A stretch of DNA of 64,000 nucleotides from Raillietiella orientalis. Its lineage: Eukaryota. The position numbers and the translations under genes were made by a program. This document shows, in pieces, positions 1-64,000 of the stretch. The notes below the pieces were generated by a model, which saw only the letters and a program-made list of their open reading frames with translations, ran no database searches and was not told the origin of the DNA. The first letter of the stretch is position 1; the number at the start of each line of letters is the position of its first letter. The stretch spans positions 7,502,001-7,566,000 of the forward strand of contig JAYWIR010000001.1 in NCBI GenBank assembly GCA_036172245.1. Reading direction: 5' to 3'.

Positions 1-599
1 GACAGCCGCTCCTAGAGGCTCAGCTCGGAGTTTGCTGCTCCTCACCCGGTGTGCTTCCTCCGCATCCTTCCAGCGAGTGGGCTCCGGCCTCCTGGATTAA
101 GGGGTCCCAAGTATGGTAGCAGACCCTCTGGAAACTGCATTGCCCCTTCCCATGGCTCTAGAGGGAAAAAAGGGTAGACGGGAACCCCCCCTCTCTCCAG
201 GAGAAGAGGGATAGGTCCAGGGGAGGACGAATCCTGTACACTGGAGCGGGTGAGATAGGGACGAGAAGGAGGCGGAGAGGAACTCGGCGACTTCCTCGAA
301 CGGCTCGCTTCCTCACCACCTCCTCCCATGCCCCCTTCTCCCGCCCTTGCCCTACGCTCCCGTCCCCATCGCGGCTCCGCAGCGCGCGCTTTTTGCTCCG
401 CGCAGGGCGGGTGGCAGCCACGGCGAGACGCACCATCCCTCTTCTTCCTCTTCCTCCTCCCAGGTTTTATTTTCGTCTGCTCAAGCGCCCTGGAGTCCTG
501 GAAACGGCTGTTTGCCGGGAGCGCTTCCCGCGACCCAATTAACGCTTTTCATTTCAGCCATTGTTCTCCCCCGTTGGGGGGAGGAGGAGAAAAGGAGTG

Positions 600-1450
600 G
601 GAGGATGGGTAGGGAGAGGAGGGACGTGCGGGTGTCTCGCTTCCCTCGCTCCAGACGAGTCTCAAGAGAGACCAGGAAGATGGGACGGGCGGCGAGCAGA
701 ATAGAGCGTGCCCCTCGGGGGGTAGGGGGGGGGAAGCGTCCCTCCTTCCTCTCCCCAAGGGATGAGAGGAGGGTGATGCTCATCTCGGACACTCGCTCGG
801 TTTAGAAACGCTCCCTCTTCGAAGCTCCCGGATTCCTGGAAGGGAGGAGGGTTGGAGGAGGGGGGAAGAAAGTGAGGGAGGACAGAGAGGGCGGGAGGGA
901 GGGTCATCACCCCAGTGGAGCCAAAGGGACTGAGCCGAGGGGGAGAGGATAGTACCTCGAAGTGGAGGATCTGGCAGACCAGGAGTAGGATGGCCTCCTT
1001 CCTCCTTTGTCCTACCTCTCTCTCCACCCTTATCTTCCTTGAGGAAGACCTGCCAGATAGAGCGCGCAGGGACGAGAAGAAAAAGGAGTATTCCCAGAGT
1101 CTGCTGCCGAGTCGATCCCCAGGAAGAACGCAGTAGCTCCTGCAGACACAGCTTCCAGTAGCTCCTGGGATAGAAAGAAGTCGTCGCTGCGACGCACGCT
1201 GGAGGAATTAGAAGGAGCTCTACTTCCTCCGCGACTGGGCTGCCCTCTCATCTCCTATTCTTCGAAGGGAAGGAGAATGAGAGGGGAAGAGGGAAAGGTC
1301 CGCGCCGCGTGAGTGACGTTTTCCTGTCCCAGGGGACTTTCGGGTGGGCTGGAAGGCCCACCGAGAGCTTTCAGCGGACCTGGAGCTCCTGAATCTGCAA
1401 CTGCTGGTCCCCCGTCTCCCCCATGGAGCTCCTGACCCCTTATTCGGCAT
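600..1450 (-). pseudogene. Highly decayed LINE RT N-terminal region
   Basis: In the expected order on the minus strand: KSPGTG (KSPGxDG-like, ~1340), frameshifted RP/ILLLVC-QIL (RPISLLNxDYKIL-like, ~990), IFLVSLE (LxSLDxEKAFD-like, ~670). All are degenerate. Confidence 0.3.
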
Positions 1451-1999
1451 CGACTAGTTGCCTGGAAGGAGAGTTGCCTGCGGATCTGATCGGTTGGGGA
1501 GGGGGGGAGGAAGGATGCGCACTGTAGGGGATAAGGGGGGTGAATGGAGAGACGAAGCGGAGGGGGGCAGCGGCGCCTCTCGGGCTCCCCACGCGCTCTC
1601 AGCGATGCCTGGAAACTTCCTTCTTTCGTCTGGATCGTCCCGAGCCGAAACTAGCGGGATGGGCGCCGTTTTCCGGAAGAATTCCCTTCCCGAAAGCCCC
1701 GCGTGTTCTGGGGAGCTTCCGGCTGAAGGCTCCCGTGCTCTTTTGGCCCACGACGAAGGAGGCGAAGGGGTTCCGTCGACTCGGACCCCGGCGGAGAGCA
1801 CGAAATCGCCCCAGCGCGGTGCAGCTAGGAAAGACAGAGGTCACTCGGGTGCCAAGGGAGGTAGAAAGGGAAAGGAAGACCCGAAATCTGACGAGCCTCG
1901 TCATTTGGCATGGGCAGGCCAAGGACTCGCAGAGCACTTCTCATGGGGGTCGCGGGTTTCCCACCCTCAGTTCCCCCTCCCGTCGAGAGTCCCTCTTCC

Positions 2000-2270
2000 C
2001 CAGCAGCAGCATCAGTGGCAGCAAGACAGCAACAACAACTACAACAAGAAGAGCAACAGCACCATCACCAAAAAGAATAGAAACCGCACCAACTACAAGA
2101 ACAGATGCAGCAACAGCAGCAACTACAAAAACAACAGCACAATCACCAACAAGAATAGAAACCGCACCAACTACAAGAACAGATGCAGCAACTGCAAAAA
2201 CAACAGCACAATCACCAACAAGAACAGCAGCAGCACCAATGACAGCAGGACGGCAGCCAGAACTACAACA
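2000..2270 (+). repeat. CAA/CAG-rich low-complexity tract containing an imperfect ~70-78 nt tandem duplication
   Basis: AAGAATAGAAACCGCACCAACTACAAGAACAGATGCAGCAAC occurs at 2073 and 2151. One frame reads as a Gln-rich peptide broken by TAG/TGA stops. Confidence 0.8.
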
Positions 2271-5200
2271 AAAACAGTCCCGTCCCTCTCTCGCTCTCCC
2301 GCCTTCTCTTACCCCCGGTCGGCAGGGGATCCCCTGCACATCTGATTTTGACCTGCCACTGCTGGCACGAGGGCTTTTCGGACGTACCAGTGCCCCGCCG
2401 ACCTCGGCAGGGCGAGTGGAGCAGTGGACTCGAGATGGCGTTTCGTCCTCCCCTTCTCCTGTCCCCCTTCTTTTCCCCTTTGTTTCCGGAGCATCACGCT
2501 CTCCGTTTCCGAGGTCAGCCCATCACAATGGGAACTCCGAGATAGGGGGATTCTCTCGGAAGCCGGCGGCGGCCAGGCGCCAGCAGCACCCCATGACCCA
2601 AATCTTCCACCTCTGACCCCTTTTTTTTCTTCGCCCCCTGTCGGATGCGTTTTGTGGCCGCCCCTTGGACCGGGAAAATCGGGAAGGATTAGATCGAGGT
2701 GTCCCGGTGGCGGCGGCAGCGTCCAACAATCGGGGTAGTCCGAATCCCGTCTCCCGGCCGGGAAGGGGAACGATCCTCCCTCCTTTTCTTCTCCCCGTCT
2801 CCCCCACTCCCTTTGTTCCGCTCTTGTCCTTTTTCCCCCGCTTCCCATGCGTGCGCCGGTTCCAGACGTCCCGGCGAATCCCCCCCCCCTCCTATTCTGC
2901 CTCTTTCCTTTCTCATTTGTTTGAGGGATCAACAAAAAGGAAAGCAAGGGTTCGGGAAGAGCGAGCTGAGAGCAAGGGAAGTGTATGGTGAGGCGTTCAC
3001 CCCCTCAGGAAGGTCCTCGGACGCTTCCAGGAAGCTCCTGCGCGCGGAATCCGAGAGGAGCCACCAGAGCTGCCCTCGACAGAGCTATGTCTCAGGAACG
3101 AGCACCCTTCTCCGCGACTCTCCCTGGGGAGGGAGTGGGGAGGGGGAAGGGGAACCTTCGAAGGAAGGGACGAAGAACCTCGACCTTTTCCTCCTCCCTG
3201 CCGTTCCATCCCTTCCCCCTCGTTTCCTTTTTCTACGACCTTTCGCTTTCTGAACCGGAAGGAGGATATTCCCAGTCCTCCAGGACGAGTCCTTCCTAGG
3301 GTCCCCTTCCCTGGGTCGGCGGCCTCGATTCTCCGCCTTTGGGGCTGCCCCTGCCAGGCCTCCCGGCCACCGTTGACTGGTGGTGCTTCTCCTTTGCTGC
3401 TGCGATGGGGCGGTCGGCTCCATGCAAACATCACCGACCCTTTGGCTCCTGGGAGGCCTCAGCAGAAGAGCGGAATGGGAAGAGGAAAGAACAGTGGGCG
3501 GACCGTCGAGTTAGCCCCCAAGAACTGGGGCAGATTTCTCCATGAACGCTTCAGGGATTGTCCCGTTCCCCTAACCCTTCTCCTGTGTCCGCTGGTGCCT
3601 GAGAGGGAAAGGCAATCCAGGCAAAGCTTCCCCTCCCTTCGATTCCGCTCCCGAAAGGACCGCCCTCCCACAAATGGAAATCTCTGAGCCTGCCGATAGC
3701 CACCGCTCACTCCTTCTTCCCCCTCGAAAGCATGGTACCCCACTCCAGGAAGGGCTCTTCCTGGAAGGAGGACACTCTGCCTAAGGGGACAGAGGAAGGG
3801 AGTCAGGGTTCCCTCCCTCGGTCAGAGGAGCTTGATCAGGGGTGTCCCGAAGAGGCGAGAGAGGGGTCGTAATCAGCGTCATGGACCAACGGGGCACGAG
3901 GAGGAGGAACTGGAGCCAGTGAGGATCGCCGCGGGGAGCAGATTGGCCGGCATGAAGTCCCACGTGCTTGCATGAAGAGGACGCGGGACCTGGCAGCGGA
4001 GCACTCGAATCCTTCATCACCTTTCCTCGTCCTCCGGAGCAGCCTCGCAGGATCTTCACCAATCAGCCGATCTTCGTGGCTCTTGTCTTTCATAGCCATG
4101 CCTCCTCCCTCGTCGTCCCCTAGCGAACTTCTCTCCCTCGCCCCTTCATCGTTTGCACGTTTCTTCCTCTCCTCCTCCTCCTCCCTTCATCCTGATCGTT
4201 GCTGCCGTTGTCATCGGGATCGTCATCAGTAGCATCAGTAGCACCACCACCAGCCCCACCACCAGCAGCAGTAGCAGGGCCTTCGTCGGCACGACCATCC
4301 TTCATTCCTCGTCGCCCTGACTCTCCCTCCTCTCCTCTTCCTCTCCCCCTTCCTTTCCTCTTCTCTGACACTTCCTAATTCTTCCGAGCTGATGGGAAGC
4401 GCCGATCGCCAATCAAAGGGCCCGCAAGGCGTGACCCTTTGATTTGCCCGCTCGCGAAATCGCCGAGCGACAGAAACGACCACTGATGGATGCCTCTCTC
4501 GGAGCCCTGCGGCGGGGAGAAAAAGGAAAGCAGGACTCAAGCGCCGCGTCCTTCCACCCGGCATCCCACCTTCGGCAGCCTCCCTTGAGTCGATTAGAGC
4601 AACTCTCCTCGTTTTCCGGAGGGAACCCCCGTGTCACCCCGTTCGACGGGACGTCTGTATTTTCTCGCATGAGGCGGCGGGACGCCTCTGATTGGCTGCC
4701 GCTATCCAGCCCTCAGAAGCAGGACAAAAAAGAGCAGGACGAGGAAGCTGCTGCAGCCGAGAGGAGGAGGGAGGATCGTCTTTTCCTCTTTTAAAGTGGC
4801 ATCCGAAAATAAACATCCCGTGAAGCCAAATTACACGAAAGATTAATTGCAGCAGAGCAGATTATACGAAAGATGGATCGTGCCGAGACGAGTTGCCCGG
4901 GAGATTGATGATCCAAGATGGGATAATTACGCCGTCCGCACGAAGCCAGGGGTCAACCCTGCCCGTCACGCGGGAGGCTCCGAGCAGGAGGCCTTTCTTC
5001 CACCTCCCCTTTCAGAGCAGTCCCAACTTCCCGTCCGGACCTACTTAAAATAAAAAAACAATTAGCGCAATGGGCGCGTCGGGACGAAGGGGTGAAGCGG
5101 GGAGGGGCCGCGAGAGAGGACGGTACAGAGGGGAGGGGAAAGGGAAACTCCCTCCACGCGGCGGCACCGGAGCCTAGCGCGAGCCGGAATGAGGGAAGAG

Positions 5201-5299
5201 GGGAGGGGAAAAAGGAGGAAGCAGCAACGAGCCCGCAAGACCCTGCTGCTGCTGAGGGGAGACGACCGCATTCGCGCTCACCTGACCCCAGCTTTCTCT

Positions 5300-5940
5300 C
5301 CAGCCCTTCGTTTCCCGCTTCCCACATACCCACCCAGGTATCCTCCCACTCTTTCTCCTTTCCTTTTTCTGTTTTCCCTCTGCTTGCTTCCTCCTCTTCC
5401 TTTTCTTCACCTTTCCCGCTTTTGCATTTCTTCCTTCTTCCGGCCCTGTTCCTTCCACTATTTTCCCCCATCCTTCACCTCCTCCTTTTCACTTTCTCTC
5501 ACTCCTCTTTGCCCTCCTTTTCTGCTCCTTTCCTCATCTGACTCTTCCCTATTCCCACCACCATTGTCTCATCCTCTTCCTCCTTTCCACCGCCACCACT
5601 TCCTCCTACTCCGCCCTCTTTCCACCACCCCTTCCATCTACTTCTCCTCTTCCTCTTTTCCACTGTCACCATTTCCTCCTACTCCGCTTTCTTTCCACAA
5701 CCGTCTCCTCCTATTATACCCTCTTTCCACCACCCCCGCCATCTCCCTCCCACTACTGCTTTCTACCACCACCACTTTCTACTCCCGTCCCGCCACCATC
5801 TCCCTCCCTCCCTGGCGCCTTTTCCTTTCCATCTCTTCCTTCTCCTGCTCGTCCTCCTTTCCACCTTCTCTCTTCGCCCTTCTTCTCCCCCCCCCTCCCC
5901 TTTCCCCCTCTTGTTCCCTCCTTCCTCCCTTCACCCGTGG
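5300..5940. repeat. Polypyrimidine (CT-rich) / polypurine low-complexity tract
   Basis: About 640 nt dominated by TCC/CTT/CCA motifs with very few G on the + strand. Confidence 0.85.
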
Positions 5941-7639
5941 GTAAGCCAGATTAAAAACTTGTTTTCCTTACCCGGACGCAGAGCTTTACATGTGTTCCAT
6001 TTGTAAAAACGGCGCTCCCCGGATCCAGTGTCTCCCTAATTACATTTTTCATGATGTGCGCTGATGTGCTCCCCGCTTCGAAGTGACAATGCCGTCTACC
6101 AAAAAGGAAAGAAAGAAAGAAAAAAAAGAAAGAAAGAAAGAAAAAAGAAGGGAAAAGAAAAGGAGGCGGCGGCGTCTTCTACGCTTGAATGAGTCGCCCG
6201 CTCATGGAAGACGAGCGAGGGAGTCCCCTGCCCGTGCCCGAACCTAGCTGCAGATGCGTCCGAGCAGCGCGGGGGTGGGGTGGGGAGGGCATCTTCCGCA
6301 AGCACGCCGGCATGCCAACCGTAGGCGGAGGGGACTCGATAGGGCTCTGCGAGGACGGGAAGGAGCCGCCACCATTCCCCCGCCACCTTTCGTTCGATTC
6401 CCTGGGAGCGAGACGGGGACTGGGGCCTCTCCTCTTCGCTTCTTCTCTGATCCCTGCTTCCCCCGAGGTTCGGTCAGCGAGGCCAACTGGGGCATCTGGG
6501 CAACCCCGAGGTCCCGCATCCCTTCCGCTTGCTGCTGCAGAAATCCGCTCCCGGCTCCGAACTCCCGGACGCAGGAAAGTGTCCGTCTCCGGGGCGGCCT
6601 CCGAAGGGCGCAGCTCCTTCCCGGGAGGGAGTGCGGATGCCGCTGCTCCATGGGTGGAGCGGGGGAAGTGCCTCCTCTGTGACCTCAGGCGTTGATGGGA
6701 AAGCGAAGAGCGCCGTCGGCGCGAGGATGCCCTGCACGGCGGGAAGCCGCGGCGGGGGTCGCCCCCGGCTCCGGCCGCACCTCTCAGATTCCTAAGCCTT
6801 CCCTCCGGGTCCAGGTGCAGGGTTCCCGTGACCCCCGGCTCCACGCCGGATCGCATCCGAATTCTCGCGCTGGGCTCCAGCCGCCCGCACACCGCTGCCA
6901 GAGCGCGCGCATCGGCTGGGTGCGCGCTCACGCTGCTGCACTACCGGACGCCCGCTCGTTGCGCCTTCGTTCCGGAGAGACAGGAAAGGAAATGAACACC
7001 CACGGGCGCCGCAAGTGTCGCTGCCCGCGGACGGGCAAGCGCGCGCACATCAGGTATACCTCCCCTCCCCTGGTTGTCTGACGCCGGTGAGAGGGCCAGG
7101 AGGCAGCGAAACCTGGAGGCGGCGAGAACGAGCTATCGACCAGTTCCGGTGGTCTCGCACCAACAGGAACCGGCGCAAGCTCCCGGCAGTCTTCGGGGGT
7201 TCCCCCTCCCGCGCGCGGGAAGCACGCGATTCCGCTGTCCCCTCCTGCATGTCCCGACCCGCGGCTCCTCATCCCCTCATCCTCCCTTCCTTCCCCCGGT
7301 CTTCTGCGCAGCCGTGCAGAGGGGGAAGACAACATACCGCGCCCTCCCGTAGATCCAGGGAAGTCTCCGGATGGACTTGCCGCTTCTCAGCCGCCGCGCA
7401 ACCTGGACGACCAGAAATCAGCACAAGACGTGCAGGCGGCAGCAACGAAAAGGAAGCGATCCGACTGGATGGGGCTCGACGCCGGGTCAGCTTCATGGTG
7501 ACGATGCAACGGTAGGGAGCGTGATGACGACACCGGTGGTGACGACCCCACGACAAGGGAGACGACGGCAGCAATCACGATGATGGTGGCGGCGACGGTG
7601 CCCATGACGACAGCGGTGGTCATGCTAATGACGGGAAGC

Positions 7640-7940
7640 TCCGCTGTTTCTGCCTGGATCATACAGAGAGGGAGGCACCGGAATCTCCTTGAATACTCGC
7701 CGGTAGCCTCCCGTCGTCTTCGCGACGTTCCCCTCCTCTGTCCGCACCTGAGGATCGACAAGGAGGACCTCATCCCGAAGCACATCAGGACCCTCCCCGA
7801 CGTCTCGATGCGCTCCGGACGTCCCGCTGCCTTCGACGCATCGGAGCTGCCGGAGGGGTTCTCGCGACTCCAGGAGTTCCTCAAGCCATTTTTCCGAAAC
7901 CTCCGGCAGATGTCCTCGAGTGTGTCCGGTCCTCTTTGCT
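7640..7940 (-). pseudogene. Possible Tx1-like ORF1 (RRM-like) relic
   Basis: HLPEVSEKWLEELLES...TGGYRRVFKEIPVPPSLYDPGR resembles the TGxRxV...IPxxLxIxG segment that precedes LINE ORF1 zinc knuckles. Confidence 0.3.
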
Positions 7941-8715
7941 CGTAACCGCCGGGCTAGACCGTAGGAGGGTGCGAGGGCAGTGGTTTCGGGACCGCCGAAG
8001 AGGGGGCAAGAGAGAGGAAGGGCAGGAAGAAGAGACAGGTGGGATTCGCCCCCTCTCCCCTTCCCATCCCAACCACGGAGATATCGAGCGGATCCTTCCC
8101 TCCCTCCTCCTTTCCCCTGCTCTCTATCTCTCGCACCTCCTGCCCAACTCATTGTGCCTCCCCCCTCGACCCGGTGATCTCCCGATCGCGAAACCCCGCG
8201 GAGGAAGGGGAGGAAGGGGGGCGTCGGCGACGCGAAGACGCGTGCTTCTTCCCCTTTCCTCCCTCCACGAGCGCGCGCAGCTCGTTCCTGCCCGGACCGC
8301 CGCGGGGCGGACGGGAAGAGGAGGGTGCGGAGGAGGAGCAGGCCGGACCGATCAGTACCCGAAGCCGCGTCTCCTCTCCCTGCTCGCGCGCGGCGAGGGA
8401 TTCCCCTCCCCCCTTCCGTCTCTCCCACCGGGCCGTATTTCAAATCTTCGCTTTAATTGTTGCATCCATCAGAGGGCCCCCATGCTGATGGTCTCTTCCG
8501 GTCCTCACAAATCACTCCGGTTCGAACTGGAGGCTCCCGCTTGTATCTTCATCCGCGATCTGCCTGGAATGCCGACCCGCTTTATCTGGCCTCTCCTCCT
8601 CCTCCGTGCGATGAAAACGAATGACGGACGGCGCGAAGATAAAAATTTTAAAACGGGAAGGGGAGCGGGGGAGGGGGAAGAGGAGGGGGAAAAGGGGAAC
8701 GGGGAAGGAAAAACA

Positions 8716-8734
8716 GCGCGCGCGCGCGCGCGCG
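8716..8734. repeat. (GC)9 dinucleotide repeat
   Basis: gcgcgcgcgcgcgcgcgcg read directly. Confidence 0.9.
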
Positions 8735-10399
8735 AGGCTGCGCGTCCCGTCGTGGGAGGCGATCAGTCCCCGAGGCCGGTTCCGGGGATTTCGCCGGACG
8801 GCCCCGGAGGCGGCAGGAAGGCTCCTGCTAACTTCCTCCCCCCCTTTTCTCGCCTGCTCTCGCGGTGGAGATGCCCGGTGGGAAGGCGTGAGAACGCCAA
8901 GAAGGTTGCCCTTCCAGATGCAGCAGCAACCGCTGCTGGCGTCCTCCCGCCCGCGCTTCTCCCAGGACTTCCCCGCCCCTTTCGATCGAATCAAGAGTTG
9001 GCAGGAACTTCCGGACGAGCGGAGAACGAGGCACTGGACACGTTGGCGGTCCTGCCGCCTGGTGGCAGCAGAGGCGGCCAGCTCTTCCGAGATTCTGCAT
9101 TCGTCGGCACTGCGCGCATCCGGAAGTACGTGCAAGCCCTATTTTTCTCTTGTCCCTCCCCACTGCTTCCCTAGTTACGTCCCCAGCGAGGCTCGGACCC
9201 TTTTTCCGCCCCATGTTGGCAAATGGTTGACCCTTTGATTTATAAAAAGGAATAGGTCTATTTTAAATGAATGCGTCCGCGTACCTACGATGAGGGGATG
9301 CCCCTCAGTCATCCTGTCCCCTCTTTCGAGAAAGGAAAAAAAAAAGTGTCTTTCCCCTGCCATTCCGGGGTACGACTCTATGCCTTTTTCGGGCGTCCTC
9401 GACGATGACGTCACGCGGAAACGGCGGCAAGCCATTCGCCGATTTCCTGCCACTCGACGCGCGGTAACATCCGCGATCTATCGATCCGAGCGGAGGCGGA
9501 CAAAAAAAAAAAAAAAAGAGGGTGCCTGATCCCTCCTTGCGGTTTCCCGTAGAGGGGGGGGGTTCGACGGAAATCGAGGGCTTCGCCTCCGGGCATTTTC
9601 GCCGTCCGGCCTCCCCCTGAGCTCACTCTGGCACGCCGCGCCTCGAGAGCTTGGAACGGCCGCCCGGGAGATTCAGATCACTCTCCTCCTCCTCCTTGAG
9701 AGACAATGGCGGCGGCGGACCACTCCAGGAGACTCGTCCCTTCCTTGTGTCCGGGAGTGGGAGGTGATCGGCATTTGACCTCGCCTCTGGCTGCAGACCG
9801 TCTTCCTCGCTCTCCCAAGGAAAAGAGAACCTGAAATACCACAGGCTGCTGATGGGAGATCGCTCAATGCCACCTCCTCGCCGGTGTGTCTCCCAGGTCC
9901 TGAGTTCTTCGAGAGTACCTAGATGGGATGTCCTCCTGGTGCCTTCCCTCCCTGACTGCTTCCCACACTTAGTTTCTCACCTTGGACGCCTTGGAATCTC
10001 CGAGCGATCACGGTTGGTGGCATCTCTGTCCTGACCTCGAGATCAGCCGGAAGCGTAGAATCGGAACCCGCGCCATTCGGCCGTTTCCATGGAAAATCTT
10101 TCCCCACTGAACGGCTTCCGAAACTCTCCAGCGAGGAAAGCGCGCTGGTCCTCGGCGGACTCGTGTGCCCTTCACCTCCTTCCCCCAGCGGGTGGGTCGC
10201 CCCTCTCGACCCCGAACCAGTCCCCAGATTGCTCAAGAAAGAGAACGAGGAACGTTCTTCTCTTCCATGCGTTGCGCACGGGGACCTCGGCTTCTCTCCC
10301 ACGCAACCGGACCGCCAGCAATGGCAGCTGAACACGTTTCCTCCTCTTGGGAGCTCCGTGGATCTCCTGAGGAATTTCCATCCCGGTGACTCACTGTCA

Positions 10400-10665
10400 G
10401 ACACTCCACTACCACCAATTCAGTAACAAGAACAGCAGCACCAGTGACAACACGACGGCAGCAGCAACTACTACAAGAACAGAAACAGCACCCATAAGAA
10501 CAGCAACAGCAAGAACATCAGTGACAGCACGTGGAGCACCAACGACGGCAGGAATAACAGAGCCAATAAAACTACCTCGAGCACCGCCAGCAAGGACAGC
10601 ACGAGCGACAGCAGCAGCAGAAACAACAGGCATTACCAGCAAGAACATCAGCGAGGACACTAGCA
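10400..10665 (+). repeat. Second CAG/CAA-rich low-complexity tract similar to 2000-2270
   Basis: Shares words such as AACAAGAACAGCAGCA and ACTACAAGAACAGA. Gln-rich reading with stops. Confidence 0.7.
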
Positions 10666-11381
10666 GTGCCCTCGCTTATGTTCAGCCAGCGGCTCCTACG
10701 TCCTCAGCAGGGATAGTCGGTCTCGATATTCGAGTTGAAGTCCGAGCACCAAGGGGCTCCCGATTGCTCGAGGAAGTCCTTGCTTTCACTCTTTTCTTGC
10801 ACACCTTCCGGTAGCGCTCCTGGCGCTGCTTGCCCGCAGCACCTGCCGTTGCGGCACGATACAGACCACTTCTGCAGGCGGCGCAGGGGACCGCATGCAG
10901 CCTCTTGGAGTCCTCCTCGAGTGCAGAGGGAGAGGGTGGCGGCGGAGAGCAGGACTGGAGACCTCGGGAGCAGATGGCGCAGAGGCCCAAGCAGATCCCT
11001 CGGCAGGAAGCCGCAGGACTCGTCTATAGCGGCGGCAGCGGTGGGAGATCTTGTCCGAGTGGTCACGCTCCTTCCACTCGGGCTCTCCTCGAGGAGCAGG
11101 AGCTTCTCTGAGGCGGTCCCAGACTTCCTTCTCCCTTCATCCGCTCATCCTCCGGGTCGAGGAAGAGCCCAGACTGGGGAATGCAGCCGGTTTTTCCACC
11201 AGAAGTTCACGCGCTGGTGGAAAGGCAGAGGGAGGCGGAGGACGTCCTCGACGAGGAGGCGCGCGATTCCTCTGCTGGCTCTGGAAGGGAGCAGCCTCCT
11301 CGTGAGCGCCTCTCCCCCCTCAGTTTCCATCGACCGCAGTGGATAGGCTGACGGTGATTCCTTCTGGGCGCCCTCCTATCC

Positions 11382-12925
11382 TTGCAGCCCGTCGGCGATC
11401 GGCCCGTTCCAGGATGGCAAGTTTCTCTTGCCGGAACAGGCCGCAGTGTAAAACGCATTCGTATTCCCCTCTTCCGCCCCCTTCTTTTTGCTTGTCCCTT
11501 ACCGAGTAGCATTAAAAGGCAGACGAAGAACCTCCTCAGAATAGCCCTCTGGGACACAGGGAGACCCCGAGTCCGCCTGAAGGACTTGTGAACACCGCGT
11601 CGCGACGGAGCCTCGGCCTCCTGACTCTGGAGCTCCTGGAGCGTGGAGGGCGCTTGCCCTAGTGGCGAAGTTTTGGAGCATGAACTTTTGTGAACTCGCA
11701 CGTTACCTCGTCAAGCGGGCCACCGGCCACGTGGGATGTGTCCGTTCCTGGCGCGGCGGCGCAGGCGCAACGTGCTCAACTGCGGACTGGAGCTCCTGCG
11801 AGTGGCCAAGCTGACCCGAACCAACAACTGGATCTTCTGCCGGCCCGCGAACAGTGGTGCCTGGCTGCAGGAAACCGTTTGCACATGGATGAAGAACAAC
11901 GAAGCGGTCCCGGAGATGCAGCAACGACTGCTGCACTTCTTCTACAACAACCGCTCGCTGTAGGATGTAATCGTGCAGTCCACCACGTGTGTGTTCACAC
12001 AAAGAACCTCCCTAGCCGCGGCACTGCTCTACCTCAGGGAGCACCTAGGCAGTAACCAGCTGGCCAAATGGGAGGTCAGTTGCGAAATCAGTCAGAAAAC
12101 GAGGGAACTAGGTGGTTGGACCACGGGCCAGCTCACGGGTTCTGAGACCCAAAGTGCCTCACCGAAAGGACTATTGCGCTGGGGCGAGCTGCTGAAAATC
12201 TCCCAGGAAGTCCTTGAATGACCCTCAGAGCTGAAGAACAACAGAACAGACCCCTGAAGGGGCGGCCGTCATCACTTCTGCTGTTGCACGGGGGTTTCCA
12301 GTGCAACGCCCTCCTCTTCTACTGGACCCGGAGGACTGTGGACATCAACTGTCGCAGATGCGAGGGACGGGAATCCCTCCCGCACCTACATGTAGACTGT
12401 TGCCACCGGCCCCTGTGGTTGCGTTTACTCAACAGCCCTCGGTGCAATGACGGACCATCCCAAGGACGTGTTGAAGCTTCTCTTCGTGAGCGACACCCTT
12501 TCGCCTGCCGCATCCTCATCAGCTCTTTGCTACTACCTACGTGGGATTATGGCGGCCTGGAGCTACGCAAGAGGAGGACGGCGCGAGAGGGACGCCACCT
12601 GCTTCTCCCTGCGCATCATGAGGATGGCAGCAAGATGGTCCCACCTGGGGCATACTCGGATGGATTTCGCCGGCATCTTGGAAAGGATGCAGAGGACGCC
12701 CTCCAGCTCCCGGTGATCCTTTCCCTGACCCTCCCAGTTGTTTTATATATAATGCTTTTTGTTTTATTTTCATTTTTGTTTGGCCCCTCCCCCTCTGCTG
12801 CCGAGGCGAACCTCGCCGGCCACGTGCCGGTTACTCGGCAGGTTCCGAGCATTTTCGGACAATGTAGGGCCAATGGCCTACAGATGTTTGTTTATTTTTA
12901 AAATAAATGCCCCGGCATGACCGGG
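11382..12925 (+). mobile_element. Tx1/L1-like LINE relic: ORF2 C-terminus (post-RT, CCHC zinc finger) plus 3' UTR
   Basis: IPLFRPLLFACPLP...IALWDTGRPRVRLKDL*TPRRDG; LLLHGGFQCN...CRRCEGRESLPHLHVDC (zf-RVT type); RWSHLGHTRMDFAGILERM..SR*. These are followed by a T-rich UTR, AATAAA (12902) and a terminal hairpin. Colinear with the 14521-16330 relic. Confidence 0.75.
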
Positions 12926-13249
12926 CGGTAAGTCATCTCCGCGGCACGCGGCTCTCTCCAGGGAACCGTCCCCACCTAGCCTCGATGAGCGGAATATTTT
13001 GGTATCGAACTCTTCGTTGAGCATCCGTATGCTGGAAGGAACCGTCTGAATCCGAGGTGGGGGACATCTTTTTCGTTCCTGCAGACCCTCAATCCCCTAC
13101 CACACCTCCATGATCTCACGATCTCCCTGATTTCTCGAATGCGTCGGCATAGACTGGCTTGGCGTCATCCCTGCCCCCTGCTCCCCTAGCTGTACCCCGG
13201 CCTTCCCTGAAAGCCAAGCCGCCGCCTCGTTCCATGGAGGTTCCTCCTC

Positions 13250-14330
13250 TTTCCTACAGATGCCTTCGGGCCACCCGGGCACTCGGCGAGTCCCACGCTC
13301 CTCTTTCGCTTCCCTCATGGCAACAGAAAAGCAAATGGAAACGAAAGACACGCGAAAAAATAAAACAAAACATCCCAGATCCCCAAGGGACGGAGCAGCA
13401 CAGGAGAACGAGCGGGAACAGGAGAGGTTCGCTCTCCTCTTCCCTCCCCACTTCCGAGGTTCCCCCGGATTGGCTCGGGCAACCTGATTCTTCCTTCCTT
13501 GGGGGGTCAAAGGGACCTCATTTCCTCCCCAAACAGGCTAGGGGATGGGGAGGGATTCTCGGTGAAGAGGAGCCACCGCCTTGCTGAGTGCAGCGGACCC
13601 CGGCCCGAGGTGGCGGCGCGTTTGGCCTGAGGAGAGAAAACTGGAGAACGAGGGGAGGAAGGAACAAGACCCTTCATTCCTTCCTGCGACAAGATTCTCC
13701 GTTCGCTTGTTTCCGAGAGATGAGGAGAGAGGGAGGCGCTCTTGCAGCCGAGGAGCAGCCGGCTGTGCCCGCAGCAGCACTCACCTATGAGGAGCACTCT
13801 CCGCCCCAGGGGGCCACCCTGAGCTCTCGTGAATGTTCAGCAGCGGTGACCACGAACAACCTTGTCGGGACGAAGAGGAAGGTCTCTAATCTTCAGCGGA
13901 CCCACCCTTACGTGACTCCCATCCAGTGGATGCTCCTCCCAGGAATTCCCACGGGAGAAAGGAATGGAAATTGGTCCATTCAGAACAGCCACTTGAGGAC
14001 TCGAAACTGGCCGAACCCGCAACCTTTCCCCTCCCAGCTACTCGCATCCTTTCGTTCATCGAATCCATGGAGAGCCGCTCCCAGACGAGCAAGGAAGGAG
14101 CTGGTAGGTCCTCTGCGAAAAGACGCAGCCTGCGCGGAGGAACTGAGAGCGGATCTCGTCGAGCCGCTTCCTGTCTGCGGGGATTTTCGCTTCTCTCCAG
14201 GTGCACAGCATCCTCCTCTCGAGTGACTTATGGGTCTGGCAAGAAGCGGGAGGGTGACCATTCCGTCCAGATGCCGGCCACGGAGCGCTTAAGAACACAG
14301 CAGCGCTCCACGACAAGAGAGAGGGCTCCC
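13250..14330 (-). pseudogene. Decayed LINE RT core plus a T-rich 3' UTR-like segment
   Basis: RLDEIRSQFL (KAFDxxxxxFL-like) followed by VAVLNGPISIPFSRGNSWEEHPL (VNGxxSxxFxxxRGVRQGCPL-like). Confidence 0.4.
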
Positions 14331-14520
14331 AGTCAAGAGCTTAGCATCTCTGCATAGCTGGCCTTTTTTGTTGGCATCTTTTTTTTTTTTCTAGGAAGGG
14401 GAGAGGGAGGATCTCTCTTTTCTGAATGGAAGAGACACAACCCAGAATCTTTCTCTTCCTAGGAGCCTTTCCGAAAGTCACGGCAAACGGGTGTCGTCTG
14501 CTTCTTGTAAAAGTTTCTTA

Positions 14521-16330
14521 CCCGGTCACGTTGGGACGTTTATTTTCATAAACCGGCTAGAAACAGTTGTTTCCAGCCGACAGCTACAAAAAAACAACAA
14601 CGGAGATACGCCACTGGCACGCAAGTCAGGAAAACGGAAGGTCCGGAACGGATGGGGGAGGAGGGGACTACAAACAGAAAAGAACAGTCTAAATGGGAGG
14701 AAAGGGCCAGGGATCTTTGGTGACGCTCCGCAGTCACCGGAAAAGAAAAAGAGTGGAAGCACTAAAAGCACTACGGAGCGAATGCGAGGTGGGCGCCAAA
14801 ACAAAAATGAAATGAAAGGGGATGGATCACCGGGATCGTCGTTCCAAACCGTAGGTAATCCGGCTTTGGATGCCGGTGAGCTCCTCCGTTGCGTTTTCGA
14901 TTAAGTGGCGCCACCCAACAGCCTCACTGATGAATTCGGCTGCCTTCCTGGTGACACAACATCTCTGCCCAGTGTTCTCCAGCACGTCTTGGACCGTGAC
15001 GATGGCGCGGATGCAACCAACGGTCGAGATCATCGCTGCCGTCGAAAGTCCTTGTGGCTGGAAGAACCGTCGCAGCACTTCACGAGCGGTGTCCTCCGGT
15101 GACAGGAGTGCTGCTGCCAACCTCCGCTGGAGTTCGTGGAGGGCACCGCAGTCCAACACAAGGTGCGGGAACGACTCCGTCGCCCCGCACCGGGCACAGT
15201 AGGGGGAAACCACCCCACCGGAAACTCGGTGGCGCCGCTCATTGTAACGCAATCCCCAGTGCAAGAAGAGCAAGACGTCTTTCTTCCATGCAAGGGGAAA
15301 CACCGAACCGTCCAAACAGCAGGAAGGGACTATTAGTTCCTCGGGGGCAACACCAAGAGCTTCTCCCCACTGAAGGAGTCCCTCTGCTGTAGCACGAGGA
15401 GTGGCGGCATCCACCAGCTCGCTCGTGTCCCATTCGCCAAGGAGTTTTCTTCTTCCTGCGATGGTGCAGGAGAACTCCCACCTCTCTGGTTGGCTACTGT
15501 CTTCTCGAACCTCGAGGGCAGACAGTGCTTTGTCGAGGGGCGTGGCGGCCAGGGAGGAAAACTTCACCTCGTCCTGCATCACATCTTGGAGAGACCAAGG
15601 TAGGAATTGACGCAGGGGTCGAAGATCTTCGGAGTTCATCCCCTGGAATGCAGCCTATGAATCATCAGATTCCTACCGCCAAGCATTATAATTTATTGGG
15701 AGGCAGGAAATCCACGAATTGGCTTCCAGTAGTGAGGCGAGTTGCCTCAAAAGATAGCCAAACCCCTGTTTTCTGTGGCGCCTTCCTGGCACCAACGAAA
15801 GAAGTCCTTCACTGCCGGCACACCTCCGTAGAAGGATGCGCGCAGGCGCACAGAGTGGGGAAGTCCAAAGCTTGGCGCACAGTGCCAGCATCCCGAACTG
15901 CACTTGCAGTCCGATCCGCTCCATCGTCAGGATGCCCAGGCCGGCATCCCGACGTGGAGCCGTCAGGTCTTTAAGGAGGATCCTGAATAGCGCCGGACCC
16001 CAGAAAGCGTTCCTTAGCAGGCGTTTAGCCGCTCTTTGTCCGCGTAGGGGGTGTCCAAGACAAAAAACAGGGGTCGGAGGAGGGGGACCACGAAGGTGTT
16101 CCAAATAGCCGCCCGTTCCGGCAAGATAAACTTGCCGTTAATGAACGGGCTGGCGGCCAACGCTGCCTTATGAAGGCAGTCCGACCACGCCTCGGCAGCG
16201 CCGAGATCGCCCAACGGAACGCCAAGGTACTTGAAGTACCCGCCCGTGGTGACCCCCAGGCGGATCCAGTCGGACTGCCCTTCCCTTGTAAAAGTAGCCG
16301 CGTGGTACCTGAGCCCTCCGCTAGGTGCAC
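14521..16330 (-). mobile_element. Tx1/L1-like LINE relic: RT thumb, C-terminal CCHC domain and 3' UTR
   Basis: YFKYLGVPLG...ERAAIWNTFVVPLLRPLFF; NAFWGPALFRILLKDLTAPRRDAGLGI (FxW...PxxxGGLG motif); CARCGATESFPHLVLDC; stop at 14827; AATAAA at 14544-14539 and a hairpin remnant. Frameshifted, and the YADD core is not found. Confidence 0.85.
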
Positions 16331-16699
16331 TCCCAGGTGTGATGCGCGCTCCCAAAGTGGCTTGGAGCACCTTCTTGCCTGATTGCATGAGGCAGGTAGC
16401 TTGATTCCCTCTCCCAACAGGAGGGGAAGAGACTCCTCAGAAAAGTAGCTCCTTCTTGCTCCCCCATCGAGGGTCTTCCTCGCTGCAGGCAACCCTTCGA
16501 GGGTGCTACCAAGAACGGGCAGCCAGGTACCCCTCCTAAGGGGGTTCCGATAGCGCAGTTCTCTTCACCAGGGAGCAGCAGCAGGAAACAAAGGAGCGGA
16601 CGGCACCACTTAGGTGACAACTTGGCCCACCGACAAGAATGAGGGCGAGCATCAAGAGGATCCCTTCCTTGGTTCTCGTCCTCATTCTTGTCGGTGCCC

Positions 16700-18300
16700 C
16701 CCCGAGCAACGAGCCGTCAGACGCCTTGCCAGAAAGGAACCATGGGAAGAAGGCACTCTGGAGGGTAGGAACGTCGACATCCCTTGAAGACCTTTCGAAA
16801 CGCCCTCTTGACCGACCTCTTTTCAGAGCCTACTCGTTGCTGAGGAAGGAGACACGGGCCTGCAAAGAAGAGAGTCGCAGCAGGAGAACATCTCTGTTCT
16901 CTTGTTCCCCAGGCAAGATCCTCCGCAAAATCAGCAGGGATCAACGTTTGTCTCCGGGGAAAACCCGTCGCCGCCGCCGCCGCCCGCTCTCCTGCCAGCT
17001 GAGTCGGCGGCGGCGCAGTTGGTAGAGCGGCTCTTCGCAAAGGACAGGCAGAGTGTCCTCTCCTTGGCCGAACAGGCTACTGCACAGCAGCTCCCAGCCA
17101 CCGGCAAAGGCGCTACCTGTTGATCATGGATGTAGAGAACATTCGCGGGCAGAGCCGAAGCGAGGAACGTCCGGGTTGTCCGAGATGGAGGAGGCGTGGA
17201 TGAGGAGAGCAGCTCAAGGGAGAACAGGTGTAGGGGTCGACACCGCCGTCCCAGCTTCCGCGGGAGATCAGGATGAGGAAGCCGAGGAAAAACTCGATTT
17301 CAAGAGAACCCGAAGCGGGAAGGTCGGAGAGACACGCGAGCAGCCCTGGAGCAGTTCATGTAAAGGAAGTAGCACTGGAGCCTGCTGCCAGCGGACGTCT
17401 GCGCGGAAAAGGGAAATTCCAGAAGGGAAGAGGGTGGAGCGTTCAGGAGAGGGGATGTCAGCGCCGGAACTTCCGGCTCAGCGGGGTCCGAGGTGGACGA
17501 ATGGACGGCCGCGACACAAAACGAGTCGATTCCAGGACTCGACAGTCCCTAGAGTTTCCGACTGGAACACGGCCAGGCTCCTGGCCCTCACCTGACTCGG
17601 GGAGACCCCTCCTTGGACCCTCGACTGCCCCAAGGAAGAAACGGCAACAGCATCTCCGCGCCCTTCCGACTTCAATCCTTCCAGTTGACAATTTCTCGTG
17701 CAGAGTCGATGGCTTCTTCCGTCTTTCGTCGCCCGTGGCAGCAGCCGCCGACCATGAACCCTTGGGGAACGCTCCGGGGTGGAAGAGCGACGGTGTTGGC
17801 GCGGAGTCACCGGGAGATTCGCTTCTCGCGCGGCGCAGAATCAAGTGAGCGGCAGTGCGTGAGGCCGCTGCCCCCCTGGCTGGGGCAGTAGCTCGGCGGT
17901 AGCGCAGTCTTCTCTCACGAGCATTCCTGTGTCAATTCGTGGAGTTTTCCTCCTGGTAGAGTCTACAGGATCAGGAGAGGTCTCAGCCGAAGGGAGAAGC
18001 TCGGGATGTTCTAGCTGCACCCCATGCCCCTTCGAAGGAGGCTCCCGGGGAAACGGTTCTGCCACAGGAGAAGAGCGCCACACGGACGCAGGAGGCTCTC
18101 TGAGGAGGAGGCGCACTTCCACCGGTGTGAGTCTTGCCAGAAAGGAACCATGGGAAGAAGGTACCCGAGATGGCAGCAGCCTCGTCATCCCCTGAGGGTC
18201 TTTCCCGCAACAGGCACCAACCCGCCCACGTGACCGATCTCGTTGCTGCGGAAAGCCAAATAGGAAAGAAGAAACGGAGAACCACGTCCTGGAGGGAGCG
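16700..18300 (-). pseudogene. Two decayed APE-endonuclease C-terminal fragments
   Basis: A 29-nt identical segment CTTGCCAGAAAGGAACCATGGGAAGAAGG at ~16725 and ~18133 reads PSSHGSFLAR on the minus strand (upstream of the SRLD motif). The 18133 copy is followed by GHGVQLEHPELL (GxWKLNxxLL-like). Confidence 0.4.
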
Positions 18301-21300
18301 GAACTCAAGCAGGGAAGGAAACGGTCACCTCACGAATCCACTGAACCGTTCCCATCTGATGAGAATCGATGACTGTGGAGCCAACCGAACGATGGATGCA
18401 GCCAAAGTGACTTTGTTTCAGTTGGTGACCTCGCCGTGGTCTGAAGCGGCCACGGGGCACTCTATGGTTCTTCCGAGACAAATGGAAAGATGGAAAGTTC
18501 TTGGTCCCACAGGGAACACTTCGCTCTTAGAGGTTGGGTTCGCTGCCTAGGAAGGACCGCGCCGTGCTGGAAGTGCGGGGGCGCGTCCGACTGGACTTTG
18601 AAAGAGATGTCCTCGCGCCACCCGGCCTCGGGAAGATGGATGGCGCTTTCTGCAGTCCTCCCATGGCTTCCCCTTCGTGTCCCGCGACGTTGGGCGAGCG
18701 AGATCGTGCGACCTGCGTGCTCGATCTCCCAGTGAGAGGCGCAGGTCATTCCGATTCCGTGGCTGGACTAAGTCCCTGTCTGGAAGGTGCGTGGGACACA
18801 TCTCAAGGAAGAAGGCCACGGTGTGCACCGTGCGGAAGAGCTGAATGGGTTTCTTTTATTCCTCTTTTGCTTAATTTTTCCTTTTTTTTTTTTTTGCTTC
18901 TCGAAACAGAAATAGAAATGCCGAGATGCGCGCATGCGCTGGCCACGTGTTGTTGCTATCTGCACTTCCGTTTGGACACATGCATGACGAAAGTTTCCCA
19001 GCAAACAAGGTCGGAGTGATATCTCTCATTCTCCATGGTCAGGCTTCCTCAGAGCTTCGGTAGTCGTGGAAACGGGGATCACCGACGGCGCTCTCTGATT
19101 CACTGGCTGCTGTTTTCTCCACCTCTGCTGCTCTCGAACGCGAACGCGTTGCCCGCGGGTCCGAAGGGATCAAAATCGAAAACAAAAAACGGAAACTGAA
19201 GAGCAAAAAAGAAAAAGAAAAAGTTTACCGATGGCGTCACACCCGACAAATCTCAGCGAGATCTACAACCTCCTTTCGCGAACGGGAACGCGTCTTTGGA
19301 GACTCGCGCCAGTTCCATGCAGTGCCATCTCGGAGGCTAGCACTGCACTGGGCGACAGCTAGCGGCTATCGTCCCTTGAGAGACCGTCGCTCGCCCTCCG
19401 CTGGAGGTGAAGAATGATTCCAGCTTCTCGGGCTTCCCCCGGAACCAGAGTTCCCCTCCATCGCCCTGGCGCAGCTCCAAGGAAGATCCTCCGGTGCCCT
19501 GAAGACCACTCTGGAGTCCACCCTCAGTTACCACTGAGGGTGGACCGCCTGCTTCCCTCCAGTGCTGCTCAGGATCGAGGAACCTCGCTCACCCCTAGAC
19601 AGATGAAGACGGCGGAAACGCGCGCACGTGGGAGCCACTGCTCATCCCCGCTGACACCCCGACCTCGACCGCTCGCCCCAGTGGACGGACCCCGCCGCTT
19701 TCATGGCAAAGGGGCCTCGCACGGCCCTCGGAATTCCCTCAGTTCTCCCACCTTAGTCGTTTCTCTATAACGGATCCGCTCTCCGGAAAGAACAGCCCTC
19801 CTTTCGGGAGAGGGACGGGGTGCGTCCCACGTCGATTTTTCCGGAGACTGCCTTTGCGATTCCCCATTCTGAGCTCCTGCTGAACGGGTGTTCTTTCTTG
19901 TGCCCGTCTGGAGTGCAGAACCCTTTCGGGTGCCAACGGACCGCAGGGACGACAAGTCCAAGCAACGCGAGAGGCCAAGGATCACCATGAAGAAGGGTCA
20001 TCCCTCGTCATCGCCGGACGCTCTTTCCTCCTTCCTGGCGGAGTGCAAAGGAAGTGAAGGATGGAACCTGTTGTCACGCTTCTTTCTTCTTCCTCCTTCC
20101 TCTTCTCGTGTATTTCCCTCTCACCCTTGGGGCGGTCTTGCGTGACCTTCGCACTCGCGGCAAGGTTAGGGGCACTGAGCGTCAGCTCGGTCTTCCTGCC
20201 ATCGCCCCGACTGGCGACCCGATTCGTCCCGATCTGCCGACGGCTGGACCTCCTGAACTGTCCTTTGTGCAGCCGCAGCTGCCGCCTGTCTTCGCGCCGA
20301 TCCCCTCATCTCGGGTTGCCAGCGGAGATCCTCTCCTCCCCACTCCGCTGCGTCCTGCGAGCAGCAGCATCCGACGGCGCCAGTTTATCCCGACCCGCGT
20401 GGAACCCCCAGGCATTCTTTCCTACGAACTCCACTTCTCCGGACCCGATCCTCTCTCCCCTTCCTCCTCCTCCTTGTTTTGGCACCCACCCGCGGCCGCA
20501 GCGCCGCACCGAGTTCGCCTCCGGGAGCAGGCGAGCGAGCGGCCCCACCCGAACCGAGCAGGCAGGGAGGTCGCCCACTCCGCACACGCGCCCAACATGA
20601 GGCGAAACACCCCTGACCCCGGTGATCCTTCTCCTCCCCTCCCCCCTTTCTATCATTATTTATTCACTCCCTGTTTATTTATTGCCCCGTTCCCGTCCAT
20701 AAATCCAACCCCATGCGGCCCCGAGAGCAACTGCGCTGCGCAGACTCCGGGAGGGCGGCGAGGCGACCCGTCCTTACTGGCATGACTTTTTTATTGATTG
20801 ATTGGCCGATTGAATGAATGATTTATTTGTTGATTTATGTATGCTTGTATTTACTGATCCGGGATGCAGTCATCCCGTCCATTCGCGTATTCGTTTCTGC
20901 ATTCATATACTCGTTTGAGTACGAATTTATGGCATTTATGGAAGAGAGCAAAACTCCGCGCATGCGCCTCCCGTCCGTCCGCACGGTCGCATCCTCGAAT
21001 CCTGCGCGTAGAGAACCAAATTTGCGAGCCTTCGAGGGGGAGGAGAAGCAAGAAGAGAGGGGCTGATGGACAGCTCCGCTGCCGGGGAGAAGGCAGCAAC
21101 CCTCATTTCGGAGGAGGTCCCGGATCGGCTGGGGGTCGAGGAGAAACGCGGGAGCTGGAGACGTGCAATCCTGGCAGAAGAAGAGTATTCGAGTTCCGAA
21201 AGAGCTCCGCCAGAGGACAGCCCTCCGATTCCCGGGAAGAAAGGGACAAGTCGCCCTGGTGACCAGTGGTGAACGATCGCCAGGGGAACTCCCCATCCCC

Positions 21301-24300
21301 GAATTCCGGGTCTCTCTGCGCACTCGCGGCAAGGTCAGGGGAGAGGGGGGCATGCGGGGCATCACAGAGGGGAGATATCCAGGTTTCCCGGCCACCCACA
21401 CCGGCAGGAACTGAGGAGGAAAAAGCTTAGGTCAGGTTAGCACGGAGGGACGGTGAAGGGAGCGCCGTTGACGGCAGGGACGAAAAAGAGGAAGTCGCTT
21501 CGCCTGAGTCGCGATCCTTCTGGACAGCGACGGGTGAATCGCCCCAGAGAAGGGAAGTACGACTGCAGGTCCGATCTTCACCTGGTGACCCGAGCTCATG
21601 CGCGAACTGCACGGCGCGCCATCGGAAAGGCAAAGTGGAACCGGAAGGGACCGGGAGGGAAGCACTTCGGCTGCAGGGAGGAAAATTCCGGTTCCAGGAG
21701 GTCCGACCGGGATGCTCGCACTATTCTCATCTCATCCCAATGTGCCCCGCTCCATGCTATGCCGAACTGTGCTGCTCTCGCCCCAGAGCTTGCGCCCGTC
21801 CCTCAGAGCTTAATGCCCCACACTTCCAACCTCCATGCTGCCCTGCGACTTTACTAGGGCCAGGGCTGCTGTTTCAGGCCCCAACTGCCTGTTTCAGAGG
21901 AGCACATGAAAGCGGATGGAAAGCAAGGGATGATAGTGAGGAGAAGCGACCCAGCCGTGCTTCCAGAAGGCAGGCACGGGGAGGAAGCACCCACTACTCT
22001 CCCTCGTGAGCGGCGCTCTGCTGCCACTTCCAGAGGGAGACGGAGGAGAAGGAGGCCCCACGGAAAGATGTGACGAAGACCCTCTGAGCGGACTCCAGAG
22101 GCGCTCTGAATATTGCTGAACTGGAGTTCGAATCCTTCACTCGAATCCTGCACAGGATGCAAAGGGAAGCAGTGTTGGAGGCGGAGAAAAAATCCTGGAC
22201 TTTCTGGCCACCGTCCGCTTTCCTCCGGAAGACGGCACCACCTGGAAGTCTCGGCAACATGAAGGAGAAGGAATAAAGTCCCCGTGTGCTTGCTCTTCTC
22301 TGGAGCACGAGAAGGAAAAGACAAGCAGCCCAACGTGAGCTCGAATCTGGATTGCGACGCAAGATGCTGCACGAGGTGAGAGAAACGGGTGCTTCCACGA
22401 GGTTGCATGGCGACATACGGAAGACGGACCGTTTTTCCAGGAGCACGCACGCGAGCGAGCGCACGAAAGAGACAGAGAGAGCAGGTTTGCACGGCTCCAG
22501 GATGAGATCATAGGACAGACGGACAGCGTCAGGTGTTGAGCGCCCTTTTCGAAGCCTGCCTTTCCATCTCCTACCTTTTCTTACGGGATATGAAGGATTC
22601 TTAAGCCTTGTGCAATCCTTTTTCCTTTTCAAAACGTCTTTGTTCTAGTAATGGTGTCAGGGTTCATGAGATTGTTATGGATAATTAGGTAAATACCTGA
22701 TATTCGCAATCCTATTTTGCCCTTTTTTTTTTTTTTTTGTCTCCTGACAAATGATGACATTAATCTGCCTCTAGTGCAGCCGATGTTGTATTCAAATAGA
22801 CCTGATGGGGCTTCTAGCCTGATCTCATATTCTGAATGGAACACTGTTCACGAAGTGAGAAATTCAAGTGGGAATTTTCCTTTATTAAAGATGGGATTAA
22901 TTCTTTATCACTTTGTCCATAATGGAAATTTGCTCCATGGAAATTTCCGAACACTCATTTTGTTTTATGTCGCCCCCTCCCTCAACACATACACACACGA
23001 GGATTTTCGTCATGAAATATTGAAGAAACGTGAAGTTTCAAGTAATCTGTACTTCCATAGTAGAAAACCAATATAACTGTTCTTTAAGATCAATACTGAT
23101 ATCTTAACGAAGTGCAAGTTCCAGATGTGCTCATTTTGACACCCCTTGTGGATATGATTTGCTCTATTTTTTGTAGTTCCAGAATCCTTAGATAATTTGC
23201 TCGGATATTACAGCAATTTAATTCATATGTGCCTTTTAGATAAGTGTAAATGCCTCTGCATTGCTCAATTCTCAGATTTTTTTGAAGTCACTGTCATTTG
23301 AAATCTATGAAACCTCTCGTGAAAACGTCGAAACAACAGCTGACAAGATCGTCGAGAACCTCTCTATTCTTATTTCGTGGATGATCGAGTTTGTTCTGAA
23401 ATGAAGGGCTATAGAGATTATTGTAATTTGCTTTCGGGGGATTTCAGGTTCTTATTAGGATTCTGTTCACGTATGCATCCAATTATCGTTCAGTTTGCAA
23501 GCAGTGAGTAATCGAATTAAATCTAAGATGTTATTCCTCGTGCTTGAATTTTGGAGTTTGAAAACCCAGATGACAACGCGTGTTATTGCAAAACCAAACA
23601 GTTACTCCGTGGTTCTGAAAACTTTTTTCAATATTCATTCTGGTCTCCTTATTGCTTTCAGTTCTTTGAGATTATTGAACATACTGCAAAGAATATTTGC
23701 ACTGTTTCTTGGTTTGTTACAGGCATTCTCTGAAAATACACCAAGAAACAACCGCCTTTTCTAGCCTGAATATTGAATGTTTATTTAGCTTAAAGCATAA
23801 TGAATTTATAAGAATGCTGGTGCTTATCTTTAAATGAATTTTAAAATATTACCTTGTATTTCATATTCCACAGAACCAGAAAAATGCAAAGGAGCATTCG
23901 TCATCTCGACTCCTGCTTTTTTTTGTTTTTAAGAGTCCTTACATTTGCGTTTTGCAACCATTGAATTGCTCTTTAGATCTACTAATGCATTCGCAACTAC
24001 AGCATCATGCAACCCCCTAGTCTCCAAGACCATTAAGTATTGCGTTCAAACTAGTACACATATTTGAGTACTTCCCAAAACTTATAGTATTTTCCAAATG
24101 CCTTGTATCCAAACACCTTGTAATGTTTTCCACCAATTGAAGCAAATCAAACCGAAACTGATCATCAAATCAAAAGCGATTGCAATTAACGTTGATCAGG
24201 AGCCTGTAAGTTGGTCTACAAGATTTGACTAATCATTGTTTGCAAAGTCTTTGTGAAGTAATCGAATACTCTGCACCAAGTAACAACGGAGTTGCCGTTG

Positions 24301-25119
24301 CCTGGATGCAGACTTCAGGTACCATGCAAACAGCAGAGTCTCTCGTGAGACCATCAGCCAGTTCTTGCGATCGAAGAGAGGTCCACGTTAACATTCCAGA
24401 GGTTTATGTTAACCTTTTCTCTAAGAGCCTTTGTGGCTATTACCGTGCGAACATCATGTGTACTCAAACCAACGATCTCATAACAAAAGTCTAATTTCAA
24501 ACGTTTGTGACAGCTCGAGGGATGGATCGTACTTGCATATTTGCACCGAACACTCTTGTAGCATGAATTACGTACATTTGTAACTCATTGGGAGGGGAAA
24601 GAAGCATGCGAAACTTGAAATGGGATCAAGTTTTTGTTTCAATATTTCATTTTATTTTATTTTATTTTTTTTACCTTTCCCTGCACTTGGACACCCTAAA
24701 GATGAGTTTGAAAAAACGCAGCGCAAGAGAGTTTGAAATTTGCGAACGTTTGCCGATTCGCTGCAGCGGTTCGTGACTTCTATGCTGAAAGCCATGGAAT
24801 CTCCGAGTGCTTAGCTGTGGTTGTCGTCCGTGGGTCTTGCCGTTCCCCAGCCCATAAAACTGCATAATTTGAAATCCATGGGAGCGCTTCCGGGAAAAGG
24901 GGAAGACGAGCCTCATCATGCCCTTACGTTTCCATGGCTCGTTTTTTGCGTATGCATTGTTTTGACCCGGTTCTGAGAGTGCACGGTTTGGGCAGCTGAC
25001 TTTCAATCATCGTCGATCTTGGTGGTCACATTGAAAATCAGTGATTAGTCAACCCTTGCAAACTATTTCCAGAATGAGAAGCACTTGTGCCATGCATCGA
25101 AAACCCTTGTAAAGTACTC

Positions 25120-28516
<3,397 letters not shown>

Positions 28517-31500
28517 ATTTTTTGCAACATTCCCAAAGTGACGGATTTTTATAAGCGCTGTGAAAAGAATAATATGTTTTTAAATTAAGCTTTCTTTTGT
28601 TTTATGTGATTCGCCGTTTCACTCGCACAGTTTGATGCAGATTGCGTGAACAACAAGTTTGTGTTATGTCCAAGCATTACCCGGAATATCTGCATATATC
28701 AAACCAAAGTACCATCGTAGCTTTGGAAAGTTGGCAGCTGTTTCGAAGAAGAAGAAAAAAATCGAATCTCACTCGCCAAAAAAAGTTGTTTTGCGATTTT
28801 TAAAGCAAAAGAACTGTTGCTGTTTTTTTTTGTCTTTCCCCCTGTAGCTTTCCGTTTTTCATAGGCCATTGTACAAAGCTCATAATAGAAGTGGTAACAT
28901 ACTGCAGAAGCAAACCCCCGGGGCACGAAGGCGGGGTTTGCTTTCTGTCATCGGTGATGCAGATTTCTTTGCTTCTTTTGCCATCGCAGTCTCTTTCCAC
29001 ATCATCATTTTTAAAAAATCTATATCAACAGTAATGCAAAAGTTTACGATCGGTGAAGGTTTAGGCCATCATGGGGAATAGCGAAAGTACTTTCTATGTT
29101 CAGTAGAGCTTTGGAAAGATGGTTGTTTGGGAGAAGGCAAGAATTGGAACCTTATCGGGGCCTTCATCAGTGATTTATCGGTGTCTGCGCATTCGACGTG
29201 TTTTTTGGAACGTTGGCAGAAGAAACTGTCGTCGTATTTTGTATTCGTGTACAAAATCGAGCAAATTGGAACGTTCGTTAGGAAAACGCTCGCGAGGACA
29301 TGACCTCGAATCCTGAATCTCAAAACCTGTGTGTTCCCTGAGATTCCTGCGCCGCGGAGGATCCCGAGTGCACCGACAAGAGTCGCAAGAGCGTAAACGA
29401 AGAACTCGTCGATAGACGACGTAGGTTCGACCAAAGTCGGGATCTTTCGTGGAGTAAGAGGGAAGGATTGCACGAAGCCCCGGCTGAAGGGGATCCAAAT
29501 TTCGCGCCATCCAAGTCGGTCCGACCTGAAGGGATCTCCCGTGAAACTCCTGAGTAAGATTCCTTCCTCAGGGAACAGACCTTTCCGAAGAGATGGACAA
29601 ACTCCTCGACTTTCCCTCTGGCGCGTGTATGGGTGGCGCTTCGGTGAATCCTGGACGTCGACGCAAAGCGAGTTTCTCGCAAAATCGAACTCCGTTGCTC
29701 CCATTCACCTCTCCTTGCCGTGGGTTCCCGTCGGTTTGCTGAGCACACCTAGATGGGTGCGTTCCGGGTGGTACCACACGGGAAGGCTACCAGCAGGAAG
29801 ACGGAAGCCAATAGCGCCACCGCCTGTGAGAAAGCGCTGCACAGCACGTCATTCGTGGAAAAGTACATAAATCACGGGCGTAATTATTGTTCTTAATAGG
29901 GTCTGCCTAGAGTGGCAGACCCTCCGTTCCCTTGATATTCTTCTAGGCAGCGTTATTAAAGCAGCAAGCGTAATCTGCACGTAGGATAGACCGCTCTTCA
30001 AAACCACTCCACATGCAGATTGCCCTTGATGCAAGGAAATCCAGGACCTTAACTGCGGATGACGTTTTCATTCGTTGGGCATTTGGCACGGAACTCATCT
30101 TCCGTCTCGTCGGAAACTGTTTATGCACAAACGCTCCCGTTTGGATCACGTGAATGTTTTGAAGATTGTAATTTAACCGGGAAGCGCTGAGCACCGAGCA
30201 ATGCCTTTTTTGCCTGTGAGCTTTCTGCCAGCTGATAGCGACGACCGCGGTGCGGCATCCCTACAGTAACACTCCTTAGGAGGAGTCATCGAAATATTGC
30301 TTGGAATATTTCCAAGAGGCCGTTTACCAAAATTGTCTCGAAAGATGTGAGTGGCTTTTCGAAAGGTAGAACGAGCAGTTTCCAGAATCAGCAATCAGGG
30401 GAGCATACGCACGGGACAGGAAAAAAAAAAAAAAGACTCTCTGATTAGAAACTCAAGCGTGCTGCACGTTGTGATCTTTTGGGTCACCAAAGTTTCCTTA
30501 TACAGTTCGCTGAATTGCTTTCGAACATTCGTTGTTCGGCGTGGGTCAGCACCGGATGGGAACGCCTGCAGTGATCAGCTATGCACACAACGAGGAGGTG
30601 GGCATCCAGTTGCCTGCAGGCATCTCGGATTCCGGTGTCGTTTGTCCCACAATTTCGATTTGGAAGAAGAAAACGCGCGGGCAATCGCCCGTTCCGCCCA
30701 AACTCGAAAAAAAGTGGCCATGGAAAACTGGGACTCCGAAGTGTGATCGGACGGAAATGGATCCAAAGCTTCGAAACGAAGTGTTCTATGCATCCACGTC
30801 TGCAGCTGTGGATATGTGGGCTGTGAGATGGTACAGTTACAGTGAATCGCGGAACAACTCGACTTTGCTAGTAACGTGTAGTTCACGTCCAAGACACGTA
30901 AGGAGAACCTCATGATTCGTACCGATGCGGGAGGAGGCGTCTGGAGCAAGCATTCTGCAACCCGGGCTACCGACTACCGAACTCGAAACATCAAAACCAG
31001 GCGTTTTCCGTCTTTGTGAGCCCAGACCGAGGGTTCTCGTGTCACAAAACGCGTTTGAAGGCACCAAACGTGTTTTCCGTCCTGAGCACATCTGAGCTTA
31101 CTGTGACCTGAAACATGTTGATGCTCGTATCGTACATCACAATAGCGGCAGCATGCTAATGTTCGCATACGGCGTGGCAAATGTGTTGTCTTCTTCTGAC
31201 CTCCGTCTCCCATGGTGTTTTGCCATTGTGTGTTCTCAAAATTCGATTTGCAGAGGAGTTGCATCCACTTCGTATCGGGTGGCTCATCAAACGTGAAGCG
31301 GAGCTACCAGTCATGTCGTTCAATTGCTGTTGGATGGATAAGTGGATGTTCGACCATTTTTCTCACCCTTCAGGAGATTTCGCGAATACCCTGAAGCAAC
31401 ATAAAAAAGGTCACGGTTGCATCTGCAAGATACGATCATTTAAGTATTCAGAGGAACGGCATGTACTTCGGCTTCTGGTTACGTGACATTCTTCTTTTTT

Positions 31501-31569
31501 CAGATAGAGGTCATTATCGGTACGCTCGTTGTGTCTTGAGCAAATCCGCGGTGTATTTAGGTACATGTG

Positions 31570-31644
31570 CAGACAAGTTGTGTATTTAATGGAGAGTATA
31601 AAGAGGATTTCTTTAAATTCTCTGTTAAATACACAAACTGTCTG
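31570..31644 (+). other. 75-nt imperfect hairpin (pre-miRNA-like or tiny foldback element)
   Basis: Arms 31570-31604 and 31610-31644 form a 35-position stem with 3 mismatches and 3 G:U pairs, and a 5-nt loop. Confidence 0.6.
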
Positions 31645-33174
31645 GCTTTATAAGAGAATTTCTTCCTCATAAAGGCTTATTCATGCAGTGTTTCAGGATG
31701 GCATTAAAAAAAACAGCGTTTGCAATGTTCCCAAGTCATTTCCTTAATTAAAGCTATGCATCAGTGAATTCGAAAAAGCTCGCTCTTTTTTTACCTTGCT
31801 TCAAAAGGGACCATTATTCATCAGCATTCATGAATCCCTAATTTTAATTTGAGGGTGTTCCCCCCCCCCCCTCGGTTAAGAGGGGTGATAGGAAGGTTTT
31901 TTTTTTCTCATCTGAGTTTTCCGTTTGGAACAGAAATAACCGATAATTCTTTCCCTCAGATTCTTTCCTTTTCCTTCAGATTTCTGAACCAAGTCCTAAG
32001 CATCATCCAGCTTCGTGATTTTCCATTTCATTTCATATGAGCTCGGAATGCGCCGACGAGTTTCATCTTAACCTTTTTCATCCAACATGGAAACATTTTC
32101 TGCGTGATGTCTTTCAGAATGCGTTCGAATTAAGAATAATTACACATCCCAAATGAGAACATTTTCTCTAAATCGCTAGAGCACTAATCTCAAACTGCTT
32201 CCATTTAAGTGTTTAAGTGAGGAGGTCGGAATCTCTGGTTATGCGTTGTCTGAATTGATGGGTACTTGAAAAGCGCAAGTTACAGCATCCTTATCCGGAT
32301 TTATTTGTCCAATAATCCGGATCCGCAAAATTGGCTGCAAGAATCATTATTATTATTATTTTCTAAGCATAATATGGCGTAACACCTGGTGGATTCTGTT
32401 TCTAGGAAGGCGTATGGGATGCAGCTTTTTGTACAGAGTCAGCATGTATTGCTTTTTTCAACGTCCTTGCCCTTTCAATCAGTGTCGGCGACCAAAATGC
32501 ATGCTTTTTATTCCATGAGGTTCTCTGGAAATGCTGTGCCGATAATTCGGCTGCTCAGGGCTTGGAATTAAAAAAAAAAAAAAAAAAAAGTAAGCAAACT
32601 GTAACGAACGTAATGTTGACGCAACTGAAATAGAGCCAAACCCAACAGCAAAAATAATTCAAAATTTCCGGGTCGGCATGGCAGCAGCAAAACGACTTCT
32701 ATAAAGAAGGAGTACTCCGGCGACCAATGGCTGCCAGAGAAAACCACATTTCGAAAATACTTCGAAACTCGAAGAGGACTGCGAGGTTGTCATGACGATT
32801 CCCCCCGTGCGACCTTGGGAGCAACTCGGATGAAGTTGGGATGAAAACGGAGTAAACTCGGATAAAGAATAACAGAGTTTAAAGTTTCGACAAGAGTGAT
32901 GGAGGAAGCTCAGCGCCTCAACGTCAGCGCTCAAAGTCAGCGCTATGTAAATAAGGAAATGTATTCGGATATTGAATAAAAGAGTTTTCCTTATCTGCTT
33001 GGTAGTCGACGAAAGTCAAAAAAGGATTCACACAAATCGGGAAAAAGTTCTAGAACCATTGATAGCTGGCGGCCAACTAGAAGGGAAATAAGGGTTAGCT
33101 AAATTGATAATACAAAGTTCCAAGTTGAGGCAACTTTTTCCTCTTGGTATTCATCATCAGCTGATTGACCATGG

Positions 33175-33461
33175 CAGCGTTTCCCAAACTGTCGATGAGT
33201 GTCCCCTGAAAAATTAGGAAAGTTGTTGATATATGTTTTTGTTTTTTAAATGCTCTAAATCTATTTTCATGTGTTTTGTTTTACCTAATTAAAATGTGAG
33301 AATCAGTGCCTGTTTTGTTTTCTCGACTCTCATATTTACTCGCTTACTTTGTTTACTGTTAATTATCTACCTGTCCTGTGAGATAACCAAGGTATTACTA
33401 TGCCATTGAAATTCCAGGACCTGTGAAGTGTTCCGTCACGGGGAGAGCTTGGGGAACGCTG
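33175..33461. mobile_element. Non-autonomous hAT (Buster/Charlie-type) MITE, 287 bp
   Basis: TIRs are CAGCGTTTCCCAAACT and (reverse complement) CAGCGTTCCCCAAGCT. The 8-bp TSD is GACCATGG (33167-33174) / GACCACGG (33462-33469). AT-rich non-coding interior. Confidence 0.85.
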
Positions 33462-35899
33462 GACCACGGAATCGAAACGCAGCTTTCCTATTTCCAAGTT
33501 TGGTCATGAGCTCATTTTGCTCGTTTGTTCCTGTCCTGCTCCTTCCCGGGAACACCAGACTGTGGCACCATCCATCTTTCCATCCGACTTTTTGGACTGT
33601 AACCACAACAGGGCACCTTATAAAGAAGAATGAGTGCCATTTTAATAACATTAAGCATCCCTCGGCCACGAAAATCATTGACGAGCAAAAGCAATTCAAT
33701 TAATTCGTTTACCTTATGGCATAGCAAACAAGCCGTTGCCAGGCTTTGGTTCCGATGATTGCCACGAAAGGAAAGAAAAAAAATATAAATCAGCTAATCA
33801 GATTTCCACACACACACACGCACGCAACGAATGCCAAATCCACTCAAAGAAAATTCCTCCGGTTGAAAATCGCACGTGTGTGTCCCCAAAACTTGAAGGT
33901 CACTCTTTTAGAGTAGTTGGAAATGAAATGAGTTGGCTCGGGTCATTGCGAGTGACGAATTCCCTTTTCCATCTTGAAATGAACTTGCGAAATAATTCCG
34001 AAGCTGTCGGTACTTGGAAATTTCCCTCTACATTCTTCTGCTGGATTACCGAGATGAGCGTGGATTCAGCTCCTCCTATTTTTTTTTTTTTTTTAAATCA
34101 ATCTTTAATGACCTGCCAAACGTTAGCAGATATTAGCCATACGTCCCCACCATATATTCGGTCATCTATTACTTACCTTCTCCTGCAAATCCACTGCCCG
34201 AGTAGCACAATAAATATTGATGGGGAGTACAGAGGGGAGGGGGGGAAGGGTCCGAGCCATCAAAATAACTCGAGAAAATTTCACCCATGAAGCAACTGAC
34301 AGAATCTTTCGCATTCGATGTCCCTCGCCCACTTCTCTTCGAAATGCTTTAAGCAAACAGCGATTTCTCTTCCCTCTTTGAACGGCTTTGCATTTTTATC
34401 TCGACCATTCTTTTCAAGCAAATGCAAAGCGTCCAAGAGCACAGGAGTTGTGTTTGCTTATGGGATTCCATGACTGAATCAGGAACGAGGATGATGTAAA
34501 ATCGGCTTTGGACTGATTGATTGCATGATGTTCATGACTGACGGTGAATACTTTGAGGTTCGGAGTTCCTTAGAAGTTAGAATGATTCTGAACCAATCAC
34601 GCCGAATCCCATGGGCTTCCACTCTGAAGCGTCTTTGGCATGCAGAATACGAAAAGGAAGGAAGAAATTCCGCCTCGTATTTGCCTGCAAGACAGCATCG
34701 GTTCCTCGATAATTCTCGCGCAAAAATCAAGTTGGTCCATCGAATCTGTGAATCGCGCAGATGTACGAATATGTTAAGTGAGGTCTTTTTGCCACAGTCT
34801 TCATCGGTGCCTCTCGGGCGCGTTTCGTGAATGGCATACGGAAAAAAGACAGGAGACCCGGAAACATAACCGCATCAACACGGATCAAAAATACATTAAG
34901 GAGGGAAAGAGGGGGAGGGTGGGGGGATCGAAACCAAGAGGAAGGAATAAAATGTTGCGCCTTGCTTCAAGAGCTCGATGGCAGAGGAATACGCTCCGTT
35001 CCATGCAATGTGAGATCCTCCAGCAACAAACAGGAAAGACGAAATGCAGGTTCCATGTATAAACCCAGGAAGCCTTATGGGCAGAATGAGGGTATGATCA
35101 CACCCTTAGTTGGGAAGAAATCAGGGTCCCCGTCACATCACCAGTAAACTGCTGTAAACAGGCTTTCCAATTGCTACAATGTCAAACGATCGGTGCAGTA
35201 AAAGAAAGCTACGAACGAGCTTGTCAAGTTTCCCAGAATGCTTGGAATATTTCATCATAAAGGTCACGCCTGCGCCTCCAAAAATCTTCCAGGTCCCATT
35301 CCATGGACCACATCAAACTAAATGAGCCTCGATTCGAGGAAACTTTGCGGACCGTCCCGATGTACTGAGAGGTCGATTAATAATGGAAGTCCCGCTCGAG
35401 CTGCATGTACGAGATTGTACAATTAAATCCACACCATAACAAATGTTCTCTGTGTAGGCGGCTTCGGAATCGAGTGCTCAGATAATCGGAACATCATTTC
35501 GGAGGTTGGCACTCTTCAGGATCCATAGAAGCGTGATCAATTAAGCAAATCGAAATCTCGATGGAACTGTTAATTAAGCTGTCATTATAGCGCCGAAAGT
35601 GTGTTATCACATTCCGTAATCCAAATCACTAAACTAGCTAATCAGGAACGACCGAATTTAAGGTCATTTTAATCATTTGTGCTTACACGCACTTTCCTGA
35701 CTAAGGGAGTCACAGGGAAGCAACGATCAACACTTAGGGACACGGTACACTTTCGTTGGATGCTGCTGAGAAGAAAACCAGGGCAGAGATCCAATGCTTG
35801 CCATGATTAACCTGGGGAGATGCTTGCTCATCCTTTCTTCAAAAATAATACCGGCAGCTATTATCCAGCTCCCCCGGAAACGTCAGCAGCCAAACGTTA

Positions 35900-38800
35900 T
35901 CGCCTTGCTCTCCCGTGATTTGCTTCCAGATGGCCATACAACGGCTGACCCAGCTTTTACCCACAGTTCGCATGCTTCTTCGAAAGCACTTGCCCCAAAG
36001 TCAGTTTCGCTCCCCCAGCCTCATCGCGATGCCCCCAGCCAGGACTAGGGTGAGAAAATGACTCTTTCACTTCAGACTGCTTGCCTTAACACTCTGCTCT
36101 GAATAAACGCCGGACCACCACCGTCCAAGACACAACCAAGACAGACTGAACACTTATCACACTTGACCCTTCCCGAGGTGCAACTTTCCAAAGTCGCACA
36201 CTACCCAATGTCGGTCGTTTCAGGATTGTGTTGCATTTTGAGGACGAAAGCCTGACGCCACTAGGAGACATGTCAGCCATGGCCAACGCTCCGATCCTTC
36301 GGATACATCAACCTCTTAAGCGAGTTCGACGTTTTGCGAAGGCGCCGCCGTGGTGCGCCTGACGGATGCACGCGCGGCGGTGTGGGTGTGTGGGCGGGAA
36401 ATGGCGCCCTGCAGTCAGACCACGAAGGTTTAGCAGAAAAAAGCGGAAACGACCTGCAACTTGTTGGTGTATTTCTTCTCCTATTCTGACCGGGACTGCA
36501 GTGTGCAATGACCTCATCCATTTTTGATCAAACCATGCTTCAAGTGATGTAAGGCGTGCCAACGAAACAAAAAATTCTCCTTCCATTTTCTTTTTCCATG
36601 TTGGCTTTGTTTGCATTACTTCTACGCTATTGAAGCTCTGCTTGAGGAACATACGAATATTCCCTCAACTAAGGCGTCAAGCGAGCAAGAAGTGATCCGT
36701 GTAAGATGTAAACGTAAACTCAGTTTTTTCTGGAAGGCCTGTGCCACAATTCCATGCACCTGGAGAAGCAAGAAGTGCTTGCTTCATTCTTCATTGAATT
36801 TTCGCATAAGAAACTGCTAATATCCGCAATTGTGAAACGGACTAATTTTCGTGCAAGGCAAATTCATTCTTTGAGGAAACGACCAAGGATGAGAAATTGG
36901 CGTCCAGCAAACAACACAGAAATGAGGTGTTTCGTCTCCATGTGGACACCGCAAGAGATCGCCAGAAAGCCAAAACTTGAACTGCATTTCCCTAACAGAG
37001 AAAGTGCACCCTTTCTTTAGCGAGGAGATGAAGGGTCTTCTCGTCCCTTAAATTCATTTTGGATTTTTCACTAGAACATTAAATTCAAAACCACAGTCTC
37101 ATCACAGATTTCTGTTGCCTTGCAAATTGCTCCATGCCGAAGGCAGCAAAGACATGACTTCAAGAAGCAGAATTTCCGAGATTGAGACTCTTTGGACGAT
37201 GGATGCAAATCCTTGGACATTCCCGAACCAGGCAGTTGCGCCGACGAATCCCTGTCGTTGTGGAAAGGGCGATCGTCTCGGAGGGAGTACACATGGCTTC
37301 TAAAAGGAGTCGTTCGGGAATGGAATTTTTTGTCTTATGGGAAAGTCGATCTGCAGAGATTTGGGATTTCTGCGCATACGTTGGCAAACACGCGGTCAAA
37401 ATGATCCTCCATGTGTGGCCGCGACTCGCAGCGTCCTCGAACCGCCTCCAGACCTATTGGGCCAGGGATAGAAATTCTATTTGGATCACTGTATTAAACT
37501 ATGTACTTGTAAGACAGACACCATTAGTACAATGCGACAGCAGAGACTTGGTATTCCCGGAGGTATGAAAACAACTTCTCTAAATGAAAGGTCAGTACAT
37601 TGCAAGACGTAACAACAAAGTCGTGTTCTTGAAGTGGCGGGAAAAAAGGGATGTTCCTCGGCACAACGTGCGTGGCGCCAATGTGGTGGAAACGGAGAAA
37701 CGGGGTGTGGTAAAAAGGAGTGGCTTTTGGCTATGGGGAAAAGATGGGTGGGGTGGACAGAAGCGATGGTACAATGGCCAGCATACACGCTGGCAAGAAA
37801 GAGGCAGAAGAAGTGTTACAGGAAAATATTTCTCCATCGTTTAGACGTTACGTGCTGCGATTCGTATTTACGATGTGGGAAAAACAACGGAAAACGAAAT
37901 GGATTCCATTTTGGCTGGAATGCATGGAACCAATTCTTGAGGAATCTCCAGCTCCAGGAACTGTGGCGACCAACTAGCTGTAACTGCCAAGCCCATGCAC
38001 GTCTCATCAGGACACTTTCTCCAAATTTCACACCGTGTGCACCATCGAAAACGAGTGCATCGCGAGGATGCATCGTGTGGTGTTCAAAAAATGGCATGGA
38101 AACACGATGTTGGTTCTGAGCCCGTGAGGTGCCACTTTGCGTCGTATCCTTGAAAACTATCATACTGCAAAACCAGAGTGACTGTTTTCGTTTTTCTTAG
38201 GTATGGAGTTTCCGATTTTCCGTACAGTAACGGAATTTTTATGAATAAATTATGTTTTCTTGTATTTTTCCATTGACATTTACACCAGATTCGTTTGCTG
38301 TGCGTTTGACGTATCTGCTCGTTTTCGCCGATTCGAATTAGGCACCCACGGGTAGACTCTGGAAAAGAACTGAACTCGCCTAACCGGTTCAAGACAATGC
38401 CGACACACGAAACACACGAGCCAGAAGTGAATCACAACACTCCATGGAAAATGAAAGCATCACACGAAACCAACACTCCGACTCTGTTAACCTATCGCCT
38501 CCCCATGAACAGCATACCACAATAGCGATTCATGTTATGCGTGAGCATCCCCCAAATGGGCACTCTTCATGGCGCAACAGCTCGCATCTGTCCTGCACCT
38601 CGTGTCACGACGGCCTGGTCAGCGAGCTCGTCGGCAACATGCTGGTGGGCAAGGCTTGTGGTCGAACCGCCGCAGACGGCGACGACCAGTCGGCAACGAG
38701 GACCGCGAGACCGCAGCCAGCGACCGGCCGACGTACACGGCGGACGGCACAGCCAACGGCTAGAGGACTTCGTTGTCGAGCGCAGACAGCTGCTGAACAG
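35900..38800 (+). pseudogene. Probable Gypsy-like LTR-retrotransposon integrase relic split by the piggyBac at 36308-38391
   Basis: Left of the piggyBac: TTADPAFTHSS...PQPHRD...GEKMTLSLQTA (DNGPxF...PxHPxSNGxAER-like). Right of it: ADTRNTRARS...LSPPHEQH...GHSSWRNSSHL...RTRRTAQP/RLEDFVV (typical integrase C-terminal tail). Confidence 0.45.
36308..38391 (+). mobile_element. Decayed piggyBac (PGBD4-like) DNA transposon with degenerate TIRs
   Basis: Frameshifted transposase: IVKRTNFRARQ..WRPANNTEMRCF; CADESLSLWKGR; SKRSRSGMEFFVLWES..IWDFCAYVGK; ARRNNKVVFLKWREKRDV; MGGVDRSD; RKRQKKCYRKIFLHRLD; Cys-rich tail ending VPLC. Ends TCAA-CCTCTTAAGCGAGTTC (36308) and GAACTCGCCTAACCGG-TTCA (38391) are inverted, with decayed TTAA sites. 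Confidence 0.85.
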
Positions 38801-40276
38801 CAGCAGCAGCAGCAGCGAGCACCCTTCTCCAGTGAAGCCAGGGGAAGCGAGTATTTCTGGCTCGCGTGGTGGCGTAGGTCTGGAGACGTTGCACCTGCAG
38901 CTGGTGGTCGTTCATCTTCGACGAACCAATTTGTGGTTCGGTTGTCATTATTACCCAGTCGTAAAAACGTTTTCCTCCTACCTACTCTCAGCCAGTCGTG
39001 ATCGGGTTGCCAGTCTGCAAGTACGAGCAAATAACGGTTGCAGATGGTTTCGTGTTTGGCGTCGAAAATAATGCCATCCCTCAGCTGTTCGAGAAAGTCT
39101 CCTCGGATGACTCTCGTTATTGTAAGCGTACGCTGTGTCGGCTTCCTTCTGAAAGTCGAGCAGCAGACTCTTTTTGGAGAGAACAAAAGCACTTACACGA
39201 AGCACTTTTCCACCAAGTCAAGAAGGAGCCATATAAGAGGTTCGCTTCCAAGATGTGATGGCGTGTGTCCGGCTGCCAGTCTTTCAGTGACAAGTTTCTC
39301 GTGGGGCTGGGGACATTGAAAGGTCCTCACAGCCTTAGGCATCCCTCCACAAAGTTTGTGCTTGCAACTCGGGCCTTATGCTTCGCGTCCAATATTGCAC
39401 TTCCTTCCGGGTGGAGGGCGTCCACACCGAAGCCTGGTTTGCACTATTACCACTCTTTCTCATTGAACCTCCCAGGTCTCCTTGCAACTCGATAGCAAAT
39501 ACGTCTTTTCAAATCTGCTTTCAAATCAGAATTTTCATGGCCCAAGTCCGCATTTATCTCAACAACCAAAGTTAATTTGGGAAAATTGTGCCCTTTAGCA
39601 ATTATCTTCGTCCTGATGATGATGTTATCCTCTTCCTTTAACTCGAAGTCAATGACATCACTAGCCTACTCCTGATCGCTGCTTATAACTGCAGCCTTTG
39701 AGTTTGGTATTCATTTCACCATTCCTTCGAGAAAGCTTTCGATTCGCAACCATAGATAGAGTGGCAATGACTGTTTAGTTTGGGGCAATCAGAACATTTT
39801 TCTGGAAGCGTCTATTGATAAGAGCAGTGATAACACAAAAGGGCGTTCCTTCTCTTGTGTTATGTAAGACAAACTGCGCAATTTGAGCAGGAATCTCTTT
39901 ATGCACACTTTTTACAAACCTGTGCGTACCCTCTTCGGTTTGGAAAAAGCATTACCTGCTGTTCCCTTCCCCTCCTCCCTCCTCCCTTCCTTCCTCCCAT
40001 GGTTTGTTTTGTGCTTCAAAAAGCTCATTGGGAATCCACTTCTTGCAAATAAATGAGGCTTATACCGGATGTGCCGTCCCGAAAGGAAAGGGACAGAATC
40101 GAGGACGCTGGGTGCATAACTAGAGAGGAATAGAGGGAGAGGAGGAACGGCCAGTGGCTAAATAAATAGGAAATGATGTGGACCAGACTCACAGTAATGA
40201 ATTATGATCCCTCAGGCCCTGCATCCTCCTGCTCACTACTTTAATAAGTGGAGATGCTGTATCCCTAGATCGCTTA

Positions 40277-40858
40277 GTGAGCTTTACCAGCCAGAGAGCT
40301 CCAGGAACAGAATCCCTCTTGCGACCAGACCTAGCACTGAAGAAAGGAAATCGAACAATAGTGCTGGACATCAGCTGCCCATCCGATAGTGGAAAAGAGG
40401 CATTCATCACAGCTGGGGGGAACAAGCTGGAAAAATATAAGGAAGTAGCCCTCCAGCTAAGCAGAAAGGGAAGCGCTCTCATCGTTTGGCTTACTGGGGG
40501 GGGAGGGGGACCTGGGACCCAGGTAACGAGGAAGTGCTGCATGATCGTGGGGTTCCTGAAAAGCACTCGGGGAGGATGGGCCACCGGATGGTGGCTTCTT
40601 GCATCCGGGACTCCGGGGACATCTACTCGGCCCACGTCACGGGAGGGACAACACGAGAGAGTGAAACTCAGGTGCAACCGGAAAATCCCAGCGGTCGGCA
40701 CTCGCTGGACGGAGGGCAGAACGCTGAGGAAGCAAGAGGTTGAAGGGCAGCGAGCGTCCCAGATGGACAGATGTGAAATCTCGGAAGAGTGCGAAGAGCT
40801 TCCTTCCCCCCTGTAAAGCGATGTCAAATTGTAAATTCCCTGACTGTAATTCCCACTT
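40277..40858 (+). mobile_element. 5'-truncated Utopia/NeSL-like (R2-superfamily) retrotransposon: restriction-like endonuclease and C-terminus
   Basis: LRPDLALKKGNRTIVLDISCPSDSGKEAFITAGGNKLEKY (PD-D and K..KY RLE motifs), then after a frameshift GTWDPGNEEVL...MVASCIRDSGDIYSAHVTG, resembling the Utopia-type SRDIYxEHxTG end. Confidence 0.8.
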
Positions 40859-42239
40859 TTAACCCTCTATAGTCCGAATTCTTTTCACGGCTATAAAAAA
40901 ATTTACGTAACGTGAAATTAACAAATATCAACCTCTAAATACAAATTAATAATGAATTCAGTAGTTTAAATGACTTTATTACAACGGCATCTGCACTTGG
41001 GCTTGTAAAAGCTTAAGCATGGAATTCCATAAAACAGTTTGTGCTTGGCGTCAAACGGTATCATTTGTTCATCATCAGCACAGCGGCGTTCACCCATCGG
41101 AATATGATTGAAATTTTTAAACAATTTTGTCGGGAACAGGTCTTATTTTTTGTAATTTGTCGATGCCCTCTGAATCATTTGTATTCGCCTCCAAATTGGT
41201 CCTAAGATGTGTTTTGGATTGTATTTTTTTCCCATCGCGCACATCCATCGCATCCTCAATTGCAGATCTCTCCATCTCTCTGATCTCCAACACATTTCAG
41301 ACCTTGGCAACCCCTAAGTTGACATGAAAAAACAACAACCAAAGAATCGTTCTATTTCATTGGATGAAACGCCCATGGGTTTTGCTGGATCACGTTGCAG
41401 TGCATATGTATAAGTATGGCCAACTAAATTACTTATGATTTCGTCATCAAATGATTTTCGGAAATAGGTCATAGGAGAGAGGGGTGCTTAGGGATCTTCA
41501 GGACAACTTCCTTTCCAAGGAAGACGAAGGCCGTTTTTCGGATGGGATGCTGGTTGCCAAGAAATTTTTTTGCGATTTCTAATTCTCATCATCGGATGAT
41601 GAATCCCCACTAAATTCATCCTCGCTATCTATAATATTTAAACGTCGTCGGGTAAACTCTATTGGCTGATCTTCGTCCGAGCCGGATTCAAGGATATAAA
41701 GAATCCAAGGATCTAATACCGCTAATGCTTCTTATGCTTACTCTTTTATTTTTGGATTATGCTTTGGTATTTATACTTTAGGCCTCAAGTCTTTAGGTGT
41801 ATTAACCTCAAAAAGAAAACGAGAGCGTTATCGCAAATACACCGAACCTCACATCATAGCTCATTGTGACTCGAAAATCACAAGCTATATATCATGTGAA
41901 CATAATAACAAAATGACTGTTTAAATGCAAACAAATAAGAGATTATTCATGTACAGACCAAGAACTATTACGTAGGCTTTTTCTTGTTTATCAAAACACC
42001 TACAGAACAAAAAATGATGGCAACTGCTCAGGATGGCTCTTGCAACTTTCATCCACAGACAACTTGGCAAAAGCATTTACCTCGATATCTCGGGTTAAAG
42101 TCGATATCCGTTACCGAGACTGTTACTGCTTACCAAGGAGACGTTATACAACAAGATATGCGATAAAATATTAAATTCATCGATAAGATCTCTATATAGT
42201 AGTATGTCACGTCAAAGTCCCACCAGCCTATAGAGTTAA
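40859..42239 (-). mobile_element. Internally deleted piggyBac relic
   Basis: TTAA-CCCTCTATAG at 40859 and CTATAGAG-TTAA ending at 42239. The minus strand carries an acidic N-terminus (DSEDEFSGDSSSDDE) and DKLQKIRPVPDKIV..FNHIPMGERRCADDEQMIPFDAKH (piggyBac KIRP...DEQMIPFKG motif). Confidence 0.75.
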
Positions 42240-42559
42240 CATGAGTAGTTTCAAGCAGCGAAGTAGCTGATGGTAAAATAATCGGAATGCTTTCGATTTC
42301 GGATAAGATTACTGCTAGATGTCGAGCACTGCATATGGCTCCCTGCTCTTGCTTGGAAGATGAATCCGTACTCTTCACCAGAGATAATGGACTCGAGTTT
42401 ATATGAGGCGAGAAAAGCACCACCACTCAGGCGTAGAGGCAGGCATTAGGTATTGGACTCGCGCTTTTAATACTATCTCCGAGTGCCTTGTGTAAATGAA
42501 CACGTTCCGAAGGTGTCTTTGAAAATTCATCGACTCTTCAAACGCTTATCCCTGCAGAT

Positions 42560-43700
42560 GCCACGTACCGGTGGACGCAGTCTATTGTTCGGGGACTGCA
42601 GAAAGCGCTTCCACCTAATTGACGGCATCGGGTAGTCTTCCTATGTATAGTTTGCTCAGGATAGAGCACAACTCTTGGGCGGATGTGGGTTAGCGATCGC
42701 TGCTGGGGTGGGCAGGAAGAGGGGGCAAAAAGCATGTCCTCTCAAATGACTCCAGACCTGCGACACAATTGACCTGTTCCCTCGCCTGCGGATGGACTGC
42801 AGTGCTCCCACAATGTGAAGCAAAGGCTGGAGAGCAGCTCTGCTCCATCCAACCAGAGGACACATCGTTCCATACTAAAGGACGCGGACTCTTTACGACC
42901 GCTGTGGTCGCGACCTTGGGTTCTGTCCTCGGCATTGCGGCGTCCCGTTACGGAGTTGCAGAAAACGGCTTTCCGGGAAAACGGTACCCACCCATGCCCT
43001 TCTTCCATCTGTAGCTATCATCGCTGCCCTCACGTAGCAGAGGATCGCCAGAGAGGAGACGGCGAGATAACCAGCTTGGAGAGGCGAGCATTTCTTTAGT
43101 CATGGCGTCCTGGATGGCCTGGGAAGCAGGAGAGAATCATTGAATATCTCTCCTAAGGTTTTTTTTTTTCCAGGTGGTTGTTGGCACCGCTGTTGAGGAC
43201 TCATGGATTTTCCAGGAGTTTCAGTGATTCCCACCTCCACGCGTTTCCGTTTAAGTGAGCTGCAAGGTGAAAGGTGTTCGCTCGTGATCCTGCAGCAGCG
43301 AGTGGACGATTGAGCAGATCAGGTAGCCCTGACCTCGTCCACTCGCCTGCAGCTGTGTAAGAAGATGGGCTCACATCCTTCACAGTCTACTGCGTTCCTC
43401 GTGAGAGTGTTCCAAGGGAGACACCAGTGAACGTAGCACATCCTCGACATGAGAGCGAACCTTCGAAACGATGCCCCGTGCATCCGCGTCCCTTCTGCGG
43501 AGAACGAAGTCGTGCCCACGTGCCAGCGAGGAGGAACGTAGTTGTGGCACGACAGGGTTGATGAGAATGCTGAGGAGAACGGGCGCTACTCTCTGAATGC
43601 AGCCAACTGGCCGACTAGGAGATGGGTCGGCAGGTTTATGAGAATCCCGGGTTGCCTTTCCACGTTTGGAGCACCTCCTTCCTCTCTTTGAGCGGCAGCA
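42560..43700 (-). pseudogene. Decayed R2-superfamily (RLE-type) retrotransposon RT and CCHC fragments
   Basis: YVPPRWHVGTTSFS...SFRRFALMSRMCY; CEGCEPIFL (EGCxEHNF-like); PDLLNRP (LDLxNAFG-like); LCRRSGVI*EDML..SSCPP (CRxCGxxxE..HxL..CP-like). Confidence 0.45.
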
Positions 43701-45978
43701 GCACGCCTTTCAGCTCGCCCAGGAACTTTGGAATCATTTGCATCCGAATCGAAACGAGTAGTAATACAGTGGTTGGCCCACTGATGTGAATATATGCAGC
43801 TTGTCTGAAGTGCTTCATTCCTCGTTTCTGTATACTAGAAACATCTAGAAACGAAAACCCAAACATGGGAACCTTCCCCAAATTCTATTTGAGCCCAATA
43901 CAATTTTAAAAAAGGGAAGTTGACGGTGCAGTATAGTTGACATCAACAAATGAAGTGGCAGCATCAAGACCAGGAAGGAAGCTCCCACTTTTTGCATTAC
44001 ATTGCACAAGAACAGTGTTAAAGAGTATGAGTAGATGGATGTTAACTCTGAACCGAAAGGTACTGGCTGCATTCAGGTGATTCGGGATCCCGATGAAGGT
44101 GCAGCCACCTGTTCAGTCAGCAACAGTTTGTGGTCGGACCCCACAAGCAACTCTGTATATAAAACACCTCCCTATGTATCCTGCGAAGACGGTACATAGC
44201 TTTGAAAATGGTCATGCAATGCCAGCGGATCGTCTGACCCTTCCGTTGTCGTTCCTCTACACATCGGGTGTCCTCACCGTATCTTCACCCTGATGAGCGA
44301 TAAAAAGAGAATAAGAAGCATGAAACAAACGCTTCACATGTAACAGTAAAGAGAAACATCTGGTGCATGCCACTGGTAGACTAGATTCTCTGGACTGGAA
44401 GGGTTATACATATAGGAGAAATGTCCAATATTATCTTTTAAAACAAGTTCAGAAACTGGAGGAATTATACGTGTGGGATAATTCTACATGGGAGATTATA
44501 GTTATCTTGCTCGGTAAGGCATTCTCTTCTTAATAAGGGTCCATTTCAACCTGGGGATTGATTTTCTTGGAATGAAAGTAGCAGTAATGTCTTCCTGAAT
44601 CTTCTAGGAGAGTCAAGAGGGCACTGGAAGTGAAGATGCCCATGCTTCCAACACAAGCGTTTCGAGTGGAAAATCGCAGTGAAGAAAAGCGAGGAGGCAT
44701 CGGCGCTGCAGGAGGACGACGATTGCTGTGTCTTCCGCACAACACCTGCATGCACGACCATCCCGATGACGCTGCAGCTTTGAGTTTCGAAACTGCCTTC
44801 GAACACCAAGAATTCCTTCTTGATGTTCCTAATCACCAGATTTCTCGCGATTGCATATCCACTATCTGAATTTACTCTTCAAGTGAAACGTAGAACATCT
44901 GAAGTCTCGGAAAAATAGGAAGGTATATGGATAGTCCTTTTGGGTATCAAGCTGTTGGCAGTTTCAAAATGGAATTGTACCCTACAATTAATCACAAATT
45001 AAAACTTTCTCTGCAGCCATCTAAAATGGAATTGCATCATAGAGAAAAGCAGGCTAACTAATGTACAACATTAAACAAGGAACATATTTCATGTTATTCA
45101 TTTTCATTTATAATGGTACTGACGATTCCAAGACGACCAAATAAGCCAAGTTGTTGTCAGATCTAGGAAAACGATGCTCAGATTCTTCCAAAGAAACGGA
45201 CAAGGCAAACAGGAAACACCATCAACTAAAGTAATGAATGCATCTTTCGTGTTTCCAGAGTGCCTAGCATTGAAACATCCAGAAGATACCAAAATGTTAG
45301 GATCTCACTGAAAGTAGCGGTTCGACTTTTCATTAACCCAGAGAATGAGGCCCCCATGATTAATATGAGTGCTTTCCTTGTTGGAACAGAAATGAGACGT
45401 AGTCAAACACAGCTTCATCTTCTCTCTCTGTCAACACATCCGGGAGACCCAATCTGGATTCAAATGACAACCCTGAATCTATTAGCGGAAAGTTCGAGCC
45501 CTGCCATTCATTAGGTTCATGAGAAAGTGTTCATGTGTTGGGAGGGAAAGCAAACGTAGCTCAGTTTCGCTCATGATATTTCTTGGAGGTCCACTTTGTG
45601 CTTTTTAATGCCAGCTTGTTGTGGTGCTGAAAAGATTGTGATCAATCACATCCGACAAATGAGACGGAGAACCACAATACCCTTGAAGTGAAGCGTTTTG
45701 AAAACGGAATTGTTGTTTCAGTGAGGACTGAAATGTTGCATCTGAAAGAGACCGAACACAAACTCAAATTCAAGAGAAGAATTGTCAAATGCCAAGATAG
45801 AATGAGTCTCGATTACAATCAGAGAGAAACAGCAGTTATAAACACGCGGAAATACGTGAAAAGATGTGCAACAGAACAAAGAACGGAATCAAGTGCAGTT
45901 TGTTCTCTCCAACTAAGACTCTACGTCGAGGTCCAAGGAGCACTGTTCCCCTAGCCGCGGTTTCCTGTTTTCTAATCC

Positions 45979-48025
45979 CACGACTTCCACAAAATCTTCG
46001 ATAGAAAACAAAGAATTTGGGATGATAAAGGCCAGTTGAAGGAAGAGATCCTCCTCAGTCGTTGCCAACTCATTTCAACAACTGAAAGCTTTGGAACAAT
46101 GCCCGAATCCAAAGGTTATGGGAAATACAGACACCAGGAGAGGAGCATTTCGGACCTAAATTTGCAAACGTGCTCCCGGTGGGGCGTCACTATCATTCAC
46201 TCTTCCGGAATGCTTTATCCATTACTAAGAACTACGAAAGCCAATGGTATACTCGAGAAACTGCACGAGGGTGAGGCCATCAGGAAACAGAAACGACTCC
46301 TCAAATGGGAGGTCTCAGATGATTCTGCATCTCTCTCCCACATTGATAATCGCGACCATAACCAACAAAAGAAATTTATGCTCTCAGACAAGCGATGCTT
46401 GTCAAGCTCACCATAATGACGCTTCATGTTGACTTCGAAAAGCAATTTTAGACATGCACATTTTCATGGATTTTTCCTGAGGAAACTCGCAATCGGGAGA
46501 CGGAACTAAGATTAGTGCTGAACTTTCCGTTGTTGAGTCCGGGAATGCCAAGTGCTACCTCAAATCAACATAGCCTTACCAGTATATCACTAGGAAAGTC
46601 ATAAAGAAGGAACATTTGGATAAGATTGATGTGATGGCCATTGCTCACAAAGATGCTCAACTCGAATGCTTTTGAGAAGTGAGAAACAAGCAGCTATATA
46701 TGAGGGGCGGGGTATGCACTGTTTTCTTGCAATGTGTACAGTGGCCACGAGAATTTACATTCCCTAGAAAGGTCCAACGAGCTAAAATGATGCATGAGGG
46801 TTTTCAGAGGGCATGCAGATGATTTTCTTGAGGGCTTTGTAACTGTTTTTTTTATGATGTTTCTAAAGAACGTCTTTATGAGCTAGCATGATCATCTAAT
46901 TCCGTGAACAGAGGGATTCCTGCCATAGTCACGAATCTTTGTCTCAACAGGAACTCCACCAAACCTCATCAGGACCTCATGTGAATCGTTTAATTCAGAG
47001 TAAGGCATCACGCGTTCTCTGGAGAACGTTTGATGGTTTTCTGTTTGTGCTTCCTAAGTCTGTGAATAGATTTTGAAGTTTAGTGTAAAGAGAATTTGTT
47101 GTCCCGTAGTTTCACGAAAGATGAGGAAAAATCCAACAATGTTAGGAGAGATCTCATACCTATACTAGCGACGAAACATGATGATCTGAATAACTTATGT
47201 AATGTAACAGCGTGCACGACAGGATTCTATATCGAACAAAATTAGACTCTAATAAGATTGTGTATGTATTTAATTCGATCGAAAATCATTTCATCAATGA
47301 TATATGACTTAGATCATTGTCAAATATTTATGAAAACTTGACAGAATGAATGATACGGTGATTTGATGAATGAATTAAGCAACGCTCAGCTTTAAGATAG
47401 ATATTAGAAGAATGAATTTTCGAATTCGATTTAAAATCTTATTGAACCATTGGCAAGAAACTGAAGGCAGCAGCAACATCACAGCTGCTAAACTGATCTT
47501 GCTAAACTGGAAACTTAAGTTAGAGGATGTGTTAGAGATTTCAAAATCATCGGTACTCTTATCGAAAGGGAGGCGGACTCCACTACCCAGAGGTTTTTAA
47601 ATACTCATTTTTGTAATTTTAGATTCACTTGCAGTGCTTCCGCAAAATCGTGACATTTAAATAAAGATCATAACTCCTTAAATTTTCTCAGAACATGCCA
47701 CCTTATTTAAATTTTTAGAACTCTTTATTAATCACATTAATCACATCAGCTGTCAATCTTACCATACAAAAAAATTACCATGACACATCTCCAACATTTG
47801 CAAATTTACGTTCGAAATCCTCCACTCCTGGTGTGTGTATTTCTCATAACTCTTTGATTCAGCCATTTCACCTTGTTCCAAAATGTCCAGGTGTTGAATA
47901 GAGTTGAGAACGACTGAGGAGAATCTCATCCTTCAACCAGTTTTCATCCGGAATTCTTCCTCTTCTGTTGAAGATTTCTCTTGACTTGTGCATCGTAAAG
48001 TACACTTCACGATTTTTGGAAATCA
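45979..48025. repeat. Diverged inverted duplication of ~200 nt (45979-46175 + versus ~47790-48025 -)
   Basis: TTGAAGGAAGAGATCCTCCTCAGTCGTT...GAAATACAGACACCAGGAG..TAAATTTGCAAA aligns with the reverse complement TTGAAGGATGAGATTCTCCTCAGTCGTT...GAAATACACACACCAGGAG..TAAATTTGCAAA. Confidence 0.75.
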
Positions 48026-48481
48026 TGCCCTCTTATACCACTGGCTTTGTTATGATTCATTGGTAGCATCCAGAAAACAAGCCTGCATTAGGAAAATCCT
48101 CCACTCTACATTTGCAACCAGTCGAGTTTGCCATACAAACTATGATAAAAAAAAAAAGAAACCAAAATCCTTAGAAAAGTTACGAATTTTACGCACATAT
48201 CTACATTTAGTGCATTTATTGAGTCTTAAGTAACACCTAGGTTATAAACAACCAGAAACTGAAAGCATTGGGATCATGATGTCGAAATTCACAAACCACT
48301 AAATTGTTGATGTTGTAGTCTATATGTTTGATACAACAGATTAGGTAATCTTCATGTCATAAATACCTTGTTATCTCGCTCAACCCCTATAATCACAAAT
48401 CTGATTTGCTAAGTACTTGAGTGTAACTAAAGTGTAGTATCCCGTGAATGTAATACGAATTTCTAAATACTCTATTTGTTC

Positions 48482-51400
48482 ATGCACATTCGCGTGTGTG
48501 GAGCGGGATTCCTGTGTTTTGCCAGGAAAGTTGAAAACTTGAGTTGTGACAGCTTCATTGGAAGTATGCTGTATATGCTTATTCCCTCCAAGTTACTTTA
48601 TTTTGAAATTTCTCAAGTTTGCAGATATAAACATAGGGTAGTTTCCCCTACCATTCTTGCAAATTTTAAAAGTTTTGAAACTCCCATTCGAGCATTTCCA
48701 CGTTATTTCACAGGTTAGCGCCTGCCTTTGTTTTTTTTTTTTTTATTTATTTGTTTAAGCACAAGGGGACGAGATCAAAGTTTAGAAATCCTTCATAAGT
48801 AACTTTAATGATTTTAATAGGCTTGAATTTTTACTGTATTAACTCTGATTCTATAGATTCTAAAAGATTCGGAAGAAAAAGACCTCTTCAAAAACAGCAT
48901 CAGGATATCCATAATTTGCTTGAAGAGGTTGAAGATGAAGCAACCTCTTTTTTCCAATCACCAGAAAAAGCATATGATGAGTACACAAGGTAACAGCCAA
49001 ATTGGCATTTGGATCTGTGTGTTTTTTATTCCTTAGTGTATTTAAGTATGTTTGTGGTAACTGCAATGTATGAGTTTAAACTGGTGATCTAGAAATCGGC
49101 GATAGTGCTATTACATTGTACTCTAGCAGCAGACAAATAACAAGTGAGGTGTGCATTAGCATTTATATCAATTGGATTAGTATTCAAGTCAGTATTGACC
49201 ATTGTGTATTATTAGGCTTATATATAGCTGAAACATTATTAAAATGATGCCCACCTGCAGAAATTAGGCATATTATTTTGTCAGAATAAATCAAATTTTG
49301 ATACATCCAACAGTCAGTCATTGGAATTTCTTTAAAAATAGTTTTCTTTAATCCTAATTGATGCAACAATTTTTAACTTTTAATTATGTTTATTCCATTA
49401 TAAAAATTGAGTTTGCATTTTTCGTTCATGTCTTGGACATGAACTTTTCATATTATGTTTTAAGGTTTAGTCAGATAATATGTGAATTCAGCAAGCAAAC
49501 TTGAGTACAAAGCAATTCAATCTGTGTAATACGTCACTTAAAATGGATAATGCATCCTTGATGGCATGGCAGTTTCGATTATTCTAACACGTGCATTTTA
49601 CTGGCAGACAAATAAGTTCAGTATTTTTTGCTGTATCTTGAAAAAAAATTCATCATATAAATAGGTTTACTGTTATGCTGTTCATATATTTCAGATAAAC
49701 ACCACATCACTTATTTTAAACGTAAAATCATAGTTTCATATCAAAAGAATGGTGATTTTATGTTGTTAATTTAATGCTAAGAGAACCATGTAGCATTATG
49801 TTACTTCTCCAAAAACAATGGGAAGAACACAGAATAATAATGCAGAAACAACAGTCTGACAAATCTGTGATTGTGTGCATTATTATTATTTATAGATGAG
49901 TTGTTTCAAGTTTTTCAAAATGAAATTGTTTAAGAGGATTGCTATTTATGCGTAACATTCTATACTTTCATTTATTTTCATACCTATGTAAAGTATTGAT
50001 CTTTTAATCACCCTTTCAGTCACCCAACTGAATGTTGATGTTGTTCTCTTTTTTAAAAGGAATTCTTCTTGAGCTTTATTTTGCTCTTGTGCTTTTTATG
50101 AGGCTATATATGTGTGGGTTCTTTTAGCTAACATTTCAAGGTATCTGAAACAACCAGTTATAGCACAGGAATAATGAACTTTCTACCTCACTTAGTGTTT
50201 TTCCAGTATCTGGAGCATTAAATATTTTTCATACTGTCTTCAAATGCGCATGCTTTTGAAATAAGCAGATTGGAAATAGCCAATAATCTGTATTCTTATT
50301 TAATGGTTAATTCTGTTTGCTGCTTTTAACTTAATCCATTTGAATATGCATGTTGCTTAGCTTATGTTTGTGGAATATAGTGCAGTTCTTCTAATCCATT
50401 TTATTTGTAGAAAGCCATGTTTAATTTTCATTTCTGTGTGTGTTATTTAAAAATCTTTGTCATACAATACACAGTTGTTTCTTCCATTCAAAAACAAAGA
50501 AAGATACAGGCAATTTCAGAATTTAAATCAAGAATTTAAAAAGCTTGTATCTTCTTGCATTATTTACTTTGTTGTCATTCAAGCATTTGTCATAAGTAGC
50601 AGCCTACAACTCTTCAGTACTTTAATTTGGTGTTTTTTTTTTATTCCCCCAATAAACCTTTGTTTTATAAAGAATATGTGAAATTCTATTCTTGTTTGTT
50701 TCCAATAGATGTTTTCTTGTCAGCCATTTGAAAGAGGAGTAACTGTCAACTTCTCACAACATCCTCAAAGCTTTTGAGTTTATAATTTCTTCCAAATTCT
50801 TCATCTCTTGATTATTGACCATGAACTCTAATCAGGTTTTTCTAAATGGTATAGGCATTGAGTTAAACAATAAATAATCATCGACCGTTCTCATTTATTG
50901 TTCTTATTAAAATGTTTTTGTTTTTGTTTTCAGCAAAATGACATATTTTTCTGTATGTAAATATTAAAAGTTATGTTGATGATTCAAAATTTGTTTTCAA
51001 TGACTTCACTCATGATTTACTGATTCGAAAATTTCGACCATGCCTCCACTGCTTTCAGCATGCAATAGTATTTTCCCACTTCTTTCCTATGATCAAGCAT
51101 CATCCAAGACATTTTTCTGATATTTTTGTTTCAATAGCATGTAAAAGTACATTGTAACAACTTTTGACAAATTTAGAAGTTGGAATGTGCTGCAAATTGC
51201 GTAAATTTAATTCACTTGAGCAGTCCAGATATAGAAACTTTAGTGATGCCACAAAATTTTTCTCATAATTTATTACCTTGTTTGATCAAAATAATGTGAT
51301 CCAAGTAAAGTTCTTGCAGTGCTTTTATTTCTGTAATGGGACTCACATCTTAATATGCTGTGTTGCTCATTGTGCAAATATTGTGTTGAACATATGTTTA

Positions 51401-52514
51401 ATTGAATAAAGCAATGAAAATACTTATTGTTTGGCAATGATGTATCAATTTACAGTGATTAAGTCAACGTTATTTATCGAGTTTGTTGTCATTTACAATC
51501 CATTGTATTCAGTGAAAACAATTATTTATTTATTATTATAAAGGAATCTAAAGCTTTAAATAGGCTATATAAAGTTTGCTTCATATTTTGTGTATGTTGT
51601 AGGGAGAAAAAGAGACATTATACAAATGCTAAATTCAACACAATTAAAAGGAAGTTTTTTAAGCAAGAAAGTGGCCTGAATCTGTTAAGCTGGGCTGCCA
51701 AAGAACAGATTCGGCAGTTGCATTCCGAAAATCCCGATCATTGGACTCCCGAGGTGCTTTCTAAGAGCTTCCCAGCATCTCCAGAAATTATAAAAGTATG
51801 CAATTATTCCTTTCATTTTTGAGTTGGATGTTTAAAATATTTGCTAAATTATTTTAAAACTTGAGAATTTAATCGGTTTTTGATGTCTGCTCTAGAAAAT
51901 CCTGAAAAGTAAATGGGTTTTAAAGGATAAAGAGATTCAGCGTCATGATGCAAAAGTTGCTGAAAACTGGAAAATAATTGCCAGGCAAAAAGATGCCGAG
52001 AAACTCCCAGAAATGAAACAAATAACCGGATTGTTTCCACATTTGCATAAACATCCAGGGAATGGTAAGTATGTGAAACTTGAACGAACTGGTGTATTTA
52101 AAACTGAATTTAGATATGTGTGCTCCAGAGCCTGAGCCTAGTGAAAAAAATCCTAAAAACATTGGCATATTTGGGCATCTCATTAGAGCATTTGAAAACT
52201 CCGTGAATTATGAATCAAACAATGAACTTGTTTCTGCAAAAGAACTTCATCCAAGTACTAAGCATACTGATCATAAAAAGAAAACCGTTGACAAATCAGT
52301 TGACAAACAACGAAAAGTTGATATTGCTTTACATGCCCTGAGACATCAGCACCACCCTTCTATGAATGAACCATCTGTTTCCGTCATGAACGATATTCCA
52401 GAAGAAAGAATAACCATACCTACTGATCAACCTCAAGGAAAGCTGTATCGTTGCCGAAATCATTTTTATTGTGCCAGTGGAGAGTATTTGTATAGCATTC
52501 CTGAAGGATTATGA
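48482..52514 (+). CDS. NGRN: Neugrin (mitoribosome biogenesis factor)
   Basis: Exons at about 48482-48562, 48618-48712, 48821-48989, 51604-51796, 51896-52064 and 52114-52514. Motif LLSWAAKEQIRQLHSENPDHWTPEVLSKSFPASPEIIKKILKSKW...HDAKVAENW and C-terminal FYCASGEYLYSIP. The 5' exons and start codon are less certain. Confidence 0.85.
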
Positions 52515-52578
52515 TGGGATTGGGTGCAGTTTGGGTATTCAATTATAAAATGAAAAATTGCCTTTACTTGTAGAATCG

Positions 52579-55232
52579 ATGTGTGCGTTTGTCCGAACTG
52601 AGAAAAAAAACAGAAAGGTTCCTTTGAGGAAATCAACCAGACTGAACCTATGTAATAAAGTAGGTACGTGTTTGACACCTAATAAACGGACTTCTTTGGA
52701 ACGTTGGCTCTCAGCCGTTCCAGATGTCACAAAGGGTGACAATCTTTACGAAATAGATCCAAACGACAAGTATGCAATCCATTTAATTCCTTTTTTCTAT
52801 AGTAATTACAGTTCAAAAATTGCAGAGCTTGATATACAGTACTTGAAGAAAGAATATCCATCGCCTGATTTCTCTGACGCACATGCCATAATCTCAGAGG
52901 AGATTGCAGAATCTCCTTGTACACCACATGGAAATCAGAATGCCACGTTTTCTGGTGTTCAGTGCCAAAAAAGCTGCCCAGCTCGTATTTCCAGTGACAC
53001 AAGTGATATATCACCCTGTCTAGTTAGTGCTCCATATAGCATTCCAAGACAACCATACACACAAACAAATCATAATTTGGATTCTGTCCGTCGCTCCTTA
53101 TTTTCTCTTTCTCCATCTCCTTATTATTTATCCCATTTTGTCCATCTTGTTTGTTCAGCTGTAGATGATGACCATCATAAACATTTATTTAATGAAAGTG
53201 ACATTCATGTAGTGCAACGTTTTCGTTGTCTTCACCTTGATGCCAGGAAGCTGTATGTACGCCTTTTTCAGAGAAAACCTGGTTTTTTAAGGCCTTCTGA
53301 AATGCAATATGGGGAAATTGATACTGATGTGAATCAAGTGCTCAAAGAATTGTCCCAGCAAGGATTTGTGCAAAGTTGTAAGTGCACAACACTTTACTAG
53401 CCAAGTGATCACTGGAGGTGAAGTAACATGTCCACTCCATGAAGTACTGGAACTGCTGAAAGTTCCGGAACTCAAGGCATTATGTCGAAAGATGCATTTA
53501 AGTGTTTCCGGAACAAAAGATCAGATGATCACACAGCTGATGCAGTTGTCAGTCAAGCAGCGCAGGCTTTTTTCATGTGAAGACATAAGTCATTGTATCT
53601 TGGTCAAGTAAGCTTTTGTCAGTTAATCATACATGATTTTTTTTTTTTTCAAATAGGGCTCAAGAGCTTCTTGGTTCCTGTTATCGAGTAACTTCTGGAC
53701 CAAGAACAGTATTCATGAGAGCTTTGTTGTTGAGTACATTTCCCAATTATCATGACTTCCGAGCTGTGCAATATCCACTTTTAGCAGAGATGAAAACCTT
53801 GATGGGTGTTACATATCCTTCTTATAATGTTCATCGAAAAACAAGGCTCTACATGAATCGGGACGATTTTTTGTCATTTCAAGAGGCAGTTCAATCATTG
53901 TGGGAACTAAAACATCTAATGGAAAATCGAAGATACAAAGAGGGCATACCTTTGAATAGTAATGCTAAACAAGCAATGATACAACTGCTCAAGAGTGACT
54001 TTTGTACATATCATGAACAGTTGGCACCATTTTTACGTTACTATACATCAGGCACAGCATATTGCTTCATGCTTGATGTAGGTGTACAGATACTTCAGCG
54101 ATTGCGTCTTTATGCTGAAGCTGTTGAACAGTTGCGATTCTTACTTAACCAAACTACATATCTGACAAACAGACGTGGCAAATGGTTTGACCGCTTGGCT
54201 CTAAACTTGGAAAAACACTTAAAAAGAAAGAAAGAAGCTTTGGATGCTGCTGTTTCAGCATTAGATGATCCGGAAGTTCGTGAAGCCTCTTATCTTTCTC
54301 TTCATCAAAGAGCCCAAAGAATCAGCAACACTTTGAAAGTGACAAACTGGTTTGTGCCAGAGAATTCCCAGTACTGTGCTACAGGAGATGAAGTGCCTCA
54401 CACAGAAATTGTAGCCCGATCTCTATCAATGGAAATGACAGGGGAAAACATTAAATTTCTTCATCCATCTTCTCAGAGCTTGAGTTTTCAAGTATGCAAT
54501 GTAGAAGAAATAGTTATAGCTCATTATCAGAGTAAAGGGTATCCCCTTGGTAAGTGCATCAGCAATTATCAAGTTATGTGGAAGATAAATGTTATTTAGG
54601 AGTACATGGAGAAAGTAGCATTTATCACACCCTTTTGGGACTTTTTTTCTGGGATGTCCTTTACGAAAACTCAGTGCCAGATGTCTTCCTCAGTAAATAC
54701 CAGACATTGCCTTTAGATATGAATTCGGATCATTTCTATGCAAATCGCAAACTGCTGATAGATACACGATTGGAAGACTTACGGAGATGGCCGGTGGCAG
54801 AAGCACATAAATTTTTACAGTGTATTTGGGAGAAAAACTCAGGTGTTTCTTCCATAGTTAATTGGAAATTATTTGAGCTCCAGCAGTTGAAAAGTTTAGT
54901 GACATGCATGGGAACATTATTGATTGCTGGCATATGTGAAAGGCTGCTAAAGAATTTTTACCACACTCGCAGTGGGCTTCCAGATCTCATTGTCTGGAAT
55001 CCTGATGAACATGTATATCGCATTATTGAGGTTAAAGGTCCCAATGATATCTTATCTTCTAAGCAGGTGTTGTGGTTGGCATACTTAAACAAACTGGGTG
55101 CAGTAGCAGAAGTGTGTCATGTTAAAGGTAATGTTGTAGACATAATGACATTTTCATGCTATTTTGTGTATAGCAATTGGACCCAAAACTCTCACAGATT
55201 GTCAGAGTAATGAGGCAATCCATGTTGATTGA
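52579..55232 (+). CDS. FAN1: Fanconi-associated nuclease 1 (SAP, TPR and VRR-NUC domains; no UBZ seen)
   Basis: KLYVRLFQRK; SAP LELLKVPELKALCRK...GTKDQMI; RRGKWFDRLALNLEKHLK; VEEIVIAHY..GVHGESS..GLFFWDV; RSGLPDLIVWNP..IEVKGPNDILSSKQVLWL..AEVCHV. Four short introns near 53378, 53608, 54550 and 55128; stop at 55230-55232. The start may lie at 52511/52514 instead (see findings). Confidence 0.93.
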
Positions 55233-57624
55233 AAGTCACATTTTTTTAGCTTTTGACTTTATGCTCCATTGTGGAGAATTAGCTTTCATCTGAACTTGTC
55301 ATCTGCATAGAAATATTTCATTGTAGCCATCATTTGGATGGCTACAGTATGGAGTTATCAGTTCAGTTTAAGTATGTACGTAATTGGATTGTGTTTATTT
55401 TGAAAATGGTTTGAAAATAAGAATATAAGTAAGATGATTTATCAGTAAAACAGTACTTTTACCAAGTCTACCTAATGCTCACTTGATAACAGGATTGTGA
55501 CTTGAGTCAGTTGTAAATAAATGTAGGAGATGGGATTGCGAGGGAGGGAGATGCGATTCCTTATTCGAATAAAATTTCAAAAACAGTAGTCACTTGACTA
55601 TACTTCCCCTTAGTACAAGCATTTATTAGGAATGCATTAAGAAGGAATAATTGGGAATTTGAACCATCGACTTATTGAATCTCCTCTTCAAAGAGTCCGC
55701 ACTTACCCAGCAAATTCGATTCTTTACACAAAAATAGTTTATGTTCGGTTAGGCACATACATAATCTTTCCAGTGTTTGAAGTATTCTTAGTTGCACTGA
55801 GGACATACGGCATTACTCAAGTACACAAAAGAAATGCATGGAGACAAATCAAAATAGATAAGAAACTAAAGTGCTAAGTGCAGGGGCAAAGATTTTATCT
55901 GACGGGCAGAATGGAATTACAGATGAATAACATAATCTGACAAAATGCATTGATAGGTAAAGAGTATGATGAGTATAAATGCCTTGGTCAAAAGATGGCG
56001 AAAAAATTGAAAATGAGGTACTACGCATAAAGTAAACTGGAACAAATCATTTTGAAATTTGTTTGAAAATTACAGTAGGTTGTCACGTCTTGGGGTTGAT
56101 GTTTTTTAAGGTTTTCAAGTGGTGAACGCTGGCATCTGTGCATAACGCAACACTCTAAGAACATAATACCGCAAACTGTGCGCCATCAAAACTAAAAGCT
56201 GGTCCTGTAATGGGTTTCTGCTTTAATTAGAAAACATAAATATGATTTCATCGTTTCATTAGTTGCTTTGCTATCAAAACGCATGAAAACTAATGGGATT
56301 GACAAATTGGTATAAAATTATCGATCACCACCAATTGTCAACATTTTTCTCAGATCCCACAAGCAGTGGGGCGAATTTACTTATCTTAATAATTTTTATA
56401 AACATGAGTATTGCTGTAAACACGAGTCGATCACGAACCTACACAGAGCACACAGTCTCTCCTTGAAGTCCATACTGAAGGAGACACTTCAGAGTTGCTA
56501 ACACAAGTCAGTGGAATCTCACTAGATATCCTTCAAAAACTCGCGATTTTCCAAAAAAAATCTCCAGACTTTAATACCTAGGAATTTGTTATTATCATTA
56601 TGATCTTGAATGAAACAATGAATGAAAATAATACAATACACACCTAATAATTTAACCTAACACTCAAGCCCCGTAGTGAGGGGACATCAATCCAGAGATA
56701 TCCAGCAACGATAAAAGGACTAATAGTGAATATGCTTTTGCTGCTCGACTTATCAAAAAACAAACAAAATCTGGACTTTGTGCACAAATAGATTCTTAAA
56801 AAAAGTTTGAACGGCAAATAGCATCTGGTTTTAAACAGATAAGGAGCTGTGATCGAAACTTATGGTTTGCGTGTTGATTCCCCGTATATTTCTGGGTGTA
56901 TGTTAAGGTACTACACAAATGCTTCAGCTCAGAGATCAAGTGGAAATTCAGCTCAGCTGACGAGCCTCGTGAGACACGGACATTCCACACATTTCTGGGA
57001 CTTCGGGCATTGATACAATAATTGCTATCATATCCCCACAAAGGAAATTGAGATGTGCCTCGAATCGGAGGTGCCATAACCGTACAGACTGCTGCGTATT
57101 CCACGATTTTTCATCAGAAAGTTCAGCGAAATTGACGAACCCTACCATTTTGAAAATTAACTCTGGGAGGATGTGGTGGTGCAAGATAGATTTCTTAGGA
57201 CCTACAGAATATCAAGAAAAGAGGAACTGCAGTTTGATCTGTTGAATCATTTAACGCTATTTCGATTTTTTGGAAAACAAATGGAAAACAATTTGCACAG
57301 GTGATGATTTGTGAATTGAAAGTGTTTTTTGGAAATATATATATCTATATATACAGATTTCCAAGATAAACATATGTATGTATTTATTTCCAAGCAACAC
57401 TTTCAATACATGTAGTAGCTCCTAGTGGTTTGGACTTTCAGTACATGCAGCGGCAAAATAGAACAGGGATTCCAAGCATTGCTAACATTGAATTGGGCCT
57501 CAAGCAGCCACTGATGCTTTTTGATTAAGTCCGGAAAACCTGTCCGTGCTCAAAAATTAAGGTGGAAAATTTCTGTATGAGGGAGGCTTTTTTTCAAAAT
57601 AAAAATATTAAATCTGGCTTGCTA

Positions 57625-58020
57625 TGACATCCATCGACGGAATGCCTCCATGCGAGGCAGAACCGGTCCAGATGCACACAGTACAACCGCCTACTGAACA
57701 GGAGGCGGAAATCAAAACGCCATGAACATAAATACACCGTTGCGTGGACTCTCCTCTCGCCGACGGTTGCGCATAATCTTTTGGAACGTCAACGGGTAGC
57801 GCGACCTCGGAAAGGGGAGAGGAATAGCCGCCACCCTGCGAAACTTCGATCTGGCACTCCTGCAGGCGACACACGTGCTCCGCACGGAAGAGGCCCAGGA
57901 AATCGAAAGGATCGCAGGAGGGTGGCTCTTATGGCGAAATGGGCAAGACCACACCCGCGGTGTGGCTTTTTTAATGAAGCCAGCCGTCGATCAGGCGCTG
58001 CGCGACGTGCCGTTCGACGG
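57625..58020 (+). mobile_element. Tx1-like fragment spanning the ORF1 end and ORF2 (APE) start
   Basis: ORF1 tail ...EQEAEIKTP* has its TGA (57723) overlapping an ATG (57722). That ATG opens MNINTPLRGLSSRRRLRIIFWNVNG*RD...NFDLALLQATH...RGVAFL, homologous to 63858-64000. Confidence 0.85.
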
Positions 58021-58380
58021 TTTCACCCGGTCAAGCCGGGCGTTTATTTAAAAACTTTCAGTGTTTGCGGTACAAGGCTCCGCTGCGGCCAATAAAACAC
58101 AGGGAGCTGCCGGGTCGTCGGTGCACACACCGACTTGACACTCTTAAGTCAGCAGAGGGGGATGGGGAAAACGAAAACAAAAATAAAGGAAACTCAAAAC
58201 ACAAAAAAACCATAGTTCTTTGGAGCGCAAGGAAGGGATCACTGTCCGCTGCGTGGAGTTTCCATCCTTTGCAGGATGCCGACGAGGTCCTTCTGCAGAT
58301 TTCCCAGGTGGAGCCATCGGGGTTGCTATTCGCAGAAAGCGAGCTGCCTACTACATGACATCCCTTCCCTCCTGAGAACA
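58021..58380 (-). mobile_element. 5'-truncated 3' end of the Tx1-like family
   Basis: RWLHLGNLQKDLVGILQRMETPR matches the ORF2 end at ~12640. The 3' UTR is homologous to 12710-12925, with AATAAA and CCCGG-N5-CCGGG. Confidence 0.8.
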
Positions 58381-58400
58381 TCCCTTCTGAGCTTTCAAAA

Positions 58401-61132
58401 ATGGGGAATCAGAAAAGTAGTGTGAGAGATTTGGGATTACCAAAATATGTGAGAATTATCTTGGAACTAAAGGACTGAATGCAATTTCTGAATTTCAGTT
58501 CTATGGTAATGGAAAGGAAACGACTTCAGATTTACTAAAATATGATTCACATGCATACTTTCTACGAAAAAATTCTGATGAACCAGGTTAGGTGTAGCTA
58601 TCTCAATACAAGTTGCTATGTTTACCCATATCTAGAATGTCTTACACTTTCGTCTGATGAAGATGAAAATACTCATGGTTGTTGTAAAAGAATAGTGAAA
58701 TGTCCTAAAGAAGGATTATCCCAGAAACAACCCAGTGTCAATGCTGGTCACAATTATACTTTCCTTCAGTGTCGTACTGTTCGAGTAGGTTCTTATCGAG
58801 TAGCTCCTCAGGAAAGAGTAGTAATCAATCATGAAGGCATCAAGATTATTGTGCCACCTGTAGTTAATTGTAAGAGAAATATAATATTGCTCGATGTTTT
58901 TTTTTGCCCTCATTTTGCAAAGGTGATGCTGATCCAGTGGTGCTGAGAATTTCTTTAGAAAGTATGTTGCAAATCTTAGTACACTTTGGGAATGCTTTCC
59001 CTGCAATTTTTGTTTACACCAAACCCTCTGGGGCAGCTCACATAAGAGAGATACTAAAAATGACAGATCCTAATGGCCCCTATTATGATCCTCGAAGTGA
59101 TAATGAAGCACAGAAACTGATAACTATTTTGCCAGAATCACTCAAAGAAGATGCCAAAGTTGTTATTCAACAGCTGTTTGCTAGTTTTCAGAGTATTTTT
59201 CAGGAAATCAATGAAAAGGATGCCAATGATATTTTAGTACGTTCCTCACCCAGTAGTGTAAGTTTGACGGATAGTGCAGATGGGAAAGGTTTGATGATTG
59301 TGTAGGAATCCAATAATCTTGCGAAAATTCCACGCAAATCGAGCCCTGCTCCTGCCCCTGTTTCAACTGCATACTCTTCTAAGATCGTACCATCCAGAAT
59401 GACGAGGGTGGCAACACAGGATCCAGCTGCTCCTCAAACGTAAGAACGTATTTTTTCCCCGCAATTCTTTTTACAGTCGGTTGTTTTCTCCTCAGCATTC
59501 TCATTTGGCCCCCTCCTCCCACTAAAGGTGGAATTACTATAACAACAAACGATTATGTTTGTCTTGAAGAAGAGCAGTTTCTAAATGATGTTATAATTGA
59601 TTTTTATTTAAAGTAAGAATCATTAGCTGCTTGCAAATATTGCACTTAGGTACTTGAAAATAGATACTTACTCTTGGAGAAGCTATCAGAAGAAGATCGT
59701 GTTAGAACCCATATTTTTAGTTCTTTTTTCTATCAACGTTTAACAACGAGACCAAAGAACCAGCGTTCTAATTCTTCTGAAATGGATCCTAAGTTAACTC
59801 CGGCTGAAAAACGCCATAGCCGGGTTAGAGGATGGACTAAAGGAGTGGACATTTTTGCCAAGGACTTTGTCATAGTCCCCATTAATGAACAGTTGAGTAC
59901 ATGGACAGTAGGGCAAGAAAAATAACATTTTTGTTTTCAGTGCTCATTGGTTTCTAGCCATAATCTGTTTTCCTGGGATTGAGCCTACCTTCTCATCAGA
60001 TGCACCAGCAAAAGTTGTTTCCAAACCAGACCATAGATTAAGCAACTTTTTTAATCATGGTAAAAGACCAAATGCAGCTTCATCTGCAGCAGAGATGCAG
60101 TTAATGCAAATTGGAGCAACAACCATCACCCCTATTAAAAGTAATCTAAGTCCTGTGATGGCTCTCCAGCATCAACCAGCTACAATTCCTTCACCAATGT
60201 TCTACTCTGATGAGGATTCTTCAGATCGGGATGAAGCTGAAAGTGATGAAGATACAGAGGATGAAACATATTTGGTGAGTTGAGCGTTAGCGTAGTAAAA
60301 TAACAGTTAATCAACCTTTCAACACACTATTCCTCTGTTACATTTTGAAGTTGTACTGTACAGGTTTTTTTTTTTTTTTTTTTCCTGTCTATTTTAGCAG
60401 ACACATCAGAAGCCACAAAATGCAGATAATAGTGAGCAGCAATTAGTTCAGGAGTAAGTACATGTACTTTTTTATTCTTATCACATCTTTATTCTTATCC
60501 CTTGTCATTTTAGGCCATGCATTTTGATTTTTGATTCTTTGGTGGGATGTAGTCGATCACGAATATTTGCAACTTTACGAGACTATTTAGAAGTTGAATT
60601 CAAAGCGAGACACAAGTGTGAGCGCAAGTTTACCCGCTCTAACATGCGTTGTCAAGTATTAGAGGTTCCACAGCAAACAAATTTTAGTGACTGTGGCATA
60701 TATCTGTTACAGTATGTGGAAAGCTTTTTTGAACACCCAATACCTTGTTTTCAATTACCACTTCCCAAAATGACGAACTGGTTCCCTGAAGAGAAAGTAC
60801 TCAGCAAACGGCATCAAATACAAAAACTAATTAAGCGACTGATTCAGCAACAGAATTTGACAAGCTTTCAAGATTCTGGCTCAAGTACCAGAACTGAGAA
60901 GAACGTAATTTCAGATTCACACGCCTGTCAGTCTAGTGTCTCTGCTAATTATAACGTGCATATGAATGACAGTGTGCCTTTAATTTCTCCCCCCAATGCT
61001 TTTTCGGAAGAGTGCCATGCTAATTTTTCTAATGCAACCGACCCCCTTCCATTGTTCGGACGTGCATTCTTGACCCCGGCTCTGGTGTTCTTTTTCGGTT
61101 GTTCCTTTTGGGTGTGGCTCATTTTATATTAG
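58401..61132 (+). CDS. SUMO protease of the SENP6/SENP7 (Ulp2/veloren-like) subfamily
   Basis: Spliced exons encode [95 protein letters not shown] (His); PCILIFDSL (Asp); [21 protein letters not shown] (Cys). The true 5' start is uncertain. Confidence 0.9.
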
Positions 61133-61135
61133 AAA

Positions 61136-61902
61136 ATGAAGCCAGTGCCTCCGAAGATGGATGTGGAGGAATCCCCCTGCCCTGCAGGACCCTCTTCGGA
61201 GGAGAATGGAGCCTCCACTGCCTTTCCCTCGCCACCAGCGAGAAGTTTTGCCGCCGTTGCTAAGGCAGCGGCGGCTAACGGAGCCCCACCTGACGAGGCA
61301 GAGCTCCGGGCTTACGCAGCCCATGGCTACAAGCCCGCTCTGGCCTACAGGGTAAGTACCTCGTACGTCCCATCCGGGACGGACGACCAGCTCTGGAGCG
61401 AGCTGGAACGCGTCGGGGTCCGCGAGGACGATCTTCTGGCATTTATGCCGGTGAGCGCGGTAGGGCATTGGGAGGTGCACTGCAGGAATGCAGCCCTCGT
61501 CCAGCGCCTGCTGCGAACGCCCCTTAAAATCAGGGGTAAGGAGGTCGTCCCATCGGCCCTGGACCATTCTTTCGTGGTCCAGCTCTCGGGCATTCGGCCG
61601 AGAATAACGGACCGCGACATCATTGTTGCACTCGAGGCGTTCGCCACAGTGCACGCAATGTAGAGGCGCGCGCATCCAGTAAATAAGGTTGCGCGCCTCT
61701 CTTGCGGACTCGCCACGGCGCGCGTCACCATGGACGACCGGAGGCTGCTGCCTTCGCAGATCCTCCTCGGTGACGTCGTCGTCTATCTCCGGTTCGCCGG
61801 ACAAACCCCGGCTTGCGGCAACTGCGGCAAGGAGGGCCACTGTCCGCGGAAGTGCCCCACACGCAGTTGCCGCTACTGCAAAATGCTCGGCCACTCGATC
61901 AA
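61136..61902 (+). mobile_element. Tx1-like ORF1 copy A (gag-like, CCHC knuckles), one in-frame TAG, truncated
   Basis: RSFAAVA...GYKPALAYRV...VVQLSGIRPRITD; TAG at 61661; same frame resumes to CGNCGKEGHCPRKCPTRSCRYCKMLGHS. Confidence 0.85.
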
Positions 61903-62074
61903 CGAGTGGCCGAGCATTTTGCAGCGACGGATGTCAGGGGTCCTCGCGAAACGACGGGCGTGCAAATACGCCCTTTCGTTACGGAAGGACGTGTTTTTCC
62001 GTTGCTCCGTCAACAAGTACCGGGAAGCGGTTTCTTCTTGGGAAGTGTGTGTTTTTTCACATCGTTGGTGTCCG

Positions 62075-63831
62075 ATGGCATCGCTGCCAGAGGACACCAC
62101 GATGGAGGTAGGCGTGGGGGAGGCTAGTCCCCCCCCACGGCCTACTGGATCAGGGACATCCGCCCCGGACTCATCCCCGGCAATGCCGAGGACGTGGAGC
62201 GCCATGGTGGCCGCGCCGAGCGCGGAAACCTTGGCGGAGCAAGCGGCTTACAGGGCCTCAGGATATAAACCATCTCTGGTTTATAAGGTAGGACCCCTGT
62301 TTGATGGTCGCACCGCCCGGGCCTTCAGTAAGGCACTACAGGACTTTCCTGTAAGAGAAGAGGATCTTGACGGCCTCTCCGTACTCAGCGGGGGGCAGCG
62401 CGTGGAGGTCGTCTGCAAAGACGTAGCCTTAGCACAGCGCCTGATAAACACCCCGCTGAATGTGGATGGCCGGAAAATCCTATCGGTTAGCATGGACCGC
62501 TCCGTAGTGGTCCATCTAACCGGAATCACAAATCGGATGACGCGCTCGGCGGTCAATTCCGAGTTGATGAAATACGGAGAGGTACACGCGTTGTGGCCAA
62601 AGCCCACCATCTTCGAAGGCTTTCATAGCCATTCGGAGGCCAGGCTGCAGCGCGTGTCACTGTCAATGAGGGTGCTGGGTTGCCCCACAAACTGGAGGTC
62701 GCGAAGGTATCCGTCGACCTCTGGTACGTGGGGAAACCCCGCTATTGTGGCTACTGCAATGCAGTAGGGCACTTGCGCAAGCGGTGCCCGAACATTGAGT
62801 GCCACTTGTGCGGGGTTAAGGGACACGTGCGTCGTGTGGGCCCTAAACGCCCCACCCCGGTGCCACCTGCTGCCAAAAAGGCGCAGGCCAAAAAAATGAA
62901 CAAGGTCGAAAGACCTAAGCGGGAAACTGGCCGGCCCCAGCCGCCATCTCCTCTTGCTCTCACCCAGGCGTCGGAGGATAAAACCGCGGAAGACGCGGGA
63001 GTGGAGGAGGGATGGCAACTGGTAAAGGCCAGGAAGGAGAAACAAGTGGTGAAAGAACCACTGGAGAAAACGGAGAAAAAGAACACGGCCGACAAAAAGA
63101 ATAAAGCCGCGCCGCTGTCAAACAAACTCCGCGAGTGCTCGGTAGCACTAGATCGCGTAAGCGTTCCTGAGGCTGCCACCTGGGGCGACGAGCCTCCCCT
63201 CGCCGTTTCCGCCGCGCCCGAGGTTCGCGCAGGCGAACCCTCTGTTTACACAGGGGGTGAGCCGCGCGACGCGCGCGCCGACGGCGAGGACGACGCCTTC
63301 GCGAAGGCGGCGGAGGAGCTCGCGGTCACGCTGGCCGAGCGTGAAAACCCCTCACGCAAGGCCGTGCGCAGGCCGGCTCCGCCGAAGAAGGCCCCCGAAG
63401 GTGAGTTCGACCTGGGGGCCGGAAGTGCATCCTCCTCCTCGGAGGCACCCCCCCGGAAGACGGGACGTAAGTCCCAAAAACCGAGGAGGCGCCTCCCCTC
63501 CACGAGCGAGGAGGAGAAGCCGGAAGCCGACGCCAGCGTGGGAAACCCGGAGGTGGAATTCCCACGCACGGAAGCCGTCGAGCAGGCCACCCCCATGGAG
63601 GAGGGTGAAGAGGGGGGCGAAGTCCTCCCTGTAGTCGCCGAACCTGAACAGCCCGCCCCCATGGAGGAGGGCGAACAGGGAGGCGCGACCCCACCTGAGG
63701 GTGAACCGGCCGACGCGCCGTTACCCATGGAGGAGGGGGACCAGGTGCCTTCAGCACCTGACCCTCCCCCTCCACCTAGCGTCCCGCCCCAACAGGTGGC
63801 GGGAGCCCCATTGCCACTTTCCCAGGAGTAA
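62075..63831 (+). mobile_element. Tx1-like ORF1 copy B (gag-like, CCHC knuckles, acidic/Pro tail), one frameshift near 62680
   Basis: RTWSAMVA...GYKPSLVYKV...VVHLTGITNRMT; CGYCNAVGHLRKRCPNIECHLCGVKGH; EGWQLVKARK; stop at 63829-63831. Confidence 0.88.
63592..63745 (+). repeat. 66-nt (22-aa) periodic repeat in the ORF1 tail
   Basis: CCCATGGAGGAGGG (PMEEG) with the ATG at 63595, 63661 and 63727. Confidence 0.85.
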
Positions 63832-64000
63832 CACCTGGGCTCGCCTGTCGCCGTCGGATCCGCGTGGCCAGTTGGAACGTCAACGGGCTGCGCGACGACG
63901 GCAACAGACGAGATACGGCCGACACCCTGCGCGACTTCGACCTGGCGCTCCTGCAGGAGATCCACGTGATCACCGCGGAGAACGCCCAGGAGATCGAGAG
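63810..64000 (+). mobile_element. Start of Tx1-like ORF2: APE endonuclease N-terminus, running off the window
   Basis: IRVASWNVNGLRDDGNRRDTADTLRDFDLALLQEIH from 63858, in the -1 frame relative to ORF1. Confidence 0.9.

Follow-up and report, generated by a model that had tools for sequence, protein, structure and literature searches.

How is FAN1 expressed when its start codon lies 64 nt beyond the stop codon of a neugrin-like gene (NGRN)? The two genes stand head to tail in a window of 64,000 nucleotides (the whole stretch of DNA that was analysed), with the NGRN TGA at 52512-52514 and the FAN1 ATG at 52579, both on the + strand. Such spacing hints at shared or overlapping transcripts. A preliminary description of the locus had proposed that FAN1 is expressed from a transcript shared with NGRN, either by stop-start coupling at an ATGATG surrounding the stop codon or by trans-splicing. 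We tentatively favour an answer in which our confidence falls a little short of even: that NGRN and FAN1 form tandem units that overlap and are separated at the level of RNA processing, not of translation.

Gene organisation

The window is gene-poor; the other genes that can be recognised in it encode a kinase (~26-28 kb) and, at ~59.6-61.1 kb, a C48 peptidase. Exon models for the pair were built from reading frames, phases and homology. Those for NGRN are as follows.

51603..51795, + strand: neugrin-like coding exon, the first located; carries Pfam Neugrin PF06413, begins at the third base of a codon and is without a Met
51896..52064, + strand: neugrin-like coding exon; open frame whose phase matches the adjoining exons
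52129..52514, + strand: last neugrin-like coding exon; TGA at 52512-52514, within a 145-codon open frame (52077..52514)

The Neugrin match on the first of these exons has an E value of 5.1e-6 and scores 26.7 bits against a gathering cut-off of 24; single-exon Pfam searches found no family for the other two of the three. This exon is bordered by an acceptor, TGTTGTAG, ending at 51602 and by a donor, GTATGC, at 51796, and the two NGRN introns measure 100 and 64 nt. Scans of phase and donors across 30-51.6 kb did not locate a first exon bearing the ATG. The open frame 52077..52514 closes with ...YSIPEGL before the stop. No homologue of the last exon was found among 1.84 billion representatives, and none of eight candidates scored when the Neugrin-domain exon was compared with longer proteins.

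The FAN1 gene is made up of five predicted coding exons.

52579..53377, + strand: first coding exon, HTH domain (FAN1_HTH, E 3.5e-12); contains the only usable ATG; donor GTAAGT at 53378
53418..53607, + strand: exon with SAP domain (SAP, E 2.5e-9; Fan1_SAP, E 1.3e-7)
53657..54549, + strand: exon with TPR domain (FAN1_TPR, E 3.8e-38)
54600..55127, + strand: exon with VRR-NUC nuclease domain (VRR_NUC, E 1.8e-26)
55174..55232, + strand: predicted last exon, TGA at 55230-55232; placed by frame, phase and likeness to the decapod end

The domain order, HTH, SAP, TPR, VRR-NUC, is that expected of FAN1, and the introns are short (40, 49, 50 and ~46 nt). Compared with longer proteins, the TPR exon gave 63 matches from 2900 candidates, vertebrates and decapods among them; the best identity is 36-37%, and vertebrate and decapod FAN1 are equally similar (35-37%). 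The predicted last exon ends ...VCHVKAIGPK, compared with ...VCHVEAIGAK in decapods. For the first exon none of 162 candidates scored among proteins of near length, and the N-terminal UBZ zinc finger present in vertebrate and decapod FAN1 is absent from it: its C..C...H...C pattern found no match, and tblastn gave no meaningful match anywhere in the window, the best (E 0.011) lying in a GC-rich block on the opposite strand. The FAN1 frame is open from 52549, with its first ATG at 52579 and the next in-frame Met ~240 codons further on. A 56-nt GT-AG stretch within the first exon (52770-52825) was rejected as an intron, which would break the frame.

The neugrin-like gene and FAN1 are two separate genes. 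The identities first given to them are upheld, by PF06413 on one of the three NGRN exons and by the four FAN1 domains, and direct reading reproduced all of the earlier coordinates for the NGRN stop, the FAN1 ATG, the ATGATG, the acceptor and the hexamers. These identities and coordinates, with the exon phases and the motif statistics given below, are matters of observation.

Sequence elements at the junction

The elements on which any account of FAN1 expression must draw are these.

52511..52516, + strand: ATGATG surrounding the NGRN stop, with ATGs at 52511 and 52514
52511..52573, + strand: 20-codon ORF opened by the ATGATG (translation), with a third in-frame ATG at 52550 and TAG at 52571-52573
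52524..52573, + strand: candidate 50-nt GT-AG intron; donor tgg/GTGCAG, good acceptor
52544..52550, + strand: TATAAAA, a possible TATA box or variant poly(A) hexamer; four occurrences in 11 kb
52559..52573, + strand: TGCCTTTACTTGTAG, a motif resembling a 3' splice site, 5 nt short of the FAN1 ATG; nine of 11 positions from -5 to -15 are pyrimidines
52654-52659 and 52681-52686, + strand: AATAAA pair, 140 and 167 nt past the NGRN stop, in FAN1 codons 26-36
55516..55573, + strand: AATAAA pair with hexamers at 55516 and 55568, ~284 and 336 nt past the FAN1 stop

Two of these exceed chance: the acceptor-like sequence, which reads ...CCTTTACTTGTAG and ends at 52573, and the AATAAA pair past the NGRN stop. 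The former had been called a good acceptor, and its pyrimidine score does tie with the best of six real acceptors (7, 7, 6, 5, 9 and 5 out of 11), although pyrimidine richness is a crude measure and real local acceptors are often poor (5-7 of 11). Chance backgrounds were counted over the 22-62 kb part of the 64-kb window. A comparable acceptor lies within 20 nt upstream of 19 of 808 ATG triplets on the + strand and 18 of 797 on the - strand; a site this pyrimidine-rich lies within 10 nt upstream of 1.4% of ATG triplets. The motif at 52573 exceeds chance, the background being 1.4-2.4% of ATGs. Its rarity lends indirect support to possible splicing at this point, which might join a leader in cis or in trans. 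No leader exon or spliced-leader (SL) gene was identified; Rfam searches of the window gave no family at gathering score, with one chance-level match (E 0.51) in 51-56 kb.

The distribution of poly(A) signals bears on the other side of the junction. As the preliminary description had it, no AATAAA lies between the NGRN stop and the FAN1 ATG, the next sites being at 52654 and 52681, inside FAN1 exon 1; a 64-nt stretch free of AATAAA is expected 95-96% of the time. Neither AATAAA nor ATTAAA occurs in 52515-52573, where the only related hexamer is TATAAA at 52544. Across 51600-55700 the + strand holds just four AATAAA hexamers, at 52654, 52681, 55516 and 55568, one pair for each stop codon. The Poisson probability of finding two or more in the 200 nt that follow the NGRN stop is 0.008-0.012, a value that, like all the motif P-values here, is post hoc and drawn from a single window. 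The pair at 52654/52681 probably represents putative poly(A) signals for NGRN, and that at 55516/55568 probably those for FAN1.

An ATGATG surrounds 23 of the 805 TGA triplets in 22-62 kb (2.9%), with ATGA alone at 30%, and its presence at the NGRN stop does not beat chance. The 20-codon ORF that it opens does not share the FAN1 frame and reaches its stop, TAG 52571-52573, 5 nt upstream of the FAN1 ATG. A TGGGA at 52515-52519, downstream of the NGRN stop, is one of 16 in 11 kb; we take it to match the viral TURBS motif.

Besides the TATAAAA at 52544, the spacer region contains an ATCGAT core (52575-52580) that overlaps the FAN1 ATG; both are possible promoter elements and were counted against a tandem unit. 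This core presumably resembles the insect DRE motif.

A proposed model of overlapping tandem units

How might these elements work together? In the reading that we tentatively prefer, cleavage and polyadenylation of the NGRN mRNA would take place downstream of the AATAAA pair at 52654/52681. The 3' UTR of this mRNA, of ~160-190 nt, would therefore extend across the beginning of FAN1, taking in its start codon and roughly 30 codons. The FAN1 mRNA would owe its 5' end to a non-coding leader spliced to the putative acceptor whose last base is 52573. This leader could come from an upstream cis exon, either FAN1's own or one common with NGRN, or could be a spliced leader, if the species trans-splices. 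Splicing would discard NGRN sequence together with three upstream AUGs (52511, 52514 and 52550), leaving AUG 52579, 5 nt beyond the splice junction, to be reached first by ordinary scanning. In favour of this reading stand the same-strand gap of 64 nt in a window poor in genes, the acceptor-like motif, and the placing of one AATAAA pair behind each stop codon. A further point is that any unspliced 5' UTR beginning upstream of 52553 would include AUGs, and the ORF that these open stops 5 nt short of the FAN1 AUG. That the acceptor is used, that NGRN uses the AATAAA pair and that a primary transcript is shared at all are inferences.

Alternative explanations

The main rival, named in the preliminary description as the mundane alternative, places a promoter for FAN1 within the last NGRN exon or within the 64-nt spacer. 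FAN1 would then have a capped, unspliced 5' UTR, and the NGRN 3' UTR would overlap the 5' end of FAN1 with no common transcript. Same-strand UTR overlaps are described as common in Drosophila (PMC4528330), and the AATAAA pair in FAN1 exon 1 suits overlapping UTRs equally well. The TATAAAA at 52544-52550 sits 29-35 nt ahead of the acceptor/ATG region, and the ATCGAT core overlapping the ATG occurs only twice in 11 kb. A TATA-directed start, however, falls ~30 nt downstream of the TATA box and would here leave a 5' UTR of 0-5 nt before AUG 52579, whereas starts further upstream would put AUGs 52511, 52514 and 52550 and the 20-codon ORF before FAN1. The FAN1 AUG itself is flanked by T at both -3 and +4, a context that we take to be weak under the Kozak rule, and the strong acceptor motif would be left to chance (1.4-2.4%). 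We regard an internal promoter as rather unlikely, though it deserves to be taken seriously.

Could both ORFs instead be read from one mature dicistronic mRNA, with FAN1 translated by internal entry or reinitiation? The 64-nt gap falls inside the stop-to-start range of -34 to 319 nt given for Drosophila loci that make only polycistronic mRNAs (PMC4528330), and the short ORF lies exactly between the stop of NGRN and the start of FAN1. A relay is possible, in which ribosomes would restart at AUGAUG, translate the 20 codons, terminate at UAG 52571-52573 and reinitiate at AUG 52579; but only 5 nt separate this UAG from the AUG, a small distance for reinitiation. Leaky scanning to FAN1 is excluded because the upstream ORF is long and has many AUGs. 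RNA folding revealed no unusual structure in 52430-52600 (z +0.27, matched or bettered by 117 of 200 shuffles) or in 52505-52590 (z +0.62), and Rfam gave no IRES or other family. Such an mRNA would also have to ignore two AATAAA hexamers 75-107 nt into FAN1. Taken as a whole, a dicistronic mRNA seems to us improbable.

Translational coupling of the two genes, in which termination at UGA would be followed by restart at AUGAUG and then by the 20-codon relay or by reading into FAN1 across a removed 50-nt intron, is disfavoured by the out-of-frame AUGs, the odd donor, the lack of unusual structure and the 64-nt gap; we consider it very unlikely. Were it true, FAN1 output would be a fixed fraction of neugrin synthesis.

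The intron-dependent form, with 52524-52573 removed, AUGAUG as the FAN1 start and terminating ribosomes restarting as in caliciviruses, influenza B or SART1, is scarcely credible. Direct reading agrees that the removal brings both ATGs into the FAN1 frame, and the 50-nt size is typical here, as had been claimed, introns nearby measuring 40-50 nt; A at -3 and G at +4 surround AUG 52514, and stop and start would overlap as in the known cases described in PMC10275272. The donor, already recognised as weak, is nevertheless unlike all six real donors, each of the form GTA[AT][GT]N, from which GTGCAG at 52524 departs at +3 to +5. An ATGATG around TGA is a 2.9% chance event and the match of frame a one-in-three one, folding revealed no structured element upstream of the NGRN stop, and the added residues are without homology support in a region where FAN1 N-termini align unreliably.

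Finally, alternative splicing that joined the acceptor at 52573 to the NGRN donor (52064/52065) and skipped the last NGRN exon would give an in-frame fusion of the neugrin domain to FAN1 (the donor leaves G and the acceptor supplies AA, reading GAA-TCG-ATG), but this phase compatibility is a one-in-three chance, none of the 63 FAN1 matches lists Neugrin among its precomputed Pfam domains, and there is no known rationale for joining a mitochondrial factor domain to a nuclear nuclease. We consider a fusion protein highly improbable.

Comparison with known systems

Parallels exist in Drosophila, for which 159 dicistronic pairs are reported and 2.5% of genes are said to share transcripts (PMC4528330). 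The dicistronic, shared-promoter, shared-5'-exon and UTR-overlap loci among the FlyBase 'rule-benders' described there likewise bring together unrelated same-strand genes, the gaps at dicistronic loci covering a range that includes 64 nt. An arrangement of overlapping tandem units has precedent. A common leader exon or overlapping UTRs may exist here too. The fly cases are defined by cDNA, transcription start sites and RNA-seq, whereas NGRN-FAN1 is known from its sequence.

Operons resolved by SL trans-splicing, in nematodes, tunicates, flatworms and chaetognaths, offer a second comparison. Intercistronic cut-offs in the literature reviewed in PMC7986045 are 60-100 bp (84 bp for Ciona, 60 bp for Oikopleura), a range that the same-strand 64-nt gap fits. 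Like such operons NGRN-FAN1 has, at the level of motif, a sequence resembling an acceptor just ahead of the AUG of the downstream gene. It differs from them in that its canonical poly(A) signals lie downstream, not upstream, of the putative trans-splice site, and in its gene-poor window, which contrasts with operon-rich compact genomes. The position of the AATAAA pair relative to that site was also counted against a tandem unit, a canonical SL operon having its poly(A) signal upstream. Copepods and amphipods trans-splice, and PMC7986045 gives operons as unreported in them by 2021.

Caliciviruses, influenza B and SART1 offer a third comparison. TURBS-type reinitiation, as described in PMC10275272, involves stop and restart codons that overlap or lie no more than about 20-30 nt apart. 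As in caliciviruses, influenza B M1/BM2 and the UAAUG of SART1, the NGRN stop is overlapped by AUG triplets, but these lie outside the FAN1 frame, the ORF upstream belongs to a cellular gene, and no stable structure was detected at the junction. The FAN1 AUG, 64 nt away, is beyond the reach of this mechanism, known cases having 20 nt or less, and would be close only if the 50-nt intron were removed.

An alignment scan of metagenome contigs found 54 loci with FAN1 relatives; a single-protein scan of the same kind of contigs, and the prokaryote genome contigs, gave no relative. With the NGRN exons as queries, tblastn gave no match below E 3.4 in any of the 54 loci, and Pfam found no Neugrin in 147 + strand ORFs upstream of FAN1 in eight of them, a set that leaves aside 14 ORFs of L002, L009 and L023. 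These loci belong to distant taxa, with only L005 spanning several kb upstream, and say little about conservation of the pairing.

Biological implications

The literature searched made no mention of a pairing of NGRN with FAN1, and we regard the locus as a candidate of a kind well documented in flies, nematodes and tunicates. The NGRN 3' UTR probably overlaps FAN1 coding sequence. The practical value lies in a warning for annotation, since gene predictors could fuse NGRN and FAN1. If the species is a trans-splicing crustacean, the pair would represent an operon in a group for which PMC7986045 notes none by 2021. If the two genes do share a common primary transcript, a nuclear nuclease of interstrand-crosslink repair and a factor for mitochondrial ribosome assembly would come under common regulation.

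Gene models

The plus strand of the window carries a neugrin-like gene (NGRN) and, head to tail with it, the gene for the DNA-repair nuclease FAN1, the exon models of both being based on sequence alone.

Predicted exons of NGRN (from open frames, phases and splice signals) and FAN1 (sequence-only models)
51603-51795, plus strand, NGRN exon
51896-52064, plus strand, NGRN exon
52129-52514, plus strand, NGRN last exon
52579-53377, plus strand, FAN1 exon 1
53418-53607, plus strand, FAN1 exon 2
53657-54549, plus strand, FAN1 exon 3
54600-55127, plus strand, FAN1 exon 4
55174-55232, plus strand, FAN1 exon 5

For NGRN, the stretch 51604-51795 matches the Pfam family Neugrin (E 5.1e-6; 26.7 bits, cut-off 24), and the remaining two exons, each searched singly against Pfam, match no family. 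No start-codon exon was found in a scan of 30-51.6 kb (~20 kb upstream, with no coding exon). The first recognisable exon, at 51603, lacks a methionine and opens on the third base of a codon, a G, after which comes a strongly basic stretch, EKKRHYTNAKFNTIKRKFF; that the start codon is formed across this junction, by a leader ending in AU, is speculation. Upstream of NGRN lies an inverted repeat of ~185 nt (45992-46171 and 47794-47977, 77% identity), which may mark the two termini of a mobile element.

FAN1 has the Pfam domains FAN1_HTH (3.5e-12), SAP (2.5e-9), Fan1_SAP (1.3e-7), FAN1_TPR (3.8e-38) and VRR_NUC (1.8e-26), with modelled introns of 40, 49, 50 and 46 nt. The N-terminal UBZ finger known from vertebrate and decapod FAN1 is missing from it, and the whole window yielded no exon resembling a UBZ; ~180 residues precede the conserved PYYL/HTH region, whereas the aligned vertebrate and decapod proteins have ~370-690. 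Its identity to decapod and to vertebrate FAN1 is the same, at 35-37%. Within exon 1 lies a candidate 33-nt mini-intron (52770-52802, plus strand), with a donor, GTATGCAA, identical to that of the NGRN intron at 51796 and a strong acceptor, CCTTTTTTCTATAG; its removal keeps the frame, and it may be too short for a real intron.

Other features of the window

Elsewhere on the plus strand are a protein kinase spread over at least three exons (26244-28235; Pkinase at 26244-26444, 26456-26791 and 28032-28235) and an Ulp1/SENP-type peptidase C48 domain (59650-61129; two open frames, E 7e-12 each), across which GC content rises. In the kinase a long non-kinase open stretch (27095-28012) separates the DFG and APE regions, as in Greatwall/MASTL kinases; its N-lobe exons were not found. 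GC-rich blocks (1-22000 and 62000-64000; 56-64% GC) adjoin the gene region (31-49% GC), with a sharp fall near 22 kb. They contain few internal repeats, and a Pfam search with the 70 ORFs that reach 130 aa or more in 1-22 kb gave no family. They look like non-coding GC-rich DNA and may come from chimeric assembly.

Signals at the NGRN-FAN1 junction

On re-reading, every coordinate in the preliminary description of the junction proved correct. The NGRN stop, TGA 52512-52514, lies inside ATGATG (52511-52516); the FAN1 ATG at 52579 is the first, and only usable, one in frame; the 64-nt spacer contains no poly(A) signal hexamer AATAAA, which occurs at 52654 and 52681 within FAN1 codons; an acceptor-like motif, CCTTTACTTGTAG, ends at 52573; and excision of the 50-nt GT-AG stretch 52524-52573 brings both ATGs into the FAN1 frame.

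These features differ in what they tell. The absence of AATAAA from 64 nt, with an expected frequency of 95-96%, is uninformative. Against a background of 22-62 kb, 23 of 805 TGA triplets (2.9%) stand in an ATGATG context, and ATGA alone accounts for 30%. The acceptor motif before the FAN1 ATG is unusual: 9 of its 11 bases from -5 to -15 are pyrimidines, a score that ties with the best of six real acceptors (7, 7, 6, 5, 9 and 5), and a comparable acceptor ends within 20 nt upstream of only 19/808 ATG triplets on the plus strand and 18/797 on the minus strand, or within 10 nt upstream of 1.4%. Unusual, too, is the AATAAA pair after the NGRN stop. The region 51600-55700 holds four such hexamers, one pair per gene after its stop (140 and 167 nt past that of NGRN, ~284 and ~336 nt past that of FAN1); given 0.65-0.82 hexamers per kb locally, the chance of two within 200 nt is P 0.008-0.012, a value that, like those for the other junction motifs, is post hoc and from a single window.

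Expression of FAN1

The acceptor and the AATAAA pair, the two features in excess of chance, speak for RNA processing. The AATAAA pair suggests that the NGRN mRNA would end within FAN1 exon 1, and from the acceptor, which ends 5 nt short of the ATG, the FAN1 mRNA would be expected to start with a leader joined at 52574, which may be an exon in cis or a spliced leader (SL). Such splicing would also strip upstream AUGs carried by any longer unspliced 5' UTR. We favour this model tentatively, as falling a little short of probable, and give its cis and trans versions about equal weight. Several of the groups that trans-splice (nematodes, flatworms, larvaceans and rotifers) commonly have very short introns.

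The main rival, which we consider rather unlikely, is that FAN1 is transcribed from an internal promoter. An ATCGAT core overlapping the FAN1 ATG and the TATAAAA at 52544 may be promoter elements; a TATA-directed start, however, would leave FAN1 almost no 5' UTR, before an AUG in weak context (T at -3, T at +4).

A mature dicistronic mRNA of any kind, with FAN1 reached by internal initiation or relay reinitiation, seems improbable, and the specific stop-start coupling first proposed fares much worse. Unspliced, the AUGs overlapping the stop are out of the FAN1 frame: they open MMGLGAVWVFNYKMKNCLYL and stop at TAG 52571-52573, which contains the AG of the acceptor. The frame-correcting donor, tgg|GTGCAG, agrees at +3 to +5 with none of the six real donors (GTATGC, GTAAGC, GTAATG and, in three copies, GTAAGT). 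RNA folding is no more stable than in shuffles at 52430-52600 (z +0.27) or 52505-52590 (z +0.62), and an Rfam search of the window returned no family. According to a review (PMC10275272), termination-reinitiation needs a structured upstream element and loses efficiency past ~30 nt, and the viral-type elements (TURBS) all have stop-to-start distances of at most 20 nt. The FAN1 AUG, in contrast, lies 64 nt from the NGRN stop, and we therefore rate this coupling as highly improbable. By phase, the donor at 52064 would also allow an in-frame fusion of NGRN to FAN1, which is equally hard to credit.

Relatives and known arrangements

The protein collections yielded no close relative for either gene: 63 proteins, at up to 37% identity, matched the TPR exon of FAN1, and none matched FAN1 exon 1, the last exon of NGRN or the exon with the neugrin domain. 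Distant FAN1 relatives are encoded at 54 metagenome loci, with neugrin upstream at none of the 54 by tblastn; by Pfam, Neugrin is absent from 147 upstream ORFs at 8 loci, a set that left out 14 ORFs of three short loci. Since just one locus has several kb of upstream sequence and neugrin is poorly conserved, this linkage evidence is weak, and the loci would speak only weakly against an ancient NGRN-FAN1 linkage. A literature search gave no paper naming both FAN1 and neugrin.

Related arrangements are nevertheless on record. In Drosophila there is ample documentation of dicistronic, shared-leader and overlapping tandem genes, with 159 dicistronic pairs, transcript sharing in 2.5% of genes and stop-to-start distances of -34 to 319 nt (PMC4528330). 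By the account of PMC7986045, SL operons are an established feature of nematodes and tunicates, and copepods and amphipods, although they trans-splice, had yielded no report of operons (for copepods see also PMC4664967). The NGRN-FAN1 candidate of Raillietiella orientalis would at best take its place among these already documented gene arrangements.
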